A stretch of 64,000 bases of DNA, from positions 1 through 64,000 of the forward strand of contig DF237208.1 in NCBI GenBank assembly GCA_000708835.1, in the 5' to 3' direction. Positions 1-64,000 of the stretch are shown here, piece after piece. The translations under genes were made by a program, and so were the position numbers. The stretch is from Klebsormidium nitens. Lineage: Eukaryota > Plantae > Klebsormidiophyceae. The stretch's first letter is position 1; every line of letters starts with the position of its first letter. The notes below the pieces were generated by a model. That model was not told where the DNA came from. It did no database searches and saw nothing but the letters and a program-made list of their open reading frames with translations.

Positions 1-1190
1 ATCACACCCTCGATGATGCTCCTGATGGTCCGGAGCTATCAATCTGCTGGCCAAACTCTCGCATACCCTTCAGGCAGCGCACAATCTTGTCAACCACCTC
101 AGGTCTGCCCTTGAGAATGCCCCCAGGACTTTCCCTGTTACGCCGCAGTTGAGCTGCCTTGCTCCCTGCAAGCGCTGCCAGCTTCTCTTTCATCGAGTCC
201 TTCAGCTTCCAGTGGCCGTCTGGCCCGCTCCTTTCGTACCACCCTTTCATGGTGTTCACAGTCAGCTTGTCAAAGGGACTGGCAGATCTGCCCGGAGCCG
301 CCTTGATGTGTTGCAGAAAGTTGAGGGCTTCTGAGAGGGATTTGGGGTGCTTGCGGACTGCCTCGGCAATGAGTGGCCAGAGCTTAACAGACCCCCACTT
401 GGTGTAAGGGCCCTTGAGCTTCTTAGGAGCCGGAGGCTGTTGGGGTTGGGGGGTAGGCTCTGCAGCGGGGTTTTCCAGATCAATAAGCACCACTGGAGGG
501 GGTCTTTTCTTCTTTGGCCTACCCACTGGTCTCTTGGCTGCCTCAGCCGCCTGCCGCTTTGCTTCATCCCTCGCCAATTTTTCAGCATCCTTCCTCTTCT
601 GAGCTTCCCAGTGCTCAGCATCAATCTGCTTCTGTCTTTCAAGCTGTTCAGGTGTAGCTTTCTTGAAAAAAGCAGTGATCACAGCGTTGCCAGTGGGCGC
701 CATGACTGGCCCCTGTCTTCTTCCCTGGTAAAATACAAATGCAGGACCTGTCACGGTCAACAGATCATGACGGGTCCATCATCAGAGTTGCGTGGGCGCC
801 AATTGAAACTTTCGCGCCCTAACTGATAGCGAGCCAGCTCCTAGACGTTGATCTACCTACCGAGTCCAGATCGGACGGTTCACTGCAGGGCCAAGCTGGC
901 AGGGCACTCATGCCACAGTGGGCCTCGGACTCACTGTCAGGGCAGTGCCAGCCTGGCCGCGGCGTGGCGCGACGGGCGGCCGCGCCGGCCTTGGCGCGCG
1001 GCGGCGGCGCTTCGCGCCGCAAACCCTAAATCTGCGCGGTCAAGCAGTGCGAAAACCTAAACTCGAATTTCCCGAGTGCGAAATCACAAACTGAAATAAA
1101 TAATTCTTCAAGGCCCGGTGCGAAAACGAAAAATGAACGAAAATAATTCATTTTTTGGGCCCTGTGCGAAATGGGTTGGTCGGTACGGTA
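1..1190 (-). mobile_element. 5' end of a pogo/Tc2-like (IS630-Tc1-mariner superfamily) DNA transposon; continues off the left edge of the window
   Basis: On the minus strand the element would begin TA|CCGTACCGACC (end at 1188, TA at 1189-1190), resembling Tc2/pogo-type CCGTA termini with a TA target. Four subterminal GTGCGAAA motifs lie at 1047, 1076, 1118 and 1164. An intronless basic ORF lies inside. The other end is not visible, so the TIR cannot be confirmed. Confidence 0.5.
2..703 (-). pseudogene. Probable transposase N-terminal region (basic/AT-hook-like RPVGRPKK plus helical DNA-binding region), frameshifted near position 30
   Basis: Part of ORF 2..760, read from the ATG at 703 (MAPTGNAVITAFFKK...). 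After LKGMREFGQQIDSS the frame reaches TGA, while the adjacent frame reads TIRSIIEGV, the expected continuation for this type of helical segment (inference). Confidence 0.45.
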
Positions 1191-1915
1191 CTACTACCTA
1201 GGTACACGCAGATCTGTACTGTACGTTGACAGATTTGTTTGCTGCTCTGTTCTGGATCTGCAAATTTGATTTGTGGTGCTAAGGAGAGAAGCTGAGCCTT
1301 GAGGCAAAAGGGCGCCCGATCTTATCTGTTCTAACAGGCAAGAGGGTAGCTGGTGGAGAACGATCTGAATTCTGTCCCCCAAACAATCAGAAGTCACACC
1401 GTGTAATCTAGGTGCATTTCTTACAGACAGGATCTGCAGATATCAAACTTTCAGGTAATATGGCCGGTAACGGTGCCCCTTTGCATATTATGGCATGCTG
1501 CTGTTTTGGTTTTTGTTTACATCCTCAAAGCAGGGGGTCCCTAGTCTCTGCCTTTGAAGCTGTGCCAAGCACCTTATGGAGTTGCTGATTGGTGCTCTTA
1601 GATCAGCCTGCTTTTCTAATCAGCTCGCCTTCTTCGGCACTCAGCTTGCACAAATCTGTATGGTTTCCAACTTTTAATCGTTTGAACAGATTGATGATTG
1701 CACATGGCCACCAGATTGATCAGCAAATCGTCAGATCTGCTTGGGGTGACAGCTCAAATTGCCTCTGATCTTACACTGGCTCCCTGCAGTGGACGTAACA
1801 GTTGAGCAGTTGTACATGCGAGGTAAAGTATTAAGTGGCCCTTTCCGCTTAGTATCTGCAACTAGGTTGAGCTGCCCCTTGCAACTGCTACTCCTGCACA
1901 CTTCTCTCGGTAGAG

Positions 1916-8119
<6,204 letters not shown>

Positions 8120-9637
8120 GGGCGTTGTGAAGAAAAAGACAAGCTATAAAACTAGAATGTGCGGCAATGCATGCGTATGTCATCCTCTTTCTTTGTCCGA
8201 CAAGGAGATGGACTCTCATCTTGTGAGAGTGCGGGGAAGAATGAGGGGGGGCGGGTTTTGAAACAATACTGGGTGTGGCCGCTATATGGCGTTTCTTGCA
8301 GCCAAGGCCACATGATTACCTCTCGGACCTTGTTTTAAATCAGAGTGGGCCACGTTTCTTGTGGGCGACATCTTGATTGTCCCCATTGCATGTCCTGAAG
8401 CGTAGAGTAAGCATTTGGTATGTAGACGAGTCTTTAGATCTGACCGTCGGACGTTCTCGCATTATGGCATGATGCAAGCTTGTGGCATCATGGTTAGCAT
8501 ACTACTTTTGCTATTGGAGGTATCCAGAATAGACTTCTCCAGCTCAAAAAAGGGACGATTGTTTTCAGTAGAAGATTCCATATAAGGCGTCACTATAAGT
8601 CGTTGAAACTCGATTCAACCCATCAGTCCAAAAACCAGTCTTTGGAATATGCTCCATGTCCTGATCTATGACGGACATCACACCGCGCTACCTATCGTGT
8701 ACGAAAATGGTTTTTCTCTTGCAATATGGCTGCTCCATGTACTGATTTAGGACGGACATCAAGCTGCACTGAGGGCGGCCGCATCACTATGTGCGGTATG
8801 TACGGTACATGGGACTCAATACAGCGGCCCGTGCATAATCGACCTAGCTGCACACATTTCGAGCATGCATGATGTCAACAGCAGCCGGGCCTCATGACAA
8901 TGGTTGTAGTGTTCAGAAACCGACAATGATTTATGTACGGTATGGGTGCAAGATAAGCACGATCCGGTCCCACAAGTGCAACAGCGTATACATCATCAGA
9001 TTAATCAATTTTGCAGGCGATCGGCGTCTCCAGGAGGCTAGCTCACATGCCGCCATATATACCAGTTTTTGCTTTTTACATCAAGTTTCAATACGATGAT
9101 GCTACTAACCAACTCTCTCAGCAATTACTTTGCTAGTAGAGCAGAGAACCTACATTTACAAAGACTTCACAAACTTGATTGCAAAGCCATTCCTGGATCG
9201 CAAGCAGCGGGTACCACACTGCTGCTATCCAAGCATGCAGATCCATGGGCTCAAAAATACTGGAGTACTTGAGCAAGTGAGGACGCCTATAAGTGAGCTT
9301 GTGACGAGGAAGCTCTATATTCTTATTTTTGGTTGGCGGCAGTGAAGTTGGTGGCCGGTCATTGCATTGGTGAATACAAGATCGCAATTCTCTACACTTA
9401 ACTGCTTCCGCTTCCGCCGAAGAGGTAGGGCTTGCCCAAGATCTGCTCGTTCCTAACCTTATCAAGGTCCGATGAACCAAGAAACCTGTTCCTACGAGTC
9501 ACGCTCTGAAGCTGATGTCTCTTTCTAAACACCTAATCACTTTACATCTGTACAAGGTCAAGATCGATATTGTACAACTTCTTAACGGTACAACAAAGAT
9601 AAGCACGAAGTCCTCACTTCCATCCGTCTGGTTGACG

Positions 9638-10766
9638 TCACCTACTTTGACAGGCGGGACAAGGGAGCCTTCCCAGTCCTCGACAATCTTGACAAGTACC
9701 AACCGGCAAGCGATTTGCTAGGGACCTTGGTGCAGAGTCTGGTTTCTGCCGTGAAAACAACTGGGTGACAAAGTTGTTTGGCTTTGGTCTGGACAGCCCC
9801 GCTTGACACCGCCTACAAGGCAAAGCCTTCGCTCCCCCGCATGTTTCACAAAGTCCCAAATCTCTGTAAGTGGAATGAGGAGTGAGAAAGGCGGTGGATA
9901 AGCAAGTAACAAGACGACAAGCAATTCGCAAGTGCCGACCAGTAGTTTTGATCGGTGAGCAGATCGCAGCTAAGCAAGGATTCGCAAAAAGTCCACGGAT
10001 CGGAATCCGTCAAAAGGACTGATTCACATGGGAGAAACAACTCAGAATTGCATTCACAGTCCTCGCACCCACCTACATGGCAAATCATGGCCTCATATTA
10101 TCTTTCTCTGCTCAACCCGGAGGTTGCTAAGATCCGAAAGATGGTATTATAAAGTGTGTATAATCATTGGCCATGACTCAGACGCCTTTAGTTGTAAAGA
10201 AGCTTTCAAAAATTCCACAAAAACTCCAAACAGATAGAGATAAAAGTATGCATTCTCAGCATGTCATTCCGCTTGGTCACTTAGCAGGCCGGACTTAAGT
10301 TCGTTCCCAACATACAAAGGCTCAACCAAATCAACCTAGAACCAGAATGCAGATGTAAGATTCAAAAGGAGACATCTCACTTCGTGACTGCGCGAACCAG
10401 CAACACTTGACTGAACCCCTGGTAAAGGTTTCTACCACCATCAAACAGTGACGAAAAGCCCCAAAGGTATTCTGGAACCCAGCAGCAAAGCATCTTCACT
10501 TGAGCGTACAGAAGCTTGCATAAAATGACACAAGGAGAAACCTTCTCCAGACTAACCACTCCAACTGGTGGCACCCGCCACCGTCATATTTCGCGAAGGA
10601 AGCATTTCAGGTAGGAGGAACGGCCTCACCTTCTTTGCTCACGCGCCACAAAGGCATCCCATCTAGGAGCATTTGCAAACCCTACCACCAACGCGGCACC
10701 AAAAACAAACCCTGCAATCTCATTAGCAGGCACCGCTACCAAGGCGTCCAGGACAGAAGACGACAT
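9638..10766 (-). CDS. DnaJ-type zinc-finger (CxxCxGxG-like) small membrane protein, 120 aa
   Basis: Exons 10766-10630 and 9863-9638 (GT-AG, 363 nt). Translation: MSSSVLDALVAVPANEIAGFVFGAALVVGFANAPRWDAFVAREQRRDLGLCETCGGAKALPCRRCQAG...TCQDCRGLGRLPCPACQSR*. One hydrophobic helix followed by four CxxC pairs, as in plant DnaJ-related zinc-finger proteins. Confidence 0.85.
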
Positions 10767-11762
10767 TGTCACCGGCACCAAAAACTATGAGACTGGCTTG
10801 TTTTTGCCACCGGCTCTTATGACAATGTGACACAAGGTGCAGGCGTCTGCAATCCTCATAGCACTGCTCGTGACATTGAATCACGGGCAATGCCGCCTGC
10901 AACGTGCACTGCGTCCTGAGCTTCTCTCTCGTGCTTCAAAAATTTACTACTTGGAACTTCATTCAAATGGCATGCATTGCTGCTGGACGGTGCTGCACTT
11001 TTCCATGTGACTTCAAGTTCAAGCCACTTCAAGCTGGCTTGCACGGGTTTCCTGCTAACCGGCTTCGTTTGGCTTCGAATCTCGACGCAGTTTTTTTCCG
11101 ACGGACTGGAGTTTGTGAATTGCTTCGAGTTCGACGTCGATCGGTCAACTGCACAGCTTCGTCACGTGGTTAAGTGTAAAAGTTTAGAAAATGCAGGGCT
11201 CGACGCAGCTCGACGAGCAAAGCAGGAAGGCTTAGGAGAGGCGTTGTTCTGGACTCTGGAGCTGGCAAGGGGAGCCTGCTGGGCCTGCCAGTGAAGCTCA
11301 AGCCTAAGATTCAAAGCTCTTGTCATTGAGCTCTTGCATGAGGTTTAGAATCCGAGCCTGAAGCTGCGGCCAGGGAATCTGATTTCTGGTCTTTCAAATT
11401 GAGGAGCTTCGTGTCTAAGATCGGTTCCCGTGCTGTCCAACCGCCAGGCCAGATGTCAATTGAAATGCAAGGTGCATGATCTGGGCAGCGGTAAACAAGG
11501 GTTTGCAAAGGGAGGATTTAAAACAATCAGCGCCGTGTGAGGGCTCATCCAGCAAATCCAGCGTCAACAATTGTCCTGTGTTTAGATCAATCAGCACAGC
11601 CTGTACAAAGCAAGAGAATTCGCCCAACTAGAAACCTCTGCATTTGTGTTTGCAAATTAGTTCAACACAATTGGACAATTGGATCAAGCCAGTTGCTGAT
11701 CAGGGTTCCAAGTGGCTGCGATTTCCAAATAGGAAGCTAGAGGAGCTTGCTGTGGACGCGCC

Positions 11763-14700
11763 ATGGCAGATTCGCAGGAGTCGATGAAAGAGCAGGTACC
11801 TACTGTGTTCCTGGTCAATTGCAGTTATGGGTTGCCTTTCAAAATTACACCTTTCTGTCCAGCAATGTGCACTTTCAATGCCATTCATAGCAGCTCGTGG
11901 TTGTTCCAGCTACATTGGTCTCCTATGGGCTTACTCGTTGGGTGTTATTGTCTCCACCTCATTGCATCTTTGGATTCATAGAAAAGTCATTAGCAGTAAG
12001 TGCTGAAGCTTCCGCTTGCCTGTTCTTCATGACTGCGTCACATTTATGTTTCGTCCATTCCAATGCTGCAGGTGCTCAAGCGCGAAATACCATGGGAAAC
12101 ATACATGACTGCCAAGATGATCCAGGGGACGGATCTGATGTTGTTGAGGCGCTACGATCATCGCGGCCCTGAGGTGCAATCGCAGCTCCTAAACCAGGTG
12201 GGGCGAGTATTCTGTGCTCATATATTGACTAATCCTGGGACTTAAAATCCTCCCTTCTTGAATAGAATGACATAGGTTGCAGTTTATTCACCTTAAGAAA
12301 GGCCAATTGCACAGGACTTTTAAGTTGACTGTCTCTATGATTTGACATACGCCTTGCAGTGTTCTCAGACGAGGTCAAATGCGCGGCCACCACAATCAGG
12401 CAGAATTTGAGCCAGTGCAGGTCTGTCAAGGCACACAGCTTTGTAGTGCTTATCAGATTTCCCCTGAGGTGCACCATGTATTTCAGCCAGTTTCAAAGCT
12501 GCAATCCACTCACATATATCTACGGGTCTACAGGACGGAGCGGCATACTTCAAGACTTTCCTGGCTGTCCTTAGGAACGTGTCTAAAGAAGAAACTACGG
12601 AGTATGTCTTGACTCTCTTAGATGAGGCCCTGCAAGGTGAGCCAAGCAAACCAGGGGAAAAGCACAAGAACGAATTTTTCCCCCCATTAAATAGGGGCTA
12701 TATAGCCTGATTGCAGCATAGACTTGTCTGAATTATGGCCACGAGTGCCAGGAATTACATTTCAGTGGTTTCATTCGCTGACTGTCTTTCTTGTCTCTTT
12801 GATGCCATTACCTCAGACCCTGCAATGGTCTTCTTAACCAAGGCTGTCTTGAAGCTCAGTCTGTTGTGCAGATTGTGATCAAGCAAAGTGCAAGTTGCGC
12901 AGATTGTTTGCTTTAGGGAATTAAACCACAAGCCCGTGGCGGTGAGGCATGTTAATCTACGCTTTGCAGCGGTACCCTCTCGAGCTGCACTGTTCCATGA
13001 CAAGACCCTGGCGGCAGATGATATCTACGGCCCCTTTCTCAGGTGACTTGCGCACAAGACCTCCGATCATGTGTTTAGGAATGCATGGAGCACAACCCCA
13101 AACTTTGAAATTGACATTGCATCAATGGTTCCAAGTTCTTACTGAGGAAGAATCTAGATGACCTTCTTGATACCAGTCCTGTTAATTATCCCTCTTTGAA
13201 CCTGGCCATGCCGCCTGAGATTGATCACCACCTTTCGGCCTCTATCAAAAGTTCCATATCTGGAAAGTTCTGGTTTCTCCAATCTTTGAGCGAGACTTTG
13301 CTTGCCACACAGTGGTTCCTTCACCTGCCCAGGCACCTGGATGACTGCCGTCAGCGTTTCAGTCCGCTGCAGATCTGGCGCCCTTCACAGAAGCTGCTTC
13401 ACGCCTTCAGTCAATTGCACACTTTTTGGCACATGGCCAAATCATAAGCGGGCAGTAGTCACGTTGTAACCATGTAAGAACCGTTCAATCATTTCCCTGG
13501 TCACAGGTGTCTCACTCGCAAGAACTGGTTCACTCAGGAAAGGGCCACTCGCATCCTGACGCTCATAATCAGGTAAGTAGAGAAGCCTTTCCCCAACGCC
13601 CTGATACAATTCATCCGTTGGCACCTTTTCTCATGCGAAGCGTTCTCTGCCTGAGCAGATTTCTGCTCACCTTTTTGCAGCAAAGTCGTATTGTCTGAAA
13701 GGCCCTCCTATTTCAAGTTCGCTTCTCTTTGGTCCTTTCCCTCGCTTCGTCTTGAATATCCAATTCTTCTCCTACTTGATTTTGGTTCCACCCTTTGGCA
13801 CAGTTCGCGCCCCAGGGCGGGTGGCTCCGCACCCAACGGCACTTCTGCCAATGGCGCCTCTACGTCATCTGCAGCCACTGTCCCCTTCGACTCTTTGGAC
13901 CCCATCGTCAGCCCCTTTATCGACTTCCTCTGCGCCCAGGTAAGTTCTTCCGTCGCTTTGAAACTCTGAAAGAGAGATGACTGAGTAATGAACCTTTGGA
14001 AAAACGGTTGTGAGCGCCAACTCGTTGCCCCGGCTATTGTTTTGAGTTTGTCGGGGTTGGACAGACGAAGACCTTCATGCTTCTGTTTTGGATGTGTGCA
14101 AGAGGAAGAGCAGATAATAATACTTTTGCCAAAGCTCAGTGATGCGTAGCAAAAGTCCGTCGGGACAATAAGAGAGTCGTTAACGACGAGGTAACGCCCC
14201 ATATTGAGCATTTCAAGGTGATGAAGGCTCCATTCAAGCTCTGACTACTTCATTCTTCTGATCTCGCCGATCCAGATTCTCTTCAGTATTCCGGGTCTGG
14301 TCCAACTCTGGTAACCTTCACCTCTGGCCCGTTGAGGACAAGAAACATCAAGAAACAACGCGGATCTTCGAACTGAAAAATGATCTACCAAGTGAGCCGA
14401 GCTCATCCTGACGTCACTCTGCAGCTGAAGAGCCCCTCCCACCCCTCCCGTTCGGTCCCCACGGCGATCAGCGCCCTCGCCGCTCTGCTGCGGGAGCGCT
14501 CGTACCGCCCGCTGCTCGTGAAGGCGGACGGTGTCAAGCTGCTCGCGCCACACATCGTGCCGCCCTCCGGCCAACAACACGTGCAGGTAAACTCACTCCA
14601 CAGGCGATACCCTTGAATCTCTGTATCTGAATCCCGAATCAGACTTGAAATCAGTTCTTCTATGAGCAGGCGGGTATTGCGCTGTTTGGATAAGCTCTAG

Positions 14701-17567
14701 GTAAGATAATCTGTAGTTCGGTTTTGCACGGGAGATCACCTGACACCTGGCCGCTATCATTTTTCTTTCCGGCTGCCTCCGTCCTCTTCTGCGGCTGGTT
14801 GGCTAGGGCTGCTTCGACGCCTCGCTGTCTACTTTTCACCCTGTGTCCACCATTCGTCCGCTCATCCTGCTCTCAACTGACTGCCAATAACCCTGCCCTC
14901 CGTATATACATGTAATCTTCCTCTAATGCAGCTGGTATAGGAGGCCGTGTGGCTGCTGACCTTCCACGAGCCAGAAGAGGCCGCCATCCGTCAGCTTGAC
15001 TCTCCCTCAACCCACTGCTTATGACCCTTCCACCCCGCTTATGTTCCGTTTCCGTCCTCTTCTGCAGCTGGTGTACAAGGCTGCCCTTGCAGTGTAGCTG
15101 CTAAATTTCCACGAGCCGGCCCAAGCCGCCAAACGACCTCCTTTCTTCCTTTTCACCGGCTCCTTATGACCCTTCCACCCCCGCTTATGTTGCGTCTCTT
15201 TCCTCTTCTGCAGCTGGTATACGAGGCCGTCCTCGCGGTGTGGCTGCTCACCTTCCACGAGCCGGCGCAGGCCGCCTCTCCCGCTCTCGACCGCCTGCTT
15301 ATCACCATTGCCCTCCGCTTATATACGTAATTCGTGCTCTTTGCAGCTGGTGTACGAGGCCGTCCTCGCAGTGTGGCTGCTGACCTTCCACAAGCCGGCC
15401 CAGGCCGCCAATTGGCCTCCTTTCTTTCTTCGAACCGACTGCTTATGATCCTTCCACCCCCGCTTATGTTGCGTCTCTTTCCTCTTCCGCAGCTGGTATA
15501 CGAGGCCGTCCTCTCGGTGTGGCTGCTCACCTTCCACGAGCCGGCGCAGGCCGCCAAACGGCCTCCTTTCTTCCTTTTAACCGGCTCCTAATAACCCTTC
15601 CACCCGCGCTTATGTTGGGTCTCTTTCCTCTTCTGCAGCTGGTATACGAGGCCGTCCTCGCGGTGTGGCTTCTGACCTTCCACGAGCCGGCGCAGGCCGC
15701 GATCCGCGCCGCGCGCATCATCCCCAAGCTCATCGACGTCGCCAAGAGCGGCGCCAAGGAGAAGGTCGTGCGGGTCGCTGTGCTCTCGCTCAAGAACCTC
15801 TTCGACAAGTTCGGCAGCGACATGATCGAGCACGGCCTTCTCAAGGTGGGCCGCCAGAGTGCTTGGACCTGTGGCGCAGTCAACCAACCTGACAATCCGG
15901 ATACCAGCTGGAAGCGAGTAGCTTGGGGTTCCTCAACTTTGCCAGAAATGGTCCAGGACCGTTTGTCTGGCATACTCGTGCAAACCCGATTGGAAAGAAA
16001 CATCAGACGCGTTCGTTTCTCGGCGTCGAAACGAACGAACCCCAGCGTTGCGAACCCCGGTCGGTTCCAAACACACCGTGCTTTGCGCGCGGACCGTATT
16101 GGAGTCGTTCGAGTGGTCAGCCCTAGTCAACTCTTTTGCAATTCTTATTGACCTCATACCTGGTGCAATACGTGGTCAAACCGCTCCTCCTCTGCTCGCT
16201 GCAGGTAGTGGTCATTCTGCAGCTCCAGTCGTGGAGCGACGAGGACCTGAGCGCGGCACTGCAGGCCCTGGAGGAGTCTGCCAAGAGCAACATCAAGGTG
16301 AGGGCACACCTGACTTGCGTCATTGCTATTATCTACCTCTTTGACTGAACTCTGACATTCGTCCCGAGACGAATGTCAGAATACGTCCTCGTAGCTTTCG
16401 GAGCATCAACGAACACAGAGACGTCTCCTCAGGTTGCGGCGCATTGACTGACGACAATGTCAGGGAGCATTTCAAGGGCATGCTTTCTAAGGATTGTTCA
16501 AGAAGCAGTCCAGAGTAAGTTGTGCCTTGCACTATCTTGTTTCGCGAACTCACCTCAAACCGTGACTTTGAGCTACGTGCGCATCATTGGACCTGGGCAA
16601 CGACGTCTCCTTAAGGAATCAGCATCGCCTGGTGCCTGCAGATCCTGAGCTCCTTTGACCAGTACAAGGCGGAGGTCCTCTCCGGCAACCTGGACTGGAC
16701 GCCCATGCACAAGGACGCCAGCTTCTGGCGGGAGAACATCGGCAAGTTCGAGGAGAACGACTTCCAGGTCAGTCGCTTCTCTCTTGTACGGGTCCCTTGC
16801 TAGGAGAGGCTTAGGTGTCCGAAAAATGACGATCAGTCGCTCCGCTTTGGGTGTACAAATATATTTGCGAAATTCTGGAGTGCCAGGAGATGACGACAAG
16901 CCTTAGTGATTGTTGCGAAAAGAGGGAACACCTAAGCCGCCTTACGAGGCGTTCGCGGTGCTTTTCTGGAATTGTTACATCATGCACGAGCCCTATTTGT
17001 GGGGTTCGCTCCTGTTATTGAGACGCCTCGTTGCGAGTCCCTTCGCAGCTATTTGACAGTCGTTGTGGCTACCAGAAGGACTGTTTTGGCAGGCCATGAT
17101 GGCAGGATTGTCGGCTGGAACAAACTATGACCCTAGGGGGCGCTTGGCACACTCTCTTCAATCCGCCGCCGGAACGGGTGAACTGCAAAGATTATTGATC
17201 ACAAGGAACTTTGTCGGGAAGTGTCGCAATGCCCAGGGATGCGAACTCGTCTCTCGTGCGTCCATCCCCACTTGCGATCTGTGGCGCGTCTCTTCTGACG
17301 TCACTCCCTGGCTTGCAGACCCTGCGTGTGCTGATCACGCTCCTGGAATCATCCAACGACTCGCGCACGCTCGCGGTCGCGTGCCACGACCTGGGCCAGT
17401 TCATCCAGTACCACCCAGCGGGGCGGGGCGTCGCGCTGGACCTCAAGGCCAAGGAGAAGGTGATGGGCCGCATGACGCACCCGGACCCGGAAGTGCAGAA
17501 GCAGGCGCTGCTGTGCATTCAGAAGCTGCTACTGAGCGCGAAGTATACGAGCTATCTCCAGACCTGA
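11763..17567 (+). CDS. VHA-H: V-type proton ATPase subunit H, 457 aa
   Basis: Eleven exons: 11763-11795, 12072-12197, 12534-12636, 12970-13042, 13507-13572, 13804-13939, 14425-14586, 15639-15845, 16205-16297, 16642-16767, 17319-17567. Phases are consistent (1374 nt). Hallmarks: [61 protein letters not shown]. Confidence 0.97.
14895..15702 (+). repeat. Six tandem copies of the VHA-H intron-7 3' end plus the first ~63 nt of exon 8
   Basis: CAG|CTGGT.TA.GAGGC...GTGTGGCTGCT.ACCTTCCACGAGCC.GC..AGGCCGC starts at 14932, 15068, 15214, 15347, 15493 and 15639 (the true exon). Spacings are 136, 146, 133, 146 and 146. Confidence 0.95.
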
Positions 17568-18440
17568 GGAATAGGGGCTCGAGATATCGTGTTGGGATCT
17601 TTAGATTGCTCGATGTGGAAAGTATTCTTATGCGTTCTGCACCACAGCAGATGCAGTGATGTACAGAGAGTGTATGGAGGCGCCCTGAGTCCTCACTAAG
17701 CCCATTGGAATGAGCCCATTGAAGTGTTCGACCATAACGTTAGGCAGTCTGGTGCTTCAATTCAGCGCTGCTGTTCCACTGACAACACGTCACTTGCACG
17801 TTTGCAACATGAAGGCAGCGTACATGTCGGGCTCTGCAAATCGCTACTCGGCTAAACGAGTCCCCTTTAGTTGCACATGTACGTGCGGACTATGTATGCG
17901 CACGCAACATATTGTTCCATTTCGGCGCGGCGACGAAATCAGTCACTCGCTCCTGCTGGAGTAGAAATCTTCAACCGCGCTGTGCAGCTGCGCCATGGCC
18001 ATGGCCCGAGATCCTAGACACATGCGCTAGACATATGAACACGCGCATGCTTGATAGTACGTAATCTGCCTACTCAAGTTTGCATGCATGCCTAGATTGA
18101 AATGTACCACGCGTTGGACCGTCACCCATGGCTGCACCCAACACACATGAGGGCAACCATGGACCCAAGTACTAGATGACCGTACAGGCACGCAGTCGCA
18201 TGCTGAAGAATTTGATTGTCAACTTGGCAACCAATCAGTCGACTATAGATCCGAGGCTCCGACAGCTTTGCTTTTCCACCTAGGACGGCATCATTGTTGG
18301 GGTGGGAAGGTGCATCAGTGCGCTTGATAATGTCTGGCCGGATGCCAGATCCCTGTTGACATTGTTTCCATGATACTCGACGTATTGGAAAGACGACTTT
18401 GGTATGTGCCAAGCTGGTGGCAGCAGAGCTGCATTGATCG

Positions 18441-20058
18441 CTACAGGTACTTCTTTGCCAACATGCGGACGCGGGCGTCGAACTGAGGGGAGGTGATCTT
18501 TGACCCAGGGACGTAGAGGGGGTTCAGTAAGATCTGCATGAGAGGGAGCCAGGACTTAGCAAGCCTGTGCGCTGGGCATGCTGGAGAGCACGTTGCGGCA
18601 GGCAGAAAATGGAATCCACCTTGCGGTGTGCATAACAGATTGTCTTACTTATCCTGGTCTGCAACAAAAACCGTAAGTTAGGAACTTGGCGTTTCGCTAC
18701 TACCGACCCAAACCGGCTCTGGCGATCAGTCCTGCAATCAGAGGGTCATTGTGTGTACTCGTGAGTCTACCGACCCAAACCGGCTCTGGCGATCAGTCCT
18801 GCAATCAGAGGGTCATTGTGTGTACTCGTGAGTCTCAGCCATCAGTCCGGGGAAACGATCGCTGGGGTGAACCCCAGGGGATCCATTGAGAACCCCCGAT
18901 CACCTTTCATTGCTTATGGTGGGTCAACCGGCGCGCTCTTACCTTGATGTACAACTCGTGCACTTCTTGAAAGAAGTTTTTGATCCCGTCCTCGCTCTTG
19001 AGGTCGTGCAGCAGCATCAGCTTTGCCTGCCCCGCCGTGACATAGGTCGACACAAACAGGTCGCCGAACTTGTCCACGACCTTCAGATACCTGTACATGC
19101 GACGTGCTTAGCACTCGGCATGCCCAAGAAGAAGTGGCTTATAGAGCAGGAGTGGTTCTCCTGGCTGAGACCAATGCAAAGCGAAGGGGATAAGGGCCTT
19201 CATTCCACCTTGATGTAGGTCCATACTATTCAATGGCATTCCGTGTCCTATGGTATGACAGGATAAAGCTCCCAATTGGGCCCGTCTTGAAAGAGATTCA
19301 GACGCACCGACTGCCCACTTTGCTACTGTAGCTCTGAGACTGTTTGCGTGCAAGACAAATAGTTCCACCCCCACGCGTAACGCAGATCTTATTTCAGAAC
19401 GTGCACTCCTTCTTTGCCGGTGTCTAAATCTTCTCCGTTCAGCTTAAAGAACACAAGTGATGAAATGCAGGCCTGAATAATCCATAAGCTTCAACCCATC
19501 TTCTCTGCGAACAAATGAGTGATTCTGCTCTTTGATGAATACTGAGCCAGGCATCCCTTACATGTTCTGAGTAGTCCAGACCACATCTTGAACTATGTCC
19601 ATTGATGCGTGAAGCACGAACTGGTGCAAGTGCGCCGCCTCATCTTTCTGCACAAAAAAGGAGCAGTTGTGGCATCATGACTTAAAAAACGCCTTATCTC
19701 TGGGCACCAAGGACCCTGCTGACAATAGAAGACCAAAGTCCCCAAGCAAAAGATCCAGTCTGTAACAAACACCTCCGTAATTGATGTCAACCTGCTTTTA
19801 CAAATCAGGGTGGCTTAACCATCATCTGGAATGTGCCTAGTGAACCCTGAACTTCAGTATGTAGAATTTCCCCAGTATAAATGCAGATCAGGGACTCTGT
19901 CGTCCGGACAAGAATGAAAAGGTCTCTGTACATAGGAACGTGACAACAAATGAAGCTCCACGCCTTTTGAAACTTACCCTGGGCCCACTTCCGACCTCAC
20001 TCTCATAGATAGGGCTGTCGTTCTTCCCAACAATTACAAAGCACGCGGTGGTAGCCAT
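18441..20058 (-). CDS. TRS20: TRAPP complex subunit 2 (Sedlin/Trs20), 135 aa
   Basis: Exons 20058-19978, 19647-19562, 19090-18943, 18533-18441 (408 nt). Translation: [19 protein letters not shown]...[30 protein letters not shown]...[18 protein letters not shown]...[13 protein letters not shown]. Confidence 0.96.
18700..18835. repeat. Perfect 67-bp tandem duplication in TRS20 intron 3
   Basis: CTACCGACCCAAACCGGCTCTGGCGATCAGTCC...GTACTCGTGAGTCT starts at 18700 and again at 18767. Confidence 0.95.
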
Positions 20059-20980
20059 GAATAGCGAAACCACCTCAGTGCCTCATCCCTTACTATCCGT
20101 CTGATGTCAAGCGCGCTCTTGCCCGATATCCTTGCTCAGAGATCTAACCAGTGATGGAATCAAGGGTCACCAGATTTTTGAAGCGAAAGCGCCGCCAACA
20201 GAGCTGAAGCAGCAACATTCAGCTCACGCTTGCTTGACTTGTTCCTCTACTAGACTTTCTGCGGTCGCTATGCAACTTTCTAATCGAATGGAACGCCCGT
20301 CGCCGGCTTTGCAAAGGAAGCGCAAGGAGCCTTGGGCGAGTGTGGATGAGGTGGAGAGGTCTAGGAAGCATACATTGAGACAAGGTGATCCCTTCTTGAA
20401 TGCTTTCTAAGAGTGGGCGCTGCAGACAAGCGCAATTTGTCCAGTCTGCTGGGAAATCTGCTTCCAAGTTCCATTGTCAGGCCGGGCGGGGCCGTAGACG
20501 TTGCCGCTGCTTAGTCGATTGGCCGGAACCCTACTTTGCGTTACGCGCGTTGCCCCAGGAGGTCGAGCTTTGTTTCGAGCTTGCACTAACGCAAGAAGGA
20601 GAGTAACGCCAGCGGTGTAGCATGCTAGCTACAAGGAGCACAGCAAGCATGCCAGGAAAACCCAATGCATTCGTACTAAAGAATGAAAGTGCAATTATCG
20701 AACTGAGGCCAGCTTTATTTCGATTGGCGCTTGCATGTTCTTCTGCCCTGTACCAAGTGCGGAGGAGTTTCTTCTCAGGTTTCCGTTGTCTTCAATGGTG
20801 ACCAAAGCCTTTCTACAGTGTACGTGAAAGCATTGCTGTTTTCCTAACCCGGTCCCTTGAAGAAGCTGGTCTGCTCGCTTGTCCCTAGAATGAGCTTGTC
20901 AATTGGAGAGACTATGCGACTTCTTGCCTTTCTGTCACCAATAGTTGTAGTCTGACCAGGGGTTGCGGGGTTGAGCAACG

Positions 20981-21115
20981 GAGAAACAGAACAAGACTCA
21001 GCAAATTGGGGCAGAAACGAAACGGAGTCTCAAAGTGCCTCTCAACTGAGAAACAGAACAAGACTCAGCAAATTGGGGCAGAAACAAAACGGAGTACTCA
21101 AAGTGCCTCTCAACT
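20981..21115. repeat. Near-perfect 67-bp tandem duplication just upstream of the 21131 acceptor
   Basis: GAGAAACAGAACAAGACTCAGCAAATTGGGGCAGAAAC.AAACGGAGT..CAAAGTGCCTCTCAACT starts at 20981 and 21048. Confidence 0.95.
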
Positions 21116-21135
21116 GACAATCCTTGTCAGCAACC

Positions 21136-23949
21136 ATGTACGTCCGTGACATCATGTGCACAGCGTACTGCGCCTGCGGCCACTGTTGCAACTGGGAGCA
21201 CGGTCTAAAGCTCTTCGGCGGCAACTATCTAGCTCTCCACATGTCCCTGATCAAAGTCGGTGTCAGGAAGCGGAGGAAGGGCGTCAGAGAGCCTGCAATC
21301 ATCGCACGCTACTGGACGAAGAAGGCGCCTGCGAGCCTAGTGGGGAAGGAGTACCTGGGAACGACGTCAATTGGGACATATCCACACGCGGTGAGCGGCG
21401 GGCTGGCTAGCTAGCTGGCTTGGTTGGCAGCTGAGAAGGGGGTGCACTCACACTCCCTCTAGGCGGAGAGGAGTCTTACACTTTGGTTTTTGGAGCTTAA
21501 TCCTGTGCCGTTGATGCAGGATTGCCTACTGCCACTTTTATGGGTTTTGTCTCCGCTTTGTCGCCTTGTTCTGATCCTCTTCAGGGGTAAACTTTCCATG
21601 AATGTGTTGAGAAGGGGCGCTCAAATCCAAATCAGATTGCTCTTGCTGAATTGCTCGAGCAGAACGTGCCTATCCGGGATCGGTTACTGAGGTCTTTCAC
21701 CAGCTCAATTTCTAGGTTGTGCTGACATAGTAGCGAGCTTGCATTTTTCTCCATGTTTCTGTTTGTGTGTAAAAACTTTCGTCAGGCGGACTGGAGTTCA
21801 GCATCAATCTGTCAGAGCTGAGTTGGGAGGGCCTTTTGCCAAAATCTTTCTCACATCCGGACCAATTGTCTGACACCCTTATGACGAAATCCTTGGTGAG
21901 CTCAATGCTGAAACGGTTTGATCAAAGATACCGCCCAAGGTTTGAGTGATCACTTTGCCTTTCTCACTGAGCGCGCTTGGGGATGAACAATTGAAAAGGC
22001 CTGCAATTGCAGGCCTCATACATTTCAGGAGATTCTTCATTGGAACTGGGCTGGAATGCAGATAATTTTGTCCAAGAAGGAATCCCAGTATCAATCTATG
22101 CAGCCCATGCTCTAAGGCACACTGTATTCTTCTCTTGCCCCAAAGGGCACAGAGACCGACCTTACTTGAGTTGCTCTTATTACAGCGCCCGTCTCTTCTT
22201 CTCTTCGTGATTTCCAGCGCACGGCGCCGTCTCTCAGACCCAGCCGATTCTCTGAGCTGAGCCTTCTTTGATCCATTGTAAGGCTCATCGCGATATTCAT
22301 GCACCACAACGCACTCCTCCTTCTTGCAGCCACGACCGCCCTTGTTCTCTCGGGAGAGCATCAAGCGGTGGGAGCGAATACCTTTCCGAATAATCTTCCC
22401 CTGGAGGCTACCACCAAGGTACGGCACACTGGCGGTCGATAAGCGGCACTACCCAATAGGCACCATGATGTATATACCAGGACACGGCTGGGGAAAGGTG
22501 AGCACTGATATTTGTGGATCGTTGTTGAGCGAGTGCTCTTTGCTTCACCAGTTTTCTCCTCCCTTCTATTGATCATGTTGTTGGGGTTTGTCCCTGTTGG
22601 TTTTTAAAGTCTCTCTAGTTTCATGTTCGCGTTGCTAGCCTTCCCTTTTGAGAGACTTCTTCTTTCCTAATCGCCTTTCCTTTATGATAGCCGCCCTTTC
22701 ACTTGTTGTTACCCTCCGCCTGTTGTACTTGCCGTTTGTCGTCCACAGATTCTTTGCCTTGCCTTATCTTACCATTGTAAGCTTCAGTCTCTGGTTCCCA
22801 AGCTGGTTCACAGACTCATTTCTGAGACGCTTCCAGAGGGATTACTTGTAACTTCTTTGTGACGTGCGAATCAGTCCTCCAATGATGCGCGGCAGCTCAC
22901 TTCTGAAGGAAAGTAAGGCGCGCTTGCCCATCGCCCTTTCTGTTTTGGACATTAATGTCTGTCTACCTTTTACGTACGGAGGTAAAGTAAGTTGCTGTCT
23001 ACCTTACGGGGGGACTGCAAGTTGTCTGTTGTAATCAGCGGTGCGGTCTATGGACCAAGGTGCTGCCACGTGGCACGTCGTGGTCGAACCATGCCGCAGA
23101 AACGAAGATGCTCTTAGGCTCTCAGCTCTCGCCCAAGTCGCTGTGGCTAACAGCTGAAATTGTGCCCATTAGCGGCATCTTTCGAACGGACTCTGTCGTT
23201 TCAGTCATGAAGGACCGAAGCAAAGAATGCATCAGAAAACCTCTTGCTACTTGCGGGTGCAAGTGGAAGCGGCACGAGAATGAGATTTCTACAGAACAAA
23301 GGTTCGAGCGAACCACGGAAACCGTTAAGACCCACTCTACTTTCTCTCGGCCCCTTCTCAGGCGGAGGACGCAGGGCAGGCCATCCAAGGCGCCCATCAC
23401 ATCGACTTGTACAAGCCCCCGCACAGCGGGGCGTGGCGGTGGGGGCGACCAATCAAGCGGGTAAGAAGACCGGTTCTTTTCTCTTTTTTCTTCGCTTTGA
23501 AAGGGTCGCTTGGCAGGAGAAGCGGTTGAGAGCTTCTTCCTGTTTCCCCTGTCCGACGGCGTGGTTCTGGTGGCACGAATGCCGGGGCGTTGATACTTTC
23601 TCCAGAAAGGCTGAGCGCGTTTGTGGGCCCTCGAGGCCTCTTGAGCGTAACGATCTTGTTCTAAACTAATCTGGCCTTTGTTTCCGTGTTGGCTGGCATC
23701 AAAGTGCATCGAAGAGGAAACCATCGTGCAGCGCAGAGATGCTGTGCCATGCAGTGGATATTGTCTGCTGGTCACTATTGTCGCAAGCTCATTTGACGCT
23801 ATGCTTGGTTCTCCTTGTCCGGACAGGTGGAGGTTTACCCGCCAGCGGAATGGTCGTGGAGGGAACGGTCCATTGATCGGTGGCGCTTGCCGGGTCCGAT
23901 AAAGAAGATTTGTAAAGGAGTCAACAAGGTTCGAAAATTCCTTTTCTGA
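21136..23949 (+). CDS. 3D (Asp-Asp-Asp, MltA-like double-psi beta-barrel) domain protein with N-terminal Cys cluster, about 214 aa; a possible extra upstream exon at 20270-20384
   Basis: Exons 21136-21390, 22330-22497, 23362-23460, 23827-23949 (all phase 0, GT-AG, 645 nt). Motifs: CTAYCACGHCCNW, GTLAVDKRHYPIGTMMYIPGHGWGKAEDAGQAIQGAHHIDLY and AWRWGR, matching the 3D signature TAY...A.D...P.GT..YIPG.G...A.D.G.AI.G..ID.Y. Confidence 0.85.
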
Positions 23950-25272
23950 GACACGCCGTCCGTGTTTCCAATCCACTCCGTCAATTAAGGCTAGCATGGC
24001 CGAAGGCATGGAGAGTTCTGTACGTCAGGTCGATACTTGACAAAAGACAACCTGGACGCCGAACAAATCAAACAGTTATTGGAAGGGAAAGATGTATTTG
24101 AGCTATATTGAAGTACGTTAGGTTCCAGTGAGGTTGAGCTAAGTGAGCCGCTGATGCGCTTTTTCCGAACCCAAAGCGGCGAGTCGAGACCGTCGCAACC
24201 GGCTAACATGCCAATCCGCAGCTTATTCTTGATACGACCGTCTACCATCTATGACCGCACGGATGCAACTGCTTGCTTCCTTGACCCGTGTACACTAGAA
24301 TCAAGTATACAACGCTGCGGTAAGAATCACCCGGGGACACGTATGCATGGTAATCTGTATAATGGATCTGCATTGAAGAATTTGGTTTGTCATAGCCTTG
24401 CATACACTGACGGTGAGAGAGATCTATGCATGCTCAAATCAAACTTTTGAGTCAAGGGCTTTTCGCATGGTCAAGGATGTCGAAACGTCACCAATACTTG
24501 TCTTGTGGACCCACACTCGTTTCTTGGAACAGATTTCACTTCGTTCGAGACGCGCGCCGGCCGCGTCGAAGCAGATTCTAGCGTTGCACCGTTCACGTAC
24601 GCGGCGCTTTGACGCGTGCATGGCCAACCTGACACCAGCTGTGGGCGGAGTGTTTCCCTGCACACAGAGATTCTGCTTCCTCAACCAGCTTGAGTTTCGG
24701 CGACTCATCTTTGGTTGTCATGGAGCACTGTGCTTCGATCGAGTCGGACACGAACGCGGTCAGGGATCACAGAGCGGTTTTGCTCCCGGACATTGATGCG
24801 TTTTGAAAGACGAGAAACTCCTGTCGTTTGTAGGTCGTGCATGGCCCCCGAGACTTTGCTCGCCCGCTTAACACCGTGACGAAGTCTGCATCGCGGCTTC
24901 CCGTCAAGTCAGCAAGTTGGATTGTCGAGCTTTGAAGCCGAGATTCTTACCTCCAGTAGCCCAACCTCGGTCAATCTTGATTCAACTATTCAACTATCGT
25001 CTAGGCTTGGTACCTTGACCTCGATAATAGAGTTGCAAAAGTCCGTCTTGCTTCAACTATCGAGACTGCACAAGTTGCACCCCGCATTACTAAGTTCAGT
25101 GCTTGGAAACTGCCCACAACTTCCCGCACTTGCAAAAAGCGCCCATCACCAAGAATTGACAGCGAAAGCGCCCACAGAAAGCTCCACCAAACAGAGGACC
25201 AGCAAAGCGCCCACGAAATCTTTCCAGCGCAAACCCCCCCCCCTCCGACAGCTGTCCCTTCACCCCCCCACA

Positions 25273-27025
25273 ATGTGCATCTACGGCACGATCCCCGACC
25301 CCGTGGCGGTCGGCGTGTGGTTCCGGGACGACTACGAGTGGCGCCTCTATGACGTCACCTCCGCGCAGCTGATCAAGACCGCTTACGTGGACGCGGAGAA
25401 GAAGCTGGACCTGACGATCAAGTCGGCGGTCCATACCGGGGGCGCCCGGTACACGGTGGACCTGCGCACCATGCGCCAGACCAACTGCGCGAGTGGGATG
25501 CAGCGCCCGGTGAAGATCAACATGCCGGAGGCGGCCGCGGTGGTGCACGCGAGCAAGGGGGTGCCCATGACGAATGGGGTCCAGGTAAGGGCAGGGGGGA
25601 GAGTTGGTCTTTTGTGTGTTCATTTTTGGGCTGAGGGATGCGGGGGGTGGGACTGCATATATTCTTCATTTCTTGGATGGATTGAGAGGATTCATCTCTG
25701 AATTTTGGTGGGGGGTTTGATTTGGAGCAGTTTTCATGTCTGAAGATGAATGTAAAGGTTTCGTCTTCGCTTGGGAGGCAGAGCTCGAAGTCCCGAAGGA
25801 TGCAATGCGGGGCGAGAGGAGGAGAAAGAAGAGAGTGTGGAACAGCCACGCCATCCCCAGGAAGCTCAAAACCTTTCTCAATCTCAACAGGCCATCCACG
25901 TCTCAAAAAGGAACCGAGAAGCATAGAAGGTGCGCACTAGTCCCAAAAGCAGAAACATAAACGTTCGCCAATCAAAATTGGGGGCTTCAAACAATTGCTT
26001 ATCTGGATACTGGTTGCGTTTCTGATCGCAATTGGTCTGGTTGGCGCAGCCCCAGCGAATGCAGCCCACATCGCTTTAGGATCTTCAATCTCCTGGTGTC
26101 TACGAACCCAGATCCTATGTTTCGTGTTTTTGCCAATGGCGCAAAACGGCGAGCTTGCAGTGTTTCACGGCAGTATTTGAGCACGAAGTACTGGTTCCTG
26201 GTTCGAACAACACACCTTCGGCTGCAACGCTTCTCTACAATCCTTCCGCCCTTCTCTGAAACTATCACAGGGTGCAGCCTACCCATGACACGCAATCAAG
26301 TCAGATACCTTGTCTCGAAGCCGAACGATGCGTTCTCCACGGTTTCGAGTTGAAGCTTACGAAAGTTGTACGACATGTTCGCAAATGCTCACAGAAGCCT
26401 GTACGGGCTGCTTGCAGAGCGCGGACGAGACCAGCGAGCCGGAGAGCGTCATCTCCTCGGAGCTGCCAACCGCCAACGGATATGTCACGGTGAGCATTGC
26501 GTTCTGATCGTATTTTGTCCTGGTTGCCAGCGTTTGCAAAGGGTGAGCAACTTCGCGGGTTCACAAAGACGAGGATGGATTGCTTTGTCCACGAGAACAG
26601 ACAAGAAAGCTGTTTTGTCGTCCGATCTTGGCGCTGCGCTGTAAGTCCTTTTGCACACTCACATTCTGCAATAGACGCAGCTGCTCTCTACGCGGGTCGC
26701 TTTGACACACAGCGTTAATACTCAAGACAGAAATCACGAGGGTCAACTGGATAGCCCTCGAAAAGGGAAACGAGTCTGTGGGTTGAGGTCCTTCAATGTG
26801 TGTCAAAAGTGTCTCGTGGGCGTCCCGTCTTGCAGAAAGGAGTCACGTCTAAGAGCTTGTCATTTGACACGTGGCATGTTTTCATGTGGGCTGTTCGCGG
26901 ATGGAGGGGTTGTCAAGCGCCCTTGTGGGCAATCACTTTCTGAGCCGTTGGAGGGAGCCAACGGCAAACAATTTGGTACACAGGATCTGAGTTCGACTAG
27001 TTCGTCTCAAGTCTCGACCGTATAA
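25273..27025 (+). CDS. Small WWE-domain protein (3' exon structure uncertain)
   Basis: Exon 25273-25584 is strongly GC3-biased and encodes WFRDDYEWRLYD...IKTAY...RYTVDLRTMRQTNCASGMQRPV, the WWE pattern W..Y...I..AY...Y.VDL..M.QTN..SG..R.V. Exon 26418-26489 has AG/GT boundaries. The last exon 26983-27025 is tentative. Confidence 0.7.
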
Positions 27026-28459
27026 AGTGTGGGTCTGACTATCGTACAAGCGATCTGGAAAGCAGAAGCAGCAGGCCCTCTTGTCCTTGCGTCGAGGTCC
27101 AGTCTGTTCCTAAGGATTGAGTTTCCGGAAGTGTTGGGCGCTAACAACAGATTCGTCGACCCTTCGAGTTGCATTAGCGCTGATGCTTCAACTATAGAGG
27201 AACAAACAATTTGAAGCTTGAAGTGCTCACACAGTTACCGAAACATGGTCGGCGTTCGCTTCAAGATCTGGCCATGGCGACAAGCGGGGAGAGCGTTCTG
27301 GAGGCGCGCGTTGCAGAATAAAAATCCTGTAATCGGTTCAATTACAGGTTGCAATGCCAACACGGTCGAATGTTTCTTTCTTATTCTTGCAGGCGCCGGC
27401 AGTTTGAATCACTGGGCTCGAGAAAATTCACGCTGAACAGAATGCTTCCGGTCCAATGCAAAGATACATTGTACATTGGGCTTGTGGAAAGCGGAGTACT
27501 TTGTTAGTCGTAGCATAGGCTCACGACTGGGAAAGCCTCTGACGTAAGATCAGGGACTCTAAAACGTCGACAAGAGACGTGTACACAGGAGCTCGATCAG
27601 CGGCTGCTTTTGTACAGCGGAATAAAAGCAGCGCCATACTTTACGGATTACGTATGGAAACACAACGTATTGTGTCCGAGGGCATCATAAATAGAAGAAA
27701 CCCGAGATGGGGCTGCGGTGGGAGTGAAATTGGCCAGGAAAGCTGTTGACGATCTTGTCGAGTAAAATATCGAGAAGTCGGTTTGCCCACTCGCTTTACG
27801 TTCGTCAAACTTCAAATATGCGCAAATCTATATTGGTTGCTTGATGCTGAACCTTGTCTAAAAGTAACCTGCGCCGACGTCCATAAAACCTCTATCAAAG
27901 TGGGATCGGTTGAGTTTACTCGATGTTGGCGGGGAACGATGCATGTTTGCAACGCTTTTTGGCACGGTCAAATCAATGTGTGACATTGGGCAAATGAAGA
28001 AGCGATTCTGAGCTGGCTTTCAGTGGATCCCTTTGGATAATCGGGAGCGCTGCCAAAGTTCCTTACACAAGATAACGGAAATTGATAGTCGGTGGCATGG
28101 GCAGTCCGCAACCAGCGAGGACGATCCGCAAATTGCAACCCAACCCAATTCTCCGGTTCTCTGCATGTTCATTCGAGCTTCCGATCCTCTCGCCGTACAG
28201 TACTAGCTGACGAAGATACTTTCATTCAAGCCGTCTGTGATTGCTTTGTAAATGTCGTTGGTCGCATCTATCCAGATCTGCCTAATCTCGTGTCTCTGGG
28301 TTGCAAAGAAGAAAGCGCGGCAAGGGTAAAGCCGTCCTACTGTGTCATAACCCTGGCCATCCTGTCGACCAGAGGCTTCATGCAGCCTTTAGGTGCTAGC
28401 ATCTATACGGCGGAGACTCTCAGTCTGCAGACAGTGCTCTCAGGCTTCCGCGCGCCATG

Positions 28460-28600
28460 CTGGCGGCCGCCGTCGGCTAGGTTTCCCGCGGCCGCGCCTA
28501 GCAGCCGCGCGGCACGGCGGTTGCCACGGCTGACGTCAGTAAAGTGGCCAACGTGGCGGCTTCACGGCGCCACGCTGGGCCACGTCGACATGAGTCAGAT
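28460..28600 (+). promoter_or_regulatory. GC-rich island with bZIP-type ACGT elements upstream of the aminotransferase gene
   Basis: TGACGTCA at 28531, ACGTGGC at 28551 and GCCACGT at 28579, 600-650 bp upstream of the ATG at 29181. A telo-box-like TTAGGGTTT lies near 29108. Motif match only. Confidence 0.3.
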
Positions 28601-29180
28601 TCTCGAGAAGCAAGCGCAGCTTCAAAATCTTCGGGCCTGCGCCAATGCAGCCTCACAGGTTGCAACTTCCCTTCCCTCTGGCGTTTTCCTTTGCGCGTCT
28701 ATCCTAGCTAGCATTTGGCGCCATCATTTGTGTGTTCTAGCTCGTGCCTTGGTGTGGTGGATACCAGCGGAAAGTCGACTAAGAGTCCTTGTTCGCTTAG
28801 GCGGTTGTTTGCTGCCTTAAATTGGTTGCTAGCGTTGCGCCTGTTGCCTTGTTCATGTTGCATGGGCTTTGCCCGCAAGCTAGCAGCGGAGACCTTCTAC
28901 TGTGTAGGCGTTATGACAGTGGTGCATGCTTGTATTGGTGGCACCCTCAGGCGTGTTTATTAAAGCTTTTTTAGCTACTGGTGGTTACTGCCTAAAAAAG
29001 GTTTGCAGCGTTGACAGTAGATGCATCAGGGCTGACGTCCGCTATCTTATTAGAAGGGTCCACACCAAGCTCCCATGTACGTGGTGGTCCTTGCGTCAGA
29101 TCTCGTTTTAGGGTTTTCTCAGAGTTGGTGACGCCTTCACTGTCAAGCAGAACTTTGTACGAGCTCAGTAGTTAGGAAGC

Positions 29181-32100
29181 ATGCCGCCGGCGGCGCCTAT
29201 GGCTGCTGACAGCCACAACGGGTGCCCTCCGCGGTTGGACCTCTTAGACGAGAGCCTGAAGGTGCTGCATGAGTTTGACGTCGGGGCGTTCGAGGGCCCC
29301 TGGAAGATAGATGCATCGGCGGCGGCGCTGAGGTAGGCGCCAGCTCAGCGTCATGTTTGCGAACAGAGGTAGTGAGGTTATGGTTTTGAGCTCGTGGTGG
29401 TCAAGGGACTCGAGGCGGCTCAATGAGTCTTTGCGATATGCCCTGGTTTCTGGTGCATGTCACTTGATGTTTCCTTTTATGAAGGTACGGGCTTAGATCG
29501 AGCTCGTAAAGAGACATTCATATACACAGGTTTCGGGCATTCTGATTGAGCATTGGAGTGGGCCTCTTTCAGATACCTTTCCAGGCTCTACATGAAATAA
29601 GAAGTTGGAGCCAGCTTGGCTTGTCAACAGAACACTTCATATGAAGTGTGATGTTGGCTGGTTTTTGGTTTTTAAGAGTATGAGCCGTAGGGTGGTGTGT
29701 TTGCTAATGGACCTTTTCTCAGTCGAACAGTCTGATTGCGACCGCGAGTCCTTTTGATTCTTGTTGAAAACAATTAGCAATCACTGTGCCTTAAGCAACT
29801 GCTGTACTTCCCCGTGAGGCTTTTGAGCGTAGCAAGCGGCTGTGAATTTACTTATCAAGGTGACCTTGCAGATTGTCTTGAAGGTTTGACAAGGTAGTGA
29901 CAGAAACCAGGGTAGTGACAGAAAGTCTGATATTTTTGAAAGAAGCATCAACTGTCTATCTCAGGGGAGGGGTTTGAGAAACTCTGGGGCAAAAGCTGGA
30001 AAGGTCTGTTGCGCTTCGGTTCGAGATACTGACTTTTATCTTCTTTTGACAAGACTCTCTTAAAGCATACATAGCTTTAGAATGTCAGAAGGTTAGCGCT
30101 GACACGCACTTGCTGCAAGATTGGAAAAAAGCAAAACTAGGTTCGCTGAGGGCACACTCTCATGTTCCATAACGAATCGCACCGGCATGGCTGTAGAGGA
30201 AAGTGGCTATCATGCCACGCAGTTAGAGGTTGGACACATCATCAGACTGCTTTTGGGACAACTTGTCACAACCGCTGATTTTTCAGACCCGTTTCTTTTG
30301 ACTCTCCAGGGCCATCAATCCGATTCGGGTTATCACGGATGCGATTAAGGTCCAGCCGCATGCGGGGAAGGAGCTCCTGTCTGTTGCCATTGGTGAGCTC
30401 AGTGCATGAAGTCCGGCAACGATTGTTATCGTCGGCGATTTAGCATCAGCTCGTGGACCACCTTGAGGAGTTTCCTTATACTTGATGTCGTTTCTGACCA
30501 AGAACTTCATGTTTGGTCGTTCCTGCGGACTATTTGTTGTGCCGTCCCTTTTGAAAGTGTTTCTGCAACGATGACGGTGCCCATCTTAGAGCTTTGCTTT
30601 TGGTTGAAGTTGTTTTTTGATGTTGATCGTCTCTCTTCGACCGGTGAATCGTTCGAGTTTCGAAGCCACCTTGCGCTTATTCCTTGCTTCTACGAGGATT
30701 TTCACCACCTGCCTTTTCAAACCCCTCTTCTCTTGCACATTATTGTACTACCTGATTCAATGTCCCATCCCTGTGAAACTTGCACCTTGAACCTTGAACC
30801 TCGATCTCAACAGAAGCCGCACGGTTAGGAGCTTGCACAATCTCTTTCGTAGCTTCGACCGCTCCCCTTTCGATGCGACCTGCTTACAACTCTATATTGC
30901 CCCCTTCCCCTCTATCTGCGGCCTTTTTCCTCTCCGTCCTTCCAAAACAGAACTTATCTCAAGAACGGTTGTTATTTTCAACAGGCGACCCCTGCGTGTT
31001 TGGCAATTTGCAAGCCCCCAAAATCGCGTCCGAAGCCCTCATACGAGCGGTCCAGAGCGGCGCTCACAACGGGTACACCAACTCTCTTGGCCTGCCCGAG
31101 TGTCGAGAGGCCGTCGCAGAGTATCACAATGCGCGCCTGCCGCGCTGCCAGCGGGTAGCGGTGGACGACGTCATCGTGACGTCAGGGTGCTCGCAGGCGC
31201 TGCAGGTGAGGCATCGAAGCAAGCGGTGCATGTCTTGGTTCCGGTTTTCGAAGTACCTCCGTGGCCTAAGTTCGGTATATCTGCAAAAACGGTCGGTACG
31301 AGTCTTTCATCGGAGAGGAAGGTTCTGGTCAAGTCTGATATGATGGTCTTTCGTAGCGTTGTCTGTGATGCTCCCATCTCGTTCTTTGCTGGACGCTCCT
31401 CTCGGGGTTCCACCAGTGTTACCTTCTCTTTTTCTCGGCTTGAGCTGTTTTGCCCAAATTTTGACCTTACTAAAGGTCTTGCAAACCTTGTTGCACCGAA
31501 GCATCGTTCCCATCAAGTGATCGCACATGAAACCTTTTCTCGACACTGCAGGTCGTTTATGCGTGTCTGGCCAACCCCGGTGCCAACATCCTGCTTCCCC
31601 GTCCTGGCTTCCCGCTCTACCTCTCCCTCGCTCAATACTTCGACATCGAAGTTCGGTTCTACGATCTTCTGGTACGCCCTCGCCTCTTGTTTTCTTCTTT
31701 TTTGTGATATACCACAGGGAGAAGCGTGATTTAGCCTTCGGGGGGTGCGGTCCTGTCGTAATCACATCATTTTCAGGGTTCTATGATAGCTCACAAATTT
31801 ATCCTTCGGGGATGCGGTTCTGTCGGAATTACATTAATTCCAGAGTTCTATGATAGCTCACAAGTAAGCGGGTTATGCTCTTGGCCACCAGCGCACCTCT
31901 GCCTCTCGATTCAGCTCTTTGATTCATTGATGACTGTTTATTTCCTGGTCGCATCATCAATACCCCAGGGGCTCGATGTGAACGCACTCATCGATGAGTC
32001 GGATCAAGAGCCTATGGGCTGCGAGATGAGGGCCTCGAAGATGTCTCAGCGCAGATTTGCGAGCTCTTCAGAATAGAGTAAAAGCAGCTGAAGGAGTATA

Positions 32101-35100
32101 GTGAAGAACGGATTTGTCAGGTCTGTGCGCTGGAAGTCCCGGCCCTCTCCGTCTGTTTTCACACGGTCCTACTCCTCGTCCGATGACACGCCAAGCGCAG
32201 CGGGAGGCAGGTCCGGACCAATGCCGTGCTCACTAGTTGAGATTATGGATATGACGTAAAGCAATCTCACTTCGTTTCAACTTCACACCCTGTTGGAGAC
32301 ATTCCTTTGTCAGATCACGTGGCTTTCGGCCGTATTCACAGCGGGCTGCCACCCGTTCTCTTGACCGGCCGAGCGCAGCTGAGAGGCAGATCCGGAGCAG
32401 ATCGGCGCGCTGAGAAGGCTAGTACTCAAAACGAAAACTTCTTTTTTCTACGTTCCTGTCACTCACTGCGCTTCCGCCGGTCTTCACGCCGGTTCTTCCT
32501 CCGCCTCCTTACAGGCCGAGCGCGGATGGGAGGCCGACCCGTACCAAAATTGCATGCTGACCAACAAGCACACGGTGTCAAGGCTAGTACTCTCAGTAAA
32601 ATAACGTTCCTGTCACTCACTGCGCTTTCCGCCCGTCTTCACGCCGATTCTTCCCTCCTTCTCTTGACAGGCCGAGCGCGGTTGGGAGGCCGACCCGGAG
32701 CAGATCCGCGCGCTGACCAACAAGCATACGGTGGCGCTGCTGATTTGCAACCCGGGTAATCCGAGCGGCGCCGTTTACAGTCGACGGCACCTGCAAGAGC
32801 TGGCGGACTTGGCGGCCGGTTTGCGGATACCCATCATCGCGGATGAGGTTTACGGGGTGAGTTTCTTGGGATTGGACGCCAGTCGCCCATAACGAATCTC
32901 GCAAATTTATGGGACACTGGATTTGACGCCAGTCACCCTTTACGGATTTGCGGGAAACTGGGTTGTAACTCGATACCAGATACCGATCGTTCTGGACGAG
33001 GAATTTGGGGAGGTGGCTTGAAATCCGATATCGGGGAGACACATCATCGTTGACCTGAGTCATGGGGTGAGAGGTTTGGGAGTCGCAGTTGAACGACTTT
33101 CTACTTGAACAAGCATCAGGTTGTCCTTTCTTTCCGCCTCACGCCCTTAGCCCCATGTCCGCTAACATCTATTACCTTCCCTCTCAGGGCATGGTTTTCG
33201 AAGGCCGGGAGTTTGTACCGATTGCCTCCGTCGCACTCCTTATGATTGTTGACCCCAATCCCATTCTTCCCTCAGGGCACAATGTCCGAAGGCCGGGAGT
33301 TTGTACCGATCGCCTCCGTTACCTGCCACATGCTTGCCAATCTTATTCCTTTGTCCCTCAGGTTATGGTTTCAGAAGGCCGAGAGTTTTATCGATCGCCT
33401 CCATTAACCACCACATGATTGCTAACCTCAATTCCATTCTCCCCTCAGGGCATGGTGTTCGAAGGACGGGAGTTCGTACCGATTGCCTCCGTTGCGCACC
33501 GGACGCCCGTCCTGACTGTGGGCGGCATCTCGAAGCGGTGGCTGGTGCCCGGGTGGCGCCTCGGGTGGCTCATCCTGAACGACCCGATCGGGGTTCTGAC
33601 GGACTCATCCTTTCGGGAGGCAGCGGTCAAGATGATGCAGATGCTGATGGGGCCGGCAACGATTACACAGGTGCGGGTTTCCAAAAAATTGAGAGAACGG
33701 TGGGGGAGGGGAAACGTGAGAAACTAAAGAACATTTGGAGCGTCGAGTCTCTGTCTGACGTGGACGATCTCCCTTGTGGTGATTCTGCTCAGAACAACAT
33801 TTTGTTTTGTCCGACGATCTACATTTGGCTCACAACAACCTCTTGTTGTGTCCGATGGTCCCAGGCATCCGCCTTGAGGCCGTTCCGTTCCGCTCAAGAC
33901 CGCATGGCCGTGTTCCGCAAGTCGTTCCGTTCTGCCGTCAAGTTATTATTGGTGAAGCCCGTGCCAGGGAATCTCTGATTCGTTCTTCCAAGTCTCTCAA
34001 TCCGCTCAATCCGCCTCCAGCGTTTTGCTCGGCTGCCGCCGTCTTAACGGGAGACACCATCTTTCGATGGCACCCCGCTCCGACGTCAATCCGCAATCCG
34101 TTCGTTCTTGCAATCTTTTTCGTCACGCCTAGCTTCTCTCCCATGCCAAGATTGAAGGTGGCACCTTAGCTTCTCGTCCATAGCCGAGGAGTTGAAGATC
34201 CTCAAATCCGCTTGCAGGCCGCCGTCCCAACAATCTTGCGAGAGACGCCAGCGGAGTTTTTCGACGGAACCCTGCGGCAGCTGCAAGCGGGGGCTGACTA
34301 CTGTGTGGAGCGGATAGCGCGGATCCGAGGGCTCGAGTGCCCGGGGCGGCCGCACGGGTCCATGTTTTTGATGGTAACCCAGACCGGGGATCTTAACCGG
34401 GCATGTTTTGAGGCTCGCCGAGGTTCTCTTGTTCGTTGTTTTCTACACAAACCTGCTTTTGGATTCCTTTTCAGCCTACTACGGTCAGCGGAGCTGCGGG
34501 TGCTCGAGTGCCCGGAGCGACCGCATGGGTCCATGTTTCTTGTGATGAGCAAGATCGGAGAGTCCGATTGGATTCAACGGGGCAAGTCCCTGATTCCCCT
34601 TGTTTTCAAAAGTTGGGCATATTTTGTTTTCTCTTTCGTGCTCGTCCGTGTAAGGTTTTTTGAGTTGTCCCAGAGCAGCATACTCATAGCTGATCACAAA
34701 AAAATTTCTCAAAACATCGAAGATGTGAGAACGCAAGGAGAGGACAAGTTTTCACTCTGCTCGAATCCTCGCTTGGTTTCTTTTGTTGCCCAGCGAAGTC
34801 TTATTTTTGCGGAGTTTCCTCTGTCTCGCCAGTGTTCTGACCTGAGATCTGGAAGTCGTCCCCGTATGCAGCGGCTTACTCTCTTTATCCAGTTTCAGGC
34901 AGAAGATTTTCTGAATGTAAGGCGACACTGCCAGTACTATATTTCGCATCTCTCAGCGGAAAAGAGCGTTCCGCTCCGGTCTCGATTCCGATCCGCTCCG
35001 CTTGGTATTCGTTCCGTCCCAGTCTCATTCCGGCAGCTTCTTAGTCTCAGTCATTCCGCCCGGTTTACAGGCCCGGTTACGAGCGGGCGCCTTCCCGGCC

Positions 35101-36032
35101 TTCGAGTCCGACGTCGAGTTCGCGCGGGAGCTGCTCCAAGAGGAGGCCGTCGTGCTACTGCCGGGTAAGACTGCAACTCTTGTTAACCCAAAAACACTTG
35201 TTAACCCAAAGCGCGGAATGTTCCGTGCCGCTAACTGCAGAGTAGCAGAAGCTGTTGCGAGTCTCTTGCCACAAAATCAGAGGCTTTTAACATACCACTT
35301 AGAGGGCAAAACAGCAGAGGGCAAAACAGCAGATCTTGTCATGCATCTGACAGGAAGAGCAGAGTTTTTCACGAGGTTCTCTGGTTGTTTAAGGTCGGGC
35401 GTTCTTGCAGTGGACTGCTAGAGAGCTCGAGTGAAGGCGGACTGCAGTTCAGCTCGGTCGAGGCCCTATCGAAGGATGACAATTGTATCTTGGTGCCACG
35501 TGCGCATTGGTGCCACGTGCGCATCGTCGGTGCAAATTCAAGGGTTGCACTCGAATAAGTCATGGAGTATACTCACCACCCTTTTGTCAAGCTCAACAAC
35601 AGTGGAGTCCAGGGGAGCGATCTAGTCTGCGCTGAAAACGTGGTCCTTGGGATGGCCCATTTTATGATGTCTTACGGCCCCGACATCGACGGGATGTTTG
35701 ACAAACTCGTCGAGCATGCTATGGCAAGGTATGGAGTGGGGCCGAGAGACCATCCCAAGGAGCAGCGGATAGTGGTGTTCCGGAAATACGGAAAGCGCCG
35801 GCTTTTAGATCCGGAGGGGATTGCGGAGAGGCTAAGAGTTTCGTTTAACGTGAGTGCCATTGCCCTGACAGGTCGTTTCGTCGGTTTTGCAGGCACAGCG
35901 TTTGGTGCAGTCGGTTGGCTGCGCGTCGTCTTCGTGGCCCCCCTCTCCATCCTAGAACGGGTCTGGGACCGGGTCGAGGCCTTCTGCGATCGGCATGCCG
36001 TCAGCGGCGAGACACTCCCCTGCAAAGAGTAG
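29181..36032 (+). CDS. TAT: Tyrosine (nicotianamine-type) aminotransferase, PLP-dependent class I, 457 aa
   Basis: Nine exons: 29181-29332, 30310-30392, 30985-31205, 31552-31671, 32671-32856, 33449-33670, 34218-34373, 35071-35164, 35893-36032. Phases are consistent (1374 nt). Motifs: [36 protein letters not shown]-lysine [16 protein letters not shown]. Confidence 0.95.
31737..31866. repeat. Diverged 67-bp tandem duplication in TAT intron 4
   Basis: TTCGGGG..TGCGGT.CTGTCG...GTTCTATGATAGCTCACAA occurs twice; CTATGATAGC starts at 31781 and 31848. Confidence 0.9.
32345..32740 (+). repeat. Three tandem copies of the TAT intron-4 end plus exon-5 start
   Basis: GCCGAGCGC...GAGGC.GA.CCG starts at 32368 (acceptor mutated to CCG), 32515 (CAG intact) and 32671 (true exon). 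Confidence 0.9.
33160..33500 (+). repeat. Four tandem copies of the TAT intron-5 end plus exon-6 start
   Basis: CCCTCAG|GG.ATGGT.TTCGAAGG.CGGGAGTT.GTACCGAT.GCCTCC starts at 33188, 33276, 33362 and 33449 (true exon). Period is 86-88 bp. Confidence 0.92.
35562..35855 (+). pseudogene. Glycosyltransferase family 61 (DUF563)-like exon fragment inside TAT intron 8
   Basis: The frame reads [10 protein letters not shown]...[11 protein letters not shown]...[14 protein letters not shown]...[32 protein letters not shown] and ends at a GTGAGT donor (35850). A stop lies just upstream at 35556. The family assignment is recalled pattern similarity only. Confidence 0.45.
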
Positions 36033-37752
36033 GACTCTAGAGGCAGACCGATCGCTCGAATTCTCAGTAGCGTAGGCCTACGAGCACAGAACATGATTCG
36101 TTGCCGTGCAATGAAAGTTACTAGTGTGAGCTTGTATATTACTGCGGAGGTTGAAAGCTTAGGACTGTAGTTTTGGCCCCGCGGATTCGAACGCAGGTTT
36201 TAGTCTCAGGTATGGTAACAAAGGCGGCTGGATATCCGTTTACAGATTTCGGTCCTTGCACTGAAGTCGGCAGGCTCAAGTGTTGCACCGAGCCGGTAGA
36301 CTAGGAGGACGTTTGCAGTAAGGGATTGTAGGCGTTCAATGGAAGCATGTAACACAACGGAGTTTTAGCTCCTTCCACTGATCATTTTTTTTGAAGTTGT
36401 TATTCTGGACAGAGTGTCACTTGCTATACTTTATAACAACAAATCTGTCACCCGCGCACCATCTGAGCGTCTCGGTCAAGCTTCTGTGCTGCTGAACAAA
36501 CACTTTAGGCGTCGAGTGTTGTTCAAGAAGCGTTTGCTAACGGTCGATCTGACATGTTCGAAACAAGACAGCGCCATATCGTTTTCGTTCGCCTTCTAAA
36601 CAAGAAAGCGCTATATTGTTTTCGTTCGCCTTCTATCCGGCAAATGCTTGAGACTGTAATTGCGTAGGCTAGCGCCCGGGGGCCTGGGCTCCGCAGAAGG
36701 GCCACGTCAAGACCAGCTAAGAATCCGCGCTCGTCGTGACTCTGCCCTTTGGACGCAACCGCGGCTGTCCACATGCTTCATTGAATGAGTTTCTGTTTGG
36801 AGTCCGCGATCTGGGTTCGCTAGCTCGTATCAATGTACCTGGGTGACCGAGTGTACAGCAAGAATCGGTGAAGAATTGATCGACCGCCGTTCGACCCATC
36901 TTTGAAAGCAAGGTCGGCGCAATGATGCTCCATACTACGCTAGACATAATTCATTTGATCAACCTGGACGGAAAAGCTTTCTTTTGCTTGGCATGTCTGA
37001 ACAGCTTTTCATCTAATGGCACATGTCTAAACTGTTGTGGAATAAGTTAAAATCAAGAAGCGGCTCCTCTAAGCGTGAGACCTGTCTTGGACAATCTGAG
37101 CTTTATAGTGTAACGTGACGTTTGATCCTCAAGAATGCGAACACCTGAGCATGTAGATTTATTTGAAACGGTAGTGAAAACGTTCATGGTATCTCAGTTC
37201 TGACACAGCGATGCGCACAAATGATCGACATTTGTGTGGGCAGTGTTTGAGTTCTACAGAACAGGCACGGAACAACCTCTTCAATCCATTTTAACAGGGA
37301 CACTTGCATTCCTCCATCTCTTCGCAAACGAGCCACCCTTGGACAGGGCAGCGAACCACGAAATATCTGTTGCTCTACGTGATGTGTGTATTTTTGTATG
37401 TCACTCAGCCCCGCAACCATCAATCGTTTGCTTCAACATGAATGGGACACCGACCGGAGTGCTTGAACGCTGCACACTTTCTCGATACGGAACTTTCAGT
37501 TTGACAGGACTTCGACCTGGCTCAGAAACGCCATGAATTGCACGGACATACATACCTGAAACTCAAGATATCACAAGAAACGCAATTGAGCAGGTCTGCA
37601 TTGACATCTTTTGGACCGCTATATCACGTCATAATGTAGTACATCACGAGAAGTAGGGACTTTACCCCCTTGCTTCCTGTCCTCCCACTATAGACCAGCA
37701 TTAGCAAGAAGCTGTCAAGAGTTATCACTCGGTTACTACCATGGTATGCCCT

Positions 37753-39399
37753 TCATTCAGCGATCTGAGAACCAACAAACTCTACCAAGTCCCCTCCCAG
37801 CCAACTCGAATGCCGCCAGTTCTTCCAGTCTCCCACAGAGTCCCAGTACTGCAGCATAGGGCACAGGCGTACACGCAATCGCTGCAGTAACGGCCATGTA
37901 GCTTTCCCAATCCCTCTTGGAAGCTCATTGATTGGCAATTCTCCTAATTTCAAGTCCTCTAGTCTACTCCAAGATTTGACGGAGGTTGGAAGAGAACGAA
38001 GTGATTTGCATCTTGAAAGCTCAACGGACCTGAGGCTTCTCCAGGCTCCCACGGTTTCAGGCAGCCTACTCAGATAGGCGCAATCAGACATCTTGAAGTC
38101 CTCTAGAAGCTGCCAGCCAGAGACAGAGTCAGGCAGAGAGCGCAAAGCGTTGCAAGCCCTAATCTCTACCTTCTTCAGCCTTGACCACCTGCCGACCTCG
38201 TCTGGCAAGCACCTGGGGCTTGGGCACGTGTCCAGCTTCATCTCTTCAAGAGAGATCCAACCACCGACACCTTCCGAAAGAGCTCTTAGATTTTGGCAGT
38301 CCAGAAAGGTGGCGCTTCGTAGTAATTGCCAGTTTGCAACTCTCTGAGGAAGCCCTGTAAAGGGAGATTCTATATTGAGAACTCTATTCAAAGATCCGAC
38401 GATCCGAATACTCGTCAACAATCTCCACAATTCAACAGGATCCTGGGGGTTGGTTCCACTCAGTATAAAGTCAGGGATGTCCAGACTCCGTAAGCCTGTC
38501 CACTCTCTTGAAGTTCGTGAAGGTTTCTTCATTCTTGGACAGCGATCGAGGCTCAGCTTCTGGATGCTCCGCCAGGAGTCAACCTCTGACCGGAAGCCTT
38601 CGAAGTTCCATACACCACGGAGAGCCAACGACTCGAGTCGCGTCCATGCCTTGACTCCTTGTGGAAGCTTCTTCAGCTTGAAACAATCTCGCAGAGCTAG
38701 ATCTTTTAAGTTTACCCAATGCTCCACTTCTTCGGGCAGCTCTTTGAGGTCGTGACATGAGGTTAGCCTGACATGCGTCAGCATGGACCAGTTCCTAACA
38801 CTTGAAGGGAGGCTTCTGAGGTACAGGCAGTGTCCCTGGACGTCCAAACGTCTCAAACCTGTCCACTTTCCGACGTCATCGGGAAGCTCCTTCATTCGAA
38901 GCACATAATCTGAAGATACAGAAAGGCTCTCCAAACTGTTGCACTTCCAAACAAAGCTTGGCAGGTCACTGGCTCTGCCGTCAAAGCTGATATTCTGAAA
39001 GTCGAGATGCTTTATGGTCTGCAAAAGGCGAGGCTCAGCAGCCAGCGGGTTTAGCTCTGAATCAGATGTATGAATACCACCTTCAAAGATGCAGAACCTA
39101 TTTGCATTTGGAAAAGTCTCGAGTAGCTGTCGAAGGCGTTGGCTCATTGTGTTGCCTTTCTGGCGCTCTGACAATCTGCTTGTAGCGTTGGAGGTCCTTA
39201 TGGTCACCGTTGTGGCCGCTGCTCTCCCAATTGCACACCAGTCCTTACAAACTTCGGTAAAGCTTCTGAGCTGAGAACCATGCTTGAAATTGTACGACGG
39301 ACTTTGTTCAAGAAGAGTCGCTATATGGAAGAGGACATCCTGAGGTAGGCACTCCAAGGACGACTTCGCTTTTGCTAAAGGAGGATGCCAAAGTGCCAT
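37753..39399 (-). CDS. Intronless F-box-like + leucine-rich repeat protein, about 548 aa
   Basis: Within ORF 37753..39576; the likely start is MALWHPP (ATG at 39399). F-box-like segment SLECLPQDVLFHIATLL...VCKDWCAI, followed by about 13 24-aa repeats of type L..LP..V..W..L..L.L..C..L. Confidence 0.85.
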   Translation of the reverse strand: MALWHPPLAKAKSSLECLPQDVLFHIATLLEQSPSYNFKHGSQLRSFTEVCKDWCAIGRAAATTVTIRTSNATSRLSERQKGNTMSQRLRQLLETFPNANRFCIFEGGIHTSDSELNPLAAEPRLLQTIKHLDFQNISFDGRASDLPSFVWKCNSLESLSVSSDYVLRMKELPDDVGKWTGLRRLDVQGHCLYLRSLPSSVRNWSMLTHVRLTSCHDLKELPEEVEHWVNLKDLALRDCFKLKKLPQGVKAWTRLESLALRGVWNFEGFRSEVDSWRSIQKLSLDRCPRMKKPSRTSREWTGLRSLDIPDFILSGTNPQDPVELWRLLTSIRIVGSLNRVLNIESPFTGLPQRVANWQLLRSATFLDCQNLRALSEGVGGWISLEEMKLDTCPSPRCLPDEVGRWSRLKKVEIRACNALRSLPDSVSGWQLLEDFKMSDCAYLSRLPETVGAWRSLRSVELSRCKSLRSLPTSVKSWSRLEDLKLGELPINELPRGIGKATWPLLQRLRVRLCPMLQYWDSVGDWKNWRHSSWLGGDLVEFVGSQIAE

Positions 39400-41330
39400 T
39401 TGCTCGTAGAGATGTAGGATAGTGTTCTGCCTTCCCGAATCCCAGCGCCTCATACCACATAAAATCCTTGTTGAAGTCACTTTCAATCTGCAAAATTCTG
39501 CCGCGACCGCCCGCCGCGGCCGCAGTTCTTGGCGCGCAGCTGTACCAAATCTGAATCCCTGAGCGGCTGAACTCACGCCGCGCGGCGACCTTAGCCCGCG
39601 GGCGGCCGCGCGAAGTCGTTAAAGGGCGTTTACTTGACTGAGAGTGCTCCCTTCCTTTGCAATCATAAGAGGCGGGCTCAAAGAGACTTCTAAGGGCCCC
39701 ACGCTCAATGCCTGAAAAGATCGTCCAGCGCAACAGGTTTGTGGGTTTGAGAACGTGAGTCAAACCTGAAAGCGGCCGGGCCCCAACCAGTGACGGTCAG
39801 ATGAAAGGACAGACTGTGCGCCGGTTCTCTAATTGACCGCTATATTTCAAGCGGACAGTCGTCATGACATGAGTCTTTGCCCCCTGGATACTGGGTTCTG
39901 CATCTTTAGCTCGGCTAGCTTGGGCATGTCAATGGATAGATCAAGGTAGTAGACATGCATTCCTTTCGTGCTTTGGGTAGGAAAGACGCCTTGTGACCTT
40001 TTGACTGGACATCGTGTACTTGATCTATTACGAGCGTCAGATTCTTACTTTAATTCGAAAGAGCGCGCGACTGCCGAAAACATCTGGGAATTTCTGCTGC
40101 CACGGCGCACTCATGAGCGGATACAGTGAAGAGCAAAAGTTGCACAACTTATCCATTTCAAAGTCTCCTAAGTGAGCTTCGTGATTTTGGATCATCACCA
40201 TGACACAGAGGATACCAAAAGGGCCGTCCAAGCCACGGTTGGCAAGCAAGCAAACGGTGATGAGTTCCGACACTTAGTTTTGCACGAAAAAGGAGGGGCA
40301 GGCTTAAGAAGCGATCGAGCTAGCTTGGAATCTTTGAGGGAGGGCCGCTTAGGGCTTCAGCTTGCCCGCTCAGGGCTTCAGCTTGCAAGCTTCGGAGCCC
40401 CGTAACTTTTAACGGATTGGAAACATTCATGCAGTCAAAGTTCACATGCCACATCGAGCTCCAGGTCGTTCCCAGTTGGCATTTATGGTGCCAGCTTATG
40501 GTGCGCAGTTATAGGCCACCGCGAACGTGGGCTCTGAGGGTGCATGTACCTAGACATTAATGCAGAAGGAATGATCTCACGCGCGGCAAGCAATCCGGCT
40601 GCGGATCGGTTCCCAGCAGCTCAGTGCATGCATGTGCCATGCTTGATGGCAGGCCATTGTGTGGCCGGGCGCCCAGTATGTCGGACACGTTATCTAGCGC
40701 ATTACTATACACTCGCACGTACCATCGTCTCCAGAAATTGCATGGCAGTACACCAATGGTGGGCAACGCATTGGGCGTCGGATCTGCAGCGTCAACGCTG
40801 CACGAAGTGCGCCGGCTCTGCACGCGGAGTTCGAACTCGCTCGCACGATTAAAATGCAACCGTTTTGCCCGAACAAGTATACTCCCAATTGAACGACACG
40901 ATTGCAATGAATAGGCCGCTACTCCAGAAATTGAGGTTGACGGCATTGCCTTATATGCCTTATCCACCGGGAATCTGCGGTGGATCCTGTCATCACATGT
41001 TGCAATGACGGTCAGCCGTCATTTAACATGTGACCTGGGCAGGTGTAGGAACTATACACGAGGTCAACGCAACATTAGCAAGGCCAGATCGTGCTATGCC
41101 TTATTGCAGAGTTCTCCAGTGCAAGAGTGCGCCGTAAAATCCGGGTCCACAATGCCGCCAACTACCTAGTCCAAAATCACAAGTTAGGAGAAGCTTGCCG
41201 TTGCCTTTTGAGAAATGAATGCTCCTCAGCACCTGACACATTGCAAAATTTCAAACACCAGCCTTGCGGCATCCTGTTCATCGATCGGATATATACAAGC
41301 AGTCGTCAGTAGGCTCAGTGGCTTCTCACG

Positions 41331-43896
41331 TCATCTCCTGAGAAAGTAGATAAGCAGGAATATTGCAACACAAGAAGCTACGATGTAGAATATTTGCCGG
41401 CCGGACTTCGTTTGAAAAACCTGCAACGAAGGAGTAAGAACCGTCAACTTAATAGTGATGGTGCTAACAAACTACCAGCTCCCCTGTCGTTTGAAGTCAT
41501 ATCCGACTCTCATGATAATAACCCAAAAGCAATCCTTGCTGGCGGAGAACCAAAGAACTGCAGTGCTGCAATCGCCGGAGCCCTCGGAAAACGTGTCTCA
41601 TTGAGCAGTGCCGTAAAAGGAACGCCTTTTACGGCACCCAACAAAGCTGGTGAAGACAAAATGGAGGCACGTACCTTCGTCATGCGGTCTACCGTCCCAG
41701 ACAGCATGCCACGTGCGCCATCCATGTTTCTTCCCTGTGAAACCGAGCACCCCATGAGCATCAGTTCGCAGTTCGGGCATTTGATTTCTTCCTCCAGAGC
41801 TTTTCATCCGTAATATGGAGAAAAACCCCTCCAACTAAAAGCATTTCTCTGCGATATTGGTTCTTATCTGACGAGCTCGTTCGTCCGGGGAGACTCACAA
41901 TCATTCTATGATCCGAGGGCGGCCTGCTTATTTCGGACACCATAAGCGTGGTTTATTTTCCAACAAATGACGAGCAACGATCCTTGCAGTATGCAGAGAG
42001 GAAGGTGGACGCTGATTGTCCATTTGCAATGGATGATCCGGGGTTTCCATTCTTTTTGAAGAGTCTGCTGGGTCCTTCAATATTTGAGGGAGGACTCGGA
42101 AATTTGAATGATAGACCACGTTCAGTCCAGAAGCAGAGGCTGGCTGAAATAGATAGAGCCCAGCGCTGAACGGGTCTGTGGGCCATACGATTCCAAGACA
42201 TGCATTCCACAGGAAACTCGGTACGCTGAGCTGCAGTGACCTAGCTGTAAACTTCGGACCGCTAGGATGGATGGTATTACGTTTTGTGGCCCTCTCATTT
42301 GGACTCACTCAAGCGTCCTCATAGAGATCCGGACAGCCTGGCTGCACAGAAGCTCATGCAAAGACAGACAAAGCGTCCTGATCCCGACCGGCACACACCA
42401 ATTGATATTGAGTCATTCAATTGTTCCTGAGTGTTCTCCGTTTTTAAATCTGCGAGCAGGGGCCTAACATTCGTGGCGGCCATGTTGTTGAAAATTTGTT
42501 ACAACTACAAAGCCGACCTTCCAAGTGAGTCCTGAAGAGGTACTCACCATTTGGTCTAAGAGCGAATGGTGCGACTCGGCCTCGCTGTGTATGTCTGTTG
42601 TAATCTGCAGGCACCACGGACGAGGTCTGAGGGCTGGAACAACATGCTAACAATGAACCGTAGCGCAGCAGTAAACAAGAGCACGACCGCACCTCCGAGC
42701 AAATGGATCGTAAGTCGGATATTGACAGACTGGCCCAATGAAAGGAAATGAACCCAAAATAAAATCATGGGCTCTAAAGATTGGTCAAAGAGCATGTTGG
42801 CATCAAGAAGATTGCTGGCTGCAAGTAATGTCAAGATCCGTTGGCCATGCCACGCTTCCGGAGCTGAAACATCAGACTGCAATGAAGCGCTGATGTAATG
42901 TTCAGCCGACAGCGTAAACACAAGTTTTCTCAAAAGGGCATGCTGACATTGAGGGCGGGTAGACGTATGTATGGTCACAGGATGCGCTACTTCTTGAAAG
43001 GACTCTTTTGCACAAGGGCAACGAGCAGAAGACTATCTCAGGAGATAGAGACATAAGATAGAATCCAAAAACCATCTGAGGGCACATGAAGGCCTTTGCT
43101 GCGGGGATGTCCCCAAACCACGACGCGACGAGAGACAGCCACAAAAACGTCTACCCTGTTCCTAACGGACCGCGCAGCCCAATCCTGGGCTATACATATA
43201 GGTAGGCTCCTCGAAGCACAGCCTGCAATCCTCTGAGAATTGGTGAAACCACTTTGCTATGCTGATTCCTCCCCTTGTCCTGACTCACCCTCTTCAGGAT
43301 GCTGACCCGGTCCGCCAGCGTGTCCAAACCCCTCTCATTCTCCTGCTCTGCTATTTCCGATGTGCTGAAGCTTGTTCCTGCCCGCAAGCCACCCTCTTCA
43401 AGGCCATCGAACAGAGCAGCTCGCGCATTACCTCCTCGGGTGGTGTCGCTGCACAAAACACACACTTTTGTTGCTAGAAGATAGTCGCTCCTAATCAAGC
43501 AATGGTCAATCTGTTTCATCATCTCCCAACTTTTGAAACATAGAATTTGACTGAGTGGTTACACTCTTCTGAGCACCTTCATCTTTCACAGCTAAAAATG
43601 AAACCCTAAACTTGAAAATTGGCAAATTAAACTCCGCACTTTTTAGCACCATACAGATGCCATCAATGAGCTCTGACGACTCACAGCGATACCCCTTGCG
43701 TCCAGCTACTTTGTTTCCCGAATATGTCCCACCAGATTGGGGAAAGTTTCTGAAGAGCAAGTGCCTTCAGAGACACAGCATGGCAAAAATCATTCCAATG
43801 CGCACGTCCTCAGGGATCCTCTCGCTCGTTCAAAGGGAAAATGATGCAAGGAGGAATAGACCAGTAGCTCCGCACTCACCGCTTCCCAAGATTCAT
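41331..43896 (-). CDS. BET1: Bet1-like Qc-SNARE (BET11/BET12 type), 127 aa
   Basis: Exons 43896-43880, 43448-43289, 42604-42548, 41734-41675, 41420-41331 (384 nt). Translation: RAALFDGLEEGGLR...EQENERGLDTLADRVSILKRITTDIHSEAESHHSLLDQMGRNMDGARGMLSGTVDRMTKVFQTKSGR, then a C-terminal TM helix. Confidence 0.95.
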
Positions 43897-45595
43897 ATTC
43901 CGCCCGCCCGCCAGCACAGAGGGTTCAACTGCTGCGGCGTCCTCGCTTTCCTTCTTAAGGTGCTTGGAGGATGACAGCATGAAGGATAGCAAGGGGGGAC
44001 GCTCGAAGCTGCGGCTTAGCGCCTTCTATGGCTCCCTGAAAGCATAAGATTAAATGTTGAACCTATCCTTGAACTGACTCGTGAGTGTTGCGGCATCGGA
44101 TGATAAGCAAGTCGTTCCAAATTTCTCGCCCTCTCTCGTTGCCTAACTCGTGCCAGCAAAACTCGGCTCGCTCGTCGACCGCCAACCATTTAATGACCAA
44201 TTATTGAAAAGCGCTCGGGGAATCCAGAAATTCACTGCCGAGAATCGAGCCTCGATGACAGTACACAACTGCAATATGGTGACTCAATCTGAATATGACT
44301 CTAAAGAATAGGTACGCTGCCCCAAATTGTGGACTAAGGGCATATGCAGGTTTTTGGGATGTTCGCGACGAGCAGTCCTGAAAATCATAGATACGTGTAG
44401 TACTCCTGATTGGCTGCCGGCAGCAGCTTTATAGCACGCAGCAAGAGCTGCATAAAGAGCAACGTCATCATGCAACCTTAGTACGCGTGCTTCTTTTGCC
44501 GATGCAATCTCGTCGTTGAGTCAGCTGTTGCTGTGCATTGTTAGATATTGGCAAAGAGCGAGGTCTCTAAATTAACCCCGTGTGTGGTCGACGCTTATCC
44601 ACCCTTGAAACTCTTTCTTTACTGAGGCTTGGGGCGCCCAAGCAGAACTGCAAGTACAATCGAAACTGCAAAAGCAAGTAATGTAGTTCACCTTGAACGA
44701 AACTGAAACTTGACGCACAACCTTATGATGGTTCTCTGCGGTGACGACCTCTTTTCCTCTTTCATCGATATATGCTGGTCGCGAGAGAGAGTCCTCGCTA
44801 CGCAGGCTGTGAGGCTGTCATCACCGGCTCCTGGGTTGGGGCTACGACTCTACTTGTTATAGGCAACCGGCTTGTCCGGCTCGGTAGCACCAATCAAGGC
44901 CCCCGAGTCTTCTTACAGTATTCATAAGCTCTCAGGCTCAGGCTTTCTTCTGAACTCGGCAGCGACCGGGAAATTCTTGACTGAGCTCTACGGGTGGCGT
45001 TTAGTCGATGCCGTTCTCCGCTCAGCTTTTAGGCGTATTAAGCGGACACGTAGCTTGGAGTCAAACCCCGGCAGTGAGAGGTGCGTGGACTCGAGCTGGT
45101 CACATCAAAGTGGTTTCCAAAAGGTGTCTCCAATCATATGGCAGGTCGTTAAAGCAGGGCCCCGAAAAAGACGTGCTTCAGTCAGAAGTTGACGTGACTG
45201 GCCGCTTGCAAGTCTATCTTTGCTTCTCAGGACTCATGCTGACTGAATGCTAATTCTGCAATGGCAACATGGAGCCCCCTACGCAATGACAACATGGAAT
45301 CTCGCTTAACAGGCTAGAAGGGGTCTCATTTTACATTGAGGTCCTGTCAAAAGTTGGGACCTTAGCGAAAGAGCATAGCTGAGAGCCCCCTCTTGACTGG
45401 CTGCAATGTGAGAAGCTCCTTTCCGTCCAGTACATGGGCCGTATTGAGAAGTGCGGTCGCCTTCTAGAAAAGCCATTCCTTAGGTCTTCAAAGAGTTTCC
45501 CTCCTTCAAGGAAATTGAGAATGTGAGAACAGTGTGCTAGTCTGCGTTTGAAGCATTCCTCCCAAAAAGATCAGGTAAAAGTAAACAAGAAGAAG

Positions 45596-47185
45596 ATGGA
45601 AGATGACGGTATCGACGGTAAAGTGCATTTTGCGTGTCTGCTTGGGTGCCTCCTCTTAGTGGGCACACAGTACTACGTCCTTGAGACGGTGCGTGATCAT
45701 CGAAGTCACACTCACTTCTCCGAAAACAGCAGCACCATTGACAGTGACATTCTTCCCGAACAAAACGCATCAGACGCAGTCATAGACGTACCAGCCAAAA
45801 GTATGTCGGTCCCGGCGCGGTGCGAACCGGGCGATACGGAAGTCCCAGACGCGTCGCCAGAAGAATGTGTCTTGGCTTGCCAACAAGACGAGACGTGCGC
45901 TGTTCCCCTTTTCCAGAGAGCGGAACATGCAACCAGCGAAGTTAGGCTGGGGATATGTTGCCTGGTAAAGTTGGAGTCTCCAGCTGTTGGGGAAGAAAGT
46001 TGGGTAAGGACAGCTGGCAGGTGGAAATTACGCGGGGGGGTGCGGAACGATGGCGAGAGGTAAGCTGCTAAAGATGGGTGAATGCATTACATGCATTGTC
46101 AACCAGATTCATTTCTAGCATAGGAAGGTTCGCGCCAGAACAGAGCTCAATAACCTGTCCAAGTTCACCAGCGCTCAACCAGTTTGCTCCGGTAGAAGGG
46201 CAGCTAACCATTGCCTAACCAGGCTTGGTTGGGTGTGCTTTTACCATGTAACTTAGGAAGGGACAGTCGTGCTGGCGTTGTGCTGATACGGCCTGTGCTG
46301 TTCTTGTCCCGTGTTGGTAGGAAACGATTGGTAACTGCGAATTGATGGAAGGGGGCAAAAGGGGGGAGTTTTGAGAGGTGTAGGTTCAGTGGGCTGTTGA
46401 CAGACAACGTCACTTTTGGATGCGTCCCTTGATTGCTCGCTTTGATTTCCACTGTGCGTCCTGGTCATGTCAAAAAGACGGGGTTGCTTATTCTGCTAGG
46501 GGATACATCGGTTCTTATGCTTCTTTCCACTTGCTCAGTAGGTTTCGGTGTAATCGTGATCGATAATAAGCAACATTGTCACCACACACCAGCTGGTTCC
46601 TCCAGAAGGGACTCGATTCGAAGGAGAACCGCTCTTGCACAATCAAATGACCGCTTCACTTTTCCTCTCCTCTATTTTGACAGCAACTTTTGCCTTCTCC
46701 GTCAAGCTCCTTTCAAGACAAATCAGGAACTAATGACCAATACTTTGAACGGCTATTCGGTCCATTCTTCTTTGAAGAACGCTCTTGCGTCAACAGCTAG
46801 AGAACGTTTGCTGACACGGGCCCTTATCACCGAAAGCAAACATGTCCACTCTGCAGCCTTCAAGTCATACCCGTTGATTCCTTGTCTGCTCAGGATGGGA
46901 CGCCAAGTATCCGACCCAGAGAGGATCAGCGCTTGAGAGGCGCCAGCGTGGCTGCCATGTAATTTGCGGACTGGCAAAGCCGACTGCTCATCCGCGCCTC
47001 ACGTCAGCAATGACATCATCATCACAGAGAGCTCCTGCGCAGGACCTGGTCAGATGTATATATACGCAGCCGGCTATTGCTCCTGCCCGCCAACGTATTA
47101 CTGGGCTGTGCGAACGCGTATCGTCGTGTACGGCCTCGTATGGAAGCTCCAGCGGGACGTGCAGGACGTGAAACAATGGGATTGA
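45596..47185 (+). CDS. Cys-rich membrane-anchored protein with PAN/Apple-like module, paralog A (3' part possibly frameshifted or pseudogenised)
   Basis: Exon 45596-45964 has an N-terminal hydrophobic helix and SPEECVLACQQDETCAVPLFQ...ICCL|GT. The downstream frame 46964-47185 (GKADCSSAPHVSND...SCAGPG...YCSCPPTY) resembles the paralog at 48611, but I found no phase-compatible acceptor. Confidence 0.45.
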
Positions 47186-48610
47186 GTAGTTCAGTAGATG
47201 GGAAGGTTTGGTTTTGGCGTGCTTAGGTATACGAGCTGGAAAAGGGTGGTCCGATTGAGAAGGTGATCAGGGGTGATAACCAAAGCGTCATACTAGAGTC
47301 TAAAATTTAAGTCCTGTCTACTATAGCTTTTGGAGTAGAGGAAGTTTTAGGCTCCGTTGGATCCAGGGGTGAAGGACATTTGTGTTGTTCTAGTCAAGGC
47401 TTCGTAGCACGCAAAGAAGGAATTCAAATGGGTCGTAACAGTGAATGATCGCCGGATATAGCAGAGAACATTTCTTTACCGGCCAAAGTTGAGTCTTTCA
47501 AGTTGCGTCTGAAGATATGCCAGGGACACACATTGTCCATGCAGCGGTTGCGCGCATTCTGGAGTCCTATAAAGAGAGCTGTTTGTAATAACTAAATAGT
47601 TCATTTGGGGCCGTCAAAAGGTTGGCCCATATACTACGCCAGGTTATATGCGCATGCTTGAAACGCTCTCCTAAGTGGGCAGCTCGTGGCACTATTGCGA
47701 AAATGGAGCCGCCAAGCGGGGCAATGAGTGTACGCCTGAGATAAGCGGCCCAAAGAGGCACTTGTGGCTGCCATGGCGCGATGGATCCCGTGTGTCCTTA
47801 TGCGAAGTGACTTCCGTTAGTCTTTTGCCAATCTCAATCATTGAGACGAGTTATCACGCAACAGCGCCTTGAAGAACCGTCGCATCACTGTACTCTCGAT
47901 GTCATGTTGACGTAAGCACATTCAAAAGTGAGAAATTAATCGGGCACTCGGGTAGGAGTCGAGATTTCCCCGATCGACGTCCCGTCACCGACATACTCAG
48001 TTCTGTGACCTCTATTGACTCACTGACTTCTAAGCGAAATTATCTCTCGCTCTCCGGGCGTTTCCTGATTTGAATATGATTGCGCAACTGGCTTCTCGTC
48101 ATCAGAACGGGAGTACTGAATCGCTCTGAGACGCTCGCCGGAGCGGGACTGTACCGCAACAATTGACGTGACAGGAACTCTGCTTCAACTTTTCTTTTGA
48201 AGAGTCTCATGCAGCAAAAGCTGTACCGCAGGGTCGTCAATGTAGACTGTTCGAAAGTCAACAGAGGCAGTGCATTGAAAGTTTTCGTGTTGCATAATGA
48301 TAAAGGGCAACCACCTTGACAAACGGTTGCATTCGTACGTGAATTTGAGCGAGCGGAACTGAATGTTCGCAATCAGTTCAGTAGAGCCAGATCTGGAGCA
48401 CCCAGATGTCAAATCAAACATTCAAAATCCACGTGAAACCCGTGGTTTATATGAAGGCTCAGTTTGATACGAAAGGCATGCCCATGGGCACATCGAGGAC
48501 CGGCTTGTAGCAAATGCTTTGTTCAGCGCAACAATCCTAAAATCAGGCTGAGGTGGCGGACCTCCACAAGCTCTAGCAATCAAAAGTAAAGACATCATTC
48601 GACCGAAGCG

Positions 48611-50029
48611 ATGGAAGAAGACCGGCCAGCGCTCTTCCCCTTCTTGCTGCTCTGCTTGGCCGTTATCGCAGCGGACGTTCTGTTAGTGATGTCCTTCAAC
48701 CCGCCAAGCTTCAGCAGTCGTGAAGCCCGACAGATCACAGACTCTTTCCAAGATGAACAAACAAAGTTGCTCTCAGATCCGCCAAACGTTGTGGGCGTAG
48801 TTCTGCCCCGGTGCATGGATCAGGCAACCGGGGACGTGCTCCCGTCTCTGAATACTTGCGCCATAGCAGGTTGCGACAGAACAAGGGGATGTGCTGGGTT
48901 TGTGTATCAGGTAACAAAGGAGGTGATCAAAGAAACTGGATCCAGCGAAGCGCCACAGCGGTGCTGTATGGTGAGGGTTTCATGTATACAACGAAAAGAG
49001 GTCGTCAAAGGAGACCGCTTTAGCTTTGAGCTCACTGGTCTCAAAACCCACGTTTTGGAGAACCCATCTTCCGCGTGGTTGCGTATCCTCTTCGCGTTGT
49101 CTCTTACACTTGGCAATCGTGATGATCAAGGGATTGTCTTTGCACCATTGCATTGGTTTCCCGATCGGGCTGTGCTTGAACAATCTTCAAAAGGTCCCTC
49201 GGTCCGACTCCAAAAGAGTCACTTGCTGTTTGTCATTTATTTGATCAGAACTCCTTCCTTAAGCTTGATATTTTGCTGCAAACCTGCCGCAGTGCAAGCC
49301 CAGCCACGGAGTGATTGTTTGGGTCTTGATGCAGATGAGGTGACCGCTCCAAAGCCAATTTAATAGCAATGCGTGAACTTTCTGCACGAGATTCAACGTG
49401 GGTCCCACAAAGTGCTGGCAAATCTGCAAGGTCTGATAAGATCCATGTGTCATCTCCTATTTCAATTCACGATTCTCGATACCTTTTTCCAGATATTAGC
49501 ACCTCCTTTTTCGGCGAAGGAGGCCGAAGGAAAGAAACACGGCCTGAGAAGCAGCCGCCGCGATCTGCGGGGCGGGCGCGCTCTGCTGACGACCGGAGAC
49601 GACTGCCGAGTTGTTCCTGACGTCAGCAACGGCACCGCTACGAGCGGCGCTTGTGCAGCATCGGGGGCGTTTACGCACCCGGGCTGCTGCTCGATCGCCT
49701 GCGTATCCTACGGCTACTCGATCTCGTATTGCTCGTGCACAGCCGCTTATATGACCGAAAACGTCACCTGCGGACGTGGCGGCTCCTTTGTGCCCGCGTG
49801 CTGTCGAAGTGACGATGCGGTCTCTGCTCTCGTTGAAGCTCGGAACCAGGATAACAGAGTCTTCCGATCGTACTTTTCAGAATTGCCGGAGTCCTCGTCG
49901 GATAGAGACGTGACGCGTACCGAGTTGAAGATGACGATCCTGATCGTGGTGATGCAAGGTGCCGTCATAGCGGTAGTGTTGGGAGTTGTCGCCCGAGAGT
50001 TTCTTTCGAATCGAAAGAGGCGGTGCTGA
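48611..50029 (+). CDS. Cys-rich two-TM membrane protein with PAN/Apple-like module, paralog B, about 298 aa
   Basis: Exons 48611-48970 and 49493-50029 (phase 0, GT-AG). N-terminal TM; LNTCAIAGCDRTRGCAGFVYQ...RCCM; a second Cys-rich block with NGT and NVT sequons; C-terminal TM TILIVVMQGAVIAVVLGVVA followed by a basic tail. Confidence 0.7.
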
Positions 50030-51386
50030 TCCTGTAGTTTCATCGCCATATGCGGGCATCATTGCAATCAAGCTCCCATAATTCTGGTAGCAGTCCAAGT
50101 AGAGCTGTTGCCGTCCAGATTTATACTGAGTTCAGAGTCTTTGCCTTTATAATCCAAATATAAGAAAGGGTACGCATCACAAATGTCGAATTGAATCAAG
50201 GATGTTCCAAATTCGGATACAGAACAGGCTGTGCTCGCCCTTAAGCAGCCACACGTAGCAACATCAGTCAAGCGGCCGCGCGACCGTTGTCAAGAGACAT
50301 ACGTGGGCCGCTTAGCGGTCCAAAGGTTAGTCGGTTTGTTGCCCGCACAGGTTCCTCCATCGTCGAGCTCAGCAGCTCCCCGCATGCAGGTTTAGATATT
50401 GCAAGGATTGCCCGTTTTTGCCTTACCGGCCAAGCTACTGCACCCCGCTTATCACGCAGCGGATGCACTGAACAACCTGGCGAGGGTCGTCTCAACATAC
50501 GCCTGAGTGTGATTGGAGCCACTGCATGGTTGACTCTCGCTTAAGCACGACGCACTCCTGAGTCCTCATTACAGTGACATTGCCGGACTAGGCGGCCGCG
50601 ATCTCGGACATGCATGACAAGATCGGATCAAGTTAATTGGCCGGCCGATATCTGGCGCAGACCACAGTGACATGTGATGCCTATATCTTAACAGGACTTC
50701 CGATCGAAGTTCACATGCATATTGTTCTGTTTTACGATCGACACAATGAACTCAGTCGCGGTAGCCGCTGAGCACGTCAGCTTCATTTTGCATCATTGGC
50801 AGAAGTGCTGTTACATGACGCGTCCCTGGCAGCGCACACCCGCTCGAGGTCCATATAAATTGCGCCGCGTTGTGCAACAACCTATTGAATGATCGCTTTG
50901 CAAATGCAGCATTGACTTATGTCCTCGATTCTTGGTTCAGGGGATGTAAAAACATGCAAAGCCCACAAAGATGTCGAACTCTACAGTCGTCAACTTCCTA
51001 AACCCACAACTTAGACTTGAACCAGCGTTCCGACTTCAGAGAACCAGATTATTATGCCGCACTTTAACATTCGCACTGGATCGCAACGGGCTTGATGCTT
51101 AAAGCAGCTTAAGTTGCACGTCGACAGGGCTATGGTATACTCTGACGACTTTCGAACTGCGGTTGGGTCTGGACGGTTCCGAGAGCTATACCCTCTGGCA
51201 GGATCCGATTTTCCAAACGGGGCCACCAATATGTTCACTCCCGGCAGGCTCCTTCTCTCATGTAAGTCGGAGCCTATGCTAGGTGCAACTCGGTCAAATG
51301 ATCAAAAGATGACATGCGCTTCTCAAGCGCGCACGTCAACACAAACACAGACGTTTCAGCGACTCTACTTCCTTTTTCTCTTTCAC

Positions 51387-54300
51387 CTACTCCTCCTCCT
51401 TGGGAGGGTCTATCCATCGCCCGTGGTCCTTGATGAGCTGAACGAGGGCATCCGTGGCTCCCTCCATGGGGATCGCCCTTTTGACAACCTCCTGAAGACC
51501 CAAAAAAAGCACGAATTGAGCGCCAATCCGGTGCTTTGAGCGGACGGTTGTTGCGGGCAGAAAACACGTGTCCGTCGTAATCGACAGAAAAGCGTCTGGG
51601 CTGTCACAACAGGTTACCTTTCGTCGATGGCCCTTGCCGTCCAAAACGGGCCGGATCCAAATCTAAGCTGCTTTCCTCTCAGCATTGCTCGAGGTTCGTA
51701 GCCCCTGTTGCGGTCCCAGCTGATGCGCAAAGAAGCCGGTCAGCTTGGAGCTGGCTTCCATAAGCGGGCATTACGATTTGTACGACGATCTACAACGCAT
51801 AGACATACGCACGAAAGAACGGAAAGCATTCTCAACAGATCCGCGCATTTGCTCACCTTTCCGACGTACAGGTCGATCTTTCCGGGAGCTCCGCCGACGT
51901 AGCCGAAATCGGCGTCGGCCATCTCTCCAGGACCGTTCACGATGCAACCCATAATTGCAATCTGCGAGAGACAGAAACTCACGTGAGAAGGGCAAGCGCT
52001 CAACGAGTTCAAAACTTCTGGGAAGCATCTTTCCTCAATGGCTAAATGATCCAAACCCGGGCGGCCGCTCTACTTTTCAATGAAGCAGGCTACTTGGACC
52101 AGGGTAGAAATTTTGTGACCGTTTGTGCGCCGTTGGACGGAATTTGTTCAGACCGAAAATGATTGGGAGGCAGCCATGGGCGGCCTATGGGCATCCGCTG
52201 GTGACATTGCTACGAGCAAATCCCGTTCGGTATCTTGCATTTTGACTTTGTTTTGGAACCAATATTGCGACATGGAAATTTGGAACCGATATTACGACAT
52301 GGAAAGGCCAAGTTCTCCTGCCCTTCTGCATACACAGCTATGCATGCACCGAAGTATGAGACAGATGGCAATCTGCTGGGTCGCCTCATCCTGTGGTACG
52401 AGGCAACTCAGAAAGGCTGGCATGGCTCACCGCAACACCGGGCAGGTGGCTCGTCTTTGCGCGGATGGCGGCGGTCACATCTTGCAAGTCGAAGAGCGTG
52501 CGGCCACACGAGGGGCACGAGACGTAGTCCTGCAAGGCGGAGATGCACGGTAAGAGGACGAAATTCAAGAGGTTAGATTCAGAAGAGGGCCTGTAAGGGA
52601 GCTTGGGCGAATGAAGTCCAAAGCCGGTTAAGGGAGAGGGCGGCAGCGGGTTTGTGAAAAGCGCTTGCGCAAGAAGCGGTCGTGGCGGATCGTGACAACT
52701 TTCAAAGGATGAAAGGCTAGATATAAGACCAAGCAGATGTGTGAGGTCGGACCCTCCGGAACCATTTTGGCGCAGCAGGGGGGCCGTATCAGGAGGCTAG
52801 CCCGGACAGCAACAAAAGTGGTGAAACGTGATCAGTACACGCGAGACTTAGAGACCCTGCACTGCCGACTAGGAAGAGAATTTAGAAACCCAGTCCCGGG
52901 ACTGTGTTCAAGACGTAGGGGGTCTTTGTAAAGCACTCGTGAGCGAGTCTGGTCGGAATTTGGACAGTGTGAAACCTTAAGGGTGGGGCAAAAGGAGGGA
53001 AATTGGCGTCGGCGGCAGACCGCACTTTGAAAAGTTGAAGAGATTGGATCAAGGTTCCACGGACTAAAAAATATCCAACTGACAAAGCACTGGCGAGACA
53101 GAACATCACGCCATCACGTTCATTCTGGACATGTCGGGAGTAGACTTGGCCTTTTCGAAAACGAACGGCGCCAACACTGTCCAGATCACTTCCAAACCAC
53201 TGTCCAGATCAGCGTCTGAAGCACTTACCGTCTTGGTGTTGCGCATGCGGCAGCCCTGCAGCATGCCGAACGACGTCCGCACCAGGAAATCGAGGTCCTG
53301 GGGGCCTTCGATCATCACACCGTCACCGAGACCATCGACCTGCGGGAAGAGATGAGAATCAGTACCTCGAGCTCCATAGGAGTTACTCGAAAGCTTGTAA
53401 CGTAAACAGGGTTGCTGAAAGAGGCCCGCAAATTTTTTGAATCGCACACTTGGGTGGGTCGTTTCCCACCAAGTCTGCAGTTCGGCTTATCCAGAAATAG
53501 ATACATAGTCGGGATCGCCCCGCTCCCCTTGTCTCCGAGTTGGACCTATGTCGCAATGTGAAGATTGCAGGGGACAATACGCAAGAGAATGTCGGCGGAA
53601 TTACTAAGAAGGTGAAGGCACTTACCAACAAGGCGCCTGCCTCGCTGCCGGAGGTCAGAACAAGGTCGTCCCTGCAAAATACGAGCGGACCAGTATAAGC
53701 TCACAGTAAACGGCGACAAGAGCACGGAAAACCTGAGGTTCTGCCGGAAACGTTGTACTTCAGAACATAGTGGCACATTCGATGAAGGAGATTGCGCTAA
53801 AACAGCAGCGCGCTTGGAATAATAATGCTAGGACGAATCGAAACAGAGCAAAGGTTTCCAAACCCCCGAGGCAGAGAATACAGATTACTGAGGGGGCTAA
53901 GGCTTTCCAACGTGCAGACAACGCAGGTCCAGCCATGCTAGCACCCCCTGTCTTCACAACATATCAAGAAGACCAATATCTTAAACCACCTTGTTAGAAC
54001 AAAGAGCGGTGGGCTCACGTGTCTGTGCCTTCAGGGAACTGCAGATGGTGGATGACCGGGAACTTGAGATCATTGGACTGCAGGAACTCGAAGATCCTGC
54101 GAGAGCGCACCACAAACGGGCGGTCAGGACAGCTCCGGACCTTGTGCTAAGTAGGATCAACAAGCGTCGCGTGCTTACAAGCAGCCTTGATAAGTCGAGC
54201 ATAGTGTGGCTTGCTCGCTTAGATTACCGTCTCGAAAAGACGGCTCTCAATAATTTCACGAGGTTGGACCTCAAGTTCTTTCTGGGGCATAACCTTCTGC

Positions 54301-57300
54301 AAGCTGTCACGAAAGTTTACACCACTATAGGCGACATGCAAACAGAATTGCCGTCTTTCTCACAATGGCCGTTTCTCAGGATCAGAAGTATCTTCCTAGC
54401 TCCGCGTTGACGACCTAGATTGTTGAGGATCTACATCTTGCGTCCCACCCTAAGCGTCTTGAGCGTTTTTAGACGCCCAGTTTCTCTCTTGATGCCCTCA
54501 CACTGACGCGCTGACGCTCTCATCCGGAAAAGTCTCTCAGGAACTCAAAGCACGAAAGGCGATCTTTTGAGTTCCCAGCACCGTTAGGGAACGGACAGCC
54601 CTACACCAATCAGGCGGCAAGTTCCTGGCAGCTCTGACCAAGTTGGGGCCTGCATTTCTGAAACCAGCGTACCATTTGGGATCCAGACTCTCTCGATGCG
54701 TGAGACATCCGCACTAAACATCATTCCTGGCCCCCTCAAAAACCCCGTCCGATTATGCGCACCTTCTTGAGGCATGGACCCTGCTGGCGGAGTCGGTCTC
54801 GGGCACGTCAATGAGGAGAAACATGGCGTCGATGTTTTTGAGCGCCTCCAGCTGGGCCGTGGTCTCGGAGCCATCCAGCGTGATGGCCGGCCGAGAGCCT
54901 GCGTTCAAAAATTGAGGTTAGGAACTTCACCCTAGCAACCTCACCCCGCCGCGCTTGTTCGTGAGCAAAGCGCGACAGGTCCAACGGGTTTATGGCTGCT
55001 AATCGTGTGGGTTTTGATGTGTGCAAAGCTCCCCCGGACTTCTCCAAATCGTCCAGCTCTTTGCTGATCGGAAGGGCCGAAACCGAAACTGAAAAGCGGC
55101 ACTTCATTTTCACTCCGTCAACGCCAAGGCCTACGCAAGAAAGATCAATCCTTGATTTTTCGCTTACAGCTGACGAGTGAAGCCGTCAATCAGAGAGAGG
55201 GATGGAAGCGTGGGAGATGCACAAGAGAAGCAGGAGAAAACAACAAGGGAGCGGGAGAGGAACGAGAATATAAGGTTCACCTTCGGGGATCTTAGCCAGC
55301 AAGCCTTGCTCGACCTCTCGCAGGCTGAGGAGAGCGAGCGCGTCGGGTAGCGGGTTGCTCAGCAGCTCTGCGATGGGCACCAGAATGCCCAGGCCTGCCT
55401 GGCCCAGACCGTCCGCAGGGGCCGCCGTTTGCAGTCGCCGCAGGGTTTGCCGCTGAATATATGACGGTTTATTGTAATGGGTCAACGAGCGAAAGTGTTT
55501 GCCTTTAGGTTAGAAGACGGGTTATGAAACGGTCAACAACTGTGCAGCGCGGCAGACTTCTGTTGCAAGTGTCTGGATGCAGATGGACAAACTTGTGCAA
55601 GTCGGCTCGTGACTTTTGTAGAGCAGTTGCTGCAGATGGATTTGAGATCAGGCACGGTTTTCCCACCCTTCTGAGTTCCGCTTGACGATTTTTGGAGCAT
55701 TTCACGACAAGAAAGAATCTGAGGTCCGACACTCACAGCGGTCTTGTCTTCTTGCGGAGGCACTTTTCGCAGGAACAGGGTGTCAACGGTGTCAATGCCC
55801 TTGAACGGCATCCCCAACGCGTCCTTGCACTGCAGCGACTTATACAGCTTCTTCGAGTCCTGCAAAATAAAGCAGAAAAAGTTCACATTGTGGCAAGACA
55901 GCTCTTTCTTCTTTCCCATGAAGCAGGTACTTAAGTAACCTGTTCTGAATCAGAAAGAGATCCAGGCGTACTGGACAAAGCGAGGTTGGAGGGAAAAGGT
56001 TGGAGGGGACCACAACTCTCGAGGGACAAAGAAAGATTCGATCAGATAGAACGAGACACAAGCTTTCGGTCAGGAACGAGGGATGTTCTCGGTTTCGTCT
56101 TGGTTGGCAAGGTATGCTCCGTTCAGTGTACTGCCATGTATGTTCAGAGGGGCACAATTTCCATCATGCATCTGGCTCCGCCTTCACAGGCTCCTCCTGC
56201 TTAGGGCAGCGTCTCTTCCAGAGCGTGCTCAATTGAACGTCTTTTGAGAAACAAAGGAGACCAATGTCAAGCGAGCATTGCGGGGGACAATCTTGGGTAA
56301 TGAGGACGCTTTCAAGAAAAGGAGTCCCGTTTGCGCAAGTCATCGACTCACCTTTATCTGGTCCAAGGTGATGGCGGCAATGACGGAGCCGTCCCTGTGC
56401 AGGACATGCCGGAAGTCCAGCTTGTCACCCTGCAGGAAAAACAATGACGTCAGCTTCTCAAAGCAAGACCGGCGCCTCCCGCTGAAAGTGGAGTCAATGC
56501 ATTGATCCTTCCCCCTATTACTCGAAGCGCGAGTATTTCAATTTTGGCCCTCTCAACTCCCAGCCAACTTCCCCAACATTGTACAATGACAGATTCAAGG
56601 CGCAGATGGGATTAGCTGGACGCAGAATATTGTTAGCAGTCAATCGCAACCAGCATGCTGAAAGCCATTGCTGAGGTAATAAGACCTCCTTCGGGTACAC
56701 CGATCTCGACATCCGGACATGACGTATATCAGGTTCATGGTGGATGCACCTCACGGCCTTGCGTTCACAACCAAAATTGAGAGTGAAGGATGGGGACAGC
56801 AGAAGAAGGGTCCGCAACAGCCATGTCTACCAGAATAACCTACGAAGTGAAAGAAGAGAGCGGGACAGATGTATTGTACCTCCTTTTGTACGGGAAGATC
56901 GCCCGACCTTCGCTGGAACTCGTAGTAGTGCCGGTGCTTCTCCTCGAAGGGCTCCTGCAGAAGTGGACACAAACGACTTCGAGAAAAGCACCTGGTTTTG
57001 GTATTTACGAGGCAGCAGAAACTTCTGGAGTTCCTTCGTGTTGACTGGGTCCTGCTGTTCTCACTTCGGTCGCTTGGGCCCGACGAAGCTTCGATCCACC
57101 GACGAAGTCCGTTTTCGCATTTCATTCACCTTTTTCGCATCCACTGAAGCAGTGCCACGAACCCAAAACTCTCAACGGAAAACATCCGTTGCCCACAGCT
57201 CTCTGGGGCACCACTCACCACGCCCTTCTGCAGCTTTGCGTTGCGCATCCCGAAGTTGGCCAGCTTCGTGCACGGCTCGATCTCGAGCTCGGGATCTTCC

Positions 57301-60300
57301 GTGAGCGACACCCGGATGGTGTCCCCCAGCCCGTCCTACAGCAGCGCAACACCGTGGTTAAAATGCTGGTTAAGAAGTTTTCCACATTTGTAGTCCAAGA
57401 AAGGACGGTGTAACCCTTTATGGTTTGGAAGAGCGGGCTGTAACGCTTTCACTGTCGGAGAGGAGTAGGTGAAGAATCTACGTAGGTTCAGCAGGGTACG
57501 GTACAGCCGTTTGGAAATCTGAAGCGTAGGGTCTGAACGGTTTGACATTTAGCAGAGACAGGTGCACACCGTTTGGAGTGTAGAAGAGAAGGGTACAAAC
57601 TGTTTGAAAATTTCAAGGAAGAGGGCGTAAACCGTTTGGGGTCTAGAAGAATAGAGGGAAGACGGTCTAGAATTTGGGAATCGCCTGAGAGAAGTGATGC
57701 TTGTAGCTCCTGACTTGCACATCGTCTGGCCACCCCTTTCACCTGCATGCCTTTTGACAGAGCTTTGTCCAACCCCTGCACAACTGACATTCCAAGATTT
57801 CCCCCAGCCAACTCTCGATTGATCTCTTCTGGGCTGCAATTCTAACAGACTAGAGTGACAAAGTTTACCTGCAGAAGCGCCCCAATCCCGATCGCCGACT
57901 TCATGCGCCCGTCCTCACCGTCTCCAGCCTCCGTCACGCCTAGATGCAGAGGGTAGTCCCACTTGTTGAGGTACATCTCAGACGCCAATAGCCGGTATGC
58001 CTGAGGCAAGAAGAATATGTTGGTAACTCAATCGAGATTGACGAGTTTTGAGCACGCGTTTGGTGATGCCATCTCAAGAGGACAGTAAAATAAGGGGATC
58101 CATCATTGGGTAGGTCCAAAGCGTATTCGTTTGGGCAGCCACTGATATCCAGCGGGAGGGCTCTGTAAATGGCCTGTGCTTCGTAGAGTGGATTGGAGAG
58201 TGCACTTCGTGACGTTTAGCCGTCCACACAAAAAGTCCGCAGTTTTCTTTCTTAGTCGGATCCTTCAACGGAGGTTGATTGCATGCTCTCCATTCCCTCC
58301 GACTGATATGGATTTTAATTGTAGCGATTAGTTGGGCAAAGATAATCATGCTCCACCTCCAAAATTGCGAGAACGCCAGTCGGGCCTCACCTCGACCATA
58401 ACGACTGGGTTGCTGGCCTTCATCGAGAAGAGGAAGTTGTGGTAGTCCATCTTGCGAGCGATGCGCGCATACTCGAACGCCGACTCCACCATGCCCCGGG
58501 GCGTGTCACCGTAGTAGTTGAGAATGCGGTCGGAGAGAGACCCGTGGTTGGTGCCAATCCGCATCGCACGGTTCAAGCGCTTGCACTTCTCGACGAGCTT
58601 TGAGAATACCTGGGGATGGCGACAGACAGTTTCGCAAACCAACATTTGTAACACGTTTGAGGCCCGAATTTCTTCGCCGAATGAAGCTATGCAAGCGCCT
58701 TGACCTGATTAATGCAAAGGATCGAGACGTGCTCTAATCGATTACAGCCGTACAGACTGCAGACTCAATCGTATCAATAAGGAAAAGAAAACGTGATGAA
58801 CAAATACTTCAGCACCACGGCGAGTACGAACCCACGAATTCTCCGCCTGTGTTGCAAGAATGAAAAAGACTGCCGAAAGGGACGCGATACAGAGAGAGAC
58901 TGTCCAAGAATGGTGTACTTACCTTCTCAATGTGCTCCAGCTCTGCTTGGTACTCTGCGTCAGTCCACTCCTGCACCTTAAATTGTGCTCTCGCATCGAC
59001 TGCAAATCACGACGTAACACAGAAAGTCTTACAAGTCAGGTCTTATGTAGCATGCAAGCTGCAACAAAGCATTGGTCACGCAGAGCAAAGCCAAAGAGAG
59101 AGGGCAACAATTTGATCTTTCAGGTTGACGAAGATGGGTTCAAATTCATGGCGACCCTTAGTTCTTTTGAGGTGTGAGAGACACATTTCCAGCAATAAAC
59201 ATTGGACTCTGCACACGAGTGAATGGTAACCAGAGTGCAGCCCAAACTCTTCCGGAGAAAGATCTCAAAAGGTGTCTCACCATAGTTGCCGGGATTGATC
59301 CGGATCTTGTCAAAGCACTCTGCAACCTGGTTGGCGATAGTGGGGGCAAAGTGGATGTCGGCCACGAGAGGGATCTCGTAGCTGGAAAGAAGTGGAACAA
59401 AGCACTTTTGAGTGAAAATCTCCCATAAAAAAATCTCCCATCTCTCATCTCATCTCTCAAAAGCAAATCAACTTGGTCCAACATTCAACCACCAAACTCC
59501 GGCCGATTGAAGCAACTGGGTTGAGGTCGTCAACACTGTGGATTCCCCGCCTGACAGAGAGATTGAGCCTCTACGTACCTCTTCAGAACTAGAAGGACCA
59601 GTTTGTCTGACCGTTCGATTTTTCCAGGCGGCTGCTGCTACTACTAGTGAAGAGTCCATATGTCGGGCGCCACACTCACTTGTGCTTCAACAAAGTTTCT
59701 TTGATTTGCAAGCATGCGTCCGCTTCCCGCTTCCCCTGGACAGTGATACGGCAGATGTCGGCGCCGTTGTCTGCGATCCTCATGACCTGCGCAGAACGTC
59801 ACAGAGTCAAAATCTGGTACCTAAAATCTGGCAGCTAACAAAAGATGATGCTTCTTCTCACGGTTATGACAACTTGCGAAGCTGCAGCCATTAAGGCAGC
59901 CCAGAACTACCACAATGCTATAAATCCCCTGTCGAAAGCTTCATTCTGCTGACCAACCTCCAAATTGCGAGGGCCAGCAGGCAAGCGGTTGACATCAAAC
60001 AGAGTCTCTGTTGCATAACTGATCCCAATTAGACGGACAGGAAAAACAAGATCTTTCGCACTTCCTTTGAACGCAGCTGTTGACCGGTGAAATGCAAGAA
60101 GCAATGCAATTCTCAGCACTATGTGGGTATCTCACCTGATCAACAGTACCTTTCACGTCCTTGGTATCTGTGGTGGTCATGGTCTGCGTGCGGATTGGAT
60201 GTTCGCTGCCGACTGCGATGTTGCCGATCATGATCGTCCGGGTTGGCCGGCGGATTGTTTTATAGATCGACTCGCAGTACGGTTGGCGAGGAGCTGCAGG

Positions 60301-61619
60301 GATGCAACAGAAAAACTCGCTCCTACTTTCATCAAGGTAATTTGGTGCAGAACCGAGAAGGTTTCACTGACTGCAGAGAGTACTAATGAAAATCTGCAGG
60401 AAGACCTCAAGAAAGCGTAGCGTAGCTCATGGCTCGAAGGAGAGCAGCGAAATCGAGACTAGAAGCTCAAGGTTTCAGTTGTGATTGCGCGTTCCGATAG
60501 TTGTCTTCTTTCCCAAATCCTATCTGCTAATGGCTACCAAGTAGCCCAGACAGACATTTAGACGGTCCGAACGTTGTTCTTTGTATGTTTCAATTGCCCC
60601 CAGCCGTGCTCTCTTTTCGCTCCCAAGTTCCTGAATTCTTCCACATCGGTGATTTTGTTTAGGGACCAGCACGAGGTGGCACACTCCTAATGCTGTTCTA
60701 TTGTTTGAGTCTTGCTTACAATGCCACCTTCTATGAGCGCCTGATAGCAATATCTACGCCGATGATAAGGTCCAACTGCCATTATCCTTCCTTGTGTAGG
60801 ATGCACGACGAACCAGCAACCCCACTAACAAGGTATGGCGGTTTTGGGAGAGCTGTGAGAATGCACTCTAGATGGCGCCGAATACCAAGCTCTAAGTTTT
60901 GAAGCTAGGGTTTGTCAGCTCCCATTAGCAGTAGAGCAACAGGGCAAATTAGGACTTCTAGGGTAAACAATATATCATTTTGGGTACGCTAGCATCTATA
61001 GCCTTAAGTGTTTGGACTTCGGCATTGCACAAGGACAACAAATACAGAGCGATGCCAGAGAAAGCGTTGGCAGTGGAAATGCGGCCACAATCAATCACCG
61101 CAGTACGAGATGCCTATCTACTAGACGAAGGCAGACAGACGTGCGCCACTGACACGAAGTAGAAGCTAGCGAAAGTTGTTTCAGAGAGCAAATGTCAATG
61201 TGAAGGACCGGCAATGAAGAAAACAGATGGTATGCATTTTCAGATGCCAGAGCGGGATGAAATTATCGTAGACAGCATTGCACGCAGATAGGATGTAGTA
61301 TAGGCAACAGGTTGCAAGCACTGGAGTTCATCAATTTCTAGGTTGTATACAACCATGGTTACCTTGTTCCACAAATCAAACAAAATGCCAGCAACTTACC
61401 ATACATAGTGGTCGAGTCAGGCGCCTGCACCGCTCCTGCCTGTGCCATCTGAATCCCGCTCTGCTTGGTCCTTCTGCTTGAAGTCAGAACCGGTAACACA
61501 AAGCTAGCAGCATCATTCCCTAAGCATGAAGGAGCATTGTCCACTCTCCGCAGCTGGCAATGAGACGCAGGCACAGCGAGCCTGCTGCTGACAACGCTGA
61601 TAGCTGCACCAGCCGCCAT
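51387..61619 (-). CDS. HDS: 4-hydroxy-3-methylbut-2-en-1-yl diphosphate synthase (GcpE/IspG), plastid MEP pathway, about 752 aa with transit peptide
   Basis: Nineteen exons: 61619-61400, 60293-60136, 59786-59680, 59381-59281, 58999-58923, 58609-58391, 58000-57869, 57335-57219, 56954-56880, 56429-56352, 55859-55737, 55452-55281, 54898-54763, 54096-54019, 53671-53626, 53339-53229, 52529-52431, 51961-51857, 51491-51387 (2259 nt, phases consistent). Motifs: [45 protein letters not shown], and Fe-S ligands SCPSCGRT and [10 protein letters not shown]. Confidence 0.98.
57492..57680. repeat. Degenerate ~31-bp minisatellite (about 6 units) in an HDS intron
   Basis: CCGTTTGG at 57507, 57569 and 57632 alternates with C(G/T)GTTTGA at about 57537 and 57600. 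Units are roughly AGAAGAGAAGGGTACAAACCGTTTGGAATCT. Confidence 0.65.
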
Positions 61620-61917
61620 CATGCGTTCCCTGCGTTTCTTCTTAAAACGGGAGTATGCCGCTCAGTTTTCTGATAAGCGCCCTCAAACAGTAAGCACCCC
61701 GCGTGGTGGGGCTTCCCAAAAGACAAGGAAATTACTCGAAAGCCCTGCACTTCAAGTTGTTGCTGCCAAGAAAGCGGTTCGAGGCTCTACGCTTCTGTGG
61801 GCTCTTTTCACAGCCCAGAATCTTGTAATCCAGATTCTGCTGCAAGTCCTAGCTGGCACTTTCCTGCGCCGTGATACGCTGAGGCTTCTTGGCTCTTGTA
61901 CCTGAGATTGTGACGCA

Positions 61918-61937
61918 AGGGTTAGGGCGGGTTAGGG
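61918..61937. promoter_or_regulatory. Telo-box-like GGGTTAGGG motifs in the divergent HDS / Sec14 promoter
   Basis: AGGGTTAGGGCGGGTTAGGG lies between the HDS start (61619, minus) and the Sec14 start (62370, plus). AAACCCTA also occurs at 1021, 2593 and 43601. Confidence 0.3.
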
Positions 61938-62369
61938 TCCTAATCCACAAACGGCTGCAAGAGCCCTCAAATAGGTTAGGTAGCGATCCAGTCAGGTTAG
62001 CTCAAAGCGCATGCTGGATAGGGGACCCCTTGATTGTTGGGTTTCGCTAACCAGAGTCCTCGCTAACCATCTCTTAGCCATGACGGTTCCTACTTAAACT
62101 TTGGGTCTCCTAACCCAAGGGCCAAGGGGCTTGAAAGTTGAGAATGCTGCTGCCAGCCTGCTGCTGCTTTTGCCGATTTCAGGTCTTGGCCCTAGGATAT
62201 GCATTTCGTGGTCCTTGTTACTTGAACTTGAAGTTGAAAACAAATTTCTTCGAGCGCCGCATGCTGTTTTTGGTTCAGGAGCTGTCCTTTTTATCACACC
62301 CGTTCTGGACAGCAAACACCACCTGCCGGGAACTTGGATTTGAAAGCGTTGTAAAAAGAAGTAGTCGCT

Positions 62370-64000
62370 ATGGGCGATGTTGTGGCAAACGGTGCACAAG
62401 TTGGCCCTCCGAAAGCAGATGCCAACGGCCTTGCAAGGTCAGAAGAGGAGACCGGCTTCAGACCAGACGAGCCGGGAGTCGGAGAGGAGAGCTTTGACGA
62501 TGCGAGCGACTCTTCTCTAGGACAGGAGGTAGAGGCTCTGTTGAGTGAGATGCGGAAAGCGATCACAGATCTGGGGCTGTCGGGAGACGCTTACAAGGGG
62601 CCCGATTTGATGCGCTTCTTGCGGGCGAGGAGTAACAACGTAAAGAAGGCATCAAAGCTGTTTGTGGATCATGAGGTGAGAACGTCAATCTCTTGCGATG
62701 CTCCTTGTCGTAGACCGACCACATCTTCATACCGTTCAGAGCGAACTTTTGTCAGCTTGTGGGTTTGACACGAGAGACCACTCAGAATCTTAGATCAAAT
62801 AAAGAAGTACTCGCGATTCACTAGGAAGTGGAGAAAAGTAGGGGGATCCCTGCGTGGGAGTTGGTGCAATCCATCAGAGGAAGTCTGTGATTTTTAAGGA
62901 CAACTGCCAGGTTATCAACAGATTTTATGAACAGTGATGATATGATAAATCAGATGATGCAGTCTGACATCCTGAAAAGTGCCAGACATGTAGCTTCTGC
63001 AGTGAAGCTGAAGCAAAGGCCTGGCCAGTAAACCTCTTCTGATACGGTGCCTGGCTTGAATCGGCAATGAGACTGAGGGCTTTAAGGAAAAGTGTAAACC
63101 CTTGCTAAGGTCATAATGCTGTGAGCTGGCCGGTTGCTTTGAACCAAAGTGTGGTGGCATTATGTGATGGCAAGTACTTTCATAAGTAGAAGGCGTTTGA
63201 TACTTCGTCAGAAACGAAGGGTTTGTTGGAACTTGTATCTTGGAACCTGCATTATGGACTAAATGGAGTCCTGTCGAAGGTTTGGATGCATAATGCACGT
63301 ATATGACTACATTTACCAAGTCTGGCCCAGTTGGCAAGTTGAAGAGGCTTTGCTGTTGCTGAGATCTGCTTACTTAATTCAATTCACAAACGAATTCGGT
63401 TGGGATCTCTGAGTAAGCGGGCTCTGATGATTGTAATCAAGGAGGATATGATTGAAACGTTGGCTTTGACCACACAGCAGACCGTCGGCACAGCTTTTTC
63501 GCTTGTCAGGAAGAGAAACAAACTTGCATCATCTTTTTGCGAACCCGACGACTCCTCGGGGTTGGGCTGATCAGTTGTCACAACGGGACATCCGGCACCG
63601 ATGAAATAAAGTGCTGTTCTTAGCTTTCTCCGTCTTTCGCATGTACATCTGTACTTTCCCTTCTCAGCGCTCACCGAAATTTTCTCTTCCTTTCTGCAAG
63701 TCCTCATTGGAAAACATGCAGAATGCTCCACGAGACTGTCTTGACAGTGCCTTTGTCTATACTCCATACGGCATGCAAGGCAAAGATGAGGCAGCTTGTC
63801 TACTCACTCTTGACCCAAGTTTAAGAACTTGACCGCGCTGGGGTCTGATGCTTTGGCACACATTCCCTTTGCAGAACTTTCGCAAGACATTCTGTCCTAA
63901 GGGGTACATCAGTGAGGACGAGGTCGCAAACGAGCTGGCCGCAAAGAAGGCAACCCTGCAGGGGTTGGACAAGGAGGGTCACCCGCTGTCGATCGGCTGC
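62370..64000 (+). CDS. CRAL-TRIO/Sec14-like lipid-binding protein, 5' part (runs off the window)
   Basis: Exon 62370-62675 (DLMRFLRARSNNVKKASKLFVDHE|GT, CRAL-TRIO N-terminal motif) and exon 63875->64000 (NFRKTFCPKGYISEDEVANELAAKKATLQGLDKEGHPL). Confidence 0.9.

What the first reader, a model, noticed from the sequence alone, without database searches (positions are those of the whole stretch)
21136..23949. Spliced eukaryotic gene for a bacterial-type 3D/MltA-like lytic-transglycosylase domain
Seen: a four-exon gene whose product keeps all three aspartates of the 3D signature (TLAVD, KAED, HIDLY). DAGQAIQGAHHIDLY parallels the MltA catalytic segment (DVGGAIKG.HFDIY as recalled). It also has a CxCxxCC cluster after the TAY motif. 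Established: 3D domains are peptidoglycan-acting bacterial domains, and charophytes and mosses retain plastid peptidoglycan enzymes. Inference: a domesticated horizontal acquisition (its introns argue against contamination) acting in plastid peptidoglycan remodelling or antibacterial defence. No clear transit peptide is seen from ATG 21136; a phase-compatible upstream exon at 20270-20384 is basic (RKRK) rather than transit-like.
Basis: partly seen in the sequence, partly recalled or inferred. Interest (0 to 1): 0.7.

Follow-up and report, generated by a model that had tools for sequence, protein, structure and literature searches.

The report
Green-lineage gene for bacterial wall-cutting enzyme
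This is a real, spliced and expressed nuclear gene of the alga Klebsormidium nitens for a bacterial-type (YuiC/MltA-like) peptidoglycan-cutting enzyme. It belongs to an old, unstudied gene family shared by green algae and early land plants that still keep a bacterial wall around their chloroplasts, so it is a candidate trimmer of that wall.

Summary
Four GT..AG, phase-0 exons (21136-21390, 22330-22497, 23362-23460, 23827-23949, + strand) encode 214 aa. All three introns are removed exactly as modelled in RNA contigs of four runs from four studies.

- **Domain:** The product scores 42 bits on Pfam 3D (cut-off 23.8). It keeps the three Asp and the Thr/Tyr of TAY. A full-length orthologue folds (pLDDT 93) into the YuiC/MltA fold (Z 11.1 and 10.9).
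- **Organism and annotation:** The window is Klebsormidium nitens. The gene is already filed as "3D domain-containing protein" (GAQ85878.1), but that model lacks the first 35 residues, which carry TAY and the Cys cluster.
- **Age:** It is not a lineage-specific acquisition. The family spans streptophyte algae, bryophytes, lycophytes, ferns, a conifer, two angiosperms and some chlorophytes. Intron positions are shared with Marchantia and Chara.
- **Bacterial kin:** The nearest relatives are Desulfobacterota lipoproteins. The eukaryotic form lost the lipoprotein signal and gained a basic insert and a cationic C-terminal helix.
- **Start codon:** ATG 21136 is the true start. The proposed upstream exon lies on the divergent sedlin gene's side of the intergenic gap.
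- **Function:** A role in cutting plastid peptidoglycan is inferred from family distribution only. There is no import signal, and localisation and activity are untested.

Another report of this scan describes a similar case, a GHL10 hydrolase, elsewhere in this genome.

The parts
20692..21135 (+). 5' UTR (approximate 5' end). Contains four upstream ATGs with short ORFs and a 67-bp tandem repeat.
   Evidence: RNA contigs run contiguously over 20692/20703-21010 and 21056-21389, and the repeat breaks assembly between them. uATGs lie at 20735, 20795, 20890 and 20914, and an in-frame TGA lies at 21115.
21136..21390 (+). Exon 1 coding part, residues 1-85. Carries the start Met, the TAY motif (T9, Y11), the Cys cluster C12/C14/C17/C18 with W20-E21, and the eukaryote-specific basic insert.
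   Evidence: Codons 1-35 show 14 synonymous and 0 non-synonymous codon differences against L001. The N-terminus aligns with all family members.
21157..21204 (+). Residues C8-G23, the CTAYCxCGxCCxWExG motif. It contains the active-site Thr/Tyr and four conserved Cys.
   Evidence: These residues are nearly invariant in 97 family members, bacterial ones included. YuiC T91 orients the catalytic Asp and Y93 is proposed to take part in catalysis (PMC4499186).
21265..21279 (+). Basic cluster R44-K48 (RKRRK), inside the ~37-residue insert found only in eukaryotic members.
   Evidence: The insert is 35-45 residues in most eukaryote-type rows (a few outliers run shorter or longer), against a 12-residue linker in bacterial rows.
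21391..22329 (+). Intron 1 (939 nt, GT..AG, phase 0).
   Evidence: The joint is seen in 4 of 4 runs. It sits at the same column and phase as introns in Marchantia and Chara.
22330..22497 (+). Exon 2, residues 86-141. Covers the second insert and the first half of the 3D domain, including D122 (22438-22440).
   Evidence: It aligns to YuiC residues around D129.
22498..23361 (+). Intron 2 (864 nt, GT..AG, phase 0). Some low-depth contigs retain it.
   Evidence: The joint is seen in 4 of 4 runs. Unspliced contigs cover 22469-23389 at lower depth. The position is shared with Marchantia and Chara.
23362..23460 (+). Exon 3, residues 142-174. Contains D144 (23368-23370) and the catalytic-equivalent D156 (23404-23406).
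   Evidence: Pfam 3D profile 33-60. The spacing D122/D144/D156 matches YuiC D129/D151/D162, with one extra residue as in the whole family. The exon is 100% identical at protein level in L001.
23461..23826 (+). Intron 3 (366 nt, GT..AG, phase 0).
   Evidence: The joint is seen in 3 of 4 runs. The position is shared with Marchantia, Chara and the chlorophyte Myrmecia.
23827..23949 (+). Exon 4 coding part, residues 175-214 plus the stop codon. This is the eukaryote-specific C-terminal extension. Residues 197-214 (23893-23946) form a cationic amphipathic helix.
   Evidence: Bacterial kin end 9-12 residues after WGR, whereas eukaryotic ones continue for about 39. The helix is predicted with pLDDT above 90. 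Net charge is +6 and the hydrophobic moment is 0.55.
23950..24226 (+). 3' UTR (approximate end).
   Evidence: Spliced contigs end at 24179-24226.

Best explanation
The locus is a nuclear, three-intron, expressed gene of Klebsormidium nitens. It encodes a 214-aa single-domain protein of the YuiC/MltA ('3D', double-psi beta-barrel) lytic-transglycosylase type.

It belongs to a green-lineage-wide orthologous family that descends from a bacterial lipoprotein, whose nearest sampled kin are in Desulfobacterota. The gene was acquired before the streptophytes diversified and probably in the ancestor of Viridiplantae. On becoming eukaryotic, the protein lost the lipoprotein signal peptide. It gained a basic ~37-residue beta insert and a ~39-residue tail ending in a cationic helix.

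The catalytic-site residues are kept: T9 and Y11 of TAY, plus D122, D144 and D156. The most likely activity is therefore non-hydrolytic cleavage of GlcNAc-MurNAc glycan strands, giving 1,6-anhydro ends.

The most likely substrate is the thin peptidoglycan layer between the plastid envelope membranes, which K. nitens and the other family-bearing lineages still make. The enzyme would serve turnover or splitting of that layer during plastid growth and division.

Shown here: gene structure, splicing, purifying selection, domain, fold, family range, intron sharing, and the differences from bacterial kin. Inferred: enzymatic activity, substrate, and location. Reaching the intermembrane space would need a non-canonical route, because the fold starts at about residue 3 and leaves no room for a cleavable presequence.

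The confidence of 0.5 applies to the whole statement including the plastid-wall function. For the identity part alone (real expressed gene, 3D/YuiC-MltA fold, ancient green-lineage family of bacterial origin) I put confidence at about 0.9.
For: **Gene and expression.** The exon/intron model comes from reading the sequence. Spliced contigs occur in 4 runs from 4 studies. pN/pS is 0.027 against a sister-species locus with the same structure and the same neighbours, V-ATPase H and sedlin.

**Domain and fold.**
- Pfam 3D scores 42.1 bits, E 1e-10.
- The family profile hits YuiC at E 1.8e-19.
- The AF2 model of the Mesotaenium orthologue has pLDDT 93.1 and pTM 0.85.
- The AF2 model of P0003 has pLDDT 86.3.
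- VIA-align gives YuiC Z 11.1 (rmsd 2.6, 96 aa, 32% id), N. gonorrhoeae MltA Z 10.9 and E. coli MltA Z 10.0, against about 8 for expansins. Foldseek gives probability 1.00 for YuiC and MltA.

**Catalytic residues.** Three Asp are invariant across 97 sequences. They map to YuiC D129/D151/D162, which equal MltA D261/D297/D308. TAY corresponds to YuiC T91/Y93 (PMC4499186).

**Origin.** Bacterial rows (65) and eukaryote-type rows (32) are split by one branch with SH-aLRT 99. The bacterial rows are lipoproteins, with a lipobox in at least 47 of 65. Sixty of the best 80 genome loci are Thermodesulfobacteriota.

**Age.** The three introns sit at the same columns and phase as in Marchantia and Chara.

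**Distribution.** The family is found in K. nitens, Mesostigma, Chara, Closterium, Spirogloea, Mesotaenium, mosses, liverworts, Selaginella, Diphasiastrum, Adiantum, Cryptomeria, Chloropicon, Pyramimonas and Pedinophyceae. Among angiosperms only Tasmannia and Colocasia appear. This resembles the published range of the plastid peptidoglycan toolkit: K. nitens, Marchantia, Selaginella, P. patens, Cupressaceae, Chloropicon and prasinophytes, with loss in most chlorophytes and many streptophytes (PMC12681378; PMC10784329).

**Precedent.** Moss DipM1 sits at the chloroplast surface although no transit peptide is predicted (PMC4015805).
Against: - There is no signal or transit peptide in any family member. 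About 10 residues precede TAY, the in-frame stop lies 21 nt upstream of the ATG, and the first beta strand of the fold begins at about residue 4. The default prediction is therefore cytosolic.
- The basic RKRRK cluster could equally be a nuclear-localisation or nucleic-acid/lipid-binding element.
- The K. nitens protein is the most divergent member, with a terminal branch of 2.28. It differs at 11 of 49 columns that are at least 90% conserved. These include residues next to the catalytic Asps that even YuiC keeps: AIKG is AIQG, and R before the catalytic Asp is H. Others are conserved within the 97-member family: EDRG is EDAG, and AADT is AVDK.
- Co-distribution is imperfect and was not formally tested. 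Citrus and Asparagus are reported to have the full toolkit, yet no 3D hit was seen. The toolkit status of Colocasia and Tasmannia is unknown.
- No glaucophyte homologue was seen, although glaucophytes have the thickest plastid wall.
- No activity or localisation data exist.
Confidence: 0.5

Rival explanations
1. The protein has been neofunctionalised and works in the cytosol or nucleus. On this view the barrel was co-opted for a substrate or partner unrelated to plastid peptidoglycan, such as another GlcNAc-containing glycan or a binding-only role. The basic insert and cationic tail would be the new functional elements.
For: No targeting peptide is seen in any of the roughly 50 eukaryotic members. 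The eukaryote-specific basic insert and tail are conserved. The RKRRK cluster resembles a monopartite NLS, although this is my own reading and was not tested. K. nitens has diverged at second-shell active-site positions. YuiC also cleaves chito-oligosaccharide (PMC4499186).
Against: All five catalytic-site residues and the Cys cluster are kept under strong purifying selection across more than 700 My of green-lineage evolution. The gene is missing from most angiosperms and most chlorophytes, which fits loss together with the plastid wall better than a general cytosolic role. No known cytosolic substrate exists for this enzyme class.
Confidence: 0.25
2. The protein is an antibacterial defence enzyme that lyses invading or surface bacteria, in the way a lysozyme does.
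For: The fold and residues are those of a peptidoglycan glycan-strand cleaver.
Against: There is no secretion signal. The gene is single-copy and slowly evolving in most lineages rather than expanded or fast-evolving as immune genes often are. It was lost in most seed plants, which still face bacteria.
Confidence: 0.08
3. The gene is a recent, Klebsormidium-specific horizontal acquisition, a bacterial contaminant, or a decaying pseudogene.
For: The domain family is overwhelmingly bacterial and phage-borne.
Against: The gene has three spliceosomal introns that are removed in RNA. It is flanked by eukaryotic genes and is syntenic in a second Klebsormidium. Its intron positions are shared with Marchantia, Chara and Myrmecia. 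pN/pS is 0.027. Eukaryotic members form one side of a branch supported at 99.
Confidence: 0.01

Closest known systems
Bacillus subtilis YuiC (SpsC group stationary-phase survival protein; PDB 4wjt, 4wli, 4wlk)
   Same: Both are minimal single-domain MltA-type barrels. They share the three Asp and the Thr/Tyr of TAY, and the GT(I/L)xxIPGYG and D.G.AI.G..(I/L)DLY segments. This is the best sequence match (profile E 1.8e-19) and the best structural match (Z 11.1). YuiC produces a 1,6-anhydro product (PMC4499186).
   Different: YuiC is secreted through a signal peptide and forms a domain-swapped dimer. It lacks the CxCGxCC cluster, both inserts and the C-terminal helix. The NCBIfam SpsC model is matched only locally, at 23.9 bits against a cut-off of 280.
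E. coli and Neisseria MltA (GH102 membrane-bound lytic murein transglycosylase A)
   Same: Same barrel and same catalytic Asp (D308 equivalent), with Z 10-10.9 at rmsd 1.6-1.9. MltA is an outer-membrane lipoprotein, as the nearest bacterial kin of this family appear to be.
   Different: MltA is about 340 aa and has a large inserted domain B and the Pfam MltA domain. Here only the 3D domain is matched, and the inserts are short beta elements.
Desulfobacterota '3D domain-containing' lipoproteins (e.g. Desulforhopalus vacuolatus P0085, Desulfosalsimonas propionicica P0146)
   Same: These are the nearest relatives, at 43-50% identity over about 85% of the length. They share the TAYCxCGxCCxWE cluster, the FS.DS...PW...R...FPW insert and the 3D core.
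   Different: They have an N-terminal lipoprotein signal, a 12-residue linker in place of the ~37-residue basic insert, and no C-terminal extension. They are uncharacterised and have no conserved gene neighbourhood in the two loci checked.
Known plastid peptidoglycan hydrolases of moss and glaucophytes: DipM (LytM) and MltB/VanY
   Same: Both are nuclear genes of bacterial type whose loss blocks chloroplast division in Physcomitrium. DipM1 reaches the chloroplast surface without a predicted transit peptide (PMC4015805). MltB and VanY were reported by Utsunomiya et al. 2021, which I could cite only at second hand.
   Different: They belong to different enzyme families, and DipM is of cyanobacterial descent. 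No paper in the searchable library mentions a plant 3D/MltA-type protein.
Aphid RlpA, AmiD and LdcA genes acquired from bacteria
   Same: These are eukaryotic nuclear genes of bacterial origin. They include a double-psi beta-barrel (RlpA) and are thought to act on the peptidoglycan of a resident endosymbiont (PMC9116674, PMC8689515).
   Different: They occur in animals, were acquired much more recently and act on a different symbiont. RlpA is a different barrel family.

Membership tests
Pfam 3D domain (PF06725), the MltA/YuiC-type lytic transglycosylase core | Profile match above the curated gathering score | tested here: met
   P0003 (residues 36-214 of the product) scores 42.1 bits, E 1e-10, against a cut-off of 23.8, covering profile positions 2-69 of 72. 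Exons 2 and 3 hit consecutive profile parts.
Pfam 3D domain (PF06725), the MltA/YuiC-type lytic transglycosylase core | Three conserved aspartates (YuiC D129/D151/D162, equal to MltA D261/D297/D308) | tested here: met
   D122, D144 and D156 are invariant in the 97-sequence alignment and align to the YuiC aspartates (residue roles from PMC4499186).
Pfam 3D domain (PF06725), the MltA/YuiC-type lytic transglycosylase core | Thr and Tyr of the N-terminal strand (YuiC T91/Y93) that position and assist the catalytic Asp | tested here: met
   T9-A10-Y11 are present in exon 1 and nearly invariant in the family. Equivalence to YuiC T91/Y93 rests on the structural alignment range, model 1..176 to chain 81..176, not on a residue-level printout.
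Pfam 3D domain (PF06725), the MltA/YuiC-type lytic transglycosylase core | Double-psi beta-barrel fold superposable on YuiC/MltA | tested here: met
   Z is 11.1 for YuiC and 10.9 and 10.0 for MltA, using the pLDDT-93 model of the Mesotaenium orthologue. The same top hits were obtained with the K. nitens P0003 model.
Pfam 3D domain (PF06725), the MltA/YuiC-type lytic transglycosylase core | Extracytoplasmic location (signal peptide or lipoprotein anchor), where peptidoglycan is found | tested here: not met
   There is no N-terminal extension. TAY starts at residue 9, a TGA lies 21 nt upstream of the ATG, and the same holds across eukaryotic members.
Pfam 3D domain (PF06725), the MltA/YuiC-type lytic transglycosylase core | Cleavage of the MurNAc-GlcNAc bond with formation of 1,6-anhydroMurNAc | not testable with these tools
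   This needs an enzyme assay.
MltA proper (GH102, with domain B) | Pfam MltA domain or inserted domain B | tested here: not met
   Only the 3D domain is reported by Pfam for P0003 and for the bacterial kin. Protein length is 214 aa against about 340.
Firmicute Sps proteins (NCBIfam SpsC) | Full-length equivalog match | tested here: not met
   Exon 2 gives only a local match of 23.9 bits, against a cut-off of 280.
Plastid peptidoglycan machinery of Viridiplantae | Phyletic co-occurrence with the Mur/PBP toolkit | tested here: inconclusive
   The family's range overlaps the published toolkit range. No formal profile test was run, and there are apparent exceptions (Citrus, Asparagus, glaucophytes).
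Plastid peptidoglycan machinery of Viridiplantae | Plastid or envelope targeting | tested here: not met
   No presequence is possible at the N-terminus. A non-canonical route is not excluded (DipM1 precedent).
Plastid peptidoglycan machinery of Viridiplantae | Chloroplast-division phenotype on loss | not testable with these tools
   This needs knock-outs in Physcomitrium or Marchantia.

The most novel reading that the evidence does not exclude
This family is a so-far overlooked glycan-strand-cleaving enzyme of the green-lineage plastid wall. It was taken from a Desulfobacterota-like bacterium rather than from the cyanobacterial ancestor of plastids. In the eukaryote its lost lipid anchor was replaced by a cationic C-terminal helix and a basic insert. 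These new elements would carry it, without any cleavable transit peptide, to the outer envelope or intermembrane space, where it trims peptidoglycan during plastid division.
Probability: 0.35. Interest if true: 0.7.

Novelty: new variant of a known kind. Interest (0 to 1): 0.55.

Why it matters
Plastid peptidoglycan in green algae, bryophytes, ferns and conifers is now accepted, but its turnover enzymes are barely known. Only DipM and MltB/VanY have been studied, and only in moss.

A single-copy, strongly conserved MltA/YuiC-type gene that appears to track the plastid wall across the green lineage is a direct, testable candidate for cutting the glycan strands. Knock-outs are feasible in Physcomitrium and Marchantia.

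Three further points follow:
- It adds a non-cyanobacterial, Desulfobacterota-like contributor to the mosaic origin of the plastid wall machinery.
- It poses a targeting puzzle: a periplasm-type enzyme with no presequence, paralleling moss DipM1 and the GHL10 hydrolase noted elsewhere in this genome.
- It corrects the public gene model, which omits the 35 residues carrying two active-site residues and the Cys cluster.

Tried and rejected
- **Exon 1 searches.** Exon 1 alone found nothing in Pfam or PDB. In the word search it found only one exon-sized ORF from a sister species, because the length window excludes full-length kin. The all-against-all search with exon 1 then recovered the family.
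- **Protein atlas.** With exon 1 it gave only weak leads (0.86-0.87) to small phage 3D proteins. I treated these as a hint that the TAYC/Cys motif is widespread, not as evidence.
- **Bacterial gene neighbourhoods.** Two loci gave unrelated neighbours: MutL, GlgC and PfkB in one, and a metallophosphatase, AMMECR1 and a thioesterase in the other. No operon clue emerged.
- **Upstream exon 20270-20384.** Rejected, as explained under the observation check.
- **Long antisense ORFs.** ORFs at 23122-24009 and 21879-22427 on the minus strand have no Pfam match and overlap confirmed introns and exons, so they were judged chance ORFs.
- **Literature.** Searches for a plant 3D/MltA protein found nothing. 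Utsunomiya et al. 2021 is not held.
- **Tree rooting.** The tree is unrooted and has no distant 3D outgroup. It shows the eukaryote/bacteria split but not the donor.
- **Model coordinates.** The tools do not return them, so the geometry of the Cys cluster (zinc site or disulfides) and the packing of the C-terminal helix could not be checked.
Full report
**1. Observation**

The sequence between 21136 and 23949 contains four + strand exons: 21136-21390, 22330-22497, 23362-23460 and 23827-23949. Each has GT..AG borders and all junctions fall between codons. They encode 85+56+33+40 = 214 residues.
- CTAYCACGHCC at residues 8-18
- LAVD (D122)
- AED (D144)
- HIDLY (D156)

Laying contigs of four public runs from four studies on 20000-24600 showed the first two introns removed in every run. 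The third was removed in three of the four. One 1002-nt contig runs 21056-21389 | 22329-22495 | 23360-23459 | 23826-24226. These runs are therefore RNA, and the mRNA is spliced exactly as modelled. Low-depth contigs also retain intron 2.

**2. Start of the protein and the proposed upstream exon**

Transcript contigs are contiguous over 20692-21010 and again over 21056-21389. A 67-bp tandem repeat (20976-21117, 2.1 copies) breaks the assemblies between them. A 97-nt contig (20981-21077) lies across the 21010/21056 break. No joint enters this stretch.

The frame of ATG 21136 is closed by TGA at 21115. The ATG and its context are conserved in a sister species. Codons 1-35 differ from that species at 14 codons, all synonymous. 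Every family member starts about 10 residues before TAY.

The start is therefore ATG 21136. The public model (GAQ85878.1, which is P0003, 179 aa) begins at Met36. It omits TAY and the Cys cluster. From Met36 onward it is identical to the exon translations.

The suggested upstream exon (20270-20384) lies in the region 20000-20460. That region forms separate contigs. They adjoin exon-like blocks that are conserved in L001. One of them (window 19001-19110) overlaps an L001 gene called on the minus strand with a Sedlin_N hit. A Pfam scan of window 19891-20058 (minus strand) found nothing. Depth drops to zero between 20462 and 20615 in three runs. I read this as a head-to-head gene pair with a short shared promoter region.

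**3. Identity**

- Exon by exon, Pfam 3D matches exon 2 (profile 2-20) and exon 3 (profile 33-60).
- P0003 scores 42.1 bits, E 1e-10.
- The exhaustive search with exon 1 and cluster look-ups identify the window as Klebsormidium nitens.
- A 97-sequence family profile hits B. subtilis YuiC at E 1.8e-19.
- AlphaFold models are confident: P0003 has pLDDT 86.3, and the full-length Mesotaenium orthologue has pLDDT 93.1 and pTM 0.85.
- The models match YuiC (Z 11.1, rmsd 2.6 over 96 residues, 32% id) and MltA of Neisseria (Z 10.9) and E. coli (Z 10.0). Generic double-psi barrels such as expansins score about 8 or less.

According to the YuiC structure paper (PMC4499186):
- D162 (MltA D308) is the catalytic carboxylate.
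- T91 orients D162.
- Y93 and D151 are proposed to help abstract the O6 proton.
- D129 is the third conserved Asp.

In this protein these residues are D156, T9, Y11, D144 and D122, and all are present.

**4. Selection and a sister locus**

A Logan contig from a related Klebsormidium (L001) carries the same gene next to V-ATPase H and sedlin. Its exons are 95-100% identical in protein, with 67 synonymous and 6 non-synonymous differences (pS 0.45, pN 0.012, ratio 0.027). Its introns are about 68% identical and their splice sites are conserved.

**5. The family and its origin**

Profile word searches return about 50 eukaryote-type clusters.
- Streptophyte algae: Klebsormidium, Mesostigma, Chara, Closterium, Spirogloea, Mesotaenium.
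- Mosses: Sphagnum, Physcomitrium, Ceratodon.
- Liverworts: Marchantia, Calypogeia, Riccia.
- Lycophytes and ferns: Selaginella, Diphasiastrum, Adiantum.
- Seed plants: Cryptomeria, and only two angiosperms, Tasmannia and Colocasia.
- Chlorophytes: Chloropicon, Pyramimonas, a pedinophyte, Myrmecia.
- Unnamed marine and environmental sequences with the same architecture.

Below these come thousands of bacterial proteins at 43-50% identity. Every named one is from Desulfobacterota. Sixty of the 80 best genome loci are labelled Thermodesulfobacteriota, and most of the rest are generic 'delta proteobacterium' MAGs.

The bacterial proteins are lipoproteins. At least 47 of 65 have a lipobox, mostly followed by Ala. 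They share the TAYCxCGxCCxWE cluster and the second insert.

The eukaryotic proteins differ in three consistent ways:
- They have no signal peptide.
- They carry a ~37-residue basic insert after WE.G, which the model predicts as beta strands.
- They carry a ~39-residue C-terminal extension ending in a cationic helix.

A maximum-likelihood tree separates 65 bacterial from 32 eukaryote-type rows on one branch (SH-aLRT 99, length 1.21). Within the latter, streptophytes group roughly by taxonomy. The tree is unrooted, so the donor is not proven. No cyanobacterial sequence appears among the best hits of either search.

**6. Age of the gene in eukaryotes**

I mapped exon borders of the annotated Marchantia, Chara and Myrmecia genes on their genomic loci.
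- The three K. nitens introns fall at the same alignment columns (92, 149, 182) and the same phase 0 as in Marchantia and Chara.
- Column 182 is also shared with the chlorophyte Myrmecia.
- Two further phase-2 introns are shared by Marchantia and Chara (one of them also by Myrmecia) and are absent in K. nitens.

The gene with its introns therefore predates the streptophyte radiation and probably the green-lineage split. This is not a recent or lineage-specific transfer.

**7. Peculiarity of the Klebsormidium protein**

It has the longest terminal branch in the tree (2.28). It departs from the family at 11 of 49 columns that are at least 90% conserved, more than any other member. Four of these lie beside the catalytic aspartates:
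- AADT is AVDK.
- EDRG is EDAG.
- AIKG is AIQG.
- The Arg before the catalytic Asp is His.

The sister species has the same residues, under strong constraint. Activity or specificity may therefore be altered in this genus.

**8. Function**

Shown here: this is a conserved, expressed protein with an intact MltA/YuiC-type active site.

Inferred: it cleaves peptidoglycan glycan strands, and its substrate is the plastid wall.

The argument for the plastid wall runs as follows:
- K. nitens encodes the ten Mur genes, and its plastid peptidoglycan has been visualised (PMC12681378; Takano et al. 2018, seen only in the reference list shown).
- The toolkit is reported for prasinophytes, Chloropicon, Marchantia, Selaginella, Physcomitrium, Sphagnum and Cupressaceae, with loss in most chlorophytes and many seed plants. 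This resembles the range of this family.

The argument against is the absence of any presequence. The first strand of the fold begins at about residue 4, so nothing could be cleaved off. Moss DipM1 is a precedent for chloroplast-surface localisation without a predicted transit peptide (PMC4015805).

The cationic C-terminal helix (net charge +3 to +6 in most members, moderate hydrophobic moment) could replace the lost lipid anchor. That idea is speculation.

Alternatives are a new cytosolic or nuclear role or, with little support, antibacterial defence.

**9. What is known**

The domain call is already in public databases by automatic annotation. I found no paper on a plant 3D/MltA-type protein. 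The moss hydrolases studied so far are DipM and, as cited at second hand, MltB and VanY.

It has the same pattern: bacterial type, intron-bearing, found in wall-keeping lineages, and lacking an import signal. I did not test that note.

**10. Limits**

- Full-length conclusions rest on P0003 (residues 36-214), on exon 1 by reference, and on the Mesotaenium orthologue.
- Absence of the family from particular taxa rests on capped, length-filtered searches.

Noticed in passing
window 21136-21240 (codons 1-35): The public gene model (GAQ85878.1 / A0A1Y1ICS3, 179 aa) starts at Met36. It omits the TAY active-site residues and the four-Cys cluster. RNA contigs, an upstream in-frame stop, family alignment and 14 synonymous versus 0 non-synonymous codon differences all support ATG 21136.
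   Followed up: yes
window 20976-21117: There is a 67-bp tandem repeat (2.1 copies, 96% identical) in the 5' UTR, ending 18 nt before the start codon. It breaks all short-read RNA assemblies at 21010/21056. The sister locus L001 aligns only from 21072 onward, so it may hold a single copy.
   Followed up: partly
window 20692-21135: The roughly 440-nt 5' UTR holds four upstream ATGs (20735, 20795, 20890, 20914) that open short ORFs of 10-30 codons. These may provide translational control.
   Followed up: no
window 19001-20460, minus strand: A divergently transcribed sedlin (TRAPPC2-like) gene appears to lie here. Exon-like conserved blocks sit at 19001-19110, 19534-19673 and 19967-20090, and there is an ATG near 20058. 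The sedlin call rests on the Sedlin_N hit in the L001 gene list; a Pfam scan of window 19891-20058 (minus strand) found nothing. RNA contigs reach about 20460, leaving a gap of about 230 bp (20462-20692) to the 3D gene's transcript, which suggests a likely bidirectional promoter.
   Followed up: partly
window 22469-23389: Low-depth RNA contigs retain intron 2. The retained depth is 27 against about 78 for the spliced form in X1, and 6-8 against 58 in X9. This may be pre-mRNA or a minor retained-intron isoform.
   Followed up: no
window 24922-25698, + strand: The downstream ORF of 259 aa carries a WWE domain (Pfam PF02825, 43 bits). It is probably an exon of the next gene.
   Followed up: no
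window 23122-24009 and 21879-22427, minus strand: Long antisense ORFs of 295 and 182 aa overlap the confirmed exons and introns. Neither has a Pfam match, so they were judged chance ORFs.
   Followed up: partly
residues 119-166 of the product (exons 2-3): The K. nitens protein departs from the family at 11 of 49 highly conserved positions, and four of these lie next to the catalytic aspartates. It also has the longest branch in the tree, yet it is under strong purifying selection within the genus.
   Followed up: partly
L074 (QBUR01000174.1, 'Candidatus Methanocomedens' MAG): A Desulfobacterota-type 3D lipoprotein gene, 68% identical to the Desulforhopalus one, sits on a contig binned to an ANME archaeon. 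The contig probably belongs to its sulfate-reducing partner.
   Followed up: no
P0008 (Colocasia) and P0069: These two monocot-type models carry 60-70 extra N-terminal residues. Both have an internal Met about 19 residues before TAY, so the extension may be a mis-called 5' UTR rather than a targeting peptide.
   Followed up: no
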